A stretch of 64,000 nucleotides of DNA from Candidatus Woesearchaeota archaeon (GTDB lineage Archaea; Nanobdellota; Nanobdellia; SCGC-AAA011-G17; PNOQ01). The first letter of the stretch is position 1. The number at the start of each line of letters is the position of its first letter. The DNA is taken from assembly GCA_964344555.1 (NCBI GenBank), contig CAYFNK010000004.1:494-64493 (forward strand). Reading direction: 5' to 3'. Made by a program: the position numbers and the translations under genes. Under the pieces are notes generated by a model that searched no databases, was not told the origin of the DNA, and was given only the letters and a program-made list of their open reading frames with translations. This document shows positions 1-64,000 of this stretch, one piece after another.

Positions 1-1173
1 GATCTGGAAGGTTCTGTTTTTAGATCAACCGACTCCATTCCAGTTACAAATATGGAGGTTAATATTTTTGTTGATGAGATTGATGCAAATTTAGTACTTA
101 ATACTGAGAATTTTGAATATGAAACTGCATTATCTAATAAAATAGCTTCTAACTACCATGATTTGATAGTTACTGCCGAAGATGCCTATGGTAATGTTGG
201 AAACAATAGTATTAGCTTTTACATAACTCCCGTCCCTCAATGGATGGAAATTAAAACAAATAATGGAACCGAGTTTATGCCTGCCGAAGATGTAATTTTT
301 ACTATTGATGTATTTGATCAGGCCGGTACAAAAATGCCAAAGGATGTTGAGTTTAAGATTATAAATCCAAATGGAAAAAAAGTTTTAAAAGATAATTTAA
401 TAGGTGGCCAAGAGTTTATTTATTCCTTAGAGGAGTATGAACTTCCAGGTGAGTGGATCATTGAAGGTGAATCTGAAGATCTTGAAGCTGAATTATTCTT
501 TTACGTTCCAGAAATAAAAGAATTGGATGTTTCTATTGAAGATTATAACTTGATTATAAAAAATATAGGTAATGTTTATTATGATGATAATTTTGTTATG
601 ACTTCTCAAGATGGAGGAGATAAAAGAACTGTTTCTAGAAGAACAAATCTTGCCCCTGGAGAAGAAATGATTCTTGAAATGTATACTATCTTTAATACAG
701 GTAGGCAAACTTTATATATATCTAACACAGGAGATGAAATTGAGGTTTTAATTGAAGATCCTAGATCTCTTTTTAGTAAGGTTGGAGGATTCTTTTCAGA
801 ATTAACTGGTCAGGCAATTATGAGTTCTGGTAGTAGGACTTCCAATGTTCCAACTATTGTAATGATTGCATTGTTTGTTGTTGGTCTGATAGTGTTCAGT
901 TACAGGATGAAACATGAGAGAACATCTAGTACTAAAAAAAGAAAGTTTAAGTTTCCAAATTTTAAGAGAAAAAAATCTAAAGATGATGTTGATGATTTGA
1001 AAGATAGAATATTAAGAGATATTGAAAACTCTAAAGAGAAAAAAGAAGAAGTTAAGAAAGAGTCCTCTCCAGTCATGCCATCTATTTTTGATAAGGATTT
1101 TAGTAAGGTGAAAGAGCCAAAAAGTAAACCTTCTAGGGTTGAGTTTGATAAACCTTTTGGGAGTAAAGAATGA
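1..1173 (+). CDS. Surface protein with C-terminal TM anchor and Lys-rich tail; 5' end cut by the window edge
   Basis: The frame of ORF 52..1173 stays open back to nt 1 (DLEGSVFRSTDSIPVTN precedes the listed Met). A hydrophobic helix VPTIVMIALFVVGLIVFSY is followed by KKRKFKFPNFKRKKSK. No catalytic motif recognised. Confidence 0.5.
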   Translation, partial: DLEGSVFRSTDSIPVTNMEVNIFVDEIDANLVLNTENFEYETALSNKIASNYHDLIVTAEDAYGNVGNNSISFYITPVPQWMEIKTNNGTEFMPAEDVIFTIDVFDQAGTKMPKDVEFKIINPNGKKVLKDNLIGGQEFIYSLEEYELPGEWIIEGESEDLEAELFFYVPEIKELDVSIEDYNLIIKNIGNVYYDDNFVMTSQDGGDKRTVSRRTNLAPGEEMILEMYTIFNTGRQTLYISNTGDEIEVLIEDPRSLFSKVGGFFSELTGQAIMSSGSRTSNVPTIVMIALFVVGLIVFSYRMKHERTSSTKKRKFKFPNFKRKKSKDDVDDLKDRILRDIENSKEKKEEVKKESSPVMPSIFDKDFSKVKEPKSKPSRVEFDKPFGSKE

Positions 1174-1355
1174 ATAGTGTAAATTTACTTACTGCAATAT
1201 TAACTAGCTTTGCTTCACTTATACATTTGTATAGAGTAGTTACCCAAAGTTCATTAGTTCTGGGTGCTTGGAATGTTCCGATGTGGTTAAGTTGGTTTTT
1301 ATTTATTGCTGCTGGATTTTTAGCAGTGCACTTTTGGAAAAATGTCAATGAATGA
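1170..1355 (+). CDS. Small two-TM membrane protein (hypothetical)
   Basis: 61-aa ORF with a 4-nt ATGA overlap with the upstream stop and two hydrophobic segments. Confidence 0.35.
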   Translation: MNSVNLLTAILTSFASLIHLYRVVTQSSLVLGAWNVPMWLSWFLFIAAGFLAVHFWKNVNE

Positions 1356-1521
1356 ATTAAACTTTTATCAACTTTTAAGTATTGATGGAGTAAAAGAAGG
1401 CGGTAATGAGAACTTAGAAGGAGTTCAGGAAGATAAAGCTGTTAAGAGATTCTATAAGAAGTGGTGGTTCTGGTTACTTATTGTTTTGGTAATCGGTTTT
1501 ATTGTTTTTAACTATCTGTGA
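1348..1521 (+). CDS. Unlisted 57-aa tail-anchored ORF (hypothetical)
   Basis: ATG at 1348 overlaps the stop of the previous ORF. Translation is MNELNFYQLLSIDGVKEGG...KKWWFWLLIVLVIGFIVFNYL, with a C-terminal TM. Below the size cutoff of the ORF track. Confidence 0.25.
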   Translation: MNELNFYQLLSIDGVKEGGNENLEGVQEDKAVKRFYKKWWFWLLIVLVIGFIVFNYL

Positions 1522-2002
1522 ATTTAGTATTTTTTAGTTTCTCTAGTTCTTCTTTTGAAACGATATTATCTTGATTAGTGTCTGCATCTCTTCCTATTTG
1601 TTTTAGAAAGTCTTCAATATATTGAGTATAGTGTTCTAAATGGTGTTTTTTCTTATGTTCTGGCCAAAATTCTTCAAAACCTATATATTTCATAAAAAGG
1701 TCTTCTATTATCGGGACGTATGAAGTTTTTGTCCATTTGTCCCCCATAAATGGGACTACAAAATCATAATTTTCATAATCATTTGGACCTAATTCTCTTT
1801 CTGCAAGTATTTCTTGATCTTTAATATTGTACCACTTTTTTAGTAAAGAATTATTATATTTTGGTTTGTAATCTTTTTCTAATTGTTCTGCTGAAGAGTA
1901 AACAAATTCTTTTGTATTTTGCAATCTTTTTAGTATATCTTCTTTTTCACAACCTGTTAATACAAGTGTTGAGAGAACAATTGGATATATTTTTTTAATC
2001 AT
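1508..2002 (-). CDS. Putative lipoprotein (hypothetical)
   Basis: N-terminus MIKKIYPIVLSTLVLTGCEKE is a signal peptide plus lipobox-like LTGC. There is a 4-nt overlap with the upstream gene. Confidence 0.5.
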   Translation of the reverse strand: MIKKIYPIVLSTLVLTGCEKEDILKRLQNTKEFVYSSAEQLEKDYKPKYNNSLLKKWYNIKDQEILAERELGPNDYENYDFVVPFMGDKWTKTSYVPIIEDLFMKYIGFEEFWPEHKKKHHLEHYTQYIEDFLKQIGRDADTNQDNIVSKEELEKLKNTKFTDS

Positions 2003-2520
2003 TCTACCTCTGGATAAAGAGTACGTGTAATGTCTATTACCATTTTTGTTGCTTCGTACTTATCTTTATTTCCTTCTTCTTCGTATTCTTTTAATTTTGT
2101 CTCTAGTAAGTTTCTAAGTTTCAACATCTTAACTCTTGGAGACATATTTTCAAATTCAGTTCTTATTAGATCATCAACTTTGTCCTCTGAATATCCTGCA
2201 AGTGTTAAGCTTCTTGATGTAACTTTTTTGTATTCTTCTGAACTGCATTTTTCTAGAATTGTGTTATCTATTTCTTTTTCGTAATTTCCTTGAATTTCTG
2301 AGGCATCTTTAATCTCCTTTTTTATTGGATCGTCATAAGGTTTAGATTCTAAATATTCTGGTTCAATTTTATCTTCAATATTGTCGCTTTCAAAATCAGA
2401 AGTTTCAAAACTAGTTGATATGATGTAACCTTCTTCTATCTTGTCTTCATATCTATGACGTAAAAACTTAGGAACTTCTTTTTTCCTTAAATCCTTTAAA
2501 TATATTTTTTTTATTGCCAT
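1999..2520 (-). CDS. Acidic hypothetical protein
   Basis: 173-aa Glu/Asp/Lys-rich ORF, chained with its neighbours on the minus strand. Confidence 0.45.
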   Translation of the reverse strand: MAIKKIYLKDLRKKEVPKFLRHRYEDKIEEGYIISTSFETSDFESDNIEDKIEPEYLESKPYDDPIKKEIKDASEIQGNYEKEIDNTILEKCSSEEYKKVTSRSLTLAGYSEDKVDDLIRTEFENMSPRVKMLKLRNLLETKLKEYEEEGNKDKYEATKMVIDITRTLYPEVE

Positions 2521-2521
2521 C

Positions 2522-2974
2522 TTAAAATAATTTGAAGTAATATCCTGAGTTTTTTCCTACCCCAGTTTCTCCATTTTTGTTTATGTCCTTTAGATAAACT
2601 TTTCCTGATCTTTTTGGATTATTGTTTAATGAACGATTAAGGTTGAAAGTTTCATTTATTAGAGAATCAACCACTTTTTTATGTGGCAAACTCGCTATGT
2701 GTGAAAATTTATATCTTGCATCTTTTAATTCTTCAATTATACAATCTTCGTAGAAATCTTTTTCGTATGCTATTTTTGGAAATTTGATTCTTGAAATTGG
2801 GGCTTCGTAAAAATTGTTGAAAACTTCTGAAACTGTGTTAAGATTTGAAGGTTTAGTGTGGCTATCTATGATTGATAAGCTGCCCATTGCAGATAATAAT
2901 AATCCGGTTAATTTTAGTGATTTCATGAGTGTTGAGAAAGTAAAATTTGATTTATAAGTCTTTTTATTTATCAC
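2522..2974 (-). CDS. Hypothetical signal-anchored protein
   Basis: 150-aa ORF with an N-terminal hydrophobic segment LKLTGLLLSAMGSLSII. First gene of a three-gene minus-strand string. Confidence 0.45.
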   Translation of the reverse strand: MINKKTYKSNFTFSTLMKSLKLTGLLLSAMGSLSIIDSHTKPSNLNTVSEVFNNFYEAPISRIKFPKIAYEKDFYEDCIIEELKDARYKFSHIASLPHKKVVDSLINETFNLNRSLNNNPKRSGKVYLKDINKNGETGVGKNSGYYFKLF

Positions 2975-3043
2975 TACTTAATAATGGTTATTATCTAATT
3001 CATTTAGGTAATTTTTTATAGTTAAGGTTATTCTACTAAAACA

Positions 3044-3241
3044 ATGATAGAAAATAATAAATATAATCTTGATAAGATAATTAAAAAAACTGATTCTATT
3101 AATTCATTGGATTTGTACTTAAAAAATTCTCCAGAATTAAGAAGTTCCTTAAAACAATTTGTTATAAAATATTCAAATGATATGAAATTGGGTAGCGAGA
3201 TAAGAAAATTATATTATGAGGTTAGCGATAATAAAAATTAA
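3044..3241 (+). CDS. Small hypothetical protein
   Basis: 65-aa ORF with no motif. Confidence 0.25.
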   Translation: MIENNKYNLDKIIKKTDSINSLDLYLKNSPELRSSLKQFVIKYSNDMKLGSEIRKLYYEVSDNKN

Positions 3242-3694
3242 TTATTGTTTGTAAAATATAAAATCTTTCTCTTCTTCAAATTTTTTGAAATCTTTTAGTT
3301 CTTTTTCTATTATTTTGAAGTTTTTTGCTCTTTTGAAAACTGAAATTGCTATTTTGTTTTTTGCTACTCTTTTCATTTCACTTATTCCTTTTATTGGATC
3401 TTTGAAATTATGGATTGCACTTATTGAGATAACTGTATCAAAAGAATTATCTTTGAAGGGTAAACTTTCTCCGCTTCCTTGAATTACATTTGCCTTTGAT
3501 TGTTCTAACATTTCTTTGCTTGGATCTATCCCTGTGTAATCTTTGAATAAATTTGAATAGAAAGCAGTTCCGCAGCCAACGTCTAGAACTTTTTCATTTT
3601 TTATGTTTAGTAGTTTTATAATTAATTTTACTTTGTTTAATTGTTCTTCTTTATGTAATTCGTTGTAACTTTTAGCTATTGTTTTGTAGTCCAT
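3242..3694 (-). CDS. Class I SAM-dependent methyltransferase (small, Methyltransf_11-like)
   Basis: SAM motif I VLDVGCGTAFYS, followed by GIDPSKEMLEQS and FDTVISISAIHNF. Confidence 0.75.
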   Translation of the reverse strand: MDYKTIAKSYNELHKEEQLNKVKLIIKLLNIKNEKVLDVGCGTAFYSNLFKDYTGIDPSKEMLEQSKANVIQGSGESLPFKDNSFDTVISISAIHNFKDPIKGISEMKRVAKNKIAISVFKRAKNFKIIEKELKDFKKFEEEKDFIFYKQ

Positions 3695-3714
3695 ATTTTT
3701 TTCTTATTGGTAAA

Positions 3715-3725
3715 TTATTTAAATA
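3715..3725 (+). promoter_or_regulatory. TATA box for tRNA-Gly
   Basis: TTATTTAAATA ends about 24 nt upstream of the mature tRNA 5' end at 3749. Confidence 0.45.
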
Positions 3726-3748
3726 GTTCTTTGTTTAAAATTTTTTAA

Positions 3749-3840
3749 GCGTCAGTAGGATAGTGGTAGTCCTCAACGTTGCCAATAAATTATTTTGAAG
3801 CAAAAACGTTGGAGCCCGGGTTCAATCCCCGGCTGACGCA
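3749..3840 (+). tRNA. tRNA-Gly(GCC) with a 21-nt canonical 37/38 intron (3785..3805)
   Basis: Acceptor GCGTCAG/CTGACGC plus A73, anticodon stem CAACG/CGTTG, loop TTGCCA|A, T arm CCGGG-TTCAATC-CCCGG. BHB: TTGC pairs with GCAA, flanked by 3-nt bulges CAA and AAA. Confidence 0.88.
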
Positions 3841-4547
3841 TTGTTTTCTTTTATTTGAAAAACCTATTTTTTTATTATATTTTTGAAATTCTCTTCTTGG
3901 AATATATAATTCATATTGGTCTTTCCAATTTTCTTTTGTTTTCCTGAAATACGTTTTACTGTTTATTTTAAATTTATTTTTTAATATCTCTGAAATTTGA
4001 TCTATTAATTTTTTAGAAGTAAGGCATAGAACAAGTCTGCCATCTTTTTTATGGTGTCCATCTGTGTCAAATAAACCTCTTACAAATGATGCTAAGAATT
4101 TATCTGAATGATTTATTGAAATTAGATGAATGTTATGAGTTTTAATAGGAAATATGTTTAGATATTCTTTAATCATTAAGTAAATATCTTTTGAATAAAC
4201 TTTCAGAGTTAATGAATTGTTACGAATGTATTTCATTGGTTTTTTGTTGAATTTATTTTTCAATAATAGTGAAATATATTCTGCGTATTCTTTGTCGTCT
4301 ATTGCATGAAGATGTATGGATATTCTATAATGATATCTTTTTTTATCAAAAAAAATCCCCCATCTCCCGAAAATACTCCCAAAAATTCTCCAAGTATGCT
4401 ATCTTCTTTTGGAATTACTGTCTTTTTATATTTTGGTCCCTTTATCTTTTTATAGTGGTGATGTACTGTGGATTTTGAAACGTTGAGTTTTTTTGAAATT
4501 TTTGGAATTGAATTATTATTTTTGATTAATCTAACTATTTCTTCCAT
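3790..4547 (-). pseudogene. Two-motif LAGLIDADG homing endonuclease split by a frameshift (ORFs 4299..4547 and 3790..4263)
   Basis: The N-terminal ORF has an HTH (IPKISKKLNVSKSTVHHHYKK) and motif 1 LGEFLGVFSGDGGF. The C-terminal ORF, in a different frame, has motif 2 FVRGLFDTDGHH. The C-terminal frame stays open upstream past the stop of ORF 1. T7 and A8 runs at 4338..4355 are candidate slip sites. The last 17 codons are antisense to tRNA-Gly. Confidence 0.6.
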
Positions 4548-4681
4548 ATAGTATATTTAGTAAATTGATTTATAATAGTCTCTTCGGTCTTTGACAAGAT
4601 GTCAAGAAACCTGTTCGCGCATTCTGTAATTTTTAATGTTGTAGCGAAATACTTAAATATATATAAAAGAAAGAACTTTAC

Positions 4682-4891
4682 ATGGTTAAATGGTCACCAA
4701 TTTTACATAGGATTGCTTATGTCTCTGGAATATTTGGAGTTTTGATGTTGATTGGAGCATGGGCTGCTACATCTCAGGGAAGTTTTTTAGGAATGAGTGA
4801 AGAACATCTTTTTAATGATGCGAAGAGTTTATTACTTGTTTCAATTGCTTTTGGGATAGGTACATTAATACATCACAATGAGGAAAAATAA
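4682..4891 (+). CDS. Small two-TM membrane protein (hypothetical)
   Basis: 69-aa ORF with two hydrophobic helices. A TATA-like ATATATATAAAAG lies about 20 nt upstream. Confidence 0.4.
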   Translation: MVKWSPILHRIAYVSGIFGVLMLIGAWAATSQGSFLGMSEEHLFNDAKSLLLVSIAFGIGTLIHHNEEK

Positions 4892-4894
4892 TTT

Positions 4895-5407
4895 TTAGTT
4901 TACTTTACTAAAACTCAAGCCGTCTTTTATATCGATTATTTTTGTTTTTAATTTTGGATGATTTAGAATTCTTTCCTTAAAATCTTTACAACCTTCAAAA
5001 CTAATATTATCTGCTATTATGTATTTTCCTAGCCTTATGCAATCCTCTAAAATTTCTATATATTTTTTCTTTGCAAAATCTATAAAGATTAAATCAAAGT
5101 TTTCATCTAATCTTTTTATTTCTTCTACTCCGTCTCCAGGTATTATTTTTGCATTAATATTGAATTTCTCAAAATTGGATTTTGCTTCTTCCGCTATTTT
5201 TGAATCTAATTCTATTGTAGTAAGCTCTGCTCCTTCTGAACCAAGAATTATTCCACTGTAACCATTTGCTGTTCCAAGTTCTAAAATTTTCTTTGGTTTC
5301 AATTCTAAAATTTTATTATAAAGCCAAGTTCCCTTTTCTGAACCTATAATTGGGATTCCTCTAGAAATACTCTCTTTTTCTAATTCTTTTAACTTAGAAA
5401 TAATCAT
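4895..5407 (-). CDS. Class I SAM-dependent O-methyltransferase (family 3 / YrrM-like)
   Basis: ILELGTANGYSGIILG (motif I), TTIELDSKIAEEAKSNF, FDLIFIDFAKKKY. Confidence 0.75.
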   Translation of the reverse strand: MIISKLKELEKESISRGIPIIGSEKGTWLYNKILELKPKKILELGTANGYSGIILGSEGAELTTIELDSKIAEEAKSNFEKFNINAKIIPGDGVEEIKRLDENFDLIFIDFAKKKYIEILEDCIRLGKYIIADNISFEGCKDFKERILNHPKLKTKIIDIKDGLSFSKVN

Positions 5408-5408
5408 T

Positions 5409-5618
5409 CTATATTATACTTAGTCTTCTGAGAGCAAATCCTAACCATAAAACAAGAACTAGATATAATGCACTCCAGCCTTTTGATGCAGGAAATATAT
5501 TAGAAGTTTTTTTGTACTTTTTTTTGTACCATTTAGAAAAGAACCAAGTCATAAGATTTGCCCCTAAACTATCTATGAGAATAATGTACCATAGAATTGC
5601 TTCAATGTTCCATGTCAT
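5409..5618 (-). CDS. Small membrane protein (hypothetical)
   Basis: 69-aa ORF with two hydrophobic helices, adjacent to the next membrane ORF. Confidence 0.35.
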   Translation of the reverse strand: MTWNIEAILWYIILIDSLGANLMTWFFSKWYKKKYKKTSNIFPASKGWSALYLVLVLWLGFALRRLSII

Positions 5619-5620
5619 AT

Positions 5621-5983
5621 TTACTTTTTATTTTTAGAATATAAAAAGTTTTGTATTGGAAAGTAGAATCCAATTAGAGAACCAATCAGTGGAAATGCTA
5701 GTTGAATGAATCCTATTGCCGGAGTGATTAATATTAGTATAACTCCTAATCCAGAACCTATTGCAGTTCCTATAAATTTAGAAAAATATTCTTTTTTGTT
5801 GAATTCTTTTGTTAGTTTAGCCGATAATGCTCCAACGCCCCATACTCCTAATGTAAGCCAAAATGGCCAAATAATAAGTTCCCAGCCGTTACCTATTCCT
5901 AAAGCGTAAGTTCCTGAGAATGCTAGAATATGTCCAACTATTGATTGTATTGGTATTGTAATTATTGTTTGAAGTATTCTCAT
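5621..5983 (-). CDS. Integral membrane protein (hypothetical)
   Basis: 120 aa, about 4 predicted TM helices, Gly-rich helices. Confidence 0.45.
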   Translation of the reverse strand: MRILQTIITIPIQSIVGHILAFSGTYALGIGNGWELIIWPFWLTLGVWGVGALSAKLTKEFNKKEYFSKFIGTAIGSGLGVILILITPAIGFIQLAFPLIGSLIGFYFPIQNFLYSKNKK

Positions 5984-6192
5984 TTCTTTACTATTTGAAA
6001 TTTTTTATTTTTTTTAACTTTTTTTAATTCAAAAGATTTAATTCCATTTTCTGCAGCATATTTGTTTGCAGCTTCTTCAGTTTTGAAAGTTTTTGCACCT
6101 TTTTTCTTATGAAGATTTGGAAGTTTTTTACCATAAGTTCCGTGAGTAGATAAACCAAATTTCTTTTTTGCTCTTGTATGTATTTTTACCAT
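5980..6192 (-). CDS. Small very basic Lys-rich protein (hypothetical, possible nucleic-acid binder)
   Basis: 70 aa, about one third Lys. 4-nt overlap with the downstream gene. Confidence 0.4.
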   Translation of the reverse strand: MVKIHTRAKKKFGLSTHGTYGKKLPNLHKKKGAKTFKTEEAANKYAAENGIKSFELKKVKKNKKFQIVKK

Positions 6193-6262
6193 GTTTTTGT
6201 TTATTTGTTAGTAATATAAAAAATTAACTAAATTCATTTATGATATTTTATAAAATTTATAC

Positions 6263-6658
6263 TTAACTTAATTTTTTATTTTTTCTTTGTTGTTGATGAT
6301 ACAAATTTTCTTGAATCTTGGAGACTTCTCTTAGTGGTTTGTAAATCATAGGAAAAACTTCGAAATTATTTCTATAATGATTCATTAATTCTTCTTTAAT
6401 TTCTTTATCATTGGTGTATCCATATGGTGTATTGGCCAAGGTAGATCTAACTGGAGTTTCATAAAAAGTTTTGCCTTCTTCAAGAGTATATACTCTAATT
6501 TTTGTAAATGGGATCTTTATTGATTTATTATTTTCTTTTATTCTTAGAATAATAAATTCATCTTTACTGGGGTCATCATGAACACTCAGATTTCTTCCTT
6601 TTTTATTTAAATTGTTTACAATATCCTCTAAAACTTGGATATGCTTTTTGTCTTTCAT
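6263..6658 (-). CDS. Hypothetical protein
   Basis: 131-aa ORF with no motif recognised. Confidence 0.4.
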   Translation of the reverse strand: MKDKKHIQVLEDIVNNLNKKGRNLSVHDDPSKDEFIILRIKENNKSIKIPFTKIRVYTLEEGKTFYETPVRSTLANTPYGYTNDKEIKEELMNHYRNNFEVFPMIYKPLREVSKIQENLYHQQQRKNKKLS

Positions 6659-6677
6659 TTTTTATAATATTTATATA

Positions 6678-6766
6678 AGCCTCAGGAGAGATTCGAACTC
6701 TCAACCTGCTGCTATCTTTGGATTAACCCATACAAGGCAGCTGCTCTACCGTTGAGCCACTGAGGC
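6678..6766 (-). tRNA. tRNA-Thr(TGT) with a 17-nt intron at 37/38 (6714..6730)
   Basis: Minus-strand read: GCCTCAG TG GCTC AACGGTA GAGC A GCTGC CTTGTA[TGGGTTAATCCAAAGAT]A GCAGC AGGTT GAGAG TTCGAAT CTCTC CTGAGGC T. Confidence 0.85.
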
Positions 6767-6787
6767 AATAATCTTTTCAGTTCAAAG

Positions 6788-6799
6788 TTTATTTAAAAA
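6788..6799 (-). promoter_or_regulatory. TATA box for tRNA-Thr
   Basis: Minus-strand TTTTTAAATAAA lies about 22 nt upstream of the tRNA 5' end at 6766. Confidence 0.45.
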
Positions 6800-6852
6800 G
6801 ATTTCTAATAGATTAAGGATATTCTTATAAAGAAGTTAAGTAAAATTTAGTT

Positions 6853-7317
6853 ATGGAAAGAAGAGGAATATCTCCGTTGATAGCAACTATATTATTAGTT
6901 GGAATAACAATTATTGTTTCTGTTATTGTTTTTACTTTTGTTAGAACTATCGCTGAAGAGAAAGTAAGTGAAACCGAAGCTCATACAAATATTGCTTTAG
7001 CTTGTTCTCAAAATGTTAAATTAGAATATGATGATCCTTTTCCTTGTGGGATTAATAATTCTTTGAATATTTCTGTTTGGAATAAAGGACCTCTCGATAT
7101 TATTGATTTAAAAATACAAGTTTTAGGTGGAAGTAATTCTTATTTGCATCCTATTGATGGTTTAGAATCCTATTATAAGGATCTTTATAATCTGAATATT
7201 GGTTTTGGTGTTGAATATATTGATAAAATAAATTTGATACCAACTATAGAAATTAATGAAGTAAATGGCTCTTGTAGTCCTACTGTGATTGAAATTAGTT
7301 CTATTTCGGAATGCTAG
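6853..7317 (+). CDS. Archaeal type IV pilin-like protein (class III signal peptide)
   Basis: N-terminus MERRGISPLIATILLVGITIIVSVIVF matches the archaeal prepilin/archaellin-type signal: a basic residue-Gly cleavage site followed by a hydrophobic helix. Confidence 0.7.
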   Translation: MERRGISPLIATILLVGITIIVSVIVFTFVRTIAEEKVSETEAHTNIALACSQNVKLEYDDPFPCGINNSLNISVWNKGPLDIIDLKIQVLGGSNSYLHPIDGLESYYKDLYNLNIGFGVEYIDKINLIPTIEINEVNGSCSPTVIEISSISEC

Positions 7318-7350
7318 GGAAGTATGCAAACTGAGTGAAGTTTAGAAGTT

Positions 7351-7358
7351 TTTATAAA
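7351..7358 (+). promoter_or_regulatory. TATA box upstream of the 1274-aa Cys-rich gene
   Basis: TTTATAAA ends 24 nt before ATG 7382, implying a leaderless or very short leader. Confidence 0.45.
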
Positions 7359-7381
7359 GTAATTAATATTTAATTAAAACA

Positions 7382-10300
7382 ATGGATTTCAAAAAAAGAG
7401 GTTTGTTTATTTTTGTAATTTTGTCTGTTTTATTTATTTCTAGTTGTGAAGATTTACAACTTTCTCCTGAAGAAGCAGAAAAACTTGAAAAGGCTTTAAG
7501 AAGTGAAAGGACTATTTGTACTGAAGAAGTTCTAGAATATTGTAGTGATTGTGGAGAATTTAGCAATCTTGTTGAAATAACTTGTTGGGAAGAAGACGTA
7601 GGTTGTTCTTCTCACTCTGAATGTGGTCAAGGAGAATATTGTCATAGTACGGGAGAATGTGTAACTTATAGCGATAATTATTGTATCAACAATGATTGTT
7701 TCTTGGGAGATGGCGACTGTGATCCTAATCAGTGTAATACTGGAGTATGTAGTCAAACTTTAGATAATTGTAATTTTGGTAATGGTATAACTAATGATGC
7801 CGATTGTTGTGTAAGTTGTTTGCCAACTGGTAATGAGTGTAATAGTGATTCAGAGTGTTGTAATAATAATTGTAATAATAATGGATTTTGTGCTGTAGGC
7901 GGAGGGGGAGGAGGAGAGCCAGACATTCCTGTTTCAGAACTTTTACATTCTCCAAGGGTTAGAGATGGACCTAGAGATACAGTTGTTATAGAAAAAGAAT
8001 TGTTCCAAAAGTTGGAGAGAAATTATAGAGATCTTGGTCTTTTAACTCCAGTTGATAGGAGAAGAGTTAGAACTACAACAGAATGTAGATATAATCCTTT
8101 ATGTAGAGATAGTTGTAGTGATGGTTTGGCAGGAGGAAGAAGTAATCTTATAGATGGCGATTCTCCTGAGTGCCAGAGTAGAGTTGAGAGACAGATCAGT
8201 ATTTGTAAACATATCTTTAATAGTGAAGGACATCCATTATATTCTGGTGCCCAAGGTTATGGTAGATGTTCTGGAGAGCAAGGACATACTGGAAATATTC
8301 AAAACCCCCAAGTTGTAGATGATGAAGGTTACGGATATCAAACTCTTTATTATGTTGAAGTAACTAGTTATTATGATAGTACATGTAGTAATTTTTTGAA
8401 TTCTAATGCACCTTGTGGTAGTCAAACTTGTTATTTAGCTAAAGATTCCTATATTTATAATTTAACTTATGATGGGAGCGCAGGTTTTAATAATGTTATA
8501 GGGGATTGTAATAATATTGTTTACAAAGGAGATCTTTATTGTCAAGGTTTTGCTGATGGATTAAACTATGTAGAGTGTGATCCTGCAGTTGATGATGATT
8601 GTGTTGCAGGAGACTATACTCCTTATTATGGTGCTGATTCTATCTCAGGATATTGGACTCCTGCTGATCCTTTAGATGGGTGGACTTTTGAGGAAGTTGA
8701 AACTTATTATAATACCGTTTTCCCAGTTCTTAATGAGAATGGGGAAGATGTAGGAAGTCATTATGATTGTGGGTTAGGTCCTCTTTCTTGTAATTATTCT
8801 ATTCCTGAGTCTCAAACAGTAACTTGTGAACTTGGAGATATATTGGGAGGAGAGCCTATATACTGGTTGAATTCTACTTTAGATGGATCTACTCCTGGAT
8901 GTAGTTATGGGAATCGTACTAGGGAATGTGCATCTGATTTCTTGTATCATGATACTTGGAGCGAGTGTACAGGTAATGCCCCTTTAAGTGAATATTGTAA
9001 TGATGGAATAGATAACGATTGTGATGGTTATGCAGATGATCAAGATACTTCATTTAATAGTGATTATTATGAAAGTAATGATTTTACTGCTGATTGTGGG
9101 GCGTGTGTTAATGAAAGTATAGATGAACAATCTTGTGGCCCTGGTGTGAATTATGAAGGGGTTGGTCTTTGTAATTCTGGTGTTGAAACACGAACTTGTG
9201 GATATGATTGGGGAAATGATTTGTGGGTTTATGGAGAGTGGGAAGGATGTAATGCAACTTTTCCAGTATCTGAATCTGGTGAAAGATGTAATGACGGAGA
9301 TGATAATGATTGTGATGGTGAGGTTGATTCTTATGATAGTGATTGTGGAATTTGTTTAGATGGAGAAGAAGAAAGTGGTACTTGTGGTGAGACTGATGAG
9401 GGATTATGTGAGTATGGTACTCATAAAAGGTCTTGCGAATTTTTTTCTGATATAGGCAATTGGAGTTGGGGAGAATGGTATAATCCAGATACAGGTGTTG
9501 TTGATGATTTTAATACTGCAGATGTAGATGAGAGCTGTGGAGGAGATTATGTTGCTCCAGAGCCAGAAGCTGCAGATCCAGGATATAATGCTCCTTGTAA
9601 TGATGAAGATGATAATGACTGTGATGGTCTTGCTGATTCGACAGACGATGAATGTCAAAATCCTTTACTTACATGTACAGAAGGTGCACAGGAAAGCCAA
9701 TATTGTGAATATCCAGAAGGGCTTGGAGAGTGTTCTACTGGAGGTCAATTCACTGCAAACTGTATTTTTGATTTAAGTGAAGGTTGGTGGGAATATGAAG
9801 AATGGACCTTTGATGGAGATTCAGATGGTTCAGAGTGTTCTGGGGCTACATGGTCGGAAGAAGAGATATGTTTTAACGGATTAGATGATGATTGTGATGG
9901 CGATACTGATGAGGGATGTTCTTCTGAAGATTTTGTTTCTTATTATGTTAAAAATCATTATTTCATAAGCGGTGCTCCTCCTTTGACAAATAATGTTAGA
10001 AATGGTATAGAGAATTCCCTGGAAGTAGGTGGAGATGGAGCTGCTCAAATTGTTTATTGGGACGAAGTTTCAGAATCTGGTCAACATTTGGCTCATGCTA
10101 AGTATGTTGGAGTGGGTGGAAATTGTGGATATGAAGGTTCTCCAAGTAATCCTCAAGTTGTAAATAATCTTTATTGTGAATTTATAGATGTTGGAGATGG
10201 TGGAGCAGTTCTTATTGAACAAGAAAATGATTTAGTTTTAGATGATAATAATAATGCGCATGTAGTTTATATGAAAACTGATTGGAATAACCATCCTTTC

Positions 10301-11206
10301 TTTAGCTTAAATTATGCTGAATATGTTGGAACTGGAGGAAATTGTGGATATGATTCTAATTTATCCAATTTAGCGCATACTCCTACAGAAAGTATTAATC
10401 AGAAATGGAATTGTAATTCTTTGGTTGAGGGAGATATGATGTATAGTCCTAATTTAATGATTGTAAGTGGTACTCCTTATTTTACTTACCTTATTGGAAC
10501 TAATTTAGAAGTTGGTAACTTTGTTTCAGAAAGTTATAGTTCTCTTGGCTCTTATGATTTAGGTCACGATACTTCTTTTGGCAATTTGGCTAGCCATTAT
10601 GAAGGAGAAATTTTATACAACTTAATTTTAACTAACAATTTCAAAATAATTTATGTTGAATATGATATTTCTTCAGGAACGTTTACTAGTATAACTGTAA
10701 GTGAACAAATAAATCCTGCCGGAGTTATAGGTTTAACTGAAATAGATTTGAATGTAGATTCAAGTGGTACTGTCCATATAGTTTATCCTTCTGATTATTC
10801 TGAAGAGATAGAGGGAGAAACATTAGAAAAAATGAAGTTAGTGCATAAGATTAAATCTGGATCTTCTTTTGTAGATTATTCTCCTACATCTAGTGTGTTT
10901 GATATGGATTCAGGTTTTGATGCTCAGATTGAATTTACTTTGGATAATCTTCCAGTTATAGCTTATGAAACTGGGTTGTATAATCCAATAGACCCTGATG
11001 CACCGGTTTATTCAAGACTACAATCTGATGAAATAAATTGGGAACATAGTTCAATAGAAGATAGTGGAGTTAAGTCAGGACATTATATTGAAATAGATTT
11101 GGATAGCCAGAATAAAATACATTCTGCCTTTGTAAGGGTGAGAAGCTCCCAAGATTCTGAGTATTTAGACTTCCTTACTTATTCAGTGATGATCCCTACG
11201 GCATAA
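7382..11206 (+). CDS. Giant secreted cysteine-rich lipoprotein (1274 aa): knottin-like N-terminal cassette, four CxDGxDNDCDG modules, repeat-rich C-terminal domain
   Basis: Signal plus lipobox FISSC. Cys-dense N-terminal module followed by a Gly6 linker. Motifs CNDGIDNDCDG, CNDGDDNDCDG, CNDEDDNDCDG and CFNGLDDDCDG. The C-terminal part repeats YVG(V/T)GGNCGY. Confidence 0.85.
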   Translation: MDFKKRGLFIFVILSVLFISSCEDLQLSPEEAEKLEKALRSERTICTEEVLEYCSDCGEFSNLVEITCWEEDVGCSSHSECGQGEYCHSTGECVTYSDNYCINNDCFLGDGDCDPNQCNTGVCSQTLDNCNFGNGITNDADCCVSCLPTGNECNSDSECCNNNCNNNGFCAVGGGGGGEPDIPVSELLHSPRVRDGPRDTVVIEKELFQKLERNYRDLGLLTPVDRRRVRTTTECRYNPLCRDSCSDGLAGGRSNLIDGDSPECQSRVERQISICKHIFNSEGHPLYSGAQGYGRCSGEQGHTGNIQNPQVVDDEGYGYQTLYYVEVTSYYDSTCSNFLNSNAPCGSQTCYLAKDSYIYNLTYDGSAGFNNVIGDCNNIVYKGDLYCQGFADGLNYVECDPAVDDDCVAGDYTPYYGADSISGYWTPADPLDGWTFEEVETYYNTVFPVLNENGEDVGSHYDCGLGPLSCNYSIPESQTVTCELGDILGGEPIYWLNSTLDGSTPGCSYGNRTRECASDFLYHDTWSECTGNAPLSEYCNDGIDNDCDGYADDQDTSFNSDYYESNDFTADCGACVNESIDEQSCGPGVNYEGVGLCNSGVETRTCGYDWGNDLWVYGEWEGCNATFPVSESGERCNDGDDNDCDGEVDSYDSDCGICLDGEEESGTCGETDEGLCEYGTHKRSCEFFSDIGNWSWGEWYNPDTGVVDDFNTADVDESCGGDYVAPEPEAADPGYNAPCNDEDDNDCDGLADSTDDECQNPLLTCTEGAQESQYCEYPEGLGECSTGGQFTANCIFDLSEGWWEYEEWTFDGDSDGSECSGATWSEEEICFNGLDDDCDGDTDEGCSSEDFVSYYVKNHYFISGAPPLTNNVRNGIENSLEVGGDGAAQIVYWDEVSESGQHLAHAKYVGVGGNCGYEGSPSNPQVVNNLYCEFIDVGDGGAVLIEQENDLVLDDNNNAHVVYMKTDWNNHPFFSLNYAEYVGTGGNCGYDSNLSNLAHTPTESINQKWNCNSLVEGDMMYSPNLMIVSGTPYFTYLIGTNLEVGNFVSESYSSLGSYDLGHDTSFGNLASHYEGEILYNLILTNNFKIIYVEYDISSGTFTSITVSEQINPAGVIGLTEIDLNVDSSGTVHIVYPSDYSEEIEGETLEKMKLVHKIKSGSSFVDYSPTSSVFDMDSGFDAQIEFTLDNLPVIAYETGLYNPIDPDAPVYSRLQSDEINWEHSSIEDSGVKSGHYIEIDLDSQNKIHSAFVRVRSSQDSEYLDFLTYSVMIPTA
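7601..7953. repeat. Copy 1 of a 353-bp near-identical cassette (partner at 11427..11779)
   Basis: Manual alignment gives 3 mismatches in 353 nt (7650 g/t, 7676 a/g, 7690 c/t, approximate positions). Flanks diverge abruptly on both sides. Confidence 0.9.
8996..9901 (+). repeat. Four roughly 91-103-aa intragenic modules, each ending in C-x-[DN]-[GE]-x-D-[DN]-D-C-D-G
   Basis: Motif starts at 8996, 9287, 9596 and 9869. It resembles the Myxococcus-type Cys-rich repeat / MopE-like putative metal-binding motif (from memory, not searched). Confidence 0.7.
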
Positions 11207-11219
11207 TTTAGTAATTTTC

Positions 11220-13055
11220 ATGGTTAATAATAAAAGTTTAAAGTTTTTAGTATTGTTTTTATTAGTTATTTTTATTTCTTCTTGTGTTCAAGAAGATAGC
11301 CCTAGAGCACCAATAAATGTAGATAATCGTCAATGGATTGATGATGGTTGTCGTTATGGTGATTGGGAAGACCCTGAAGATTATTGTAAGCCTGGGGAGA
11401 TGTTTCAGATTTTGGTAGAGGATGAAGGTTGTTCTTCTCACTCTGAATGTGGTCAAGGAGAATATTGTCATAGTACTGGAGAATGTGTAACTTATAGCGA
11501 TGATTATTGTATCAATAATGATTGTTTCTTGGGAGATGGCGACTGTGATCCTAATCAGTGTAATACTGGAGTATGTAGTCAAACTTTAGATAATTGTAAT
11601 TTTGGTAATGGTATAACTAATGATGCCGATTGTTGTGTAAGTTGTTTGCCAACTGGTAATGAGTGTAATAGTGATTCAGAGTGTTGTAATAATAATTGTA
11701 ATAATAATGGATTTTGTGCTGTAGGCGGAGGGGGAGGAGGAGAGCCAGACATTCCTGTTTCAGAACTTTTACATTCTCCTGGTGTTGGAAGAAATACAAA
11801 AAACGATATGAATAATAGAGATTTTAATTGGTTTTTGAAAAAAATTAGATTACGAGAAAAAGAAAGTATTTTTAGTTATAGGGAAGACAATATGCAGTGT
11901 ATTCCGCATCCTGCTTGTTCAACTTGTGTAGATTTGCATGCCAATAATTATGATGAAAATATTGATTTATTGTCTTATGGTTGCGATTATTATGCAGATG
12001 AAAGAGATTTGTCCATTAGAACAGATTCATTTTGTAAACGAACATTCCACTTCTCTACAGGTCCATTTTTCCTTTCTGAAGGAAATGGAGCATGCGAAAG
12101 CGAGCAACATCCTGGAGAAGGATGTTCTGCAGTAGGAGAAGGATATGCAGTAAGTAATGTGGCATATACAAGACAATTTGATGGATCGGATTGGATTTCT
12201 AATGAAAATCTTTGTATAAGTGAAGGTGATAATTGTTGCATACTTCCTGGAACAGATGCTTATAATCCATTTGGCATACTTAGTCTTGATGATGCTTCTG
12301 ATCCAAATGCTTATTTGGAAGGATGGGCCTGTTGCGAATTGAATGAGGATTTATCAAATGATCCAAATTGGGGAAGTAATAGCCTAAGTTTCTTTAGATA
12401 CTGCGGAGATAATTTGTGTCAAGGATGGTTAGATTCTCAGAATCCTTCTCAAGTGTGTAGGGGACCAAATAATGATTTCCCAAGTAGTTATCCTGGTAGT
12501 GTTGATTGTATTCCTGATCCTGATTGGGAGAATGAGTATAGGGAAACATATGAGTCTTGTGTTTATAATACAAATGAACAAGAATTTAGAGATTGTGCTG
12601 ATTGTGTGTGGGTTGATGAAAATGGAGATCATAACTATGACTGTGATCCGGTGACAGAAACTATATATTTTGATTGTAGAACCGATACTTCTTGTGATTC
12701 GGGAGAGCAAGAGATATCTGGATTTTATTTAAGTAATCCGACTAATGGTCACGTGAGTACTAGTTATTCTAGTGATTATGACTGGAGAATATGTTGTAAT
12801 CCTGAACAGTTTACTGTTTCTACAGAAAGTGAAACTCAATTTTTGAGTTTGTCCTCAAATGATAATGCTCATGTTGCGCAGCCTGATACTTCTGGATATA
12901 CAAATTATGGAATAAGCGATCTTAGTAGTTGTAATATTGTAAGTGGAGGTTGTTCCGAAGAACAATTTTGTGTTTTGTCTATGAGTTCATTGAATAATGC
13001 ACACGCTGCATCATGCAATCAAGAAAATTATCCTTACAAGGTATGCTGTAGTTAG
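11220..13055 (+). CDS. Secreted cysteine-rich lipoprotein (611 aa) sharing the N-terminal cassette with the upstream gene and carrying a different C-terminus
   Basis: Signal plus lipobox FISSC. Residues about 70-187 are nearly identical to the 7382 gene product. The C-terminal part is divergent, with three N-[AG]-H...CC repeats. Confidence 0.85.
   Translation: MVNNKSLKFLVLFLLVIFISSCVQEDSPRAPINVDNRQWIDDGCRYGDWEDPEDYCKPGEMFQILVEDEGCSSHSECGQGEYCHSTGECVTYSDDYCINNDCFLGDGDCDPNQCNTGVCSQTLDNCNFGNGITNDADCCVSCLPTGNECNSDSECCNNNCNNNGFCAVGGGGGGEPDIPVSELLHSPGVGRNTKNDMNNRDFNWFLKKIRLREKESIFSYREDNMQCIPHPACSTCVDLHANNYDENIDLLSYGCDYYADERDLSIRTDSFCKRTFHFSTGPFFLSEGNGACESEQHPGEGCSAVGEGYAVSNVAYTRQFDGSDWISNENLCISEGDNCCILPGTDAYNPFGILSLDDASDPNAYLEGWACCELNEDLSNDPNWGSNSLSFFRYCGDNLCQGWLDSQNPSQVCRGPNNDFPSSYPGSVDCIPDPDWENEYRETYESCVYNTNEQEFRDCADCVWVDENGDHNYDCDPVTETIYFDCRTDTSCDSGEQEISGFYLSNPTNGHVSTSYSSDYDWRICCNPEQFTVSTESETQFLSLSSNDNAHVAQPDTSGYTNYGISDLSSCNIVSGGCSEEQFCVLSMSSLNNAHAASCNQENYPYKVCCS
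11427..11779. repeat. Copy 2 of the 353-bp near-identical cassette
   Basis: See copy 1. Same reading frame and same position relative to the lipobox in both genes. Confidence 0.9.
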
Positions 13056-13082
13056 AAAACTATTTAAATAAAATAAAATAAA

Positions 13083-14231
13083 ATGAAGTATATGAAAAAA
13101 AGAGGTATATCTCCATTAATAGCAACTATTCTTTTAGTAGGATTAGTTATAGTTATTGCTTTAATTGTTTTTAACTGGATTACTTTTCTTGCACAGTATA
13201 AATTAGATGAAACTGGAGAGACTATTGATATTTATTCTTCTAGCTTAGACTTTGATTTTGAATGTACAAATGATGTTGATAATGGAAAGTTTAAGGTTTT
13301 GTTCCATAATGAATATGACGGACCAATAACATCTTTTGTTATTGTTTTTGATGATGGAAGTATACGGGAAGTGGGAAAAGATGAGGTTTATCTAAATTCT
13401 TTTGAATCTAAACTTGAAATATATGGGGGAGATGATTATTTGAGTACCAATAATTTAAGAGTTATTCCTCAAATCCAAATCGGTGATGAGTTGAAGACTT
13501 TGAATTATAAAGAAGTAACCAAAAGTTGCGAAGGGGAAATTATTGATGAAGGAGATAACGGAGAAAGTCATACTACCCCAATTACTAGTTGTGAAGTTAT
13601 TGATTTTCCTGGAAACTATGAAATAACAGTTGATCTTGAGATAGAAAATCAGAAAGATTGCATTGTAATAGACTCTGATGATGTTACACTTACTTGTTCT
13701 GAAGGACGTAATATAAGTGCTGAAACATTGGGGGGACAATCTCAAGAGTTTAGGGCATCTGGTATAAAAGTAGAAAATTCAGATAATGTTATATTGGATT
13801 TAGGAGATTGTATAATTTCGAATTTTTATTATGGTCTTTGGATTGTTGATTCCGAAGGAACCCAAATTAATGAAGGAGTAATTGGAAATACTGCTCAACA
13901 TGGACTAATTATTGGAAATTATGAATTTGGACCTGATAGAGGCAGCCCTAATACTATCATTAACGGATTATCTAGAACAGAAACTATGAATCTTCAATCT
14001 GGCTTAAATATTATAAGTGTAGAAATTGGATCTCTTAATACTGAAGTAAACGATTTAGATCTTTGTGGATTTGTTTTGTATTGCTCTCAAGTTGAAGGAG
14101 CAGAAGGAACTCTGAGTGTATCAGGTTCAAATAATACTCTTGCATATGTTGAAGAGAATTCAGATTATGAAGACTGTGAGGATGTCAATTTAACTGAAGA
14201 ATGTTCGCTTGGAGGGTGTTTGACATGCTAA
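13083..14231 (+). CDS. Pilin-like N-terminus fused to a beta-helix-like, Cys-containing extracellular domain
   Basis: MKYMKKRGISPLIATILLVGLVIVIALIVF is a class III signal; the RGISPLIATILLVG stretch is identical to that of the 6853 gene. The C-terminal region has repeated G-x-x-I/V-x-N-S patterns (IKVENSDNVILDLGDCIISN, GLWIVDSEGTQINEGVIGN, HGLIIGN) typical of right-handed beta-helix proteins. Confidence 0.7.
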   Translation: MKYMKKRGISPLIATILLVGLVIVIALIVFNWITFLAQYKLDETGETIDIYSSSLDFDFECTNDVDNGKFKVLFHNEYDGPITSFVIVFDDGSIREVGKDEVYLNSFESKLEIYGGDDYLSTNNLRVIPQIQIGDELKTLNYKEVTKSCEGEIIDEGDNGESHTTPITSCEVIDFPGNYEITVDLEIENQKDCIVIDSDDVTLTCSEGRNISAETLGGQSQEFRASGIKVENSDNVILDLGDCIISNFYYGLWIVDSEGTQINEGVIGNTAQHGLIIGNYEFGPDRGSPNTIINGLSRTETMNLQSGLNIISVEIGSLNTEVNDLDLCGFVLYCSQVEGAEGTLSVSGSNNTLAYVEENSDYEDCEDVNLTEECSLGGCLTC

Positions 14232-14262
14232 CTTATTTAAATAATTCTTTATCCTTTTAATT

Positions 14263-15168
14263 ATGAAAAATATTCCTGAGTTTAAAGAAAAATTTATTGA
14301 AAGATATTCTAAACTAACAAACTTCAAAAAATTTAAAGAATATTCTCTAAAAAAACAAGATAAATCTATTCGTGTAAACACATTAAAAATAAAATCCTTA
14401 AAATTAAAAGATTTCAAATTAAAACAAATTCCTTGGCATAAAGATGGTTTTTTCATCTCTGGAAAGAGAACAGACTTAGGAAACTTACCAGAACATGGCC
14501 TAGGTTATTTTTATATCCAAGAAGCTTCATCAATGATTCCACCTTTAGTTTTAAACCCAAAAGAAAATGATTTTGTTTTAGATATGGCTGCAGCACCTGG
14601 TTCAAAAACAACCCAAATGGCAGCAATGATGAGAAATAAAGGCTTAATATTAGCTAATGATGTAGATCACAAAAGAATAATATCTCTAAACTCAAACTTA
14701 CAAAGATGTGGAGTTACAAATACAGTTACTACAATTCTAGAAGGAAGATTTTTCAAGAATTATCAATTTGATAAAATATTATTAGATGCTCCTTGTTCTG
14801 GAACGGGAACATTAAGAAAGTCACCAAATACAATTCAGGATTGGAGTCAAAATATTATTAATAGATTGTGCGGAATACAGAGACAATTAATAAGAACTGC
14901 TTTTGAAAATTTAAAAGAAGGAGGAACTCTAGTTTATTCCACTTGTACCTTAGAACCTCAAGAAGATGAGGGTATAGTTTCTTATTTATTAGATCAATAC
15001 GATAATGCTAAATTAGAAAAAATAAATATAAAGAATATAAAATCAAGTAGTCCTGTTCTAGAGTTTGAAGGAAATAAATATAGCAAAGAAGTAAAAAATT
15101 GCTTAAGAATTTGGCCACAGGATAATGATACTGATGGTTTTTTTGTTGCTAAAATAAAAAAAATCTAA
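14263..15168 (+). CDS. NOL1/NOP2/Sun-family RNA cytosine-C5 methyltransferase
   Basis: YIQEASS, DMAAAPGSKTT, DAPCSGTGTLRKSP and LVYSTCTLEPQEDE, including both catalytic Cys motifs. Confidence 0.9.
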   Translation: MKNIPEFKEKFIERYSKLTNFKKFKEYSLKKQDKSIRVNTLKIKSLKLKDFKLKQIPWHKDGFFISGKRTDLGNLPEHGLGYFYIQEASSMIPPLVLNPKENDFVLDMAAAPGSKTTQMAAMMRNKGLILANDVDHKRIISLNSNLQRCGVTNTVTTILEGRFFKNYQFDKILLDAPCSGTGTLRKSPNTIQDWSQNIINRLCGIQRQLIRTAFENLKEGGTLVYSTCTLEPQEDEGIVSYLLDQYDNAKLEKINIKNIKSSSPVLEFEGNKYSKEVKNCLRIWPQDNDTDGFFVAKIKKI

Positions 15169-16124
15169 TGTCCGTTTTCTAAATTATAAATATCTGTTTC
15201 TGAGTCAATATCTTCTTCTATTTCTTTTGAATATATTTCTATTAATTTAAAATTAGTATCAAATATCTTAGATAGTTTCGATTCAACATCATCTATTGAA
15301 AGATTTTTCTTTCTGTACTTTTTAACTTCTGGACTAATATATTTGTAAAGGGTCCATATGTTTTTTGGAATTAATAATTTTCTAGAGTTGTAAGCTATGT
15401 CTATAAATTCCTTTTTACCTATTTCATTTGGATTTGCATAAATCATATTTCCTATTCTAAATCCTCTTCTTCCATGTTTGTCATAAATCTTATCTGGTTC
15501 ATGTTTGTCATCTATCAATTTTAATGGAGGTCTTTTCTTGTTAGTAATTCCAGTTTCCCATCCTATAATTGGAAAGTATGCATCATATTCCCCATCACAT
15601 CTTTTCAAAAAATCTCTTATAGAGAAAGGAGTAATCTTAGGAATATCTGATGCTAAAAATAATGAATGTTTTCTAGCGTTACTTGCTTCATAACCAATTA
15701 ATGCGTTTTCTAAGATGCTTCCTTCTTGTTGTACAGTATTAATTTGTTTGGAATATTTCTTTTTTTCTAGAAATCTATCTAGTCTATCTTTTTCCCCAAC
15801 TATAGTTATATCGTCTATGATTGGACTTTGTTCTAGTGCAGATAAAACATAATATATTAATGGTTGTTTTTTTGAACCTCTTTTTAGTCTTACTTTCTTT
15901 AATGGTTTGTATCCCTTGCCTAGAAGATATTTATCTTTGTAATATTTATCAGTTAGTTTCTTTTCTAAATCACTTAGATTCTTCTTAATCTTTCCTCCAG
16001 CCATAACTATTACTTTTACCATTATAATTCTTATTTTTGGACAAATATTTGCTTTAAATATATTTCTTTTTAAGTGCATTGTTGCGTTATCGGGACTTAT
16101 AACCCTTAAATCTCTCAACCCCAA
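15165..16124 (-). CDS. MobA-like (GT-A fold) NTP transferase with a C-terminal extension; likely real start at 16022
   Basis: MVKVIVMAGGKIKK (the Gly-rich NTP loop) begins at the internal Met (16022). LFLASDIPKITPFSIRDFL resembles the MobA/CofC-type D-x-P region. The first 34 codons of the listed ORF look like read-through. Confidence 0.6.
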   Translation of the reverse strand: MGLRDLRVISPDNATMHLKRNIFKANICPKIRIIMVKVIVMAGGKIKKNLSDLEKKLTDKYYKDKYLLGKGYKPLKKVRLKRGSKKQPLIYYVLSALEQSPIIDDITIVGEKDRLDRFLEKKKYSKQINTVQQEGSILENALIGYEASNARKHSLFLASDIPKITPFSIRDFLKRCDGEYDAYFPIIGWETGITNKKRPPLKLIDDKHEPDKIYDKHGRRGFRIGNMIYANPNEIGKKEFIDIAYNSRKLLIPKNIWTLYKYISPEVKKYRKKNLSIDDVESKLSKIFDTNFKLIEIYSKEIEEDIDSETDIYNLENGH

Positions 16125-16287
16125 AATCTTTCAGTTATAACTATAAAATAGTAAAACTTAAAAACAACTTAGATCTAATAAAGTTATAAAAATAACCTCA
16201 GAAAAAGAAAGAAAAAGGCATTACTCTAAGGTATATGAAGGAATAAGATTTATTGATTGGAATAAATTCTTTGATGCTACACATAGC

Positions 16288-16968
16288 TTGGAGGAAATAG
16301 TCTTAGAATGCTTTCCAGAAGATAAACCATTTATGAAGCTAGTTGGTTCTTCATCTACTGGAACGATGAGAAAAGGCCATGAAGATTTAGATTATGCAGT
16401 TGCTTTTCAAAATCGCCTTGACAACAACGAATTTTTAGATAAAATAAAAGATATAAATTTGAATATCACTAAGATTAAACAAAATAAACATTATGGATAT
16501 ATTAAAATCAGTGGTGAATTCTCAGGAATGAAATTCGTTCTTGTTCCAATGATTCATCCAAACGGAAAAATTGAGACTTACGAACATGACGCATTTTATC
16601 ATTCTGAATTGATCAATAAACTAAAAAGAGAAGATCATCCTTTTAATTCGATCTTAGCAAAAGAATTTTTCTCTCAGCTAGGCGTATACAAGGAGGTCAA
16701 GGGCATTTCCATTGAATTGTTAATTTTAAAATACAGAGATTTTGATGAAATGTTAAAGGCATTTGTAGAAAATGATTCTTTAAGAGTTAACTTTAGCCAA
16801 AATAATTTACGTTATTCTACAAGCCCACTTGTAGTAGATTATCCTTATTTTGGGGGTCGTTCGTTTACCGAAAAAGTCAATCGTGAGACCTATTCACGTA
16901 TTCAGGAATCTGCGATTAAAGTTTTAAACGACCCAAAATATTTAATTGGGAGCAAAAATGACAAATGA
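16288..16968 (+). CDS. Pol-beta superfamily nucleotidyltransferase resembling only the head and neck of the archaeal CCA-adding enzyme
   Basis: GSSSTGTMRKGHEDLDYAV is the G[SG]...D-x-D motif. LGVYKEVKGISIELLILKYRDF parallels NGVYGAESYIKGFSGYVLEVLIIHYGSF in the true cca gene at 23560. The listed start is TTG, and the frame is open upstream to 16162 without an ATG. Confidence 0.6.
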   Translation: MEEIVLECFPEDKPFMKLVGSSSTGTMRKGHEDLDYAVAFQNRLDNNEFLDKIKDINLNITKIKQNKHYGYIKISGEFSGMKFVLVPMIHPNGKIETYEHDAFYHSELINKLKREDHPFNSILAKEFFSQLGVYKEVKGISIELLILKYRDFDEMLKAFVENDSLRVNFSQNNLRYSTSPLVVDYPYFGGRSFTEKVNRETYSRIQESAIKVLNDPKYLIGSKNDK

Positions 16969-17548
16969 AAGGATAATCCTTATTGATTTTTGGGGTACTA
17001 TCGTTGAAAGTGAAAAAAGAAATAAATTGTGGGGTCTAGTTTTAAAAGATTTTGAGAATCTAATCCTAGACAAGAAAGATATATTTGGTTATTGGAAAGA
17101 AAGATGGTTTAAGTCTGATATAAATAAAGGAGAATTCATTCAAGAATTAATCAAAAGGTTTGAATTAGGGAGTAAAACAACATCTCATATAGAGGATATT
17201 TTAAATTATAAAAACTTCACTCCAATAAATGGAAGAATAGATTCTTTATCAAAGTTAATGAGAGAAGGTTATGAAATTCACTTAGTGTCTGACTGCGGAT
17301 ATGATACAAAAGAATTTGTTGAAAATTCTGCCTTAAACAATATTTTATCTAAACGATTTTATTCTTTTGTGTACAAAACAACAAAAGAAGAAAATTTGTA
17401 TGGGTTAGTCGCGGAAGAAATAGGAACTAGTTGTATAATGATAGGGGACGATTATAAGAGAGACTATAAGATTCCTAAGGAATATGGATTTTCCTCTGCA
17501 CTTATAAGAAAAATAGATATTTTAGAGGATATAATATGCAAGAGTTAG
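16946..17548 (+). CDS. HAD-superfamily hydrolase-like protein with atypical motif I
   Basis: Motif I is IILIDFWGTIV (D-x-W-x-T instead of D-x-D-x-T), motif II is HLVSDCG, motif IV is IMIGDDYKRD. The likely start is ATG 16958. Confidence 0.6.
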   Translation: MGAKMTNERIILIDFWGTIVESEKRNKLWGLVLKDFENLILDKKDIFGYWKERWFKSDINKGEFIQELIKRFELGSKTTSHIEDILNYKNFTPINGRIDSLSKLMREGYEIHLVSDCGYDTKEFVENSALNNILSKRFYSFVYKTTKEENLYGLVAEEIGTSCIMIGDDYKRDYKIPKEYGFSSALIRKIDILEDIICKS

Positions 17549-18564
17549 AATACCTATTAGAAAAAGTTGAAAGAGAAAAATTAATGAAAATCTCTCATAG
17601 AGATAATTTTACTGATATTTATGAAGAGTACGCTAATATATTCTTAAATAAAAGCAGTCTTAAAAAGGATGTGTTAAATCGAAAATTGATTGAACCCCTA
17701 GATAAAGGTATCTTTTTAGTGGAACATGATGATATGAAGCTTTATGATGGAATGTTGTGGATGTCTAGAGAGGTAGATTATATTGGAAAAATGGACTATC
17801 TTTTTACAGTTCCAATGTGGGATTGGTGGATAAATCCCTTGTTCAGCAGAAAAACTCATAGGGATAAAAATAAATCTATTTTAGTCATTGATAAATTTGA
17901 AGAGAATGAAAAAGAATGTAAGAAAATGATAGCTTCGGAGGGTTTTATTACTACAGAATCTTACGACTTGAAACATCCGACTCTTGAATTAACCCAGTTT
18001 TATAGGTATTTAGATTTATTACTTCCAATAAATTTTGCCAGAGAATTAAAGAGAATGAGCAAATTTATAGATGAATTTAATCCTGATAAAATCAATTTTG
18101 TATTAAGAGGGGGATATTTCTTAAAGGAATTTTTTGATTTTTTTAAAGGGAAGGTGGATTTATTGAACCCAAGAGATAACGGCTATCAACCAAATCCAAA
18201 TGAGCTTTACATTGATGATTGTATTGGTTCAACGAGGACTTTCAGTTCCCTTGGATTTTCTGGCAGAGAAACATTTAATTTTTGCTGTTTAAATAGCACA
18301 CTTCCAGGCAGAGTTTATCAGGAATACTTTCCAAATGTAAATTTTAATTTGCCATCAGATCTATTAAATGTTTATTCTTGTAGACTCTTTGAAAAAAATC
18401 CTCGTATTATAGGACTTGATTATTCGAAAAGGGGGTTGCATTTTTATAATAATCCTGTTAGGGAGAATCTTATATCTAAAGTAAAAAATTTTCTTAAAAC
18501 TCCTAATATAGAAGATAAAACTTATAAATTTGCAATGGAGTTAATTAATCATGGTAAAAAATAA
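17536..18564 (+). CDS. Hypothetical protein with a C-terminal type I phosphoribosyltransferase-like region
   Basis: INFVLRGGYFLKEFFDFF resembles the HPRT VLKGG..F..DL segment. ELYIDDCIGSTRTF resembles the PRPP loop (hhhhDD...[ST]G.T) with G replaced. The N-terminal 170 aa have no motif. Confidence 0.4.
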   Translation: MQELEYLLEKVEREKLMKISHRDNFTDIYEEYANIFLNKSSLKKDVLNRKLIEPLDKGIFLVEHDDMKLYDGMLWMSREVDYIGKMDYLFTVPMWDWWINPLFSRKTHRDKNKSILVIDKFEENEKECKKMIASEGFITTESYDLKHPTLELTQFYRYLDLLLPINFARELKRMSKFIDEFNPDKINFVLRGGYFLKEFFDFFKGKVDLLNPRDNGYQPNPNELYIDDCIGSTRTFSSLGFSGRETFNFCCLNSTLPGRVYQEYFPNVNFNLPSDLLNVYSCRLFEKNPRIIGLDYSKRGLHFYNNPVRENLISKVKNFLKTPNIEDKTYKFAMELINHGKK

Positions 18565-19378
18565 AATTATTTTAGATACCGATATTGGTTCTGATATTGA
18601 TGATGCCTATGCTTTAGTCTTTGCCTTAAACTCACCTGAAATAGAAATAAAGGCAATTATAACAAATAACTCGGAAGTGGAAAGAAAAGCCAGGATAGCC
18701 CGAGCGTTTACAAAAGAAATCCCTATTTTTACTGGAATTGAAGTTGATAAAGGGGTTTTAACTACAACAATAAGAGATGGAGATTATGAGCCAAGACCTC
18801 TTCAAAATAATCTTAATTTTTTTAAGGATAAAGACTTAATTTATGTATCTATTGGGGCACTATCAAATTTAGCCTTTTTCTTGGAAAGGGGCATCAAATT
18901 CAAAAAAATAATAATCATGGGGGGTTCTTTAGATATTGATTACAAAGGAAGAAATAAAAAAATCCCAGAGTGGAATTTGAATTGTGATTTAGAAGCAACT
19001 AAAAAAATCTTTGACTGTGATTTAAATATTCTACTTGTTCCTTTGGATGCTACATGGAATTTGGAATTGAGTGACAAACAAATAAAAGAAATAGACCAAA
19101 ATAATAAACAAACCTCAATTTTATTAAAGAAGCATCTTCGAGAAATGAGAGAATTTCTTTTTAAAAAATTTGATATAATTTCCAAAAAACCTGTTTTACA
19201 CGATCCTTTAGCAGTTTATGCTTCATTTGGAAATAAATTTTTTTCGTCAACTAATATGAAAATAGCTATAAATGATAAAGGTTTGCTTAATAAAGATGAA
19301 AATGGAAAAGAAATGAAAGTAATTAATATTTCAAAAAAAGAGTTTATTAATTTCTTTTTGGAGAGAATTTTAAAATGA
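18551..19378 (+). CDS. Inosine-uridine preferring nucleoside hydrolase family protein
   Basis: N-terminal fingerprint IILDTDIGSDIDDAYAL (DxDxxxDD), followed by IMGG and a VLHDPLAV-type segment. Confidence 0.85.
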   Translation: MVKNKIILDTDIGSDIDDAYALVFALNSPEIEIKAIITNNSEVERKARIARAFTKEIPIFTGIEVDKGVLTTTIRDGDYEPRPLQNNLNFFKDKDLIYVSIGALSNLAFFLERGIKFKKIIIMGGSLDIDYKGRNKKIPEWNLNCDLEATKKIFDCDLNILLVPLDATWNLELSDKQIKEIDQNNKQTSILLKKHLREMREFLFKKFDIISKKPVLHDPLAVYASFGNKFFSSTNMKIAINDKGLLNKDENGKEMKVINISKKEFINFFLERILK

Positions 19379-20802
19379 ATAATAATTTAGACTATGAAGA
19401 ATGCCTTAGAGAATTTAAAAAGTCTCTTGTAGATGGAAGCGAATTTGATATTTTGATAGAAGGAATTATTAAAAATATATCAACAAATAGAATAAGATGG
19501 TTTGATGTTGGAATAGGCGATGGACATTATTTAAAGAAGATAGTAACAACTTTAGAAAACAAAGGGTTTGTGGTAGAAGTAACGGGAATTGATAATGATG
19601 AAAAGTCTGTAAGAAAAGCTAAATCTCTCTTTCCAGATGGGAAAATTCTTCAAGGAGACTTCCTTAAAATAGATTTAGAAGGAAAATTCGACGTTTTTAG
19701 TTTTAATCAATCTATATATTATTTTTATAACAAAAATTCAGTTATTGAAAAGTGCTTAGAAAATCTCGCGGAAGGAGGTTTATTAATCTGTGTTTGTTGG
19801 TCTGAAAAAGACAAAATATTCCAATTCCATAAATCCGTATTTGGCAAATGGACATTGGGGGCTTTTACTTCCGAGAATTTTAAAGAATTAATTTCAAAAA
19901 AGAACAAACTGAATTTAGTCTGTGATAATCTGTTTAAAGGAAAAGTAAATTTTAAACTTTGGAAAGATAAAAATAATTTAGAAAAAAATCTTTATGTAAT
20001 CTCTCGAATCCCTGTTTTAGAAGGGATTTCTGAAGTAAATCTAGAAATAGCTGAAACACTAATTAATGAACAAAAAGATAATGAAACAAGAGTAAATGGG
20101 GTGATTATCGCAAAAAAATTGTATGACATTCCTAATTTCACAAGAGAAAAAATAGAATTTCTCTTGAAAGAAAGGTTTCCTAATTATAATAAAAAAGTTT
20201 CCCAAATAAAAGGAGATTTAGAAGCTCTCTTTATGGGTTCTTGGGAAAAAGAAACTGAATATTTATCTGATTATATAGCCTCGGGCAGAGTACTTGAAAT
20301 TTGTTGTGCTGCAGGGTTAAAAAGTATTATTTTGGCAAAGAAACACAAAGTAGTTGCTATTGATATAAACGAAGATAGGTTAAATGCAGCAAGAGATAAT
20401 GCTGTTCTTTTCGAAGTTAATCAAAATACTGAATTTAAGAATGTTAATGCTAAAAAATTTAATGAATTAAAAAAATTGGGAAAATTTGATGTTATTTATG
20501 TTGATGTTGATTGGAGAGAAAATTTGTCTCATCCAATCAAGAAACAAAATATAGATCCGTTCAAAACGTGTCCTAGAACTGATAAACTATATTTAAATCT
20601 TAGAAAACTACACCCAAAAACCCCAATCATATTTAAGATTTCCCCTTTTGTGAGGGTTAAAAATTTAACCAAACTAGATCTGTGCATAATTGAAGAGCTT
20701 TATATAGATGGAAAATTTTTATCATATAATGTTTATTTTGATCCCAAAATCAAAAAGTCACGATGGCAGGCAATTCATCTTTTTAACAATGAGGTAATTT
20801 GA
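19375..20802 (+). CDS. Fusion of two class I SAM-dependent methyltransferase domains; the C-terminal one is RNA cap guanine-N2 (TGS1/Methyltransf_15)-like
   Basis: N-terminal domain WFDVGIGDGHY...FDVFSFNQSIYYF. C-terminal domain VLEICCAAGLKSIILA...VVAIDINEDRLNAARDNA...FDVIYVDVDW. Confidence 0.6.
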   Translation: MNNNLDYEECLREFKKSLVDGSEFDILIEGIIKNISTNRIRWFDVGIGDGHYLKKIVTTLENKGFVVEVTGIDNDEKSVRKAKSLFPDGKILQGDFLKIDLEGKFDVFSFNQSIYYFYNKNSVIEKCLENLAEGGLLICVCWSEKDKIFQFHKSVFGKWTLGAFTSENFKELISKKNKLNLVCDNLFKGKVNFKLWKDKNNLEKNLYVISRIPVLEGISEVNLEIAETLINEQKDNETRVNGVIIAKKLYDIPNFTREKIEFLLKERFPNYNKKVSQIKGDLEALFMGSWEKETEYLSDYIASGRVLEICCAAGLKSIILAKKHKVVAIDINEDRLNAARDNAVLFEVNQNTEFKNVNAKKFNELKKLGKFDVIYVDVDWRENLSHPIKKQNIDPFKTCPRTDKLYLNLRKLHPKTPIIFKISPFVRVKNLTKLDLCIIEELYIDGKFLSYNVYFDPKIKKSRWQAIHLFNNEVI

Positions 20803-21308
20803 AAATGAAAACTTATATAATGGTAGATATTGAAGCAAATGGTCCGATACCAGGAGACTATTCTATGACCTCTTTAGGGGCGGTAGTAGTAGATGAAAAA
20901 TTAGATAAGACTTTCAAGGTTAATATTAAGCCAATATCTAAAAAGTTTGATCCAAGGAGGAGACAATTTGTAGATGAAAGAAATGTAGTTGATGCAAAAG
21001 AAGCTATGCAAAAATTTAAAGAATGGATTCTGAAAAATTCTTCTGGCGAACCGGTTTTTATTTCAGATAATAACGGTTTTGATTGGATGTTTGTATGCTG
21101 GTATTTCTGGCATTTTTTAGAAGAGAATCCCTTAGGATATAACTCTCAAAATTTAAACTCATTAAATAAAGGTTTAAATAAAGATTTACGAGCTAAGATT
21201 GATTTATTGAGAGAAAGAAACCTTACTCATGATGCTTTAGAAGATGCCAAAGACAATGCAAAAATATTTTTTGAATTAAAAAAAAATTTTTTTAAGAAAG
21301 ACATTTAA
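20799..21308 (+). CDS. DEDDh 3'-5' exonuclease (DnaQ/Rv2179c-like)
   Basis: Exo I is MVDIEANGP, Exo II is FISDNNGFDWMF, Exo III is HDALEDAKDNA. Confidence 0.7.
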   Translation: MKMKTYIMVDIEANGPIPGDYSMTSLGAVVVDEKLDKTFKVNIKPISKKFDPRRRQFVDERNVVDAKEAMQKFKEWILKNSSGEPVFISDNNGFDWMFVCWYFWHFLEENPLGYNSQNLNSLNKGLNKDLRAKIDLLRERNLTHDALEDAKDNAKIFFELKKNFFKKDI

Positions 21309-22354
21309 GTGGTTAAACTTATAACTTGCTCATCTTTATCAAATCAAGCCATCTGTTCTTACCTAACTCTAATTTAGGAATAGCTAATTCATAAGGACGA
21401 CAGCCTATTCCTTGATGTTTTCTTATGAAGTTATAATAGATTTCATAACCTTTCATGATCGCAGAAGCAGATTCTATACAACCATGAAAGCCACGCATGA
21501 CTTTTGTTCTTTCCCTAATGGAATTATGTAATCTCTCGATAGGATGGTTAAACCCTCTTTCAGAAGCTATTACAACATTATGAATGATTGGACTTTTGTG
21601 ATTCCAATGGGTTTTCAGACCAAAACTTTTCTTTAGCATTCTTGGGTAGCCCTTAAGTCCATCAGTTGTTATAACCTTAACTTGGCTTCCTGTTGCAAAC
21701 TTACCTCTTTTTAGAACTTTAACCATGTTATCTATTGTTCTGCTTCTCATATAACCAGAAGAAACCATGAATCTCGTTGTTGTATCCATTACATCAACAA
21801 ACCAGTTTTGTTCTCTGCCTTTCTGATATTTGCTTATTCTTCTGTGATACTCCATTTCATCAGATTGTAATTCAACTCCAGATTTGACTTGTAAGCTGTC
21901 TGTTAAATTGCTTATCATAACTGCATATTTTACAATCAAGCGATAAGCAGTAGAATAATGACAATTCTTGGGATAGAACGTTTTAAGATGCTCTTGTATC
22001 TTCCTAAAACTCATTCCATTGTAATACAAATCCATACAGAGAGTGATTTTCTTTTCGTGATTTTTCATCTTATAAAAACCCTCATCAATAGAAAATCTTT
22101 TGCCACAATCTTTGCAACCAAATCTTTGAACCTTGCCTCTGTGTTCGGTTTTTCTTATTCCTCTTTTGATTACCTTGTTAGAACTACAAAAAATACAAGA
22201 AACTTTTTTATACTTCTGTTCTATTATTTCTTTGGATTTCATTTGTTTAGAGACGTTTGGAATCTAGAGGGTGTTAACGCACCCTCTTACTTTATTTAGT
22301 ATAACTATACAAAGTAATACTTCTATATAAACCTTTCGGAGTTAAGTAACCACT
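21308..22354 (-). mobile_element. IS6-like insertion sequence (about 1.05 kb)
   Basis: A single transposase ORF is flanked by imperfect terminal inverted repeats: left AGTGGTTAAACTTATAACT (21308-) and the reverse complement of the right end, AGTGGTTACTTAACTCC (ends at 22354). The first 8 nt are identical, with gapped matches beyond. No target duplication seen. Confidence 0.55.
21319..22242 (-). CDS. DDE transposase, IS6-family-like, with an N-terminal zinc finger
   Basis: CIFCSSNKV...CKDCGKRF zinc finger. Candidate DDE segments are SDEMEY...WFVDVMDTTT, VITTDGLKGYP and IERLHNSIRERTKVMRGFH. Confidence 0.75.
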   Translation of the reverse strand: MKSKEIIEQKYKKVSCIFCSSNKVIKRGIRKTEHRGKVQRFGCKDCGKRFSIDEGFYKMKNHEKKITLCMDLYYNGMSFRKIQEHLKTFYPKNCHYSTAYRLIVKYAVMISNLTDSLQVKSGVELQSDEMEYHRRISKYQKGREQNWFVDVMDTTTRFMVSSGYMRSRTIDNMVKVLKRGKFATGSQVKVITTDGLKGYPRMLKKSFGLKTHWNHKSPIIHNVVIASERGFNHPIERLHNSIRERTKVMRGFHGCIESASAIMKGYEIYYNFIRKHQGIGCRPYELAIPKLELGKNRWLDLIKMSKL

Positions 22355-22410
22355 AACAAAGTATAACTATATTTAGTAAGATTTATATAGTTTGATTATT
22401 AATTTATCTT

Positions 22411-22557
22411 ATGCCAGAAATAGAGATTAAAGTCAAAGGATACAAATGTAATAATTGTGGAAATGAATGGCTTCCTCGTTCAAAAAAAGAAAAGCCATTA
22501 ATTTGTCCCAAATGCAAATCTGCAAGATGGGATAAACCACCAAGAAAGAAAACTTAA
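22411..22557 (+). CDS. Unlisted 48-aa zinc-ribbon protein
   Basis: MPEIEIKVKGYKCNNCGNEWLPRSKKEKPLICPKCKSARWDKPPRKKT, with a CxxC...CPxC pattern also present in ORF 32751. Confidence 0.4.
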   Translation: MPEIEIKVKGYKCNNCGNEWLPRSKKEKPLICPKCKSARWDKPPRKKT

Positions 22558-22604
22558 TTTTTTTACTTATCTAAGTCCCGCAGATGCAACAATACACTTT
22601 TTAA

Positions 22605-22618
22605 GAAAGCTTTATAAT
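22605..22618 (+). promoter_or_regulatory. BRE/TATA element
   Basis: GAAAGCTTTATAAT ends 22 nt before ATG 22641. Confidence 0.45.
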
Positions 22619-22640
22619 ATAATTATCATATTTTTATAAC

Positions 22641-23558
22641 ATGAAAAAGAGGGAATTATCTATACTTTTAGTTGTAGCTTTATTTTCTGTAGTTTTAATT
22701 TCTTGGCCTGAAGAAGTTTCTGATTATATTACTGGTGCACAGATTGTTTCTAAAGGAGAAGATAAAAAATTTGAAAAAGAATCTGATATTTTTGTTCCTA
22801 GTGAAGAATTGTTGGCAGAAAGAGAAGAAGAATATGCTGAAATCAGTCTTTCTAAATCTGGAATTTCTTCAGAATATAATAGAATCTTAGAAAGAGGAAT
22901 AAAAGTAAGTTATTCTCCAAGAGAAGATAAAGTGATAAGAGTTTATAATCCAAATGGAGAACTTGTTAAGGAGATTAAGGCAGATAAAGAGATAGATACA
23001 ATAAGATTAGAAGAAGATAATTTAGTAATTGGTGTTTTTGAAATTAAAGAAGAAACAATCCAAGGAGAAGAATTATCCAAGGATTATTTTTTAGTAGAAT
23101 CCTCTGAAAAAGAAATTAGTAAAGAAAAAATTGAGAAAATTTATGATATTAAAGAAGAAGATCTTCTTGAAATCTATGGAATAGATAAAGAAGTTTCTGC
23201 TATTTTGCTTGGTAAATTGGCAAAGGCGAATATAATAGAGGAGACTTCTAAAGATGATGTTGCGAGATTTAGAGAAATTCTTAAATTAAATAGACATCAA
23301 AAAGAAGTATTGGACATTGCAAGCAAACTTGATAAGGAAACAAATGTTTTCTTCGCTCCAGTTAAAAAAGTACGTAATACAGTCGTTAGAAAGATTGATT
23401 ATGACCCTTCTGAAGCCATTTTATCTCCTCAAGATAGTTTGTTAAGATTTGGAATATATTTGTCTAATGAAAAAGGTGAGATTATTGAGGAGGAAGAATT
23501 TGATGTTCTAGATATTTTTGTTAGAAATAATGTACCAGGGATTAACTTAAAATTTTAA
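22641..23558 (+). CDS. Signal-anchored acidic hypothetical protein
   Basis: N-terminal hydrophobic segment LSILLVVALFSVVLISW. The remainder is Glu/Lys/Ile-rich. Confidence 0.45.
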   Translation: MKKRELSILLVVALFSVVLISWPEEVSDYITGAQIVSKGEDKKFEKESDIFVPSEELLAEREEEYAEISLSKSGISSEYNRILERGIKVSYSPREDKVIRVYNPNGELVKEIKADKEIDTIRLEEDNLVIGVFEIKEETIQGEELSKDYFLVESSEKEISKEKIEKIYDIKEEDLLEIYGIDKEVSAILLGKLAKANIIEETSKDDVARFREILKLNRHQKEVLDIASKLDKETNVFFAPVKKVRNTVVRKIDYDPSEAILSPQDSLLRFGIYLSNEKGEIIEEEEFDVLDIFVRNNVPGINLKF

Positions 23559-23559
23559 A

Positions 23560-24771
23560 ATGAAAAAGGTTCTTGAAAATATTTTACCTAAAACTGAAGA
23601 AAAAAGTGTGTTGAAGAAGTATATTGAAGAGATTATTAACAAATTTAAATCTTTAAAAAACGTTAAATTTGTAATTGGGGGTTCTTATGCTAAGGGAACT
23701 TGGTTGTCTGAAAATAAAGAAGCAGACATTTTTGCCAAATTTAATTATGAAAAATACAGAGATAAAGATATTTCTAAAGAGTTGAAGAAATTATTAGATA
23801 AGAAAAAAATCAAAGTTGAAATCGTTCATGGTTCTAGAGATTATTATCATTTTATGGAAGAAGGAGTTCTATTTGAGATAATTCCTGTTTTAGATATAAG
23901 AGATTATAGAAAAGCATTGAACGTTACTGACGTTTCTCCGTTACATGTTAATTATGTTAAGAAAAATACAGATAAAAAATTGAAAAATGAGATAAGATTG
24001 TTAAAGCAATTTTGTAAGTCTAATGGTGTTTATGGTGCTGAAAGTTACATCAAGGGATTTTCCGGTTACGTTCTTGAAGTTTTAATTATTCACTATGGAT
24101 CTTTTAAGAAATTATTGAATGCTGCTAAGAAATGGAAGGATAAGGAAGTATTAGACCCTGCTAAACACTATAAGACTAAAAATGAAGCTTTGCTAAATTT
24201 GGATTCTTCTAAGAAAGTTTCTCCATTAATAATCATAGATCCTGTTCAAAAGAATAGGAATGTTGCTGCAGCATTAAATAAAAAAAGTTTTAATGAATTT
24301 ATTAGCCTGTCTAAACTTTATGATGGATCTGAATCTTTTTTCATGAAGAAAGAGATTAGTTTGAACAAATTAAAGGGATACAATATTTTTAAGATAACTC
24401 CTTTAGAAGGAAAGAAAGACATTGTTGGTGCTAAGTTGTTAAAGGCATTAGAAAAAACTAAGAATTCTATTGAAAGGGAAGGATTGAAAGTTTATGACTA
24501 TGGATGGAAATGGGAAGAATATGCTTATTTCTGGTTTAAAACTGATAAAACTTTACCAAGTAGAATTAAACATTATGGTCCAAAGACCAGTATGAAGAAA
24601 CATGGGGAAGCATTTAGGAAAAAATGGAAAGGAAAGAAATTAAAAAAAGAAAAAGGGAAATATTATGTTGTAATTAAAAGAGGAAAGATATATTCTAAAG
24701 ATATAATACAAGATATTTTAAAAAGAAGCGATGTAAAATCTAATTTTAGATACCAAAAAATTTATAAATAA
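23560..24771 (+). CDS. cca: CCA-adding enzyme (archaeal class I tRNA nucleotidyltransferase)
   Basis: GGSYAKGTWLSENKEADIFAKF, RLLKQFCKSNGVYGAESYIKGFSGYVLEVLIIHYGSF. Full length of 403 aa including body and tail. Confidence 0.9.
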   Translation: MKKVLENILPKTEEKSVLKKYIEEIINKFKSLKNVKFVIGGSYAKGTWLSENKEADIFAKFNYEKYRDKDISKELKKLLDKKKIKVEIVHGSRDYYHFMEEGVLFEIIPVLDIRDYRKALNVTDVSPLHVNYVKKNTDKKLKNEIRLLKQFCKSNGVYGAESYIKGFSGYVLEVLIIHYGSFKKLLNAAKKWKDKEVLDPAKHYKTKNEALLNLDSSKKVSPLIIIDPVQKNRNVAAALNKKSFNEFISLSKLYDGSESFFMKKEISLNKLKGYNIFKITPLEGKKDIVGAKLLKALEKTKNSIEREGLKVYDYGWKWEEYAYFWFKTDKTLPSRIKHYGPKTSMKKHGEAFRKKWKGKKLKKEKGKYYVVIKRGKIYSKDIIQDILKRSDVKSNFRYQKIYK

Positions 24772-24817
24772 AGTAAGATGTATAGAAAACAAGAAGTTCT
24801 AAAAAAAGGTTGTTTAA

Positions 24818-25453
24818 ATGGAAGATAAAAAACTTCATACTGGCACTACAACAGTTGGTGTCGTCTGTAAAGATGGCGTCGTTCTTGCTGCGGATAAAAG
24901 AGCTAGCGCAGGTTACTTTGTAGCTAGTAAAGATATGAATAAGATACAGAACATAACTGGCGATATGGCAGTTACTATGGCAGGATTAGTTTCTGACGCA
25001 CAATTGATAGTTAAGTTAATTGCAGCTGAGCTTAGATTAAGAAGAATGAGAATTGGTGAAGAATCTACAACTAAAGAATCTGCAAATCTTTTATCAGGAA
25101 TATTATATCAAAATATAAGAAAAATGTCAATGGTTCCAGGAATAGTTAGTTTTTTACTTGCTGGACATGATGCACGTGGAAATCATCTTTATGAACTTGG
25201 TGTTGATGGTTCTTTAACTCACATCAAAAACTTTTGCTCTACTGGTTCAGGCAGTATGTTAGCTTATGGTGTATTAGAGAGTTCATATACTGAAGGTTTA
25301 ACTGTTAAGGAAGGAATGGATTTAGCTTTGAAAGCAGTTAATACAGCTATAAATAGAGATTTGGCCACCGGTGATGGAATAGATATCTTTGTTGTGAATT
25401 CAAAAGGGGCACATAGAGTATCTTCTAGAAAGGTAGAAAAAGTAATCCAATAA
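24818..25453 (+). CDS. psmB: Proteasome beta subunit
   Basis: Propeptide followed by TTTVGVVCKDGVVLAADKRAS, with the Thr1 nucleophile after G|T. Confidence 0.95.
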   Translation: MEDKKLHTGTTTVGVVCKDGVVLAADKRASAGYFVASKDMNKIQNITGDMAVTMAGLVSDAQLIVKLIAAELRLRRMRIGEESTTKESANLLSGILYQNIRKMSMVPGIVSFLLAGHDARGNHLYELGVDGSLTHIKNFCSTGSGSMLAYGVLESSYTEGLTVKEGMDLALKAVNTAINRDLATGDGIDIFVVNSKGAHRVSSRKVEKVIQ

Positions 25454-25498
25454 AAATAGTTTTCTCTTAAAATTTGGAGAATTTTTGAATAATTGTAA

Positions 25499-27400
25499 AT
25501 GGTAGTAAAAATATTAGAAGAAATTAAGGAACTGCTTCCTTCGAATGCTAAAATATCTAGCGTTCTTTTTGAAGGTGCAAATATTGTATTGTATACTAAG
25601 AATAGGAATTTCTTTTTAGATAGTGGAGACACTATTAAGACTATAGTTGGAAATATTAAGAAAAGAGTTGAATTAAGACCAGATCCTTCTCTTTGTATGA
25701 ATGTTGAGAAAGCTGAGGAAACAATAAAAAAAATAATTCCTAAGGAAGCTGGTAAGATCGACTTGAATTTTGATATACCTAGATCAGTAGTAGTTATTGA
25801 GGCCGAAAAACCTGGTTTGGCAATTGGAAAATCTGGAGAAATATTAAAAGAGATTAAGAAAAAAACATTTTTTGTTCCTATAGTCCAAAGAATACCGTCA
25901 ATAAATTCTAAAATAGTTGAGAATATTAGGAGAGTTCTTTATGAAAGTAGTGATGAGAGAAAGAAATTCTTGAATACTGTTGGAGAAAGAATATATGGTC
26001 CTAGAAAGAGAGATAGACCTACTAAATGGGTAAGATTAGTTTTCTTAGGTGCTTCAAGACAGGTTGGAAGATCTTGTTTCTTATTACAAACTGAAGAATC
26101 AAATGTTCTTTTAGATTGTGGAATTAATGTAGCTGCTAGTGGGGATGATGCTCATCCTTTCTTTAGTGCTCCAGAATTTAAAATAAATGAGTTAGATGCT
26201 GTTATAATATCTCATTCACATTTAGATCATGTTGGATTGTTACCTTTGTTATTCAAATATGGATATAGAGGACCAGTTTATATGACTGCACCAACTAGAG
26301 ATGTAAGTTCTTTGCTTTTGTTAGATCTAATTAGTGTTGGACAAAAAGATGCAAAAGACGCGTTGTTTTCATCCACAGATATTAAGGAAATGGTAAAGCA
26401 TGTAATAACTTTAGGTTATGATGAGGTTACTGACGTTACTCCAGATGTTAGATTAACTTTCTATAATGCAGGACATATTCTGGGAAGTGCAATGTGTCAT
26501 CTACATATTGGTGAAGGATTACATAATTTACTTTATACTGGAGATATGAATTATGAGTTGACTAATTTATTGGCTCCTGCTGTAACTAAATTCCCAAGAT
26601 TGGAAACTGTTATGATTGAAACTACTTATGGTGGAAAAGATAATGTTTTAGCCTCTAGAACTGAGTGTGAAGATTATTTAATTGGAGTTATTAATAATAC
26701 AATAAAAAGGGGTGGAAAAGTTTTACTACCTGTGTTAGGAGTAGGAAGAGCTCAAGAAATACAAATTATTTTAGAAAAAGCCATGAGAGAAGGGAGAATA
26801 GAAAAAGTACCTTTCTTTTTACAAGGTATGGTTGGAGACGTAACTGCAATCCATACTGCTTATCCTGATTTTTTCAATAATAGAATAAAACAAGCGGTTT
26901 TCCATAAAGGAGAGAATCCATTTTTGTCTGAAATATTTAAACAAGTTGGATCTAGAAAAGAAATGATGCAAGTTGTTGAGGAAACCGGTCCCTGCATTAT
27001 AATGGCTACTTCTGGAATGATGACTGGAGGAGCTTCTGTGGATTATTTTAAACATTTGGCAAACGATTCTAAGAATTCGATGGTATTAACTTGTTATCAG
27101 GGCCCAGGATCACTAGGTAAAAGATTACAAGATGGGGAGAAAGAAGTAATGTTTCAAGAAGGGAATAAACAAGTTCCAATTAAAGTTGGGATGGACATTC
27201 ATTCTATTCATGGATTTACAGGGCATTCAGATAGAAAACAATTAGTTAACTTTATTGGTAAATTAAATCCTAAACCTAAGAAATTGATTGCTATTCATGG
27301 TGAACAATCTAGATCTTTAGATTTTGCTAGTTCTATTCATAAGATGTTTAGAATGGAAACTACAGTTCCAAAAGCAATGGAGTCTATTAGATTAAGATAG
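25499..27400 (+). CDS. aCPSF1: KH-domain / metallo-beta-lactamase / beta-CASP ribonuclease
   Basis: N-terminal KH-like region, then HSHLDHVG, YNAGHILGS and a C-terminal HGE motif. The 633-aa length matches archaeal CPSF1. Confidence 0.9.
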   Translation: MVVKILEEIKELLPSNAKISSVLFEGANIVLYTKNRNFFLDSGDTIKTIVGNIKKRVELRPDPSLCMNVEKAEETIKKIIPKEAGKIDLNFDIPRSVVVIEAEKPGLAIGKSGEILKEIKKKTFFVPIVQRIPSINSKIVENIRRVLYESSDERKKFLNTVGERIYGPRKRDRPTKWVRLVFLGASRQVGRSCFLLQTEESNVLLDCGINVAASGDDAHPFFSAPEFKINELDAVIISHSHLDHVGLLPLLFKYGYRGPVYMTAPTRDVSSLLLLDLISVGQKDAKDALFSSTDIKEMVKHVITLGYDEVTDVTPDVRLTFYNAGHILGSAMCHLHIGEGLHNLLYTGDMNYELTNLLAPAVTKFPRLETVMIETTYGGKDNVLASRTECEDYLIGVINNTIKRGGKVLLPVLGVGRAQEIQIILEKAMREGRIEKVPFFLQGMVGDVTAIHTAYPDFFNNRIKQAVFHKGENPFLSEIFKQVGSRKEMMQVVEETGPCIIMATSGMMTGGASVDYFKHLANDSKNSMVLTCYQGPGSLGKRLQDGEKEVMFQEGNKQVPIKVGMDIHSIHGFTGHSDRKQLVNFIGKLNPKPKKLIAIHGEQSRSLDFASSIHKMFRMETTVPKAMESIRLR

Positions 27401-27468
27401 TTGTTTCTTTTAAGTAGTAACAAATAGTAAGACTTATAAACCTAGATTTTTCTATATTTTTAACAAAA

Positions 27469-27699
27469 ATGAAAGATTTGGTCCAAGAAATAAGTCATGA
27501 AGGAGAAAAGATCTCTAGGGGGTTTGATATGCTTAGAGAGGATGATTCAATGGATGATTCTGATATTGATAATCATTATTCTTCAGGAAAAGATAGTGAA
27601 TTAAGCTATTTGGAGATGCATTTCTTAGACAAACATTACAACTTAGATACTAAAAAAAGATATTGTGAACATAGTAGGTGTAATTATATTATAAAATGA
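27469..27699 (+). CDS. Small acidic hypothetical protein
   Basis: 76-aa ORF with a 4-nt overlap with the next gene. Confidence 0.3.
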   Translation: MKDLVQEISHEGEKISRGFDMLREDDSMDDSDIDNHYSSGKDSELSYLEMHFLDKHYNLDTKKRYCEHSRCNYIIK

Positions 27700-28178
27700 A
27701 AGATTTAATTAAAATATTGTTAATAACTTTAGTATTTATGCTTGGATGGACTTCAAGTTATGTTTATAGTGGAACCTCTCTTGAAAATCCTTCAAGTTTT
27801 GTTTCAGATGAATTAATTTCACCTCAAAGTAGAATTAGTGAGGATGATGTTTATATTTTTGGAGATCATATTTTAATTGAAATTAGTGATGCTTCAGGTG
27901 CTATTTATGCAGATACTAATTCAATGGATCCAGTTTTGGATGATGGTGCAATTGGTTTAGAAATAGTTCCTAGTTCAGAAGATAGTATTCATATTGGAGA
28001 TATAGTTAGTTTTAGAACATATTGGAGTAATAGTTTGATTGTTCATAGAGTTATTATGATTGGAGAAGATGATCAAGGTTGGTATTGTATAACTAAAGGA
28101 GATAATAGTGCTTTTACTGATCCTGGTAAATTAAGATTTGAAGATATTGAATATGTTTTAATTGGAGTTTTATACTAA
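27696..28178 (+). CDS. Signal peptidase I (archaeal/eukaryal S26B type)
   Basis: N-terminal TM, NSMDPVL (Ser box), HRVI (His box), KGDNS. Confidence 0.7.
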   Translation: MKDLIKILLITLVFMLGWTSSYVYSGTSLENPSSFVSDELISPQSRISEDDVYIFGDHILIEISDASGAIYADTNSMDPVLDDGAIGLEIVPSSEDSIHIGDIVSFRTYWSNSLIVHRVIMIGEDDQGWYCITKGDNSAFTDPGKLRFEDIEYVLIGVLY

Positions 28179-29000
28179 TAATCCTATTAAATAACCTAAA
28201 AATATTCCTGCCCCTATAAACGGCATTGCAGGATAGAACTTATTTTTTTTACTGAATACTAAAAGTCCTAAAAGGGCCAGAGCTGAGAATATTGCAACTA
28301 AAGAAGCGTCTAAAAATCCTGTTTCTTTTAAGACAACACCTGCAAATAACATAGGGAAACCAATATCTCCCCCCCCAAGTATTGCTGTTTTTGTAAATGC
28401 TTTTACTTTCTTCTTTGTTTTTTTATCTGTGATTGTTTTTCTTGCATAAGGTATTGCTAAACCTGCAAACACTTTTGCTTTTGCTTGGAATTTAGCTAGT
28501 TTTATCATGTGTTTTGTTTTCCAAACCGCTATAGCGTCGTAGGCCATTATTAATAATAAAAGTATACTTATTGATAAAACACTTAGTATTGGGACAAATA
28601 GTGCTGCTATTCCTGCGTAAACAAATAGTTCTACAAAATTGTGAGAAATTATGCTTGGTCTGAGATATCTTAAGGAGGTAAATAAAACTGCTCCACTTAA
28701 AGCTATTCCTTGAGTTACAAATGCTCCGAAAGCGATTGTTAGTAAATATAATGATGCTAAGAAGAACCAAATCTTCCATATTCTTTCTGCTCCAAGTTTA
28801 ATCAATAATAATGCTAAACCTGTTGCTATTACTACTGCAAATATTAATGGGATGTAACTAACTTCTTCTTGAAATTCTGGTCTTTCTATTCCAAAAGGTA
28901 GTTCTTGAACTGAGTATAAATCTACTATATATAATCCTATAAACTGTGCTGCTAAAAATAATCCTACAATAATTAAAGAAACTTTTATGTTGTGTTTCAT
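28170..29000 (-). CDS. Presenilin/signal-peptide-peptidase homologue (A22 aspartyl intramembrane protease)
   Basis: Polytopic protein with MAYDAIAV (YD), LGGGDIGFP (GxGD) and YPAMPFI (PAL-like) motifs. Confidence 0.75.
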   Translation of the reverse strand: MKHNIKVSLIIVGLFLAAQFIGLYIVDLYSVQELPFGIERPEFQEEVSYIPLIFAVVIATGLALLLIKLGAERIWKIWFFLASLYLLTIAFGAFVTQGIALSGAVLFTSLRYLRPSIISHNFVELFVYAGIAALFVPILSVLSISILLLLIMAYDAIAVWKTKHMIKLAKFQAKAKVFAGLAIPYARKTITDKKTKKKVKAFTKTAILGGGDIGFPMLFAGVVLKETGFLDASLVAIFSALALLGLLVFSKKNKFYPAMPFIGAGIFLGYLIGLLV

Positions 29001-29054
29001 ATTGTTCTTTTAATAAGTTTGTTTAAAAGTTTTTTTATATTTTAAAGATAAAAA

Positions 29055-29066
29055 GTTATTTAAATC
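29055..29066 (+). promoter_or_regulatory. TATA box for tRNA-Trp
   Basis: GTTATTTAAATC ends 25 nt upstream of 29091. Confidence 0.45.
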
Positions 29067-29090
29067 AATGATTTGTATGTTTTTTATCAA

Positions 29091-29181
29091 GGGGCTATAG
29101 TTCAACAGCAGAATACCGGTCTCCAGAATATTTAAAAAATGGAGTAAACCGGCGATGGGAGTGCAAATCTCTCTGGCCCCA
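29091..29181 (+). tRNA. tRNA-Trp(CCA) with a 20-nt canonical intron (29127..29146)
   Basis: GGGGCTA TA GTTC AACAGCA GAAT A CCGGT CTCCAG[AATATTTAAAAAATGGAGTA]A ACCGG CGAT GGGAG TGCAAAT CTCTC TGGCCCC A. BHB: CTCC pairs with GGAG, bulges AGA and TAA. Confidence 0.85.
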
Positions 29182-29234
29182 TATAGTTAATTTTAAATAT
29201 TTAATATCATCAAGAATTCTTAATATATTCCGAG

Positions 29235-29558
29235 GTGAAATTAATGTATATGAACGAAGACGTTGCTTATGAGAAAAAAAGAAATTCTAAAACAAAGTTA
29301 CATACTGCAGATTTAAGAAAAGTTAAGTTGTATACTCATTTGGGAGATGCTGTTTCTAATGGGGATTGGAATAATGCTGAAAGATATTTTGATAAAATAA
29401 AAGATCCTAAAAGAGAGAAATATAGGCACTTACCTGGAGTTAATGCATCTGAACAAACGAGATTGATTGGAGAACTAGAAGCTATTATTGATTCCAAAGA
29501 AAAGACTGCTGTGATTTTCTTTTTAGATGAAGAAGGTAATTTAAAGTATAATATTTAG
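29235..29558 (+). CDS. Hypothetical protein
   Basis: 107-aa ORF with a GTG start in the track; ATGs lie at codons 4 and 6. Confidence 0.35.
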   Translation: MKLMYMNEDVAYEKKRNSKTKLHTADLRKVKLYTHLGDAVSNGDWNNAERYFDKIKDPKREKYRHLPGVNASEQTRLIGELEAIIDSKEKTAVIFFLDEEGNLKYNI

Positions 29559-29559
29559 A

Positions 29560-30183
29560 ATGAAAAAACTAATTACTTCTTTACTTACTTCATTTTATTT
29601 ACTTTCTCCATTGAATTCACAAGATAGTATAAAACTTAGTTCTGATAAATGGATATTGCCGGATTTTGAAATTACTTATGTTAGAGATAAAAATCAAAGT
29701 GCTCTTGAAGGTAAATTAAATGATATAATTAGTTTTGAATACATTGAAAACAAATATCCTTCTGGAGATCTGCATATCTATGAAAGATTTAATGATTTGT
29801 ATACTAATTATTTTTTTAGAAGGGGAAATCCTTCTGTTAATGTAGATTTTGAGAATGATAGAGGTGAAACTGGACTTATTAAAGAAGATGTTTCTGCTAC
29901 TACTGTTAATACTACTATTGATAAATTTTTAGATGGAAATGCTAAAGAAGACGAATACAAAATTATGGCTGGTGAAGGATTTTATGATATAGTTGTTAAT
30001 AAACTTGAAGATACTGATTCTTCTGTTGTTTATCAAGTTCCGCTTGGTTATAAACCATTAAATATTGAAAATGCTATAGTTCATTTTAAGAAAGATTCCG
30101 GTAAGTTAACTCCTGAGAAAGTTTTTATTGATTTTCCTTGGTATTTATCATTTTTAGATTATAAATTGGAGAGAAGAGAGTAA
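29560..30183 (+). CDS. Secreted hypothetical protein
   Basis: Signal-like MKKLITSLLTSFYLLSPLNSQD. Confidence 0.45.
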   Translation: MKKLITSLLTSFYLLSPLNSQDSIKLSSDKWILPDFEITYVRDKNQSALEGKLNDIISFEYIENKYPSGDLHIYERFNDLYTNYFFRRGNPSVNVDFENDRGETGLIKEDVSATTVNTTIDKFLDGNAKEDEYKIMAGEGFYDIVVNKLEDTDSSVVYQVPLGYKPLNIENAIVHFKKDSGKLTPEKVFIDFPWYLSFLDYKLERRE

Positions 30184-30283
30184 AATATATAACCAATGGT
30201 TGGTTATGGATTAGGGCTGGTGTTTTCTTTTTTTAGGAATTTCTTTAGAAATCTTTAAATAACTAAAATTTAGAATTTATTCT

Positions 30284-31351
30284 ATGAAAGTTACACCTTA
30301 TGAAGTAAAGGGAGAAGTCAACTATGATAAAGTTGTAAAGGAGTTTGGAGCAACTCTTATAGAAAGTAAACTAAAAGATAAATTAAAAGGAATAAGACTA
30401 GTTGATAAAAATATATTTTTTGCTCATAGGGATTTAGATAAAATATTAAAAAAAGATTTTGCAATTGTTTCTGGACGTGGACCTTCTCAAAAAATGACGT
30501 TAGCTCATTTATTTATTTTTAAATTTGTTAAAGAAATGCAAGATAAATTTGGATGTAGAGTTTTTATCCCTTTCTCAGATGATGAGAAGTTCTTATTTAA
30601 TCAAAAATTAAATTTTGAAGATTCTAGAAAATTTGCTCATGATAATTTATTAGATATAATTGCTTTAGGTTTTGATCCTAAGAAAACAGAAATTATAGTT
30701 GATTTTGAAAATATGGACCAAGAATTATATAATCTAGCAATAAGATGTTCCAAAACTATAACAAATAGTACTGTAAAATCTGCTTTTGGATTTAAAGATA
30801 GCAAAAATGTGGGGATTAATTTTTATCCAGCTATGCAGGCAGCACATATATTGTATCCTACTGTTAAGCATAATCTTCCTTCTTTAGTTGTTGTAGGAAT
30901 TGACCAAGATGTATTTATTAAACTATCAAGAGATGTTGCGCATAAGTTAAAATTAAATAAGCCTGGAGATATATTGTCTAAGTTTTTACCGAGTCTATTG
31001 GGTAAGTCTAAAATGTCTGCTTCTGATCCTAATTCTGCTATTTATACAACAGATTCAATGAAAGATGTTGGAAAGAAAATAAAAAAAGCATTTTCCGGTG
31101 GAAGAGATACTGTTGAAGAGCATAGAAAAAAAGGAGGAAATCCAGATATTGATGTTTGTTGTCAATATTTGAATTTATTTTTAGAAGATGATGAAAAAAA
31201 ATTAAAAGAAATATATGATAACTATAAATCGGGAGAGTTATTAACTGGAGAATTAAAAAAATATACTATTGAAAAATTACAAAAATTCTTGAAAGAACAT
31301 CAAAAAAATAGAGAAAAAGCTAAATCTCAAATAAAGAAGTTTTTAGTCTAA
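30284..31351 (+). CDS. trpS: Tryptophanyl-tRNA synthetase (archaeal/eukaryotic type)
   Basis: VSGRGPS...TLAHL (variant HIGH), KMSASDPNSAIY, AFSGGRDTVEEHRKKGGNPDIDV and LTGELKK closely parallel eukaryotic/archaeal TrpRS. Confidence 0.93.
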   Translation: MKVTPYEVKGEVNYDKVVKEFGATLIESKLKDKLKGIRLVDKNIFFAHRDLDKILKKDFAIVSGRGPSQKMTLAHLFIFKFVKEMQDKFGCRVFIPFSDDEKFLFNQKLNFEDSRKFAHDNLLDIIALGFDPKKTEIIVDFENMDQELYNLAIRCSKTITNSTVKSAFGFKDSKNVGINFYPAMQAAHILYPTVKHNLPSLVVVGIDQDVFIKLSRDVAHKLKLNKPGDILSKFLPSLLGKSKMSASDPNSAIYTTDSMKDVGKKIKKAFSGGRDTVEEHRKKGGNPDIDVCCQYLNLFLEDDEKKLKEIYDNYKSGELLTGELKKYTIEKLQKFLKEHQKNREKAKSQIKKFLV

Positions 31352-31385
31352 TTTTTACCACCAATTGATAATAAAAATAGTAAAG

Positions 31386-31394
31386 CTTATAAAA
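31386..31394 (+). promoter_or_regulatory. TATA box
   Basis: CTTATAAAA ends 23 nt before ATG 31418. Confidence 0.45.
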
Positions 31395-31417
31395 GGTTCA
31401 GGTTCTATTATATTAAA

Positions 31418-31741
31418 ATGGAAGATAAAACTTTAGTTGGATTAGGTATGAATAAGTCAATTGGAAATAAGATAATTAGAAGAATGAATTTAAATAGAGA
31501 TAATTTTTCTGGAGAGGAATGTACAGAATATTTTAATTTAAGATCTAATGATTTAAGAGATAGAATGAATAAAATTTTTCCAGGAGAATATAAATTTATG
31601 GATTTTGGAAATGAACATATATTCGAAACTCTAGGAGATAGATACTTTGTCCATTATATGATTGATAATGATGATTTATTTAAGGTTACTGAGGCAGTTC
31701 CTAAGTATGGCTTAATTAATAAGATAGAAAATGATCGTTGA
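31418..31741 (+). CDS. Hypothetical protein
   Basis: 107-aa ORF overlapping the TrmB-like gene start by 11 nt. Confidence 0.4.
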   Translation: MEDKTLVGLGMNKSIGNKIIRRMNLNRDNFSGEECTEYFNLRSNDLRDRMNKIFPGEYKFMDFGNEHIFETLGDRYFVHYMIDNDDLFKVTEAVPKYGLINKIENDR

Positions 31742-32501
31742 TAAAGATTTATTGAAAAAACTAAGATCTTCTTTTGATCTTAATGAGTATGAAGTTAAAA
31801 TTTGGACAGCTTTGCTTTCTAAAGGGGTAGCTACTGCTGGAGAACTTGCTGAGATAAGTAACGTTCCAAGATCAAGAAGTTATGATGTTCTAGAATCTTT
31901 AGAGAAGAGAGGATTTATTATAGTTAAATTAGGTAAACCAATTAAATATATTGCTGTTAGTCCTGATGATGTTCTAACTAGAGTTAAGAAAGAAGTCTTA
32001 ACTAATGCTGAATCTCAAGTTAAATACATTTCAAAAGTTGGAGATGAGGAATTTTTTAATGAAATAAATTTACTTTATAAGAACGGGATAGATCACGTTG
32101 ATCCTTCTACTTTATCTGGTTTGGTTCAAGGTAGAAAAAATATTTATAATCAAATAGAATCAATGATTAAAAATGCTAAAGAAAGTGTTATAATTTCTAC
32201 TAGTAAAACAGGATTGAAAAGAAAGTTGGATTTATTTAGCACTATCTTAGATAAACTTTCTAAGAAAGGAGTTAATATTAAAATTGCTTCTCCTGAAATT
32301 GAAGGTTTTGATACTAGTGCTGAGTTAAAATCATTTGAAAACTTTGATGCAAGATTTATTTTAGTAGATGGTAAGGAATTATTGTTTATGTTAAATGGTG
32401 ATGAAGCAAGAGATATGGCAGATATGGGAGTTTGGATTAATAGTCCTTATTTCGTTAATGCAATGTCAAGTATGTTTGATGCAGCTTGGAAACAAAAATA
32501 A
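31731..32501 (+). CDS. trmB: TrmB-family transcriptional regulator
   Basis: N-terminal wHTH LNEYEVKIWTALLSKGVATAGELAEISNVPRSRSYDVLESLEKRGFI, plus a C-terminal TrmB-type domain. Confidence 0.8.
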   Translation: MIVDKDLLKKLRSSFDLNEYEVKIWTALLSKGVATAGELAEISNVPRSRSYDVLESLEKRGFIIVKLGKPIKYIAVSPDDVLTRVKKEVLTNAESQVKYISKVGDEEFFNEINLLYKNGIDHVDPSTLSGLVQGRKNIYNQIESMIKNAKESVIISTSKTGLKRKLDLFSTILDKLSKKGVNIKIASPEIEGFDTSAELKSFENFDARFILVDGKELLFMLNGDEARDMADMGVWINSPYFVNAMSSMFDAAWKQK

Positions 32502-32529
32502 TTTAAATGATTAAAGGTTATATAAAAAG

Positions 32530-32712
32530 ATGTATAATACAAATTTAGAATATCAAAATACGCCTCAAGATTATAATGTTTCTATGAGTTTGTATAAGAG
32601 TCTTGATAATTTAATTGGTAATTATTCTACTGAAACTAAATCAAGTGGTGTTCTTTCTGAATTTGCTACTCATGAACCTTTTACTTGCGGTTGTGACTAT
32701 CATAATCACTAA
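32530..32712 (+). CDS. Small hypothetical protein
   Basis: 60-aa ORF with no motif. Confidence 0.25.
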   Translation: MYNTNLEYQNTPQDYNVSMSLYKSLDNLIGNYSTETKSSGVLSEFATHEPFTCGCDYHNH

Positions 32713-32750
32713 ACGTAACTTATTTATATTTTCTATAAACTAATTATTAC

Positions 32751-33002
32751 ATGGCTGAAGGAGATCAATATCGTTGTGACTGGTGTACTTTCTCTTGGAG
32801 AACTAAAAGCGATTCCAATCCAATAAGGTGTCCTAGTTGTGGACATGGTAATATAATTAATGAAGCAGAGAGTTTTAGAAAAATATTAGGTAAAGAAAAT
32901 ATTCTTGATGTAGATAAGAAACTTAAAAAGAAACCTGAAGTTGTTGAAGAAGAAGTTGAAGAAGAAAAAGGTTTTTTCTCTAAAATATTTAAGAAAAAAT
33001 GA
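32751..33002 (+). CDS. Zinc-ribbon protein with an acidic/basic tail
   Basis: YRCDWCTFSWRTKSDSNPIRCPSCGHG has the same pattern as the 22411 ORF. Confidence 0.45.
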   Translation: MAEGDQYRCDWCTFSWRTKSDSNPIRCPSCGHGNIINEAESFRKILGKENILDVDKKLKKKPEVVEEEVEEEKGFFSKIFKKK

Positions 33003-33074
33003 AGGAAGTTTTTGTGTTCTTTTTTCACCCTTAGCTTTATGCATAAGTCAAAAAGTGTGGTTGAAACTTCCTAA

Positions 33075-33194
33075 TCCCACCACCAGGATTCGAACCTGGG
33101 ACCCCCCGGGTACGGCTGACCATCTTTCATCTAAGGTTTATACCTAATCGGATAGCATCTACAGCCGAGTGCTCTACCGCTGAGCTATAGTGGG
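33075..33194 (-). tRNA. tRNA-Tyr(GTA) with an intron of about 48 nt (about 33111..33158)
   Basis: Minus-strand read: CCCACTA TA GCTC AGCGGTA GAGC A CTCGG CTGTAG[...48 nt...]C CCGGG GGGTC CCAGG TTCGAAT CCTGG TGGTGGG A. The C1-G72 pair and A73 are the archaeal/eukaryal Tyr identity set. Confidence 0.85.
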
Positions 33195-33216
33195 ATGATA
33201 AGAACAAAATCTTTTA

Positions 33217-33226
33217 TTTTATAAAT
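33217..33226 (-). promoter_or_regulatory. TATA box for tRNA-Tyr
   Basis: Minus-strand TTTATAAAAT lies about 23 nt upstream of 33194. Confidence 0.45.
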
Positions 33227-33230
33227 CTAA

Positions 33231-33536
33231 CTAATCTAGTTTAGTTTCTAAAAGGAGTTTATCTAAGTTTTGATCAATATAATTATTTCTTTCTCTACTT
33301 AATTCGTTAAATTTTCCTACTGGAAACTTTTTGAAGGCATCAATATATAAATCTATAACTGCTCCTCTTTTTTCTGTTTTTGATAATATTTTTTCTTTAT
33401 TTCCAAAATCGCTTATTCTTATATGGTAGAGGTTGTTATCTTTAGCCATAACTTCTCCCTTCATATTATATAGTTGAACTTCTTCTCCTAATCCATAATT
33501 ATTATTTAACCTTATTTCTAAGATTTCATATCTCAT
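33231..33536 (-). CDS. Hypothetical protein
   Basis: 101-aa ORF with a 4-nt overlap with the upstream gene. Confidence 0.4.
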   Translation of the reverse strand: MRYEILEIRLNNNYGLGEEVQLYNMKGEVMAKDNNLYHIRISDFGNKEKILSKTEKRGAVIDLYIDAFKKFPVGKFNELSRERNNYIDQNLDKLLLETKLD

Positions 33537-34933
33537 TTTCCTGAAAATGGCCTCAACATGTTTGAGTATATTAACTTTCTTTTTCCAAGTTTTAAATATT
33601 TTGCTACTGCCCTTGGTATAATTAAATTCTTTATCTTATTGTGTTTTGTTTTTACGTTATATGAAACAACAAAGTTTGATCTTCCTTTTAATTTTGGAAT
33701 TATCCACAACATTTTAGTATTCCCTTCTGATCTTATCATCTTAGGTTCTCTGCTTCCAAAATGAGATGGTTCGTCTACCATATGGCTTATTGTATCTAGT
33801 AGTTTTAGATTTTTTAAATTTCTTCTTGATTTGTTTTTTAAACTCACTACTATATCCATACTTAGAATGCCGTCTTTTGATTGTTTTATTGAAAGTACAT
33901 CTTTTGTTATAATTAAATCTCTTTTTCTATAACTATAGAATAAACCTATTATGATTACTATTCCAATAAGATAAATTATTGGTTTTCTATAATCTTTTTC
34001 TATAGTTATTGTCTTGGTTTCGCCCGGATTTAAATCAAATTCCCAAGTTAAAATATATTTATTGTTTTCTTTCAATATTGAATCTGGTTCTGGTGAAGTA
34101 CTTGTTATAAAATTTTCAAAACTTGTTAGTTCTTTTGTATAGATCTCATGTAGAATTGAATTTCCGTTATTTGTCTTTACTATTGTTTCTGAACTGAATA
34201 AGAAGTTTTCTTCAGGGGTTTCAGATCCCTCTAAATTAGGAAAGTCTCCTATGTTCATTTGATATTCTTTTTCTAGTGCTAGCTTATTTAAGGAGTATAA
34301 TTTTACTTTCACAGGATGATCTCCTTTTTCAATATTGCCAGTAAAACTTACTAAAAAGTCTTCTGTCTTTTCTTCAGAATGAGATAAATTTAATTCTCTT
34401 GATATTAAGAAGAATTCACTTTCTAGTACTATCTCAAGGTGGTTTAAGATAAGATTATGATTATTTTTTATATCTAGCTTGAATAAACTTTCTTCGTTTG
34501 GGTTTATGTTATCTGGGCTCCTAAGAGAAAGGTTTATCGCTTCTTCGTAAGAAGTTATGTTAACTGTTAATTCTTCCTCTAAGATTAGGGAATCATTTAT
34601 GGTTGATAATATTCTAAATGGAATTGTATACTCTTTTGGTTCTAATAGTTCTATTGGTTTGATTCTAAGAGTAAATTCTTCTTGTTTATTTTGTTTTACA
34701 TCTAATTGTTGAGGATATAATTCTATTGCCCAAGACCAGTATTCTTCTGGGAAGGAAAGTTTGAATCTATCGTCTTCATCTTGATTATTGTCTATTTTTA
34801 ATTTGAATATTGCTTGATTTGAATTTCCTACTATTAAATTATTTGTTGGATTAATATCTGATGATGCAAGTTCTGCATTTGCATATGAAATTGTTAAAAA
34901 TAATGCTATAAAGAAAATTATATTTTTGTCCAT
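33533..34933 (-). CDS. Secreted, membrane-anchored surface protein (hypothetical)
   Basis: Signal MDKNIIFFIALFLTISYANA, an internal TM IIYLIGIVIIIGLFY near residue 320, and beta-rich repeats. Confidence 0.5.
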   Translation of the reverse strand: MDKNIIFFIALFLTISYANAELASSDINPTNNLIVGNSNQAIFKLKIDNNQDEDDRFKLSFPEEYWSWAIELYPQQLDVKQNKQEEFTLRIKPIELLEPKEYTIPFRILSTINDSLILEEELTVNITSYEEAINLSLRSPDNINPNEESLFKLDIKNNHNLILNHLEIVLESEFFLISRELNLSHSEEKTEDFLVSFTGNIEKGDHPVKVKLYSLNKLALEKEYQMNIGDFPNLEGSETPEENFLFSSETIVKTNNGNSILHEIYTKELTSFENFITSTSPEPDSILKENNKYILTWEFDLNPGETKTITIEKDYRKPIIYLIGIVIIIGLFYSYRKRDLIITKDVLSIKQSKDGILSMDIVVSLKNKSRRNLKNLKLLDTISHMVDEPSHFGSREPKMIRSEGNTKMLWIIPKLKGRSNFVVSYNVKTKHNKIKNLIIPRAVAKYLKLGKRKLIYSNMLRPFSGK

Positions 34934-34967
34934 AATGGTTTTAGGTAGTCTTGGTAAATATATAAAA

Positions 34968-35522
34968 TTATCTTCCCACTATTGATGGTGTATCTTTGAT
35001 TAGGTTTAGTATTGCAGAAGGAGATTTTTTGATATATCCTGATTCTATTATTATTATTTTTTTTATTAACTTTCTGGATAACTGATTTGTGCTTGGAATA
35101 TTTTTTAATTTATTTTTAATTTCTATGCTTGTTATTGGTATTCCAACTTTCTTTATAAGATTATGAAATTTATGGTTGGGAATTTTAATTCTTACTTCTT
35201 TATTTTTTGAACAAAATTTCTTTGCTAGTGTTTTTTTCTTTGCTTCTAAGATAAATGTAAATGGTCCTGGTAATTTTTTAATGTAGTTTTTGTTTTTAAT
35301 TTTGAAATTTTTGTAGATCCATTCTTTTGATGGTGCAACAATTGATAATTGAGAAGTCTTGTCAGTACTTATCTTCTTTGTTAATTCTATGCTAGATATA
35401 TTTAGTGCTCCACACCCTAAGCAGTATCCGGTATCAGTAGGATATACAAAAGGATTTCCTGATTTTATAATCTTTTTAATCTCTTTTATTGTTAAATTTT
35501 GTAAGTTAATTGTATTTTGCAT
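34968..35522 (-). CDS. YrdC/Sua5-family threonylcarbamoyl-AMP synthase (short form)
   Basis: FVYPTDTGYCLGCGA (cf. PTDTVYGLG) and LPGPFTFIL. Confidence 0.75.
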   Translation of the reverse strand: MQNTINLQNLTIKEIKKIIKSGNPFVYPTDTGYCLGCGALNISSIELTKKISTDKTSQLSIVAPSKEWIYKNFKIKNKNYIKKLPGPFTFILEAKKKTLAKKFCSKNKEVRIKIPNHKFHNLIKKVGIPITSIEIKNKLKNIPSTNQLSRKLIKKIIIIESGYIKKSPSAILNLIKDTPSIVGR

Positions 35523-35691
35523 TAAGATTTAGAGAAGAGTTTAAAAATATAAACTTAATGTATCTACTTCTCACCAAAAGTTTTATAAACAATCTACTTT
35601 CCCTCAAGGTATACCTTTCAGGTTCTCATATACATCAAAAATGGCCATAATATTTTAGATTTCATTTATTGATTTTAGTGAGAACTATCTT

Positions 35692-35763
35692 GCCTTGGTG
35701 GTGTAGTGGTTATCATAAGGCCCTGTCGCGGCCTTGACCCGGGTTCGATCCCCGGCCAGGGCG
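35692..35763 (+). tRNA. tRNA-Asp(GTC), no intron
   Basis: GCCTTGG...AGGCC CTGTCGC GGCCT TGAC CCGGG TTCGATC CCCGG CCAGGGC G. Confidence 0.9.
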
Positions 35764-35777
35764 TGTATATGGGCGAA

Positions 35778-35882
35778 GGACTGGTAGCTCAGCTTGGTAG
35801 AGCACTTGGCTTTTAACCAAGGGGTCGCGGGTTCAAATGTGAAGGTCTTTGTTGACTTTCATTGAAATTCCCGTCCGGTCCA
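35778..35882 (+). tRNA. tRNA-Lys(TTT) with a 31-nt non-canonical intron in the T-loop (position 59/60)
   Basis: GGACTGG TA GCTC AGCTTGGTA GAGC A CTTGG CTTTTAA CCAAG GGGTC GCGGG TTCAAA[31 nt]T CCCGT CCGGTCC A. It lies 14 nt after tRNA-Asp. Confidence 0.85.
35838..35868 (+). other. tRNA-Lys T-loop intron with a canonical 3-4-3 bulge-helix-bulge
   Basis: Central helix TTCA/TGAA, 5' bulge AAT, 3' bulge ATT, and a 9-bp inner helix GTGAAGGTC/GACTTTCAT with loop TTTGTT. Cleavage after the second bulge nucleotide restores the T-loop TTCAAAT. Confidence 0.8.
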
Positions 35883-35904
35883 TATACTTCAAACTCAGAA
35901 AAAA

Positions 35905-36144
35905 ATGGTAGATTTCGATATTACAAAACACAGTCTTGTTCCTAAACATGTAAAACTTAGCGAAGAAGAAAAACAAGAGCTGTTAAAAAAACATGGTTTA
36001 GACTTGAGTCAGTTACCTATGATCCTTTTGAGTGATGCAGCAATACAAGATCTTAGACCAGAAGTTGGTAATGTTATTAAAATTATAAGAGATAGTCCTA
36101 CTGATGTTGAAAGTATTTTTTATAGGGTGGTAGTTCATGGTTAA
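35905..36144 (+). CDS. rpoH: RNA polymerase subunit H (Rpo5)
   Basis: HSLVPKHVKLSEEEKQELLKKHGL...LPMILLSDAAIQ...YRVVV. Confidence 0.9.
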   Translation: MVDFDITKHSLVPKHVKLSEEEKQELLKKHGLDLSQLPMILLSDAAIQDLRPEVGNVIKIIRDSPTDVESIFYRVVVHG

Positions 36145-37621
36145 AGGTTACAAAGATTTGATATCAAATCATTTCGAAAATCATTCTTTTGTAGAACAAG
36201 ATATAAACTCTTTTAATGAATTTTTAGAGAGAGGTTTACAAAAAATTGTTGATGATGTTGGAGATATAGTTCCAACAATTATCCCCCAAGAATATGAAAA
36301 TTTTAAAATCAAATTAGGTAAGGTTCAGGTTGGTAAGCCAGAGATAACTGAAGCTGATGGTTCTAAACGTCCCATTTATCCTATGGAATCTAGATTGAGA
36401 CAATTAACTTATTCTGCGCCTATTTATTTAGAAGTTAGTGCCCATATTAATGATGTTCAAAGAGAATCTTTTACTTCACAAATCTGTAAAATACCAATTA
36501 TGCTTAAATCTAATAACTGTCATCTTAATGGATTGAAAAAAAAAGACTTGATCAAACATGGAGAAGATTCTGATGATCACGGAGGATATTTTGTTATTAA
36601 TGGTAATGAAAGAACTTTCATCATAGTTGAGGATCTAGCTTCTAATAAATTATTTGTTAAAAAATCTTCTACTGGTCCAAGCAAGTATATTGGGAAATTA
36701 TTCTCTGAAAAAGGGAATTATAGAATTCCCCATACGGTAGAACAGATGAAAGATGGAGTTATATATTTTAGTTTTAGTAGATTTAAAAGAATACCAATTA
36801 TCGCAGTTATTAAAGCACTAGGTTTGACTTCTGATAAGGAGGTAATGAGTTTAATTTCTTTAGAAGGTGGACAAGATGATGTTTTGGTTAATTTATACAA
36901 TAGCGTTGAATTGAAGAATCAAAATGATGCTTTGGATTTCTTAGCTAAACAGGCAGGAATATTACAAAAAGAATTTAAACATGAAAAAATATTAGAACAA
37001 CTTGATAAGTATTTGTTACCTCATCTAGGATCTACTTCTAAAAGTAGAACTACTAAAGCACACAATCTTTGTAAACTAATTAAAAAATATTTGATGATTT
37101 CTTCTGAAGGAGTTAAGTCTCAAAGTCAAGATCATTATACAAATAAGAGACTAAAATTATCTGGAGATCTTTTAACAGATTTATTTAGAGTAAATGTTAA
37201 TTCACTTGTACAAGATATTTTGTATAATTTCCAAAGACTTGTTAAAAGAGGAAAATTCAGTTCTATTAGAATAATTATAAGGGATCAATTATTAACTCAA
37301 AGAATAAAGAGCGCTATAGCCACTGGTACGTGGCCCGCTGGTAGAAAAGGTATAAGTCAAAATATGGCTAGAACTAATTTTATAGATAATATTTCACATC
37401 TTCAAAGAGTAGTTAGTTTGTTAACTTCTACTCAAGAAAATTTTGAGGCAAGAGCTTTACATAGTACCCATTGGGGAAGACTTTGTCCAGTTGAAACTCC
37501 GGAAGGAACACCTATAGGTTTGAGAAAAAATCTTTCTTTGTTGTCTAAAATAACTACGAAGGATTATTCTGAGGAAAAAGTAAAAAAAATTTTGGAGGGG
37601 TCTGGACTTAAATCTGTTTAA
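36137..37621 (+). CDS. rpoB2: RNA polymerase subunit B'' (N-terminal half of Rpo2)
   Basis: HQIDSFN-like FVEQDINSFNEFL, and a C-terminal HWGRLCPVETPEGTPIGLRKNL. Confidence 0.95.
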   Translation: MVKGYKDLISNHFENHSFVEQDINSFNEFLERGLQKIVDDVGDIVPTIIPQEYENFKIKLGKVQVGKPEITEADGSKRPIYPMESRLRQLTYSAPIYLEVSAHINDVQRESFTSQICKIPIMLKSNNCHLNGLKKKDLIKHGEDSDDHGGYFVINGNERTFIIVEDLASNKLFVKKSSTGPSKYIGKLFSEKGNYRIPHTVEQMKDGVIYFSFSRFKRIPIIAVIKALGLTSDKEVMSLISLEGGQDDVLVNLYNSVELKNQNDALDFLAKQAGILQKEFKHEKILEQLDKYLLPHLGSTSKSRTTKAHNLCKLIKKYLMISSEGVKSQSQDHYTNKRLKLSGDLLTDLFRVNVNSLVQDILYNFQRLVKRGKFSSIRIIIRDQLLTQRIKSAIATGTWPAGRKGISQNMARTNFIDNISHLQRVVSLLTSTQENFEARALHSTHWGRLCPVETPEGTPIGLRKNLSLLSKITTKDYSEEKVKKILEGSGLKSV

Positions 37622-37622
37622 A

Positions 37623-39425
37623 ATGGTTGATGTTTATTTAGATGAAAAGTTTATAGGTACCGTTGCCGATAAAGATAGTTTTATCAATGATTTTAAGATT
37701 AAAAGAAGAAAGGGGGATATTCCAGATTCTATAAATTTAAATTATGACGAAGAATTTAATGAAATTTATGTTGATTCTAAAAGGGGAAGATGTAGAAGGC
37801 CTCTAATCTTGGTTAAAGATGGAGAATCTAAGTTAACTAAAGAACACATTGAAGCTGTTGAGAAAAGCGATATTAAATGGAATGATCTTATAGAAAAAGG
37901 TATAATAGAATATGTTGATGCAGGTGAAGAAGAAAATTGTTTTGTTGCATTGTCTGAAGATGAATTGACAAAAGAGCATACACATTTAGAGATAAGTCCA
38001 GTTGTTATACTTGGAATTTGTACTTCTCTTGTCCCATTTTCTAATTTTGGATCTTCTTCCAGATTAATCAGAGGTTCTAAAATTCAAAAGCAGTCATTAG
38101 GATTATATGCTTCTAATTATCCATTAAGATTTGATACCGATGCTAGTTTATTGCACTATCCTCAAAGACCAATAGTTAAATCCTTTATGCATGATGTTTT
38201 CAAGTATGATGAACACCCTTGTGGACAAAATTTTACAATAGCAGTTATGAGTTATGAAGGATATAACATGCAGGATGCTATCATATTAAATAAGGGTAGT
38301 GTTCAAAGGGGAATTGCTAGATCACAATTCTTTAGACCATATTCTATGGTTGAACTTAGGTATTCTGGAGGCCTGACGGACGAGATAGGAATCCCAGATA
38401 AGGAAGTTAAAGGATATAGAGCAGAAACTGATTATAAAAACTTGGAAGATGATGGAATAGTTTTCAGTGGCGCAAATATGGACACAGATGATGTAATTAT
38501 TGGTAGAACTAGTCCTCCAAGATTTTTAGGTAATTTTGAGAAATTTAATATTGCTGCAAGTACTAGAAGAGAAAGTTCAACAGTTATTAGAGAAGGAATT
38601 AAAGGTACTGTTGATGATGTAATGCTTTCTGAAAATGAAGAAGGTAATAGACTTGTTAGGGTAAGATTGAGAGAACATAGAATTCCAGAAATAGGGGATA
38701 AATTTGCTTCTAGACATGGTCAAAAGGGAGTTATTGGTTTACTTGTTCCTCATGAAGATATGCCATTTAGTTCAAGAGGAATAACACCAGATATAATTTT
38801 CTCACCACATAGTATTCCTTCAAGAATGACTGTTTCTCATCTTTTAGAAGCATTAGCTGGTAAGACTGGAGCATTATCTGGTTCTCAAATAGATGCTACT
38901 ACTTTTGATGCTCCTTCTGAAGAAGAATTAAGAGGCACACTTTTAGATTATGGATTTAAGGAAGATGGGACAGAGAGATTTTATAATCCTATAAATGGCA
39001 AGATGTTCAAAGCTAGAATTTATGTTGGAAATATGTATTATTTGAAACTTAAACATATGGTTTCAAATAAATTACATGCAAGAGCTTCAGGTAGAATACA
39101 ATTATTAACAAGACAGCCCGTAGAGGGAAGGGTTATGGGTGGAGGATTAAGACTTGGGGAGATGGAGAAAGATTGTTTAGTAGCTCATGGTGCATCTACA
39201 TTATTAAAAGAAAGATTTGATTCAGATAAAACAATGTTTTACGTCTGTGAAGATTGTGGAATGTTTGCTGTGTATGATGGATATAAAAATAAGGCACATT
39301 GTTTAAGATGTGGATCAAATACAAATATCCACACTATAGAATTAAGTTATGCTTTCAAGTTGTTATTGGATGAGATGAAATCGTTAATGATAGACCCAAA
39401 AATGAAATTAAGGGATAAGTTTTGA
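37623..39425 (+). CDS. rpoB1: RNA polymerase subunit B' (C-terminal half of Rpo2)
   Basis: GDKFASRHGQKGV, GGLRLGEMEKDCL and a C-terminal Zn ribbon CEDCG...CLRCG. Confidence 0.95.
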   Translation: MVDVYLDEKFIGTVADKDSFINDFKIKRRKGDIPDSINLNYDEEFNEIYVDSKRGRCRRPLILVKDGESKLTKEHIEAVEKSDIKWNDLIEKGIIEYVDAGEEENCFVALSEDELTKEHTHLEISPVVILGICTSLVPFSNFGSSSRLIRGSKIQKQSLGLYASNYPLRFDTDASLLHYPQRPIVKSFMHDVFKYDEHPCGQNFTIAVMSYEGYNMQDAIILNKGSVQRGIARSQFFRPYSMVELRYSGGLTDEIGIPDKEVKGYRAETDYKNLEDDGIVFSGANMDTDDVIIGRTSPPRFLGNFEKFNIAASTRRESSTVIREGIKGTVDDVMLSENEEGNRLVRVRLREHRIPEIGDKFASRHGQKGVIGLLVPHEDMPFSSRGITPDIIFSPHSIPSRMTVSHLLEALAGKTGALSGSQIDATTFDAPSEEELRGTLLDYGFKEDGTERFYNPINGKMFKARIYVGNMYYLKLKHMVSNKLHARASGRIQLLTRQPVEGRVMGGGLRLGEMEKDCLVAHGASTLLKERFDSDKTMFYVCEDCGMFAVYDGYKNKAHCLRCGSNTNIHTIELSYAFKLLLDEMKSLMIDPKMKLRDKF

Positions 39426-42001
39426 AAATGAATAATGTAGCAACAAAAAGATTGGATTCAATAAGTTTTGGATTACTTTCTCAAGAAGAAATTAAAAAGA
39501 TGTCGGTTGCTAAAGTGGTAACTCCTGAATTATATGATGTAGAAGGATATCCTGTAGATGGTGGACTTATGGATGTTAGAATGGGAGTTATAGATCCAGG
39601 TTTAAGATGTAAGACTTGTGGTGGCAAATTGAAAGAATGTATTGGTCATTTTGGACATATGGATTTGGCAAGGTCAATACTACATATTGAATATATTGAT
39701 GTTATTATTAATTTGTTAAAGGTATCTTGTAGAGAGTGTGCTAGAGTTTTGGCAGATGATAAAAAAATTGCTAAACATAAAGATAAAATAGATAATTTGA
39801 AAAGAGAAGGAAGAAAAAAAGAAGTTTCTAAAGAAAATTCTTCATTTATAACTTCTCTTAAAAATATTAAAGCATGTCCTCATTGTAAATCTAAGCAAAA
39901 AAAGATTACATTGGAAAAACCCTATACAGTTTTAGAAGATAATAAAAGATTGACGCCTATTGAAATAAAATCAAGATTTGAGGTTATTCTTGAGGAGGAT
40001 TTGATAATTCTTGGAATAAATCCTGAAAATGCAAGACCTGAAAGGATGATAATAACTATCTTTCCAGTTCCACCTGTAACTATTAGACCTAGTATTACTT
40101 TGGAAAGCGGTGAGAGAAGCGAAGACGATCTTACCCATAAATTAAGCGACATAGTTAGAATTAATCAAAGACTGTTTGAGAATATTAATGCTGGAGCTCC
40201 AGAGATTATCATAGAAGATCTTTGGGATTTATTACAATATCATGTAACTACTTTCTTAGATAATGATATTGCACAATTACCTGTTGCAAGGCATAGATCT
40301 GGTCAACCTCTGAAAACTTTAGCAGAAAGAATAAAGAGTAAGGAAGGAAGATTTAGACATAATCTTGCAGGTAAAAGAGTTAATTATTCTGCTAGAACAG
40401 TTATAAGTCCAGATCCTAAAATTAAATTTAATGAAGTAGGAGTTCCTGAAGTTGTAGCTAAAGAGTTGACTATTCCTGAGAGAGTTACAGAATGGAATAA
40501 AGAATGGTTAAGAGATTTTATCAAAGTAGGGCCTGAAGGATATCCTGGTGCAAATTATGTAGTTAGGCCAGATGGTAGAAAGAAAAAAATAACTGAAGAA
40601 ACAAGAGAAACTCTTCTTGAAGAACTTGATTATGGCTATGTTGTTGAAAGACATTTAATGGATGGAGATGTTTCTATATTTAATAGACAACCAAGTTTGC
40701 ACAGAATGAGTATAATGTGTCATAAGATAAGAATTCTTCCTGGTAAAAGCTTTAGATTGAATCCTGCTGTATGTACTCCTTATAATGCAGATTTTGATGG
40801 AGACGAAATGAACCTACATATTCCTCAAACTGAGGAAGCTAGATCTGAGGCAGAAATATTAATGAGTGTTCAAAGACATATAATTACTCCTAAGAATGGA
40901 CTTAATGTTATAGGATCAATTGAAGATGCTATCTCTGGTATGTATTTATTGACTAAAGATTTCAGACTTAACAAAACAAATGCAGTTAATCTTCTGATGT
41001 CTGCAGGAATTGATGATTTGGATAAAATGTCTAAATTTGGAGATAAAGTTAATGGTAAAGAGATATTTAGTGTTATTCTTCCAGAAGATTTAGACTATGT
41101 TGGAGAATCTAAGTCTGGAGATACTGTATTAGTTAAAAAAGGAAAACTAATTGAAGGAACTATTGATAGAGGGTCAATTGGTGAAGAAAAAGGTGGACTA
41201 ACAAGAGCTATTTATGCTAAATATGGTGAGGAAGTAGGAATTGAGTTCATGAGTAAGGTATTTAGATTGGGAATTTCAAGTTTGTTAGATATAGGATTTA
41301 CAATTTCAATATCTGATACAGATATTCCTGAGGCAACTTCAAAGAAAAATGAGGAATTAATAGAAGAAGCTAAGAAAAGAGTTTATGGAATTATTAAGAA
41401 CTATCGTGAAGATAAATTGGAAGCATTACCTGGTAATACTATTGAAGAAACTTTAGAATTAAAGATTTCTGAAGTCCTTAATAAAGTTAGAGATAAAGTC
41501 GGAGATCATGTATCTTCTGTAATAAATGAAGATAATAATATTATGATTATGGCAGGTTCTGGAGCCAAAGGTAATCTTCTTAATCTTGCGATGATGTCTT
41601 CGGTTGTTGGACAACAGGCTATTGGTGGTAAGAGAGTAGAAGGTGGATATTCTGGAAGGGCCTTAAGTATATTTAAAAAAGGAGATTTAAGTCCTGAGGC
41701 AAGGGGGTTTGTAGATAAAGGTTATAAAAAAGGGATGTCTCCTCACGAATATTTCTTCAGCGCAATGACTGGAAGAGATGCTTTAATGGATACAGCACTT
41801 AGAACTCCTAAGTCGGGTTATTTGTATAGGAGATTATCTAATGCTCTGCAAGATATAAGAGTAGAATATGATAGTACTGTAAGAGATGCTAGAAAAAGAA
41901 TTATACAATTTAAATATGGAGACGATAGTATTGATGTTTCTAAAAGTTATGGTGGTTCAATTAACTTCAAAGGTATTGTAAAACAGGTTAAAGGAAAATG
42001 A
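39422..42001 (+). CDS. rpoA1: RNA polymerase subunit A'
   Basis: Zn motifs CKTCGG..C.GHFGH, catalytic NADFDGDEMNLH and RQPSLHRMS. Confidence 0.95.
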   Translation: MKMNNVATKRLDSISFGLLSQEEIKKMSVAKVVTPELYDVEGYPVDGGLMDVRMGVIDPGLRCKTCGGKLKECIGHFGHMDLARSILHIEYIDVIINLLKVSCRECARVLADDKKIAKHKDKIDNLKREGRKKEVSKENSSFITSLKNIKACPHCKSKQKKITLEKPYTVLEDNKRLTPIEIKSRFEVILEEDLIILGINPENARPERMIITIFPVPPVTIRPSITLESGERSEDDLTHKLSDIVRINQRLFENINAGAPEIIIEDLWDLLQYHVTTFLDNDIAQLPVARHRSGQPLKTLAERIKSKEGRFRHNLAGKRVNYSARTVISPDPKIKFNEVGVPEVVAKELTIPERVTEWNKEWLRDFIKVGPEGYPGANYVVRPDGRKKKITEETRETLLEELDYGYVVERHLMDGDVSIFNRQPSLHRMSIMCHKIRILPGKSFRLNPAVCTPYNADFDGDEMNLHIPQTEEARSEAEILMSVQRHIITPKNGLNVIGSIEDAISGMYLLTKDFRLNKTNAVNLLMSAGIDDLDKMSKFGDKVNGKEIFSVILPEDLDYVGESKSGDTVLVKKGKLIEGTIDRGSIGEEKGGLTRAIYAKYGEEVGIEFMSKVFRLGISSLLDIGFTISISDTDIPEATSKKNEELIEEAKKRVYGIIKNYREDKLEALPGNTIEETLELKISEVLNKVRDKVGDHVSSVINEDNNIMIMAGSGAKGNLLNLAMMSSVVGQQAIGGKRVEGGYSGRALSIFKKGDLSPEARGFVDKGYKKGMSPHEYFFSAMTGRDALMDTALRTPKSGYLYRRLSNALQDIRVEYDSTVRDARKRIIQFKYGDDSIDVSKSYGGSINFKGIVKQVKGK

Positions 42002-43146
42002 CAGACTTATATAAAAAATATGAAGGAAAACTGCCTAGAAGAGTGTTAGAAAATATAAAGTTAGAATCTGAAAAACAAAAATTAAGTTCTACTCAAATTG
42101 GCAAGGCCTTAGATATGGCTAGCAAAGAATATCAAAGTTCTTTAATTACTCCTGGAGAATCTATAGGAATTGTTACTGCTGAAAGTTTTGGTGAACCTGG
42201 TACTCAAATGACTCTTAATGTTTTCCATATGGCAGGAGTAGCAGAGATGCAGGTTACAAGAGGTTTGCCCAGGTTAATTGAAATTTTTGATGCTAGAAAA
42301 GTTCCTTCTACTCCTTCCATGAGTGTATATTTGAAACCAGATTATGTCAAAGATGAGAAAACAATAAGAAAAGTATCTAGTTTTATTAAAGAAATTACAT
42401 TAAAGGAAATAAGTTCTTCATTTTCATTGAATATGCTGAGAGGGTGTGTTGAAGTTATGCTTGATCAAAAGAGAATGAGAGATTATGGATTTACTCACAA
42501 ACAAGTTATTGATTACTTAACTGAAAAATTAAAAGGAATAAACGTTAAAGAAATTAAAAATGGAGTTTTATTAAGAGAGTCAGATGAAGAAAGTGATTTA
42601 TCTGGTTTATTTAAGTTGAGAGAGAAATCAAAAGATACTATAATAAGAGGAGTTAAAGGAATCACTCAAGTTTTACCTACTAAAAAAGATGGAAAATTTG
42701 TGGTTTTGTGTGCTGGAACTAATTTGAAAGAAGTTCTTGATATGAAAGAAGTAGATAGTAAGAGCGTAACATCTAACGATTTATATGAAGTTGCTTCAGT
42801 TTTAGGGATTGAAGCTGCAAGGCAAGTTATAATTAATGAGGCAGTTTCAGTTATTGAAAATCAAGGTTTAGATGTTGATATAAGACATGTTATGCTTTTG
42901 GCAGACATTATGACTAATATTGGAGAGATTAAAGGTATTACTAGAGGTGGAATCGGTGGAGAAAAAGAATCAGTGCTTGCTAGGGCAAGTTTTGAAACAC
43001 CTATGAAACACATAAGGAATGCTAGTCTTATTGGAGAAGTAGATAATCTTAGAAGCGTAATAGAAAACGTTATTATAAACCAACCAGTTCCATTAGGTAC
43101 TGGTTTACCTGGATTAATTGTTAAAGAAAATAAGAAGAAAAAATGA
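41998..43146 (+). CDS. rpoA2: RNA polymerase subunit A''
   Basis: GESIGIVTAESFGEPGTQMTLNVFH (trigger loop) and GLPGLI at the C-terminus. Confidence 0.95.
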   Translation: MTDLYKKYEGKLPRRVLENIKLESEKQKLSSTQIGKALDMASKEYQSSLITPGESIGIVTAESFGEPGTQMTLNVFHMAGVAEMQVTRGLPRLIEIFDARKVPSTPSMSVYLKPDYVKDEKTIRKVSSFIKEITLKEISSSFSLNMLRGCVEVMLDQKRMRDYGFTHKQVIDYLTEKLKGINVKEIKNGVLLRESDEESDLSGLFKLREKSKDTIIRGVKGITQVLPTKKDGKFVVLCAGTNLKEVLDMKEVDSKSVTSNDLYEVASVLGIEAARQVIINEAVSVIENQGLDVDIRHVMLLADIMTNIGEIKGITRGGIGGEKESVLARASFETPMKHIRNASLIGEVDNLRSVIENVIINQPVPLGTGLPGLIVKENKKKK

Positions 43147-43388
43147 GTTTAGCAGATGCATTGAAGAAGGAAAAACTTGTAATTGGGACTGAATCTACTT
43201 TGAAAGCCCTGAAAAAAGGCAAGGCTAAGGAAGTTTTCTTGGCTAAAAACTGTCCTGAAAATCTTAGAGAACAAATTAAGAAATATTGTGAAATCTCTGG
43301 TGCAAAATTGAATGAATTAGACCAAACTAATGAAGAATTAGGTGCTACTTGCAAAAAATCTTTTTCTATAAATTCTTGTTATTATTAA
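43143..43388 (+). CDS. rpl30e: Ribosomal protein eL30 (L30e), short form
   Basis: LVIGTESTLKALKKGKAKEVFLAKNCP...ELGATCKK pattern, in the conserved position after rpoA2. Confidence 0.8.
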   Translation: MSLADALKKEKLVIGTESTLKALKKGKAKEVFLAKNCPENLREQIKKYCEISGAKLNELDQTNEELGATCKKSFSINSCYY

Positions 43389-43389
43389 A

Positions 43390-43797
43390 ATGAAGTTAAA
43401 TTTAGAATTAATTCAATACATAAATCTTTTTGAGAAAATTACTAGGACTAAAGTTAAGAATTGTTTTTATCATAAGGATAAATTAGTTTTTGTTGTTGAA
43501 GAAGGCCAGGGCCGTAAGGCTGTTGGAAAAAAAGCTTACAATGTACAGAAAATTACTAAACTAATTAATAAAAAAATAAAAATTGTTGAGTATAATAAGG
43601 ACCCAGTTAAATTTATAAATAGCTTCGTTTCACCGATAGATATAGAGCGTACAGATCTTTCCGATAATGTTATAAACTTAAAGGTCAAAACTGCAAAAGA
43701 TAAAGGCCTTCTAATCGGTAGAAATGGTCAAAATCTTGAGAATATCAAGAAGATAATGGATTATTATTTTAAAATAAAAGACGTTAAAATTTTGTAA
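43390..43797 (+). CDS. nusA: Archaeal NusA-like protein (two KH domains)
   Basis: 135 aa with GRKAVGKKAYNVQKI and GLLIGRNGQNLENI (GxxG KH loops), in conserved synteny. Confidence 0.8.
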   Translation: MKLNLELIQYINLFEKITRTKVKNCFYHKDKLVFVVEEGQGRKAVGKKAYNVQKITKLINKKIKIVEYNKDPVKFINSFVSPIDIERTDLSDNVINLKVKTAKDKGLLIGRNGQNLENIKKIMDYYFKIKDVKIL

Positions 43798-43798
43798 T

Positions 43799-44236
43799 AT
43801 GGCAAAAAAATCAAAAGGACTTGGATCAGGAAGAAAACTGAAAAGGGCTAGAAAGAAGTTTAAGTGGAGTGATCAATATTTTACAAAAAGAGCTTTAGAT
43901 CTAAAAAAGGAGTCAGACCCTCTTAGTGCTAGTCATCAAGCTAATGCAATAGTTCTTGAAAAAGTTCAAATTGAAGCTAAGCAGCCAAATTCAGCTTTAA
44001 GAAAATGTATAAAATGTCAATTAGTTAAAAATGGAAGAAAAATAACTGCTTTCGTTCCAGGAGATAATGCTATCAAATTTATAGATGAACACGATAATGT
44101 AATTGTCGAGTGCATTGGTGGAGCTAAGGGGAGATCTAAAGGAGATCTTTCAGGAATTAGATGGCAAGTGTTAAAAGTTAATGATCAGTCTTTGAAAGCA
44201 TTGCTTTCTGGTAAAATAGAGAAAGGTAGAAGATGA
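43799..44236 (+). CDS. rps12: Ribosomal protein uS12
   Basis: EAKQPNSALRKCIKCQLVKNGRKITAFVPGDNAI. Confidence 0.95.
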   Translation: MAKKSKGLGSGRKLKRARKKFKWSDQYFTKRALDLKKESDPLSASHQANAIVLEKVQIEAKQPNSALRKCIKCQLVKNGRKITAFVPGDNAIKFIDEHDNVIVECIGGAKGRSKGDLSGIRWQVLKVNDQSLKALLSGKIEKGRR

Positions 44237-44832
44237 AATTATTTAATAAATGGGAAACGGAAGGTATTAAAGTTGAAGAAGAAGCTCTTAGACCTTATAT
44301 TTATTTACCAGATATTCTTGTTCCTAGAACTGGCGGAAAGAATGCTAGAGGTCAAAGAGTATGGGCTCAGAAAACTCACCTTGTTGAAAGATTAATGAAT
44401 AAGTTAATGGTTCCTGGACATGCTAAAAAACACAAACATAAAAGAACTTCTGGAAGAAATACTGGAAAGGCATTGAATGTTCAGAATATTGTTTTAGATG
44501 CCTTTGAGAAAATTGAAAAGAAAACAAGTAAAAATCCAGTTGAAGTTTTTGTTAAAGCTGTAGAAAATGCTTGTCCTAGGGAAGAAGTTACAGGTATTGA
44601 ATATGGTGGTGCAAGATATTCTAAAGCTGTGGAAATTTCTCCTTTGAGGAGAGTGGATCTTGCTTTGAGATTTATGGTTTGGGGATCTTATGCTAAGTCA
44701 TTTAATTCTAAGGCTAAAATTGCAGATACTTTGGCTGCCGAAATATTGGGGGCTTATCAATTGGATACTAATTCTAGTAATGCTTTGTCTAAGAAGTTAG
44801 AACTAGAAAGACAGGCTGACGCTTCTAGATAA
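44233..44832 (+). CDS. rps7: Ribosomal protein uS7
   Basis: LVERLMNKLM...KALNVQNIVLDAFEKI...ELERQADAS. Confidence 0.95.
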   Translation: MKLFNKWETEGIKVEEEALRPYIYLPDILVPRTGGKNARGQRVWAQKTHLVERLMNKLMVPGHAKKHKHKRTSGRNTGKALNVQNIVLDAFEKIEKKTSKNPVEVFVKAVENACPREEVTGIEYGGARYSKAVEISPLRRVDLALRFMVWGSYAKSFNSKAKIADTLAAEILGAYQLDTNSSNALSKKLELERQADASR

Positions 44833-44835
44833 TTC

Positions 44836-45510
44836 TTAAAATCCAGTTACTTTTATTGTTAATATAAGAATTGCAACTGCTATTCCCATTGTTAAGAAAT
44901 AAATTTGTTTACTCCAATTCAAAACTTTCTTTCCATCTAGATTCCAGACTGGGATTAAATTGAAAACTGCTAACCATGCATTGATTAAGGCACCATAGGT
45001 AAATAGACTAGATAATATGCTTGGTAAAGTTATCCCAAATGTTAAAAATGATAGTCCTAAGAAGACCAGTGCTAAAATTATATTTATTGCTGGACCAGCG
45101 ATGCTGATTCTACCATTTTTTTCTCTTGTTAAATATCCTTGAATCATTACTGCTCCAGGTGCAGCAAAAATTATTCCAAAGAAACTCATTGCTATGGCTA
45201 AGATTAACATAAAATCAAAGGATCTAAATTCTGCAAAACAATTATATTTTTGTGCGAAATATTTATGACCCAACTCATGAAGTAAAAAACCACTTCCAAC
45301 TGCAATTATTGAGATAATAAACATTGCTCCAAATTCTGGAGAAAAAATTCTTCCTCCAGATAATAAAATAGCGAAAGCTAAGGAAACTGCTAGTCCTCCT
45401 TTCATCAAATGTTCTATTTCCGTATGGCTGAAATGCATTTTAGTAAATTTATTACCCAAAAGTTTATAAATAATATCTTTTCTCGTCAATCCTATGGCTG
45501 ATAAGACCAC
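44836..45510 (-). CDS. M50-family (site-2 protease-like) intramembrane metalloprotease; probable start at 45438
   Basis: LLHELGHKYFA (HExxH) and NLIPVWNLDGKKV (NxxPxxxxDG). The listed start would overlap the EF-2 start divergently; the internal Met25 (MHFSHTEIEHL) removes the overlap. Confidence 0.8.
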   Translation of the reverse strand: MVLSAIGLTRKDIIYKLLGNKFTKMHFSHTEIEHLMKGGLAVSLAFAILLSGGRIFSPEFGAMFIISIIAVGSGFLLHELGHKYFAQKYNCFAEFRSFDFMLILAIAMSFFGIIFAAPGAVMIQGYLTREKNGRISIAGPAINIILALVFLGLSFLTFGITLPSILSSLFTYGALINAWLAVFNLIPVWNLDGKKVLNWSKQIYFLTMGIAVAILILTIKVTGF

Positions 45511-47659
45511 TGAAAAAATTAAAGAGATTATGAAGACTCCTGAAAAAATTAGAAATATTGCTATCTGTGCTCACATTGATCACGGTAAAACTACTTTTTC
45601 TGACAATTTACTTTCTGGAGCAGGTATGATTTCTGAAGAATTAGCAGGTAAACAATTAGCTTTAGATTTTCATGCTGATGAATCTGAAAGAGGAATTACT
45701 ATTGATTCTGCTAATGTAAGTATGGTTCACAAGGTTAATGATCAAGAGCATCTTATTAATTTAATTGATACTCCTGGACACGTTGATTTTGGGGGAGATG
45801 TTACAAGAGCTATGAGGGCCGTTGATGGTGCAATAGTTCTTTGTGATGCTGTTGAAGGTATAATGCCTCAGACAGAAATTGTTCTTAAACAAGCCTTGAA
45901 AGAATATGTTAAGCCAATTTTATTTATTAACAAAGTTGATAGATTAATCAGAGAAGTTAAATTAACTCCTGAAGAAATGCAAGCAAGATTTGTTAAAATA
46001 ATTAATCATATTAATAAATTAATCAGATCAATGGCCCCTGATAAATTTAAGGAAGAATGGACTGTTAATGTTCAGGATGGAAGTGTATGTTTTGGTTCTG
46101 CCTTTCATAATTGGGCACTAAGTTTACCTTACATGCAAAAAAAAGAGATGGGTTTCAAAGATATTATTGATGCTTATGAAGGTGATGAATGGAAAGGATT
46201 GATTAAAAGAGCTCCAATTCATGAAGTTGTTTTAGATTCGGTTGTTAAACATCACCCTAACCCTACAGAAGCTCAACCTTATAGAATACCAAATATTTGG
46301 CATGGTGATTTGGAAGATAGTGTTGGTAAGTCTTTGCTTGCTGGAGATCCTAATGGTCCTGTTGCTTTTGTTGTTACTAAAATTGTTATAGACAAACACG
46401 CTGGAGAGATATCTGCAGGAAGATTATTTTCTGGCACAGTTAAACAAGGTCAAGAATTATATTTGAATGCAGGTAAACGAAAAGTTAGGGTGCAACAAGT
46501 TTCAGTCTATAAAGGTTCACAAAGAGTTGCATTTGATGAAATCTCTTCTGGTAATATTATTGGTATTGTTGGATTGAAAGATACTTTTGCTGGAGAAACC
46601 ATATCTACAGAACCAATGGAACCCTTTGAAGCTATTAAACATGTTTTTGAACCTGTTATTACTAAGTCTATTGAAGCTAAGAAAGCTTCTGATTTGGCAA
46701 AATTAATTGAAATATTGAAACAAATTGGTAAGGAAGATCCTAGCATTAAAGTTGAAATTAATGAAGAAACTGGAGAGAATTTAATGCACGGAATGGGAGA
46801 ATTACATTTAGAAATTATTGAAAACAGAATTAAAAGTGAGAAAGGATTAGATGTTCAAACTTCTCCACCTATTGTTGTCTATAGAGAGTCTGTTAATAAG
46901 TTAGGTCCAGAAGTTGAAGGTAAAAGCCCAAATAAACATAATAAGTTTTTTATTACTGTTGAACCTTTGGAAGAAAAATATGCTAATGCTATGAAGGAGG
47001 GTAAACTTCCTGAAACTAGAATTAAGAAAAAAGATAAATCTGTTGTTGAAACTTTAGTTAGTTTAGGAATGGATAATAAGCAAGCTAAAAAAGTTAGAGA
47101 ATTGTATAAAGGAAATATGCTAATTGATGATACTAGGGGTATTGTTTATATTGGTGAAGTTATAGAAATGATAATGGATGCTGTTGAGCAGGTTATAGAT
47201 GCAGGTCCTTTAGCTAGAGAACCATGTTCAAACTTATTAATTAGAATTAAGGATCTTAAGTTGCACGAAGATGCAATTCATAGAGGTCCTGCTCAAGTAT
47301 ATCCTGCAGTTAGAGAAGCTATAAAGGCATCTATGGATGGTGCTTCTGCATTTATATTAGAACCAGTTCAAATAATTCAAATAGAAAGTCCTGCTGAGTT
47401 TTTGGGAGATTTGTCTGCTTTAGTTCAAAATAAAAGAGGACAATTACTTAATGTTGATCAAGAAGGAGATCATATTACTGCTAAAGCCAAAATGCCAGTG
47501 GCAGAAATGTTTGGATTAGCTTCAGATATAAGATCTGCAACTTCAGGTAGAGGAAGTCAGTTTTTAGTTGATCAAATGTTTGAAAAACTACCTACAAATT
47601 TACAAAGTAAAGTTGTTCAACAAATAAGGTCAAGAAAGGGCCTTAGTGAAAACGCATAA
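45494..47659 (+). CDS. fusA: Elongation factor 2 (aEF-2)
   Basis: IRNIAICAHIDHGKTT, DTPGHVDFGG, NKVDR, and a diphthamide-region HRGPAQV. Confidence 0.95.
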   Translation: MADKTTEKIKEIMKTPEKIRNIAICAHIDHGKTTFSDNLLSGAGMISEELAGKQLALDFHADESERGITIDSANVSMVHKVNDQEHLINLIDTPGHVDFGGDVTRAMRAVDGAIVLCDAVEGIMPQTEIVLKQALKEYVKPILFINKVDRLIREVKLTPEEMQARFVKIINHINKLIRSMAPDKFKEEWTVNVQDGSVCFGSAFHNWALSLPYMQKKEMGFKDIIDAYEGDEWKGLIKRAPIHEVVLDSVVKHHPNPTEAQPYRIPNIWHGDLEDSVGKSLLAGDPNGPVAFVVTKIVIDKHAGEISAGRLFSGTVKQGQELYLNAGKRKVRVQQVSVYKGSQRVAFDEISSGNIIGIVGLKDTFAGETISTEPMEPFEAIKHVFEPVITKSIEAKKASDLAKLIEILKQIGKEDPSIKVEINEETGENLMHGMGELHLEIIENRIKSEKGLDVQTSPPIVVYRESVNKLGPEVEGKSPNKHNKFFITVEPLEEKYANAMKEGKLPETRIKKKDKSVVETLVSLGMDNKQAKKVRELYKGNMLIDDTRGIVYIGEVIEMIMDAVEQVIDAGPLAREPCSNLLIRIKDLKLHEDAIHRGPAQVYPAVREAIKASMDGASAFILEPVQIIQIESPAEFLGDLSALVQNKRGQLLNVDQEGDHITAKAKMPVAEMFGLASDIRSATSGRGSQFLVDQMFEKLPTNLQSKVVQQIRSRKGLSENA

Positions 47660-47716
47660 TTCAACGAAAGCTTTTTAAAGTGCACAAATTTCAAAATTCT
47701 ATTATAATTATTATTT

Positions 47717-47721
47717 GGAGG
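47717..47721 (+). promoter_or_regulatory. Shine-Dalgarno-like GGAGG upstream of tuf
   Basis: GGAGG ends 7 nt before ATG 47729. Most other genes in the window lack such a leader. Confidence 0.4.
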
Positions 47722-47728
47722 AAATATA

Positions 47729-49015
47729 ATGGCAAAGGAAAAACCACACGTAAATATTGTTTTCATTGGTCATGTAGACGCTGGTAAGTCTACTTCAGTC
47801 GGTAGATTGATGTTTGATTCAGGAAACATAGATGAACAAGCAATGAGAAAGCTAAAAGATAAGGCTCAAGAATTAGGTAAGGCCGGTTTTGAGTTCGCTT
47901 TCGTTATGGATAATTTGAAGGAAGAGCAAGAAAGAGGAGTTACTATTGATCTTTCTCACAAGAAATTCAATACTAATAAGTTTGAATATACTATAATTGA
48001 TGCTCCTGGACACAAAGATTTTATTAAAAATATGATCACAGGTGCAAGTCAGGCAGATACTGCTATTTTAGTTGTTGCTGCTACTGATGAAGATGTTCAA
48101 CCACAAACTAAAGAACATTTGTTCTTGTCTAAAACTTTAGGTGTAAGTCAGTTGTGTATCATGGTTAATAAAATGGATGCAGTTGATTACGCTGAAGATA
48201 AATTCAACAAGACAAAAGAAAGAATGACTACTTTACTTCAACAAATAGGATTTAATCCTGAAGAAGTACCATTTATTCCCGCAAGTTCTTTACAAGGAGA
48301 TAATGTTGCTAAGAAGTCAGAAAAAATGTCTTGGTATACTGGTCCAACTTTACTTGAACAATTGGACGTTTTCAAAGAACCAGAAAGACCAACTGATTTA
48401 CCATTAAGGCTTCCTTTACAAGATGTTTATAGCATTAAAGGTATTGGAACTGTTCCTGTTGGTAGAGTTGAAACTGGTACAATGAAAATTGGCGATAAAG
48501 TTACAGTTATGCCAGCTAGAGATGGTAAAGGTGTAAATGGTGAAGTTAAAACTATAGAAATGCATCATGAAGAAATTAAAGAAGCTATTCCTGGTGACAA
48601 TTGTGGATTTGTTGTTAGGGGAATAGAAAAGAAAGATATTGCTAGAGGAGATGTTTTGGGACATTCAAGTGATCCTCCAACATTAGCTAGTGAATTTACT
48701 GCACAAATAGTTGTATTAAATCATCCTTCGGTTCTTACAGTTGGTTATACTCCTGTTTTCCACATGCACACTAATCAAACTGCATGTAAGATTACAGAAT
48801 TAGTTAAGACTGTAGATCCTGCAAGCGGTGAAACTGTTAAGGAAAATCCAGATATGCTAAAAAATGGTGAAGTAGCAATTGTTAAAGTTGTTCCAACTAA
48901 ACCTTTAGTATTAGAAAAAAATTCAGACATTCCTCAAATGGCAAGATTCGCTATTAGAGATGCAGGTCAAACTGTAGCTGCTGGAATGTGTACTGATTTA
49001 GTAAAGAAGGCTTAA
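47729..49015 (+). CDS. tuf: Elongation factor 1-alpha (aEF-1alpha)
   Basis: [26 protein letters not shown], and a typical domain II/III. Confidence 0.95.
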
Positions 49016-49028
49016 AGCCTCTTTTTTT
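49008..49028 (+). terminator. Hairpin plus T7 tract after tuf
   Basis: AGGCT-TAA-AGCCT stem-loop (the loop is the stop codon) followed by C and TTTTTTT. Oligo-T is the archaeal termination signal. Confidence 0.45.
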
Positions 49029-49080
49029 ATTTCTACAGAAAACCTTATAAGTTGTTGATTGTCGCTTAGGTTTATACAAA

Positions 49081-49602
49081 ATGCCTGAAATAATGCCTTT
49101 TGGCAAATACAAGGGAAGATCAGTTGAACAAATTGTTTTAAAAGATTACAAATATTTTGATTATGTTATGAATAATATGTCTTTACATTCTTTTTCTTTG
49201 AATGAAAGATTTGATCATGTTGATAAAGTTGTAAATAATTTTGTTTCTGAAGTCAATTGTGCTACTTGTAATGAACTTCCTGCAGAAAAAATAAGTATAT
49301 ATCAGGGTTTTGATAGTTATAGGGTTTCTGATTTGAGTCATGTTTATTGTTCTTATGATTGTTATTATGAAGATCCTGTAATTTCTCATAAAGCAATTCT
49401 TCAAGATTTAAAGTTTAATAATGCATTGTCTGATACTAAGTCTGATACTAATGGATTAGTAAAAGTAATGGCAGAATGTATGGGATTAAAGAGAGGAAGA
49501 AAAGATAAAAATTATCTTGAAAGTTTTTTTAATAAAGTTAAATTAAGAAGTGATGCAGAGTGTGACGTAGAAGTGGGTGAACAAATAAAATTTTGGGAGT
49601 AA
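49081..49602 (+). CDS. Hypothetical Cys-containing protein with an MPFGKYKG (DUF3820-like) N-terminus
   Basis: MPFGKYKGRSVEQIVLKDYKYFDYV resembles a motif I recall from phage/plasmid-associated small proteins. Also CATCNE...CSYDCYYED. Confidence 0.45.
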   Translation: MPEIMPFGKYKGRSVEQIVLKDYKYFDYVMNNMSLHSFSLNERFDHVDKVVNNFVSEVNCATCNELPAEKISIYQGFDSYRVSDLSHVYCSYDCYYEDPVISHKAILQDLKFNNALSDTKSDTNGLVKVMAECMGLKRGRKDKNYLESFFNKVKLRSDAECDVEVGEQIKFWE

Positions 49603-49811
49603 AAATGGAAAAACAATATTTTGAAAGATGTGTATACGATGTAAAATATGAATCTTTTGATGGAATTCATATGTGTGAAGCTGAAAAATGTATTTACAAA
49701 GAAAATTATAAGACTAAAGATAATTTTTGTATGATGGGTGGACTAATAAGTATTCTTGAAAAAGATGCTAATGGTAAAAGTCCCCACGTTGGTATTGCTG
49801 GTAAGAAGTAG
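49593..49811 (+). CDS. Small Cys-rich hypothetical protein
   Basis: 72-aa ORF overlapping the previous stop, with 4 Cys. The real start is probably ATG 49605 (MEKQYFERC). Confidence 0.3.
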   Translation: MGVKMEKQYFERCVYDVKYESFDGIHMCEAEKCIYKENYKTKDNFCMMGGLISILEKDANGKSPHVGIAGKK

Positions 49812-49816
49812 ATAAT

Positions 49817-49826
49817 TTTATAAAGA
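49817..49826 (+). promoter_or_regulatory. TATA box upstream of rps10
   Basis: TTTTATAAAG ends 24 nt before ATG 49850. Confidence 0.45.
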
Positions 49827-49849
49827 GTTCAAATCTGCAAAATAGTATA

Positions 49850-50158
49850 ATGAAGAAAGCAAGAGTAAACTTAGCGAGTACTGAAATAGATAAACTCAAT
49901 CAGATCTCTGATTCTATTATAGACATTGCTAAGAAAACAAAAGTTAAAGTTAATGGTCCAATACCTTTACCAACTAAAAAGTTGAAGCTCACTACTAGAA
50001 AAAGTCCTGATGGAGAAGGAAAGGCTTCTTGGGAAAGATATGAAATGAGAATTCATAAGAGGTTGATAGATTTAGGTGTTGATGAAAGAGCTCTAAGATT
50101 AGTTATGAGAGTTCCAATTCCTGAAGGTGTTAATATAGAAATTGACCTGTTAGAATGA
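49850..50158 (+). CDS. rps10: Ribosomal protein uS10
   Basis: GPIPLPTKKLKLTTRKSPDGEGKASWERYEMRIHKRLIDL. Confidence 0.9.
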   Translation: MKKARVNLASTEIDKLNQISDSIIDIAKKTKVKVNGPIPLPTKKLKLTTRKSPDGEGKASWERYEMRIHKRLIDLGVDERALRLVMRVPIPEGVNIEIDLLE

Positions 50159-50337
50159 AAGAACTATCTAAATGGATGAAAGAAGATCTTGAAAAACTTC
50201 TTGAACATGAAAAAACTTGTTCTTATAGGGAGAGTATTTGTGAAGAATACATGTATAATTTGAGTAAAAGAGGATATGATGTTAAAGAGTATAAGAACAG
50301 ATATTACAAAATTCTGATTGAAAAGGTTGAAAGATAA
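50155..50337 (+). CDS. Small hypothetical protein
   Basis: 60-aa ORF with a 4-nt overlap with the rps10 stop. Confidence 0.3.
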   Translation: MKELSKWMKEDLEKLLEHEKTCSYRESICEEYMYNLSKRGYDVKEYKNRYYKILIEKVER

Positions 50338-50414
50338 TTATTCTACTGTTACTAAAAATTTCTTTAAGTCCTTTTTTATTTGTTTTCCGAACTTTGTAAG
50401 GTCTCCCTTACCAT

Positions 50415-50843
50415 TTAAAATTCTATTTTTTTTAACTGACCAATTAACCAATTAGAAGTCTTTTTGTTTTTTCCTAATAAATACTTTGCACAGCCAGTTT
50501 GTCCAAGTCTTTGTTGTAATCTTTTTCTTCTTTTTGGATAATATCTAAATAATTTATCTTTTAAGAAAGAAATGTTCTTAATAATTTCTATGGAACCAAT
50601 TCTTATATATGCACTATTTTTTATTTCTTTGTATCCTATATGTTTGAATTTTAGAACTCTAAATATCTCTTTTAATATGCTAATTTCCTTTTTATTTGTT
50701 GAAATAACAATGTGTCCTCTTGATTTTGCACTTGGAGCTCCATCTCCTTCAAGAATTCCACAAATAAACTCAAGGGCTAATTCCTTATTTTTATCTCTTT
50801 TTATTTGATTTATTAGAAAGTTTAAGAGGTTGTTATAATACAT
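50415..50843 (-). CDS. Single-motif LAGLIDADG homing endonuclease-like protein
   Basis: ELALEFICGILEGDGAPSA (LAGLIDADG motif), then HIVISTNKKEISILKEIFRVLKF. The frame is open a further 38 codons or so upstream (to about 50960) without an ATG. Confidence 0.6.
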   Translation of the reverse strand: MYYNNLLNFLINQIKRDKNKELALEFICGILEGDGAPSAKSRGHIVISTNKKEISILKEIFRVLKFKHIGYKEIKNSAYIRIGSIEIIKNISFLKDKLFRYYPKRRKRLQQRLGQTGCAKYLLGKNKKTSNWLIGQLKKIEF

Positions 50844-51014
50844 AAGTACAAGTTGTCTATGTTCTCTAATGGATAATGCATCGTTTTTGTTTCTATTCTG
50901 TGCATTTTTTGTCTTAGATTTAATAATCCATATTTTTTGTTTAGGAATATTTAATGAGGTTTCTTTCAGTCAAAAGTTGTATAGTTTAGGAAACAGATAA
51001 ATTTAGTGGTTCAT

Positions 51015-52838
51015 CTACTCAACACTTACGCACTTCGCTAGGTTTCTTGGTTTGTCTACGTCGCATCCCCTCATTACTGCAATATGATACGCTAGTAGCT
51101 GTGTTGGTATTGAAGCTAGAATTGAAGTTAGATATTCTGAGGTTTTAGGAATATAAATTATTTCGTCTACTAATTGTTCTAATTGATTATTTTCTTTTGT
51201 AGTTATAGCTATGATTTTTCCGTTTCTACTTTTTACTTCTTCAATATTACTTAATATTTTTTGATATAATCTTCCATTTGGAGCTATGAATATTGTTGGC
51301 ATATTATGATCAATTAATGCTATTGGTCCATGTTTCATTTCTGCTGCAGGATAGCCTTCTGCATGAATGTAAGAAATTTCTTTTAGTTTTAGTGCTCCCT
51401 CTAATGCTATTGGGAAGTTGTAATTCCTTCCTAAGTATAAAGCGTTTGATTTGTTGAAGTATTTTGTTGCTATTTTTCTTATGTGATTGTTTTCTTTATA
51501 TGTTTCTTCTATTAATTTTGGTAGAGATTCTAGGTCTTTCATCATCTCTATAGCTTGTTTTCTACCAATTGTTTTCTTGATTCTTCCCAAGTAAATTGCT
51601 AGTAAATATAGTATTGTTAAATGTGATGTGAAAGTTTTTGTTGAAGCTACTCCTATTTCTTGTCCAGAGTGTAAGTAGATTCCCCCATCTACTAATCTTG
51701 AAATTGTTGATCCAACTGTATTTACTAATCCAATGGTCTTTATGTTATATTTTTGTGCTTCTTTTAGTGCGGCTGTTGTATCTGCTGTTTCTCCACTTTG
51801 AGATAAAGCTATTACTAGGTTATTTTTGTTTAAAACTGGATTTCTATATCTAAATTCTGAAGCGTATTCTGTTGTTGTTGGTATTCTTGCTATGTCTTCA
51901 AATAATTGTTTTCCTATCAAACCTGCGTGCCATGAGGTTCCGCAACCTACTATAATTATATTATCTATGTTCTCTATTTCCCTTTTAGATATGTTTAATC
52001 CCCCAAATTTTGAGGTTGCATTTTTGTAATCTATTCTTCCCTTGAATGCATTTTTTACTGTGGTGGATTGCTCGTATATTTCTTTAAGCATGAAGTGTGG
52101 AAATTCCCCTTTTGATATCTCAGAGATGTTCATCTTTAGTTTTGTAATTTTTCTATCTACGGGTATGTTTTCTAGATTTCTTATAGTGTAATCTCTTTGT
52201 TCTAAAATTGCTATGTCTCCATCTTGTAAATATATTATGTTATTTGTATATTTTAAAATTGGAACAACGTCTGATGCTACTAGCGTTTCATTATCTCCGA
52301 TGCCTAGAACTAGCGGGCTAGATTTTCTTGCTACAAATATTTTATTTAGATTATTTTTATGTAACATAACAATAGAGTATGCACCTTCTAAGAGATTTAG
52401 TGTTTCTGTGAATGCTTCTTCTATTGTTTTGTTTTTTTGTAGAAAATCTTCTATTAGGTGTGCTATAACTTCAGTATCTGTGTTAGATTTGAAGTTATGA
52501 TTTTTTAGGAGGTGTTTTAATTCTTGGTGATTTTCTATTATTCCGTTGTGAACTATTGAGATTGAGTTTTTGCAGTCATAATGTGGATGTGCGTTTGAAA
52601 AAGAAGGTTTACCATGTGTGCTCCAACGTGTGTGTGCAATTCCTATTTTTGAAGGTGAATGGTTTGCTGCTTTTTCTAGAACTTCTACTTTACCGACTAC
52701 TTTTTTTGAGCTTATTTTTTTATTTTCTATTAGAGATAGTCCACAAGAGTCGTATCCTCTGTATTCTAGTTTTTTTAATCCATTTATGAGAACAGGTGTC
52801 GCCTCTTTTTCTCCAATATAACCAATTATACCACACAT
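51015..52838 (-). CDS. glmS: Glutamine--fructose-6-phosphate aminotransferase
   Basis: MCGIIGYIG (Cys1 Ntn), two SIS domains, and a C-terminal KPRNLAKCVSVE. Confidence 0.95.
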   Translation of the reverse strand: MCGIIGYIGEKEATPVLINGLKKLEYRGYDSCGLSLIENKKISSKKVVGKVEVLEKAANHSPSKIGIAHTRWSTHGKPSFSNAHPHYDCKNSISIVHNGIIENHQELKHLLKNHNFKSNTDTEVIAHLIEDFLQKNKTIEEAFTETLNLLEGAYSIVMLHKNNLNKIFVARKSSPLVLGIGDNETLVASDVVPILKYTNNIIYLQDGDIAILEQRDYTIRNLENIPVDRKITKLKMNISEISKGEFPHFMLKEIYEQSTTVKNAFKGRIDYKNATSKFGGLNISKREIENIDNIIIVGCGTSWHAGLIGKQLFEDIARIPTTTEYASEFRYRNPVLNKNNLVIALSQSGETADTTAALKEAQKYNIKTIGLVNTVGSTISRLVDGGIYLHSGQEIGVASTKTFTSHLTILYLLAIYLGRIKKTIGRKQAIEMMKDLESLPKLIEETYKENNHIRKIATKYFNKSNALYLGRNYNFPIALEGALKLKEISYIHAEGYPAAEMKHGPIALIDHNMPTIFIAPNGRLYQKILSNIEEVKSRNGKIIAITTKENNQLEQLVDEIIYIPKTSEYLTSILASIPTQLLAYHIAVMRGCDVDKPRNLAKCVSVE

Positions 52839-52900
52839 AGTAATTTTTTATTTTTGTCTTTTTTAAACTATTATGAATGACTGTTCTATTCGTGTAAAGT

Positions 52901-52908
52901 TTTATAAA
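52901..52908 (+). promoter_or_regulatory. TATA box for tRNA-Ser
   Basis: GTAAAG TTTATAAA ends 24 nt upstream of 52933. Confidence 0.5.
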
Positions 52909-52932
52909 GTATTGATTTTTGTTTTTTCTTAT

Positions 52933-53067
52933 GCCGCGATCGCATAATCTGGTATTGCACAGAATCTTATAACTTTAGGTATAAGGTGTGTAAGCCTGGA
53001 AAAATCCAGAAAGATACCAGTTAGCCTGACCCGCAAGGGTGTCTGGGTTCAAATCCCAGTCGCGGCG
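52933..53067 (+). tRNA. Class II tRNA-Ser(GGA) with two introns: 31 nt at 29/30 (52963..52993) and 21 nt at 37/38 (53002..53022)
   Basis: The spliced model is GCCGCGA TC GCA TAATCTGGTAT TGC A CAGGC CTGGAAA GCCTG ACCCGCAAGGGTGT CTGGG TTCAAAT CCCAG TCGCGGC G. It has a perfect anticodon stem, a long variable arm with a GCAA loop, and G73. Both introns sit in 3-4-3 BHB-like folds. Confidence 0.75.
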
Positions 53068-53073
53068 CTCTTT

Positions 53074-53310
53074 TTATTTAGTTTTTTTGTTGTAATCGTG
53101 AATTCTTAATTTCTTTTCAGCGTATTCTGTAGCTTTTCTCCAAAACTCTATAGGATCAGATCTGTATAATTCTATTTCTTTTTTCTGAAATTCATTGTAA
53201 TAAATGCATTTTAAACGATCATATTCGTTGACAGGAATATCAAGTTTTTCTTCTTCTATTTTTTCCTCTAAACTTTCTTTTTTTTGGTTTTTTTTCTTTA
53301 AAAACTTCAT
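53074..53310 (-). CDS. Small Lys/Glu-rich hypothetical protein
   Basis: 78-aa ORF. Confidence 0.35.
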   Translation of the reverse strand: MKFLKKKNQKKESLEEKIEEEKLDIPVNEYDRLKCIYYNEFQKKEIELYRSDPIEFWRKATEYAEKKLRIHDYNKKTK

Positions 53311-53438
53311 AGTCTTGATAATTTTATAGAGGTGTAATTATTAAATCTTGTTAATATGATATTAATTTGTTGCTTTTAGTTAACTTTATATAGTAGCTAT
53401 TCGGGCTAATTCTATCAATCAAAAGGAGTACAAAATAA

Positions 53439-53732
53439 ATGAAAGGAAAAGTTAAATTTTTCAATGCAACTAAAGGTTTTGGTTTCGTTGCTGCTGAAGA
53501 TGGAAAAGAATACTTTGTACACATCTCCGGATTAAAAGAAGGAGAAAAATTGTATGAAGATGACGCTGTTACCTTCGATGTTGAAGAAGGTGAAAGAGGT
53601 CCTAAGGCAGTTAATGTTGCAAAAGATGATTCTGGTGAAGAGTCTGCTGCAGAAGAACCGATGGAAGAAGCTGCTGAAGAAGAATCCGAAGAAGCTAGTG
53701 AAGAACCTGCTGAAGAAGAATCCGAAGAATAA
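53439..53732 (+). CDS. csp: Cold-shock domain protein with a 35-aa polyacidic C-terminal tail
   Basis: [16 protein letters not shown] (RNP1) and EYFVHISGL (RNP2-like). Tail [40 protein letters not shown] lies 10 nt upstream of the ATG. Confidence 0.85.
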
Positions 53733-53925
53733 TTAATATCACAAAATCATATTAATTTCTCAAATTTTTTTTATTTTTTATATAATGTTGGAAGTTTTTG
53801 TCTCTTTTTTCACACCTATCTTATGTATAAGTCTAAAAGCGTCCAGAAACTTCCAAGTTTGGAATTATTTCTTAATTTAAAATATTTATGAAAAAAATTA
53901 TAAAGGATTAAATAATAATAATCTT

Positions 53926-54132
53926 ATGAGAGAAAAGAGGTCTAGAAGTTTATTAAAAGGTGTTAGTTATAGGGCCCTGGCTATAATTGCTAGCATGTTG
54001 TTTGTTTATTTCTTAACTGAGAGCTATCAAATTGCTATTGCTCTTGGTATTTTTGAAACGGTGTTTAAGATATTTTTGTATTATATGCACGAAAGAGCTT
54101 GGAATCTTGTTATGTGGGGGAAGAGTAAATGA
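53926..54132 (+). CDS. DUF2061-like small membrane protein
   Basis: RSLLKGVSYRALAIIASMLFVYFLT...ETVFKIFLYYMHERAWN. Confidence 0.55.
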   Translation: MREKRSRSLLKGVSYRALAIIASMLFVYFLTESYQIAIALGIFETVFKIFLYYMHERAWNLVMWGKSK

Positions 54133-54290
54133 AAATCTTAGATAAGCTACCTAAAGATTATACATATGATCTTCCTTTGGAAGAATTAGATAATGAAAAT
54201 TTGAATGCTAAGATTATGATTGATGTATTTAAGGAATTAAGTTATAGGCTTGAAAGAAATCCAGGAAGATGCCCTTGGTGTAAACATTAG
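54129..54290 (+). CDS. Unlisted 53-aa ORF (hypothetical)
   Basis: ATGA overlap with the previous stop. MKILDKLPKDYTYDLPLEELDNENLNAKIMIDVFKELSYRLERNPGRCPWCKH. Confidence 0.3.
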   Translation: MKILDKLPKDYTYDLPLEELDNENLNAKIMIDVFKELSYRLERNPGRCPWCKH

Positions 54291-54327
54291 TTAGCTTTTT
54301 ATATTAATTATATTTGTTAAATCTAAA

Positions 54328-54888
54328 ATGGAATACAAAGCAGAAAATTATGATAATTTATTAGGTTTGGAAGGTTTTAGTGATGATTTGTTGAATAATC
54401 ATTTTACACTGTATCAAGGATATGTAACAAATACAAATAATGTTCTTAAATTGTTAAAAAAAGCTGATGTTTATGAATATGGTGAGCTCAAAAGAAGATT
54501 TGGCTGGGAATTTAATGGGATGAGGTTACATGAGTTGTATTTTGATAACCTGAGTAAAAATTCTAGTTCTTTGGATAAGAGTTCTGAGTTGTATAAAAAA
54601 ATAGTTAGTGATTTTGGTTCTTTTGAGAACTGGAAAAAAGATTTCAAATCTTCGGGGGGAATGAGGGGAATTGGATGGGTTGTTTTAGCTTATGATAAAG
54701 ATGCTGATAAGTTGTTTAATATTTGGATTAATGAACATGATATTGGACATTTGATAGGTGCCTCTCCTTTATTAGTTATGGATGTTTTTGAACATGCCTT
54801 TATGATGGATTATGGATTGAAGAAGGCAGAATATATTGAAGCGTTCTTTAAAGCTATTGATTGGAATGTAGTTTCTGAAAGACTCTAG
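54328..54888 (+). CDS. sod: Fe/Mn-family superoxide dismutase-like protein
   Basis: FNGMRLHELYF (cf. FNGGGHxNHSxFW), GWVVLAYD, and PLLVMDVFEHAFMMDY (cf. DVWEHAYY). The N-terminal His cluster is atypical (NNHFTLYQGYV). Confidence 0.75.
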   Translation: MEYKAENYDNLLGLEGFSDDLLNNHFTLYQGYVTNTNNVLKLLKKADVYEYGELKRRFGWEFNGMRLHELYFDNLSKNSSSLDKSSELYKKIVSDFGSFENWKKDFKSSGGMRGIGWVVLAYDKDADKLFNIWINEHDIGHLIGASPLLVMDVFEHAFMMDYGLKKAEYIEAFFKAIDWNVVSERL

Positions 54889-55925
54889 AAATCTAAAACA
54901 ATATTCAGTCTTTCTTTTACTCTTTTTTCTATTTCTTCTAATTTATTGTTTTTCTTTTTCTTTATTTTACCTGTTCTTCTTCTTTCTTTTAATAAATGTC
55001 CTGAAGTTGTGAAGAATTCGTCTAATAATAAATCTTCTAGTGTGTAAAGTTGTACTTCTATTATTGGGTCTAGGGGATAATTTAATGTTCTTAGATAATG
55101 TTTTATGTGATTTATATTTGTATTATTTTCTGCAGTATAATCTATCTTTTTTACTGAAATCCATTCTGTTGCTCTTTTAGAATTTTTTTCTAGTTGTCCT
55201 TCATATGTAACTAAGTCATTTAGTTTGGACCTCATATTTTTGTCTAATTTTGGTACACATATTCTAATTCCAAACAAATCTCTTAAATTGTAATTTATTC
55301 TGTAGAAATTTTTTGGATATATACTTGTAGTTTCTAAATCTGATATTGTTTTACTTGTTAGTTTTTCTATTATCGATTCTTTTGATTTTTGTCTTTGAAA
55401 TATTGAATGAAAATTGTAGTGTTGATTTGGATTGTTTTGTACTAGGAAATCACATTTAGAAAAATTTATTCTTTCTAACATATTGTAAAAATGTTTATCT
55501 TCCTTTGAATCTTTTTTTTCTATCTTTTGTCTCCAATTGTGAGTATAGAGACATAATTCTATGTATTTATTGTCTTTTTCTGTTCTTACTAGTGGGTGTT
55601 TTCTGTTATGAGTTTGTTCTCCTTTGTGATATATTCTATAGAATTTTTTTAATTTATTAATCATATTTGTTGGTCTTTTTCTCATTAAGTTGTCTAATAA
55701 ATCATATCTATTTTCTATTTTAACCGCTGTTAGTCTTGATCCATAATTTCTTGCTAAAACGTGAGTTTGGAATTTATTTAATAATTCATAACCAACTTCA
55801 AATCTTTCTTCTAAATGTTTGTTAATTTCTTTTAATTCCCTTTTAAGAAGCTTATAAGAATTATATGGATCGATAGCATAGTTTAGAATTCTTCCTGTTT
55901 CTAACATTTCTATGTCTAACTTCAT
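54885..55925 (-). CDS. Divergent RelA/SpoT-domain (small alarmone synthetase-like) nucleotidyltransferase
   Basis: RQKSKESIIEKLTSK (cf. RxKSxxSIxEKxxRK), LRDLFGIRICVP (cf. DxxGxRxI), KIDYTAENN, and IIEVQLYTLEDLLLDEF (cf. EIQIRTxxMxxWA). Confidence 0.55.
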   Translation of the reverse strand: MKLDIEMLETGRILNYAIDPYNSYKLLKRELKEINKHLEERFEVGYELLNKFQTHVLARNYGSRLTAVKIENRYDLLDNLMRKRPTNMINKLKKFYRIYHKGEQTHNRKHPLVRTEKDNKYIELCLYTHNWRQKIEKKDSKEDKHFYNMLERINFSKCDFLVQNNPNQHYNFHSIFQRQKSKESIIEKLTSKTISDLETTSIYPKNFYRINYNLRDLFGIRICVPKLDKNMRSKLNDLVTYEGQLEKNSKRATEWISVKKIDYTAENNTNINHIKHYLRTLNYPLDPIIEVQLYTLEDLLLDEFFTTSGHLLKERRRTGKIKKKKNNKLEEIEKRVKERLNIVLDF

Positions 55926-55957
55926 AAATAATCGACTTAGATGGAGCTTATAAAACT

Positions 55958-56426
55958 TTATTTCAGAACTTTATTTGTTTCTAAGTACCAAATGTAAAGA
56001 TCTAGCTCTGCCATAGAAAGATTTGTTTTTTCACAGAATGAATTTAGTTTAGATTCTATCTTTTTGTAGTTGTTTTTATTTAGTGTTTTTGGTATTTCTT
56101 TTATTAGTTTATTTTCTTTCATTGATCTTAGAATATGTCTGTCTAGTATTGCTAGATTTTTGTATCCTACGTTTCTTAGGAAATGTGAGGCTTCTTTGTA
56201 TCCAAAACCTTTAATGTTGTTTACTAGCCAATTTCTTGCTTTTTTTCTTCTTTGTTTTTTATTATTTTTTTTATTTTATTTTGTTTTCTTGCTTCAACTA
56301 TGTATTTGGCTTTGTTGTTATGAAATCATTGTTTTTGTCGTGAAATGATTCGAATTCCTTTATTCTTGTATTTATCTTTTCTTTAGTTTTTGAGTTTATG
56401 TTGTTTATTTGTTGGATTAGGTTCAT
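55958..56426 (-). pseudogene. ogg: Decayed archaeal Ogg-type N-glycosylase/DNA lyase (HhH-GPD): internal deletion plus homopolymer frameshift
   Basis: Three frame fragments are present. (1) [42 protein letters not shown]. (2) ...AKYIVEARKQNKIKKIIKNKEEKK. (3) ARNWLVNNIKGFGYKEASHFLRNVGYKNLAILDRHILRSM...MAELDLYIWYLETNKVLK*. The shift between fragments 2 and 3 falls in the T7 run at 56240..56246. Confidence 0.75.
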
Positions 56427-57070
56427 CTTGAAGTTTTCACTTTAATTTTTTTGCATTCTTTGTAAACTGGACATCTACTACAAAAAGGAGAAAGTGGTGT
56501 GCACGTATTTTGACCAAATGCTACTAATATTGAGTTTATACTTTTCCAATATTCTTTTGGAAGTTTTTTTCTTAATCTCATTTCTGTTTCATGAGGAGTT
56601 TTTGTTTTTATGTATCCCAATCTATTCATAATTCTGTGAACGTGCGTGTCTACACAAATTGCATGTTTATCAAAGGCTACTGCAACTACAAGATTTGCTG
56701 TTTTTCTTCCTACTCCAGGAAGTTTAATTAATTCTTCAACAGTTTCTGGAATCTTATTATTGAATTCTTTTAATGCTTTAGGTAATAATTTTAGATTTTT
56801 AGCCTTAGTTTTGTAAAAACCAACAGGATAAATTAGTTTTTCAAGTTCTTTTTTAGATATTTTTTCTAAATCTTTTATTTTCTCTACTTCAGTAAATAAT
56901 TTTTTTGCAGCTAAGTGCGTAACTTCATCTTTAGTTCTTGCAGATAATATTGTTGTAAGTAAAACTTTGAAAGAATTTTTTGTTTGAACTTGAATTATAT
57001 CTACTACCGGAACATCATAATTTACTACTTCTTTCTTTAAAATTTTGTAGACTTTGTCTATATTTGTCAT
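56423..57070 (-). CDS. nth: Endonuclease III
   Basis: Hh[13 protein letters not shown], catalytic K/D region VDTHVHRI, and Fe-S cluster [17 protein letters not shown]. Confidence 0.9.
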
Positions 57071-57528
57071 TATAAACTTTTTATAAATTCTAGAACTTCG
57101 TTAGAGTGTGTTAATGGTTTTACCTTATCGTATATTTTAATTATTTTTTTACTTTTATTTAAAATGAATGTGGTTCTTGATATTCCCATGAATTTTCTTC
57201 CCATGAAAGATTTTTCACCATAAACTCCGTATTTATCTGAAACTTTGTAATCTGTGTCTGATAATAATGTAAATTCTAAGTTGTGAGTATCACAGAATTT
57301 AGTTTTTGATTTTTCATCTCCTCCAGAAATTCCAATTATAGTGGTATTTAGTTTTTTGAAGTGTTTTAAGTATTTGTTAAATTCATTAGCTTCTATTGTG
57401 CAACCAGGAGTATTATCTCTTGGATAAAAATAAATTATAGTATACTTTGATTTTATATCTTTTAGAGAATGGATTTTACAGTCTTTGTCTTTCAATGAGA
57501 ATTCTGGTGCCTTATTTCCAAGTTTCAT
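57070..57528 (-). CDS. bcp: Peroxiredoxin (Bcp type)
   Basis: [18 protein letters not shown]. Its stop shares 1 nt with the nth start. Confidence 0.85.
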
Positions 57529-57593
57529 ATGTATTTTACTATAATCTTCTTTATAAAATTTTGTTTATCTATTTTTGTTGGGATAGTTGAAAA

Positions 57594-57905
57594 ATGTCAG
57601 ATAGAAGATATATAGATAGATTGAGAGAATGGATAGAGTCTCTAAGTGATATTAGTTATTATAGAGATGAATATGATAACGTTTGTTATGGTAATTCTAA
57701 GCAGAAACATATAGTTCATTTGCATGCCTATAATTTACACGCAGATATTGAAGTGAATGATTCTGATAAATTTAAAGAATATTTAGAGAAGTATGAACTT
57801 AGGTCTCATGAATGGAATCCAGATAAGTGGTTGATTGTTGATGTTGATGATTGGAAAAAATATGATGTTGCTAAGGAAATAATACATCATGTTTATGATA
57901 GTTAG
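57594..57905 (+). CDS. Hypothetical protein
   Basis: 103-aa acidic ORF. Confidence 0.35.
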   Translation: MSDRRYIDRLREWIESLSDISYYRDEYDNVCYGNSKQKHIVHLHAYNLHADIEVNDSDKFKEYLEKYELRSHEWNPDKWLIVDVDDWKKYDVAKEIIHHVYDS

Positions 57906-57938
57906 ATTTTTATATTCTAATTTTTAGAAAAAAATAGG

Positions 57939-58148
57939 ATGAAACGTAATAAATATTATCCTAGCCATTATATTGATGGAGTTAGAAAAAGAAATTGTGT
58001 TAAAAAGAGAGTGACGAGGGATAAAGAAATAAGAGATTGTAGTTTAACTGAAATTCTTGAGGGTTTGGAATATATTGATGATAAAAACTTAGTACATAAT
58101 TATTTGAGAAGTTATTATAATCCTCAAACTTATTTTAAGAATTTTTGA
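57939..58148 (+). CDS. Small basic hypothetical protein
   Basis: 69-aa ORF. Confidence 0.3.
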   Translation: MKRNKYYPSHYIDGVRKRNCVKKRVTRDKEIRDCSLTEILEGLEYIDDKNLVHNYLRSYYNPQTYFKNF

Positions 58149-59117
58149 TTATCTTTCCTGAAGAGTATTTCCATTAAGATTATTGTTTAATCTATATGTT
58201 AAATAGAATCTTGCTCTTGCTCCTTGATCTTTAGTTAAAAATTCTCTGTCTCCATATCTACTCATTAGGTTATCTAGTGGTGGCGTATAATCTGGCCCAC
58301 ATTCTTCGTATTCACTTTGTTCTTCTCCAGGTTTCTGTGTTTGAAAGATATAGCTGCATTCTAATGCTTCTTCACAAAAAGTATAACAATCATATGAAGT
58401 ATCACATATATAGTCTCCAATTTTGTAACATTCTTCTGCTGAGTTTGCCCAGTTCGGAGGACCACTAACAGGATAGTCGTCTGTTTCTACAGGAGTTAAG
58501 CCTTCTATGCTGTCTCTTGGAGGTGCCTGACTATCTTTGTGTGTATGTCTAAGTCCTAGGGCATGGCCAAGTTCATGAGAAGGGATAAAACTAGTTTCTA
58601 AAGTTGTTGCCCTAACTGTTGTTAAATGATATTCTGAATTTGTCCAAGGATAATGACTATAAGCCCCCCAGCCGTCTGTGACTAAAACTATGTTTAGATT
58701 AGTAGGATTGTAATTGTTTTTGAATTCTTCTCCTAAATCAGACACTGAAACTCCATCTCCATATTCTATTGTTGTTTCTCCTGCTGTGTTTTCTGTTTCT
58801 CCAAGTTCTGGAAATTGAGAGTTTACGTATATTGCTTCTTCTAGTTCAAAGTTTATTCCATGGGAGTTGTAAACAGTGTTTATTAGATCTATCCCTTTTT
58901 GTATTGATTCTTCATTAGATATGTATTGATTATTGTCTTTGTAAACGAAAAAAGTTAAACCTATTGTTTTTGAAGGTCCGTTTAAACAGTTTAAGCCAGG
59001 ATATGGAAACTCTTCGGATGTTTCTTCCCAGTATTCATATTCATTACAGTAATCTGTTTCTTGTGAACAACTACTTATTAGAATTAGGGTTAGGATTATA
59101 ATTATCTCTTTTTTCAT
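58149..59117 (-). CDS. Secreted zinc metalloprotease lipoprotein (metzincin/M43-like)
   Basis: Signal plus lipobox LILISSC. HELGHALGLRHTH is the HExxHxxGxxH zinc site. Multiple Cys in the C-terminal part. Confidence 0.75.
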   Translation of the reverse strand: MKKEIIIILTLILISSCSQETDYCNEYEYWEETSEEFPYPGLNCLNGPSKTIGLTFFVYKDNNQYISNEESIQKGIDLINTVYNSHGINFELEEAIYVNSQFPELGETENTAGETTIEYGDGVSVSDLGEEFKNNYNPTNLNIVLVTDGWGAYSHYPWTNSEYHLTTVRATTLETSFIPSHELGHALGLRHTHKDSQAPPRDSIEGLTPVETDDYPVSGPPNWANSAEECYKIGDYICDTSYDCYTFCEEALECSYIFQTQKPGEEQSEYEECGPDYTPPLDNLMSRYGDREFLTKDQGARARFYLTYRLNNNLNGNTLQER

Positions 59118-59182
59118 TATTTTATCTTGAATTTGTTATTTTAAAAAGTTAATCTTTTATACTAAGTTATTAAATCATAACT

Positions 59183-59314
59183 ATGAGAGTATATTATACT
59201 CCAAGATGTAGTAAGTGTAGAATTGCTAAAGCCTTTTTAGGAAAAAATAATCTTAAATTTGAAATTGCATCATATATTACCTATCATAATTTATTTTTTA
59301 AAATAGATTTCTAA
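59183..59314 (+). pseudogene. Possible N-terminal fragment of an ArsC/Spx/YffB-family thioredoxin-fold protein
   Basis: The 43-aa ORF MRVYYTPRCSKCRIAKAFLGKNNLKFEIASY... resembles the first beta-alpha-beta of the family (about 115 aa expected) and then terminates. Confidence 0.3.
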
Positions 59315-59401
59315 GTTTTGAGTATGAAAAGAATTTACCTTTTATACTGAGATAGTTTTTTATAATAAGTATTAATTCTGAGGAAAAATAGTAATATTTA
59401 A

Positions 59402-59680
59402 ATGGTAAGATATTCTTACTTTATTAAAATGGAAGTAACTAAAATAAGCTCAAAGGGACAGATTGTAATTCCTGAAGAAATAAGAGAAGATATTGAAGTT
59501 GGTACTGCCTTTGTTGTTTCAAAACATAATAATATGATTATATTGAAAAAAGTTGAAGGTCTTTCTGAAAAGGAAATTAAGGAATTAAAAGAACTTAATA
59601 ATATATGGAAAGATATCGATGCAGGTAAGTGTGAATCTTATAGTGAAAAAAAATTCTTTGAAAAGTTAAAAGAATGGTAA
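59402..59680 (+). CDS. AbrB/SpoVT-domain antitoxin (probable start at 59429)
   Basis: MEVTKISSKGQIVIPEEIRE is the swapped-hairpin AbrB/MazE signature. Overlaps the toxin gene by 7 nt. Confidence 0.75.
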   Translation: MVRYSYFIKMEVTKISSKGQIVIPEEIREDIEVGTAFVVSKHNNMIILKKVEGLSEKEIKELKELNNIWKDIDAGKCESYSEKKFFEKLKEW

Positions 59681-59913
59681 GAATTATACCTTCTAAGAAA
59701 TCTTTTAAAGATGTAAAAAAGCTAGATAATGTTTTGAGAGAAAAATTAGAAAAACAAATTAAAAAAATTATAGAAACTCCTCAACTGGGTAAACCTCTGA
59801 GATATAAACGTGGAGAACGTTCTTTGTATGTCAAACCTTTTAGATTGATATATGCGGTTAGAGGCGGTGATTTAATTCTTTTAAAGTTTGATCACAGAAA
59901 AGAAGTTTATTAG
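59674..59913 (+). CDS. RelE/ParE-family toxin
   Basis: 79 aa, with GKPLRYKRGERSLYVKPFRLIYAVRGGDLILLKFDHRKEVY typical of the RelE/YoeB-like fold. Confidence 0.75.
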   Translation: MVRIIPSKKSFKDVKKLDNVLREKLEKQIKKIIETPQLGKPLRYKRGERSLYVKPFRLIYAVRGGDLILLKFDHRKEVY

Positions 59914-59946
59914 TTAGGTTTTTATAATAATACCTAACTCTAATTT

Positions 59947-62403
59947 TTGATGAAAAAGAATTTGATTTTGGTTTTGTTATTGGTAGTTTCTTCTGTTTGT
60001 GCTGAAGAAGAATATTCTTTTGAGAAAGCTGAAGAATTAAAACCTTTAATTGAGTGGAGAGATTATAGTTCTGAAGCATTTCAGGAAGCATTGGATGAAA
60101 ATAAGCCTGTTTTTCTTTTGTTGACTGCCCCTTCTTGGTGTTATTGGTGTCAAGTATATGAAAGTGAAGATTATTTGTTTAATTCTAGAGTTGTTGAACT
60201 TCTAAATGAGGAATTTATTCCGGTTTATGTTGATGCAGATAAGAGGCAAGATTTAACTAGACAGTATCTTGAAGGGGGTTGGCCTTCTACTACAGTAATG
60301 ACTCCTTCTGGTGAAAGAATATATGGTTATTCTGGACCAAGGGCTGTAGATAATATGCTTGCCAATTTGGATCAGGCTGTTAACTATGTTAAGACTTCAT
60401 CCTCTAATCTTGTTATTAATTATAACTATGAAAAAAAAGAACAAGTAATACCTACTGAAGACCAATTGAACAATCTAATAAATAATTATCAATATACTCT
60501 ATTAGGTTCTTATGATTATGTTTATGGTGGGTTTGGTTCTGGTCAAAAATTTCCTCAAGGCAGAAGTTTAGATTATTCTTTGGAATTATACGAAAAAACT
60601 GAAGATGAACAATGGTTGAATTTAGTAAAAAATACTTTAGAAAATCAGTATACTAGTATTGGAGATTTGGATACTAATTATAATTTATTTGATCCTGTTG
60701 AAGGTGGATTTCACAGGTATGGTACTGAACGAGATTGGACCCCTCCGCATTATGAAAAAATGTTGTATGATAATGTAAGATTGCTGAAAACTTATTATCA
60801 TTTAAGGCAAATTGAAGATTATCCTTTAGTTAATGAAGTTGTTGATAAGACTTTAGAGTATATTGAATTAAATTATTATGATTCTAATGGTGGGTTTTAT
60901 GGTAATACAGATGTTAATGGTGAAGATGCTTATTATGGTAAGATTGAAAGAGGAGAGAAAGCGAGAGTAGAAAAAACAAAGTATACTGATTGGAATTCTG
61001 AGGCGATTTTGACTTATCTTTATTTATATGATGTTAATGGAGATTCTAAGTATAAAGAAATGGCTTCTAAATCTTTGGACTTTTTTGCTGATGAAATGAT
61101 TGAGGAAGGTGCCTATCATTATTTTGATGGTGAAAAAGGAGTTAGAGGTAATTTACTAGACAATTCTTACTTAATGTTAGCTTTTGTTGAAGGTTATGAA
61201 GTTTTGAATAATGAAAGATATTTATTTATGGCTAAAAGATTAGCTGATTATAGTTTAGATAATTTATATGATTGGAACTCTGGTGGATTTTTTGAAAGAA
61301 ATAGTCCTGATGTTGGCATCTATGCTTTAGGAGACAATGTTTTGTTATCTAAACCTAGTCAAGAGAATGGAGTTATTACTTATGCTTTGCTTAAACTTTA
61401 TTCTGTTGAAAATGATGTTATATATTTAGGTTCTGCTATTAGAACATTAGGGATAAACGAAATTAGTAGTTTGGATAGAGGATACTATTCTGTTAAATCT
61501 GCTGAATATATCTTAGAAAATGATTTGTTAGAGCTTGATTTGTCTGAATTTAATGATATTGAAGACTTAGAACTAGAAAGTTTTTGGTTAAGTGATTTGC
61601 TAGAGGATAAACTTACTAATTTTGTCGTTTCTAATGAAGGTTTAGAAGTTTTAGATGGATCCTTAATTATATTGATATTGATTGCTTTGTTTGCAGGTTT
61701 GATTTCCTTTGCTTCACCATGCAGTTTGCCAATAATTCCTGCTTATGTTGCTTATGCTTTTAATTCTTCAAAGAAAAATATTAAGGGAATGACTTTGAGC
61801 TTCTTTTTAGGTTTAAGTCTGGTTTTTATTTTGTTAGGAATGACTTCTACTTTTATTGGGCAATTTTTGAAGTCTAATATTTTGTTGTTCTCTAAATTTG
61901 CTGGTTTAGTTTTAATTTTCTTTGGTTTGTATATTTTGTCAGAAAGAGGTTTCTCAGGTTTTAGTGTTAAAAGAAATAAACCTAAATCTTATTTTGGATC
62001 TTTTTTATTTGGTGCTATGTTTAGTTTATCTTGGACTCCGTGTGTCGGCCCTATTTTAGTTGCTATTCTGTTGTTGGCTTCTACAGTAGGCTCTGTTTTG
62101 AATGGTGGTGTTTTATTATTGTTTTATTCTATTGGTTTGGCACTACCTTTGGTTTTAATATCTTTATATTTAGATAAAGTTGATAAGAGCTCTAAATTGT
62201 GGAGATTTATTGAGGGTAAGGAGTTGAAAATTGGTAGACTTAAAATCCATAGGAATACTTTGATTTCTGGTTTGTTATTTGTTATTTTGGGTTATTTGAT
62301 TTATTCTGGAGTTCTTTATAGTTTTAATCAATATATTACTTCTAGCTTCTTGCAGGAATTTATATTTGATGTTGAAGATAGGTTATTAAGTCTTATTAGA
62401 TAG
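59947..62403 (+). CDS. Fusion protein: signal peptide, thioredoxin-like DUF255/YyaL domain with (alpha/alpha)6-like region, and a C-terminal CcdA/DsbD transmembrane thiol-disulfide transporter
   Basis: KPVFLLLTAPSWCYWCQVYESE...YVDADKRQDLTRQY (DUF255 with CxxC), GGFGSGQKFPQ, then FASPCSLPIIPAYVAY and SWTPCVGPIL (CcdA motifs). The ATG at 59950 is the likely start. Confidence 0.75.
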   Translation: MMKKNLILVLLLVVSSVCAEEEYSFEKAEELKPLIEWRDYSSEAFQEALDENKPVFLLLTAPSWCYWCQVYESEDYLFNSRVVELLNEEFIPVYVDADKRQDLTRQYLEGGWPSTTVMTPSGERIYGYSGPRAVDNMLANLDQAVNYVKTSSSNLVINYNYEKKEQVIPTEDQLNNLINNYQYTLLGSYDYVYGGFGSGQKFPQGRSLDYSLELYEKTEDEQWLNLVKNTLENQYTSIGDLDTNYNLFDPVEGGFHRYGTERDWTPPHYEKMLYDNVRLLKTYYHLRQIEDYPLVNEVVDKTLEYIELNYYDSNGGFYGNTDVNGEDAYYGKIERGEKARVEKTKYTDWNSEAILTYLYLYDVNGDSKYKEMASKSLDFFADEMIEEGAYHYFDGEKGVRGNLLDNSYLMLAFVEGYEVLNNERYLFMAKRLADYSLDNLYDWNSGGFFERNSPDVGIYALGDNVLLSKPSQENGVITYALLKLYSVENDVIYLGSAIRTLGINEISSLDRGYYSVKSAEYILENDLLELDLSEFNDIEDLELESFWLSDLLEDKLTNFVVSNEGLEVLDGSLIILILIALFAGLISFASPCSLPIIPAYVAYAFNSSKKNIKGMTLSFFLGLSLVFILLGMTSTFIGQFLKSNILLFSKFAGLVLIFFGLYILSERGFSGFSVKRNKPKSYFGSFLFGAMFSLSWTPCVGPILVAILLLASTVGSVLNGGVLLLFYSIGLALPLVLISLYLDKVDKSSKLWRFIEGKELKIGRLKIHRNTLISGLLFVILGYLIYSGVLYSFNQYITSSFLQEFIFDVEDRLLSLIR

Positions 62404-62428
62404 GTTTTTAAATTGTTCTTAATCTTTT

Positions 62429-62905
62429 TTGTTTATGAAAAATAAAATTGTAGGATATATGGTTATAGGAATTTCTTTAGTCATAGGTTTCATAATTTAT
62501 TCTTTTAATAAAGCATTAAGTAATATTGTTAGTACTACTTGTTCTCATGGTCCAGATTGTGCGATGTGGCAATCTATAGATTTTCAAACTAACACTAGTA
62601 TAATCTTAATGATTGCAGTTATTTGTGTAGGATTTTATTTAGTGTTTTTTACCGAAGATAAGAAGAAATCTGTGAATAAGATAAAATATTCTGAACTATG
62701 CAAAAGATTAAACAAAGATGAGAATATTGTCTTAAATAAAATTGTAGAAGCAAATGGGACAATATTTCAATCAGAGATAGTAGAAAAAACAGGATTCAAC
62801 AAAGTTAAGGTTACTAGACTCTTAGATTCTCTTGAAGGTAAGAGAATTATTACAAGAAGAAGAAGAGGAATGACAAATGTGGTTATTCTGAATAAAGAAT
62901 CTTGA
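62429..62905 (+). CDS. Membrane-anchored winged-HTH regulator with an extracytoplasmic Cys pair
   Basis: Two TM helices flank CSHGPDCAMW. The C-terminal wHTH is IFQSEIVEKTGFNKVKVTRLLDSLEGKRIITRRRRG. Likely start at ATG 62435. Confidence 0.6.
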   Translation: MFMKNKIVGYMVIGISLVIGFIIYSFNKALSNIVSTTCSHGPDCAMWQSIDFQTNTSIILMIAVICVGFYLVFFTEDKKKSVNKIKYSELCKRLNKDENIVLNKIVEANGTIFQSEIVEKTGFNKVKVTRLLDSLEGKRIITRRRRGMTNVVILNKES

Positions 62906-62959
62906 GTGAGACTAGTTTCTTACAACCTATTATAAGGAGTTTCACCCATAAAACTCACT

Positions 62960-64000
62960 ATGAAAGATTTAACTATTCACATTTCAGGTATGACTTGTGG
63001 AAGTTGTGAAAAGATACTTGAAAGTTCTCTAGATGTTACTGGAGTAAGAAGAGTAAAGGCAGATTATGAAAAAAGTGCTCTAAGAATTAAATTTGATGAG
63101 AATAAGATTTCTAAAGAAGAGATATTTAATATAATTACAGAAAATGGATACACTCCTAATGATAAGAAGCCAAAGGGGTCTAAATTATATTTGTCCATTG
63201 CATTAGGACTAGGATTTCTTTTATTTGGAGCTTATTTAATAACTAAAAATACTATTGGATTAGATTTCTTTCCCGATTTAACTCAAAAAACATCTTTATT
63301 ATTATTATTCTTTCTGGGATTATTAACTGGATTTCATTGTATAAGTATGTGTGGTGGTTTTGTAGTTTCTTATGCTGCTAAAGCTAAATCAAAAGTAAGA
63401 GCACATATAGAATATGGGGTTGGAAAAACCGCAGGTTATGCTTTCTTTGGAGGGATGTTTGGTTTATTTGGATCTTTTATAGCATTCACTCCTAAAATAA
63501 GGGGATATGCGGCAATATTTGCAGGATTGTTTCTTATAATTTTTGGACTTAATATGTTAAATCTCTCCCCTTGGTTAAGAAAAATCAGAATAAAACCTCC
63601 AAAGTTCTTGAATAAATATACTGCTAGTGCACATAAATCTAAGAGTCCATTAAAGATTGGATTGTTAAATAGTTTGTTGATTGCATGCGGTCCTTTACAG
63701 GCAATGTATATTTATGCTGCTGCAACAGGAGATTTCTTTCAAGGGGCACTAAGTTTGGCAGTCTTTGGTTTAGGAACATTACCTGTTCTTTTGGGATTTG
63801 GAATGGTAGCTTCTATGATTAGTGCAGGTTCTACTAAAAAAATATTGAAAATCTCTGCAATAGTTGTTATTTTATTAGGTACTGTTATGTTAAATAGAGG
63901 ATTAGCTCTTACTGGAAGTGGTTATGATGTTAATAGTTTAGTTATTGGTGCAAGTGTTGGAAGCAATTATGATGATCTTCCCTCAAATGAAGTTGCAGCA
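62960..64000 (+). CDS. Heavy-metal-associated (HMA) domain fused to a DsbD_2/TauE-like polytopic membrane domain; 3' end cut by the window edge
   Basis: MKDLTIHISGMTCGSCEKILESSL (GMTCxxC), then TM helices with LTGFHCISMCGGF. The frame is open to nt 64000. Not in the ORF track because no stop is reached. Confidence 0.7.
   Translation, partial: MKDLTIHISGMTCGSCEKILESSLDVTGVRRVKADYEKSALRIKFDENKISKEEIFNIITENGYTPNDKKPKGSKLYLSIALGLGFLLFGAYLITKNTIGLDFFPDLTQKTSLLLLFFLGLLTGFHCISMCGGFVVSYAAKAKSKVRAHIEYGVGKTAGYAFFGGMFGLFGSFIAFTPKIRGYAAIFAGLFLIIFGLNMLNLSPWLRKIRIKPPKFLNKYTASAHKSKSPLKIGLLNSLLIACGPLQAMYIYAAATGDFFQGALSLAVFGLGTLPVLLGFGMVASMISAGSTKKILKISAIVVILLGTVMLNRGLALTGSGYDVNSLVIGASVGSNYDDLPSNEVAA

What the first reader, a model, noticed from the sequence alone, without database searches (positions are those of the whole stretch)
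35838..35868. tRNA-Lys(TTT) T-loop intron at 59/60 with a textbook bulge-helix-bulge
Between the T-stem strands GCGGG and CCCGT lie 38 nt instead of 7.

Folding gives a 4-bp central helix TTCA/TGAA flanked by 3-nt bulges (AAT on the 5' strand, ATT on the 3' strand), plus a 9-bp inner hairpin. Cutting after the second nucleotide of each bulge removes exactly 31 nt and regenerates the T-loop TTCAAAT.

An intron that disrupts the T-loop must be removed before T-loop/D-loop tertiary folding, which makes it a functionally interesting maturation checkpoint.
Basis: seen in the sequence. Interest (0 to 1): 0.6.

Follow-up and report, generated by a model that had tools for sequence, protein, structure and literature searches.

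The report
T-loop intron in lysine tRNA gene
The only gene for the most-used lysine tRNA of this tiny DPANN archaeon is interrupted in its T-loop by a real 31-base protein-spliced intron; the type is already known in archaea, so this is a clean new example, not a new kind of element.

Summary
Window 35778-35882 is a 105-nt pre-tRNA-Lys(UUU). Its T-stem strands, GCGGG and CCCGT, lie 38 nt apart. The insert folds into a strict hBHBh' motif: a UUCA/UGAA central helix, 3-nt bulges AAU and AUU, and a 9-bp inner hairpin.

Removing 35838-35868 leaves a perfect 74-nt tRNA-Lys(UUU). That product is identical to the uninterrupted genes of two related species.

The same 59/60 intron is present in 15 of 25 species genomes of the family and in at least 31 of 240 genomes of the order. 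The bulges and central helix are conserved. All nine inner-helix pairs covary.

A tree from the linked rpoB'' gene indicates at least three precise losses.

This is the genome's only tRNA-Lys(UUU) gene, and AAA is its commonest codon. A single 174-aa EndA of the alpha4-like type and an RtcB ligase are encoded.

Introns at 59/60 are already documented, for example in ARMAN-2. Heavy tRNA gene disruption in DPANN lineages with alpha4 EndA has also been reported.

Verdict: a real intron and a new member of a known kind. The "maturation checkpoint" idea is untested and is weakened by the repeated clean losses.

The parts
35691..35764 (+). tRNA-Asp(GUC), uninterrupted, 13 nt upstream of tRNA-Lys
   Evidence: ARAGORN and Rfam at 57.1 bits. 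In relatives G017, G007, G013 and G008 this neighbouring gene also carries a 59/60 T-loop intron.
35778..35882 (+). Complete pre-tRNA-Lys(UUU) gene, 105 nt
   Evidence: Sequence; fold; the spliced form is called tRNA-Lys(ttt) by ARAGORN.
35778..35837 (+). 5' exon, tRNA positions 1-59 (acceptor, D-arm, anticodon arm with CTTTTAA loop, variable loop, T-stem 5' strand, T-loop 54-59)
   Evidence: 98-100% identical to orthologues across the family.
35832..35835 (+). Central BHB helix, 5' strand (UUCA = T-loop 54-57)
   Evidence: Pairs with 35863-35866 in the centroid fold. The pairing is invariant in 15 orthologues. G031 shows a compensatory TTCG/CGAA.
35836..35838 (+). 5' bulge AAU; inferred cut after the second base (59|intron)
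   Evidence: The cutting register is fixed by relatives: bulges AAA and AGU can only yield the intronless T-loop UUCAAAU if each is cut after its second base.
35838..35868 (+). 31-nt intron
   Evidence: Absent from orthologues G001, G002, G004, G015 and the g3 genomes, which read TTCAAATCCCGT. Its removal restores the tRNA.
35839..35862 (+). Inner helix h' (9 bp) with 6-nt loop
   Evidence: All 9 pairs show changes on both sides among 15 orthologues.
35863..35866 (+). Central BHB helix, 3' strand (UGAA, within the intron)
35867..35869 (+). 3' bulge AUU; inferred cut after the second base (intron|60)
35869..35882 (+). 3' exon: U60, T-stem 3' strand CCCGU, acceptor 3' strand CCGGUCC, discriminator A
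35905..36144 (+). rpoH, first gene of the RNA polymerase operon (split rpoB'' and rpoB' follow). It is the conserved downstream neighbour used to establish orthology.
   Evidence: ORF list. The same tRNA-Lys-rpoH-rpoB'' arrangement is seen in relatives.

Best explanation
Window 35838-35868 is a genuine archaeal protein-spliced (bulge-helix-bulge) intron. It sits between positions 59 and 60 of the genome's only tRNA-Lys(UUU) gene.

Proposed mechanism, steps inferred:
1. In the precursor, the intron's 3' end (UGAA) pairs with T-loop bases U54-A57. With the T-stem outside and a 9-bp hairpin inside, this forms a strict hBHBh' motif.
2. The geometry copies a canonical 37/38 intron in the 7-nt anticodon loop, with 54-60 standing for 32-38.
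3. The splicing endonuclease EndA cuts after the second base of each 3-nt bulge. In this genome EndA is a single 174-aa, apparently alpha4-type enzyme.
4. RtcB joins the exons, giving the T-loop UUCAAAU and a normal 74-nt tRNA.

The intron belongs to a lineage-wide family of T-loop introns in this DPANN (Nanoarchaeota/Woesearchaeota-related) order. It is old, it has been lost precisely several times, and related copies sit in other tRNA genes of relatives. It most likely persists as a tolerated or selfish element, not as a regulator.

Shown here: the motif, its conservation and covariation, the exact match between the predicted product and intronless orthologues, and the presence of both enzyme genes. 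Inferred: the actual cleavage and ligation in the cell, the oligomeric state of EndA, and the absence of a selected function.
For: - The fold gives hBHBh' with z about -4.7.
- In-silico splicing gives a 74-nt tRNA-Lys(ttt) identical to the uninterrupted genes of G001 (same genus) and G015.
- An intron at the same site occurs in 15 of 25 family genomes, each of which has exactly one match to the tRNA-Lys(UUU) pattern used.
- In the order, 29 of 240 genomes match the strict pattern with the intron, and G051 and G029 add two more. These fall in 10 families, with intron lengths of 12-46 nt.
- Covariation on 15 orthologues: 92% of cells paired, 9 of 9 inner-helix pairs changed on both sides, 0 of 500 shuffles reach the observed score, and shifted registers drop to 36-54% paired.
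- G031 shows a compensatory TTCG/CGAA change in the central helix.
- This is the sole tRNA-Lys(UUU) gene, and AAA is the most frequent codon, 7.2% of 92,144 codons.
- EndA is present with both Pfam domains. It aligns without gaps to the M. jannaschii alpha4 enzyme, and its best solved relative is the N. equitans alpha subunit.
- RtcB is present.
- Introns at 59/60 have been documented and cleaved in vitro in ARMAN-2 (PMC3239211).
Against: - There is no RNA-level evidence.
- No BHB-aware tRNA finder such as tRNAscan-SE or SPLITS was available.
- One paper states that a typical alpha4 endonuclease acts on strict BHB motifs at the canonical position only (PMC3239211). Only one EndA gene was found here, in a genome that is 87% complete. 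A missing beta subunit or an unusual specificity cannot be excluded.
Confidence: 0.9

Rival explanations
1. The intron is kept by selection as a maturation checkpoint or regulator. By locking U54-A57 in a helix, it would delay elbow formation, T-loop modification, end processing or aminoacylation of the most heavily used tRNA until splicing has occurred.
For: The central helix does sequester T-loop bases 54-57. In the red alga C. merolae, Pus4 does not make pseudouridine 55 on pre-tRNAs with a T-arm intron (PMC9602550). The intron has persisted across 10 families of the order.
Against: The intron was lost precisely at least three times. One loss (G015) lies inside an otherwise intron-bearing clade, and the mature tRNA sequences are identical. 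Ten of 25 family genomes manage without it. Length and inner sequence are free to vary from 12 to 46 nt. This pattern fits a tolerated element.
Confidence: 0.12
2. The gene is a decaying pseudogene, or the 31 nt are not removed and the RNA is non-functional.
For: ARAGORN does not call the gene, and the Rfam tRNA hit is truncated at 33.9 bits.
Against: It is the only tRNA-Lys(UUU) gene in a genome whose commonest codon is AAA. The exons are 98-100% conserved across the family while the intron diverges with compensatory changes. The motif is an ideal substrate for the encoded EndA.
Confidence: 0.03
3. The insert is a retained structural expansion of the T-arm, an extra hairpin in the mature tRNA, and not an intron.
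For: The hairpin is stable and conserved as a structure.
Against: Close relatives have a normal 7-nt T-loop in an otherwise identical tRNA. What is conserved is the BHB geometry (3-nt bulges, a 4-bp helix to UUCA), not any feature of the hairpin. A T-loop paired to UGAA could not form the universal elbow.
Confidence: 0.02

Closest known systems
ARMAN-2 (Ca. Micrarchaeum acidiphilum) pre-tRNA-Pro(GGG) and pre-tRNA-Cys(GCA) introns at 59/60 (Fujishima et al. 2011, PMC3239211)
   Same: Both are DPANN archaea with an intron between T-loop positions 59 and 60. The tRNA-Pro intron forms a strict hBHBh' motif as here. The tRNA-Cys 59/60 intron was cleaved in vitro by the host endonuclease.
   Different: The tRNA identity differs (Lys-UUU here). 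ARMAN-2 uses a three-unit epsilon2 EndA with broad specificity, whereas this genome shows one 174-aa alpha-type gene. The ARMAN-2 tRNA-Cys intron is a relaxed hBH motif of 13 nt.
Canonical archaeal 37/38 BHB tRNA intron (Marck & Grosjean 2003, as summarised in PMC6379350)
   Same: The motif is identical: two 3-nt bulges separated by 4 bp and flanked by helices. The position within a 7-nt loop closed by a 5-bp stem is also the same, between loop bases 6 and 7.
   Different: This intron lies in the T-arm, not the anticodon arm. It therefore blocks the T-loop/D-loop elbow and leaves the anticodon loop free.
tRNA intron transposition in Thermoproteales (Fujishima et al. 2010, cited in PMC4033280)
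   Same: In relatives, identical or near-identical T-loop introns sit in different tRNA genes: Asp and Lys in G007, and putative Gly (anticodon read by eye) and class II tRNAs in G013, G007 and G010. This suggests spread between genes.
   Different: This is a different phylum, and all copies seen here occupy one site (59/60). In the window's own genome only tRNA-Lys carries the intron.
DPANN lineages with alpha4-type EndA and many disrupted tRNA genes (Kaneta et al. 2018, PMC5829648)
   Same: The genome has a single alpha-type EndA. About a third of its tRNA genes are interrupted, judging from gene lengths of 89-135 nt.
   Different: That paper links the trend to an 'L3' loop insert. This EndA aligns without any gap to the M. 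jannaschii enzyme over residues 27-174, and it lacks the 6-residue insert of the N. equitans alpha subunit. I could not confirm where L3 lies.

Membership tests
Archaeal BHB (hBHBh') tRNA intron | Two 3-nt bulges on opposite strands separated by a 4-bp helix | tested here: met
   Bulges AAU (35836-38) and AUU (35867-69), with helix UUCA/UGAA between them. Seen in the centroid folds and conserved in 15 orthologues.
Archaeal BHB (hBHBh') tRNA intron | Flanking outer helix (h) and inner helix (h') | tested here: met
   The outer helix is the 5-bp T-stem and the inner helix is a 9-bp hairpin. All inner-helix pairs covary.
Archaeal BHB (hBHBh') tRNA intron | Excision at the bulges restores a canonical cloverleaf tRNA | tested here: met
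   The 74-nt product is called tRNA-Lys(ttt) by ARAGORN and is identical to the intronless genes in G001 and G015.
Archaeal BHB (hBHBh') tRNA intron | Host encodes the splicing endonuclease EndA and the RtcB ligase | tested here: met
   EndA is at G000:C1:33639-34160(-), with PF02778 and PF01974. In the alignments it carries Tyr, His and Lys in the same conserved local motifs as the M. jannaschii and N. equitans enzymes. Taking these as the catalytic triad rests on my own knowledge. RtcB scores 593.6 bits.
Archaeal BHB (hBHBh') tRNA intron | The intron is actually removed from the RNA | not testable with these tools
alpha4 homotetrameric EndA | A single catalytic subunit gene of about 170-180 aa, with no separate structural beta subunit and no fused second unit | tested here: inconclusive
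   One 174-aa gene was found. No second hit appeared with the Pfam model at E<=0.1 or with tblastn at E<5. However, the genome is 87% complete, the best solved relative is the alpha subunit of the heteromeric N. equitans enzyme, and the oligomeric state was not measured.
Mobile / transposed tRNA intron family | Near-identical intron sequences in different tRNA species | tested here: inconclusive
   Met in relatives. The T-arm plus intron of G007 tRNA-Asp and tRNA-Lys are identical. One 45-nt intron occurs in three loci of G013 and G007. It is not met in the window's genome, where only tRNA-Lys has a 59/60 intron (whose output was cut mid-list at C2/C3).

The most novel reading that the evidence does not exclude
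The intron may be one copy of a still-mobile family of BHB mini-introns that target the universal T-loop sequence. The intron's 3' UGAA would dock on UUCA (54-57) of any tRNA, allowing insertion at 59/60 by reverse splicing followed by recombination, or by gene conversion between T-arms.

This would explain three observations: identical copies in neighbouring tRNA-Asp and tRNA-Lys genes, copies in Ser, Gly, Arg and Ala tRNAs of relatives, and frequent clean losses. A relative (G008) carries a LAGLIDADG endonuclease gene inside a different (30/31) intron of the same tRNA-Lys, which hints at a DNA-level homing route as well.
Probability: 0.3. Interest if true: 0.6.

Novelty: new member of a known kind. 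Interest (0 to 1): 0.3.

Why it matters
It supplies a tRNA gene that standard finders miss or truncate. Without it the genome would appear to lack the tRNA for its commonest codon, so annotation and completeness estimates for such DPANN genomes are affected.

It also gives a well-resolved natural series for studying how archaeal tRNA introns are gained, copied and lost. The series has the same site, lengths of 12-46 nt, presence and absence within single genera, and copies in neighbouring tRNAs. The same series could show whether a plain alpha4-type endonuclease handles T-loop introns.

It does not reveal a new mechanism.

Tried and rejected
- **Naming the organism with rpoH.** The search for related loci with rpoH against named genomes returned only 4 loci. 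The nearest is a 'Nanoarchaeota archaeon' MAG at 61% identity. This was too few to survey the intron, so I used the genome search instead.
- **First alignment of relatives.** mixed strands, because loci for minus-strand matches are not re-oriented. It was redone.
- **Permissive BHB scan of the own genome.** The regex scan for T-loop BHB motifs gave 174 hits, mostly chance matches inside coding sequence. Part of the printed list (at C2/C3) was cut. The only hit in a tRNA context with an intron was tRNA-Lys.
- **Second tRNA-Lys(UUU).** None was found.
- **Second EndA subunit.** None was found.
- **Marck & Grosjean 2003.** The paper is not held in the library, so the rule that EndA cuts after the second bulge base rests on the comparison with intronless orthologues and not on a citation.
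- **Promoter for rpoH inside the intron.** Considered and dropped. The intron has no TATA-like sequence, and no motif is conserved among the orthologous introns.

Full report
**Observation**

The sequence at 35778-35882 reads as a tRNA. It has acceptor stem GGACTGG/CCGGTCC, D-arm GCTC...GAGC, anticodon arm CTTGG-CTTTTAA-CCAAG, variable loop GGGTC and T-stem GCGGG (35827-31) / CCCGT (35870-74). The T-stem strands are separated by 38 nt instead of 7.

- UUCA (35832-35) paired to UGAA (35863-66);
- a 5' bulge AAU and a 3' bulge AUU;
- a 9-bp inner hairpin.

The z-scores are -4.7 and -4.8, and none of 200 shuffles folds as well. ARAGORN does not see the gene, and Rfam's tRNA model matches only the first 58 nt at 33.9 bits. 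Deleting 35838-35868 gives a 74-nt sequence that ARAGORN calls tRNA-Lys(ttt) with a normal cloverleaf.

**Genomic setting**

The window is contig C4 of a 525-kb assembly in 8 contigs, 87% complete and about 30% G+C. The nearest named record, found through RpoH, is a 'Nanoarchaeota archaeon' MAG. EndA relatives are labelled Woesearchaeota, Nanoarchaeota or Nanoarchaeia. This is therefore a small DPANN archaeon.

The gene lies 13 nt after an uninterrupted tRNA-Asp(GUC) and 22 nt before rpoH. The split rpoB''/rpoB' genes follow. This arrangement is conserved in relatives, which establishes orthology.

**Is it needed?**

The genome has 35 Rfam tRNA hits. The only other lysine tRNA is CUU, on C1. 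A scan for UUU anticodon stem-loops found no other tRNA-like context. AAA is the most frequent codon: 7.2% of 92,144 codons in 174 long ORFs, against 2.2% for AAG. This gene must therefore yield a working tRNA.

**Comparative evidence**

A BLAST search of 60 relatives found the 5' exon at 98-100% identity, followed by divergent sequence. After orientation, the orthologues fall into two classes:
- uninterrupted genes reading TTCAAATCCCGT;
- genes with an insert at exactly this point.

A pattern search of all 25 species genomes of the family found one match to the tRNA-Lys(UUU) pattern in each. Fifteen carry the intron, at 17-31 nt.

| Genus | Genomes with the intron |
|---|---|
| own genus (g1) | 2 of 5 |
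| g2 | 5 of 6 |
| g6 | 6 of 6 |
| g4 | 2 of 2 |
| g3 | 0 of 4 |
| g5 | 0 of 1 |
| g7 | 0 of 1 |

In every intron-bearing gene the layout is UUCA - AAN - hairpin - UGAA - A(G/U)U - T-stem.

Pair counts on 15 orthologues:
- 92% of cells are paired;
- all nine inner-helix pairs have changes on both sides;
- 0 of 500 shuffles reach the observed covariation;
- sliding the partner by 1-3 columns drops pairing to 36-54%.

The central helix never varies within the family, because one strand is the conserved T-loop. In G031, from another family, the T-loop is TTCG and the intron strand is CGAA, a compensatory change.

The cutting register is fixed by the relatives. With bulges AAA and AGU, only cuts after the second base of each bulge reproduce the intronless T-loop UUCAAAU. 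The predicted spliced product of this window is identical to the uninterrupted genes of G001 (same genus) and G015.

**Distribution and history**

Across the 240 genomes of the order, a strict pattern finds the 59/60 intron in tRNA-Lys(UUU) in 29 genomes. G051 and G029 add two more. These 31 genomes span 10 families, with intron lengths of 12-46 nt. This is a lower bound, because the pattern is strict.

A maximum-likelihood tree of the linked RpoB'' N-terminal 400-430 residues needs at least four changes of intron state. One reading is presence at the base of the family plus family f28, followed by three losses: in genus g3, in the G001/G002/G004 clade of the window's own genus, and in G015. 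G015 is nested, with 100/98 support, among intron-bearing species. The losses are exact to the base.

**Enzymes**

The genome has one EndA gene (C1:33639-34160, minus strand; 174 aa). It has the N-terminal and catalytic domains. No second copy is found by tblastn.
- Its best solved relative is the N. equitans alpha subunit (E 2e-35).
- It aligns without gaps to the M. jannaschii homotetrameric enzyme over residues 27-174.
- It lacks the 6-residue insert of the N. equitans protein.

RtcB is present at 594 bits. A strict hBHBh' motif is what the narrow-specificity enzymes accept (PMC6379350). The local geometry equals that of a 37/38 intron in a 7-nt loop on a 5-bp stem (my inference), so no special specificity is required. 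Whether the enzyme is truly alpha4 is not shown.

**Comparison with what is known**

BHB motifs in D-loops, T-loops and acceptor stems are established (PMC6379350). In ARMAN-2, pre-tRNA-Pro(GGG) has a strict hBHBh' intron at 59/60. The ARMAN-2 pre-tRNA-Cys 59/60 intron was cleaved in vitro (PMC3239211). Kaneta et al. (PMC5829648) already noted that DPANN lineages with alpha4-type EndA, including Pacearchaeota and Woesearchaeota, show many disrupted tRNA genes and incomplete tRNA sets. This finding is a new member of that kind.

**Function**

The helix to U54-A57 must prevent the T-loop fold before splicing. In C. merolae, Pus4 does not act on pre-tRNAs with a T-arm intron (PMC9602550). An order of events, splicing before elbow formation, is therefore a reasonable inference.

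A selected 'checkpoint' role is not supported. Ten of 25 family genomes lack the intron, some with an identical mature tRNA, and the intron's length and inner sequence drift freely.

**Signs of spread between genes**

A family-wide pattern for any T-arm with this intron layout found copies in other tRNAs:
- The neighbouring tRNA-Asp carries one in G017, G013, G007 and G008. In G007 the T-arm plus intron are identical between Asp and Lys.
- One 45-nt intron is identical at three loci: a putative tRNA-Gly(UCC) in G013 and two putative class II tRNAs in G013 and G007.
- A related intron sits in two class II tRNAs of G010. It shares its ends (CATGTG...GCGTTGAAAG) with the tRNA-Lys intron of genus g2.
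- Putative tRNA-Arg(UCU) in G020 and tRNA-Ala(UGC) in G010 also have 59/60 introns.

The identities of the Gly, Arg, Ala and class II genes were read by eye from the aligned sequences, not from a tRNA finder.

This resembles the intron transposition described for Thermoproteales (cited in PMC4033280). In the window's own genome only tRNA-Lys has the intron.

**Limits**

No BHB-aware tRNA finder was available. The genome is incomplete. The taxon is known only from the labels of relatives.

Noticed in passing
L039 (G008:C29:46150-46960), ORF 95-730: In a family relative, the orthologous tRNA-Lys(UUU) has no T-loop intron. Instead it carries an intron of about 650 nt at about 30/31, in the 5' strand of the anticodon stem. 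That intron encodes a 211-aa LAGLIDADG-type protein (PF14528, E 1.3e-9). A homing-endonuclease gene inside a protein-spliced tRNA intron is unusual and may bear on how these introns move.
   Followed up: partly
L042 (G010), L041 (G026), L040 (G046), L038 (G050): Short introns of about 14-55 nt at the same 30/31 site of tRNA-Lys(UUU) occur in several families of the order. G046 and G050 have both the 30/31 and the 59/60 intron. G029 (L037) has a probable anticodon-loop (about 37/38) intron plus the 59/60 intron. The 30/31 motif (CACU/GGUG helix, bulges UGA and AAG) seems to lack an outer helix, so it would be a relaxed BHB.
   Followed up: partly
L072 (G017), L073 (G007), L074 (G013); compare window 35691-35764: In these relatives the tRNA-Asp(GUC) just upstream of tRNA-Lys also has a 59/60 T-loop intron similar to the tRNA-Lys intron. 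In G007 the T-arm plus intron are identical in the two genes. In the window tRNA-Asp is uninterrupted.
   Followed up: partly
L075-L081 (G010:C4, C5, C13; G013:C9, C13; G007:C9; G020:C45): The same T-loop intron layout occurs in other tRNAs of the family: putative Ser-like class II, Gly(UCC), Arg(UCU) and Ala(UGC), with identities read by eye. One 45-nt intron is identical at three different loci, which suggests copying between genes.
   Followed up: partly
window 3749-3840, 6678-6766, 29091-29181, 33075-33194, 52933-53067: Most tRNA genes in the window are 89-135 nt long, which implies introns. ARAGORN assigns different identities depending on whether introns are allowed: Trp(cca) versus Gly(gcc) at 3749-3840, and Tyr(gta) versus Thr(tgt) at 6678-6766. 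Automatic anticodon calls here are unreliable without BHB-aware analysis.
   Followed up: no
window 36137-39425: rpoB is split into B'' (494 aa) and B' (600 aa), directly after rpoH and followed by rpoA'. The 22-nt spacer between tRNA-Lys and the rpoH start codon leaves little room for a separate promoter, so co-transcription of the tRNAs with the RNA polymerase operon is possible.
   Followed up: no
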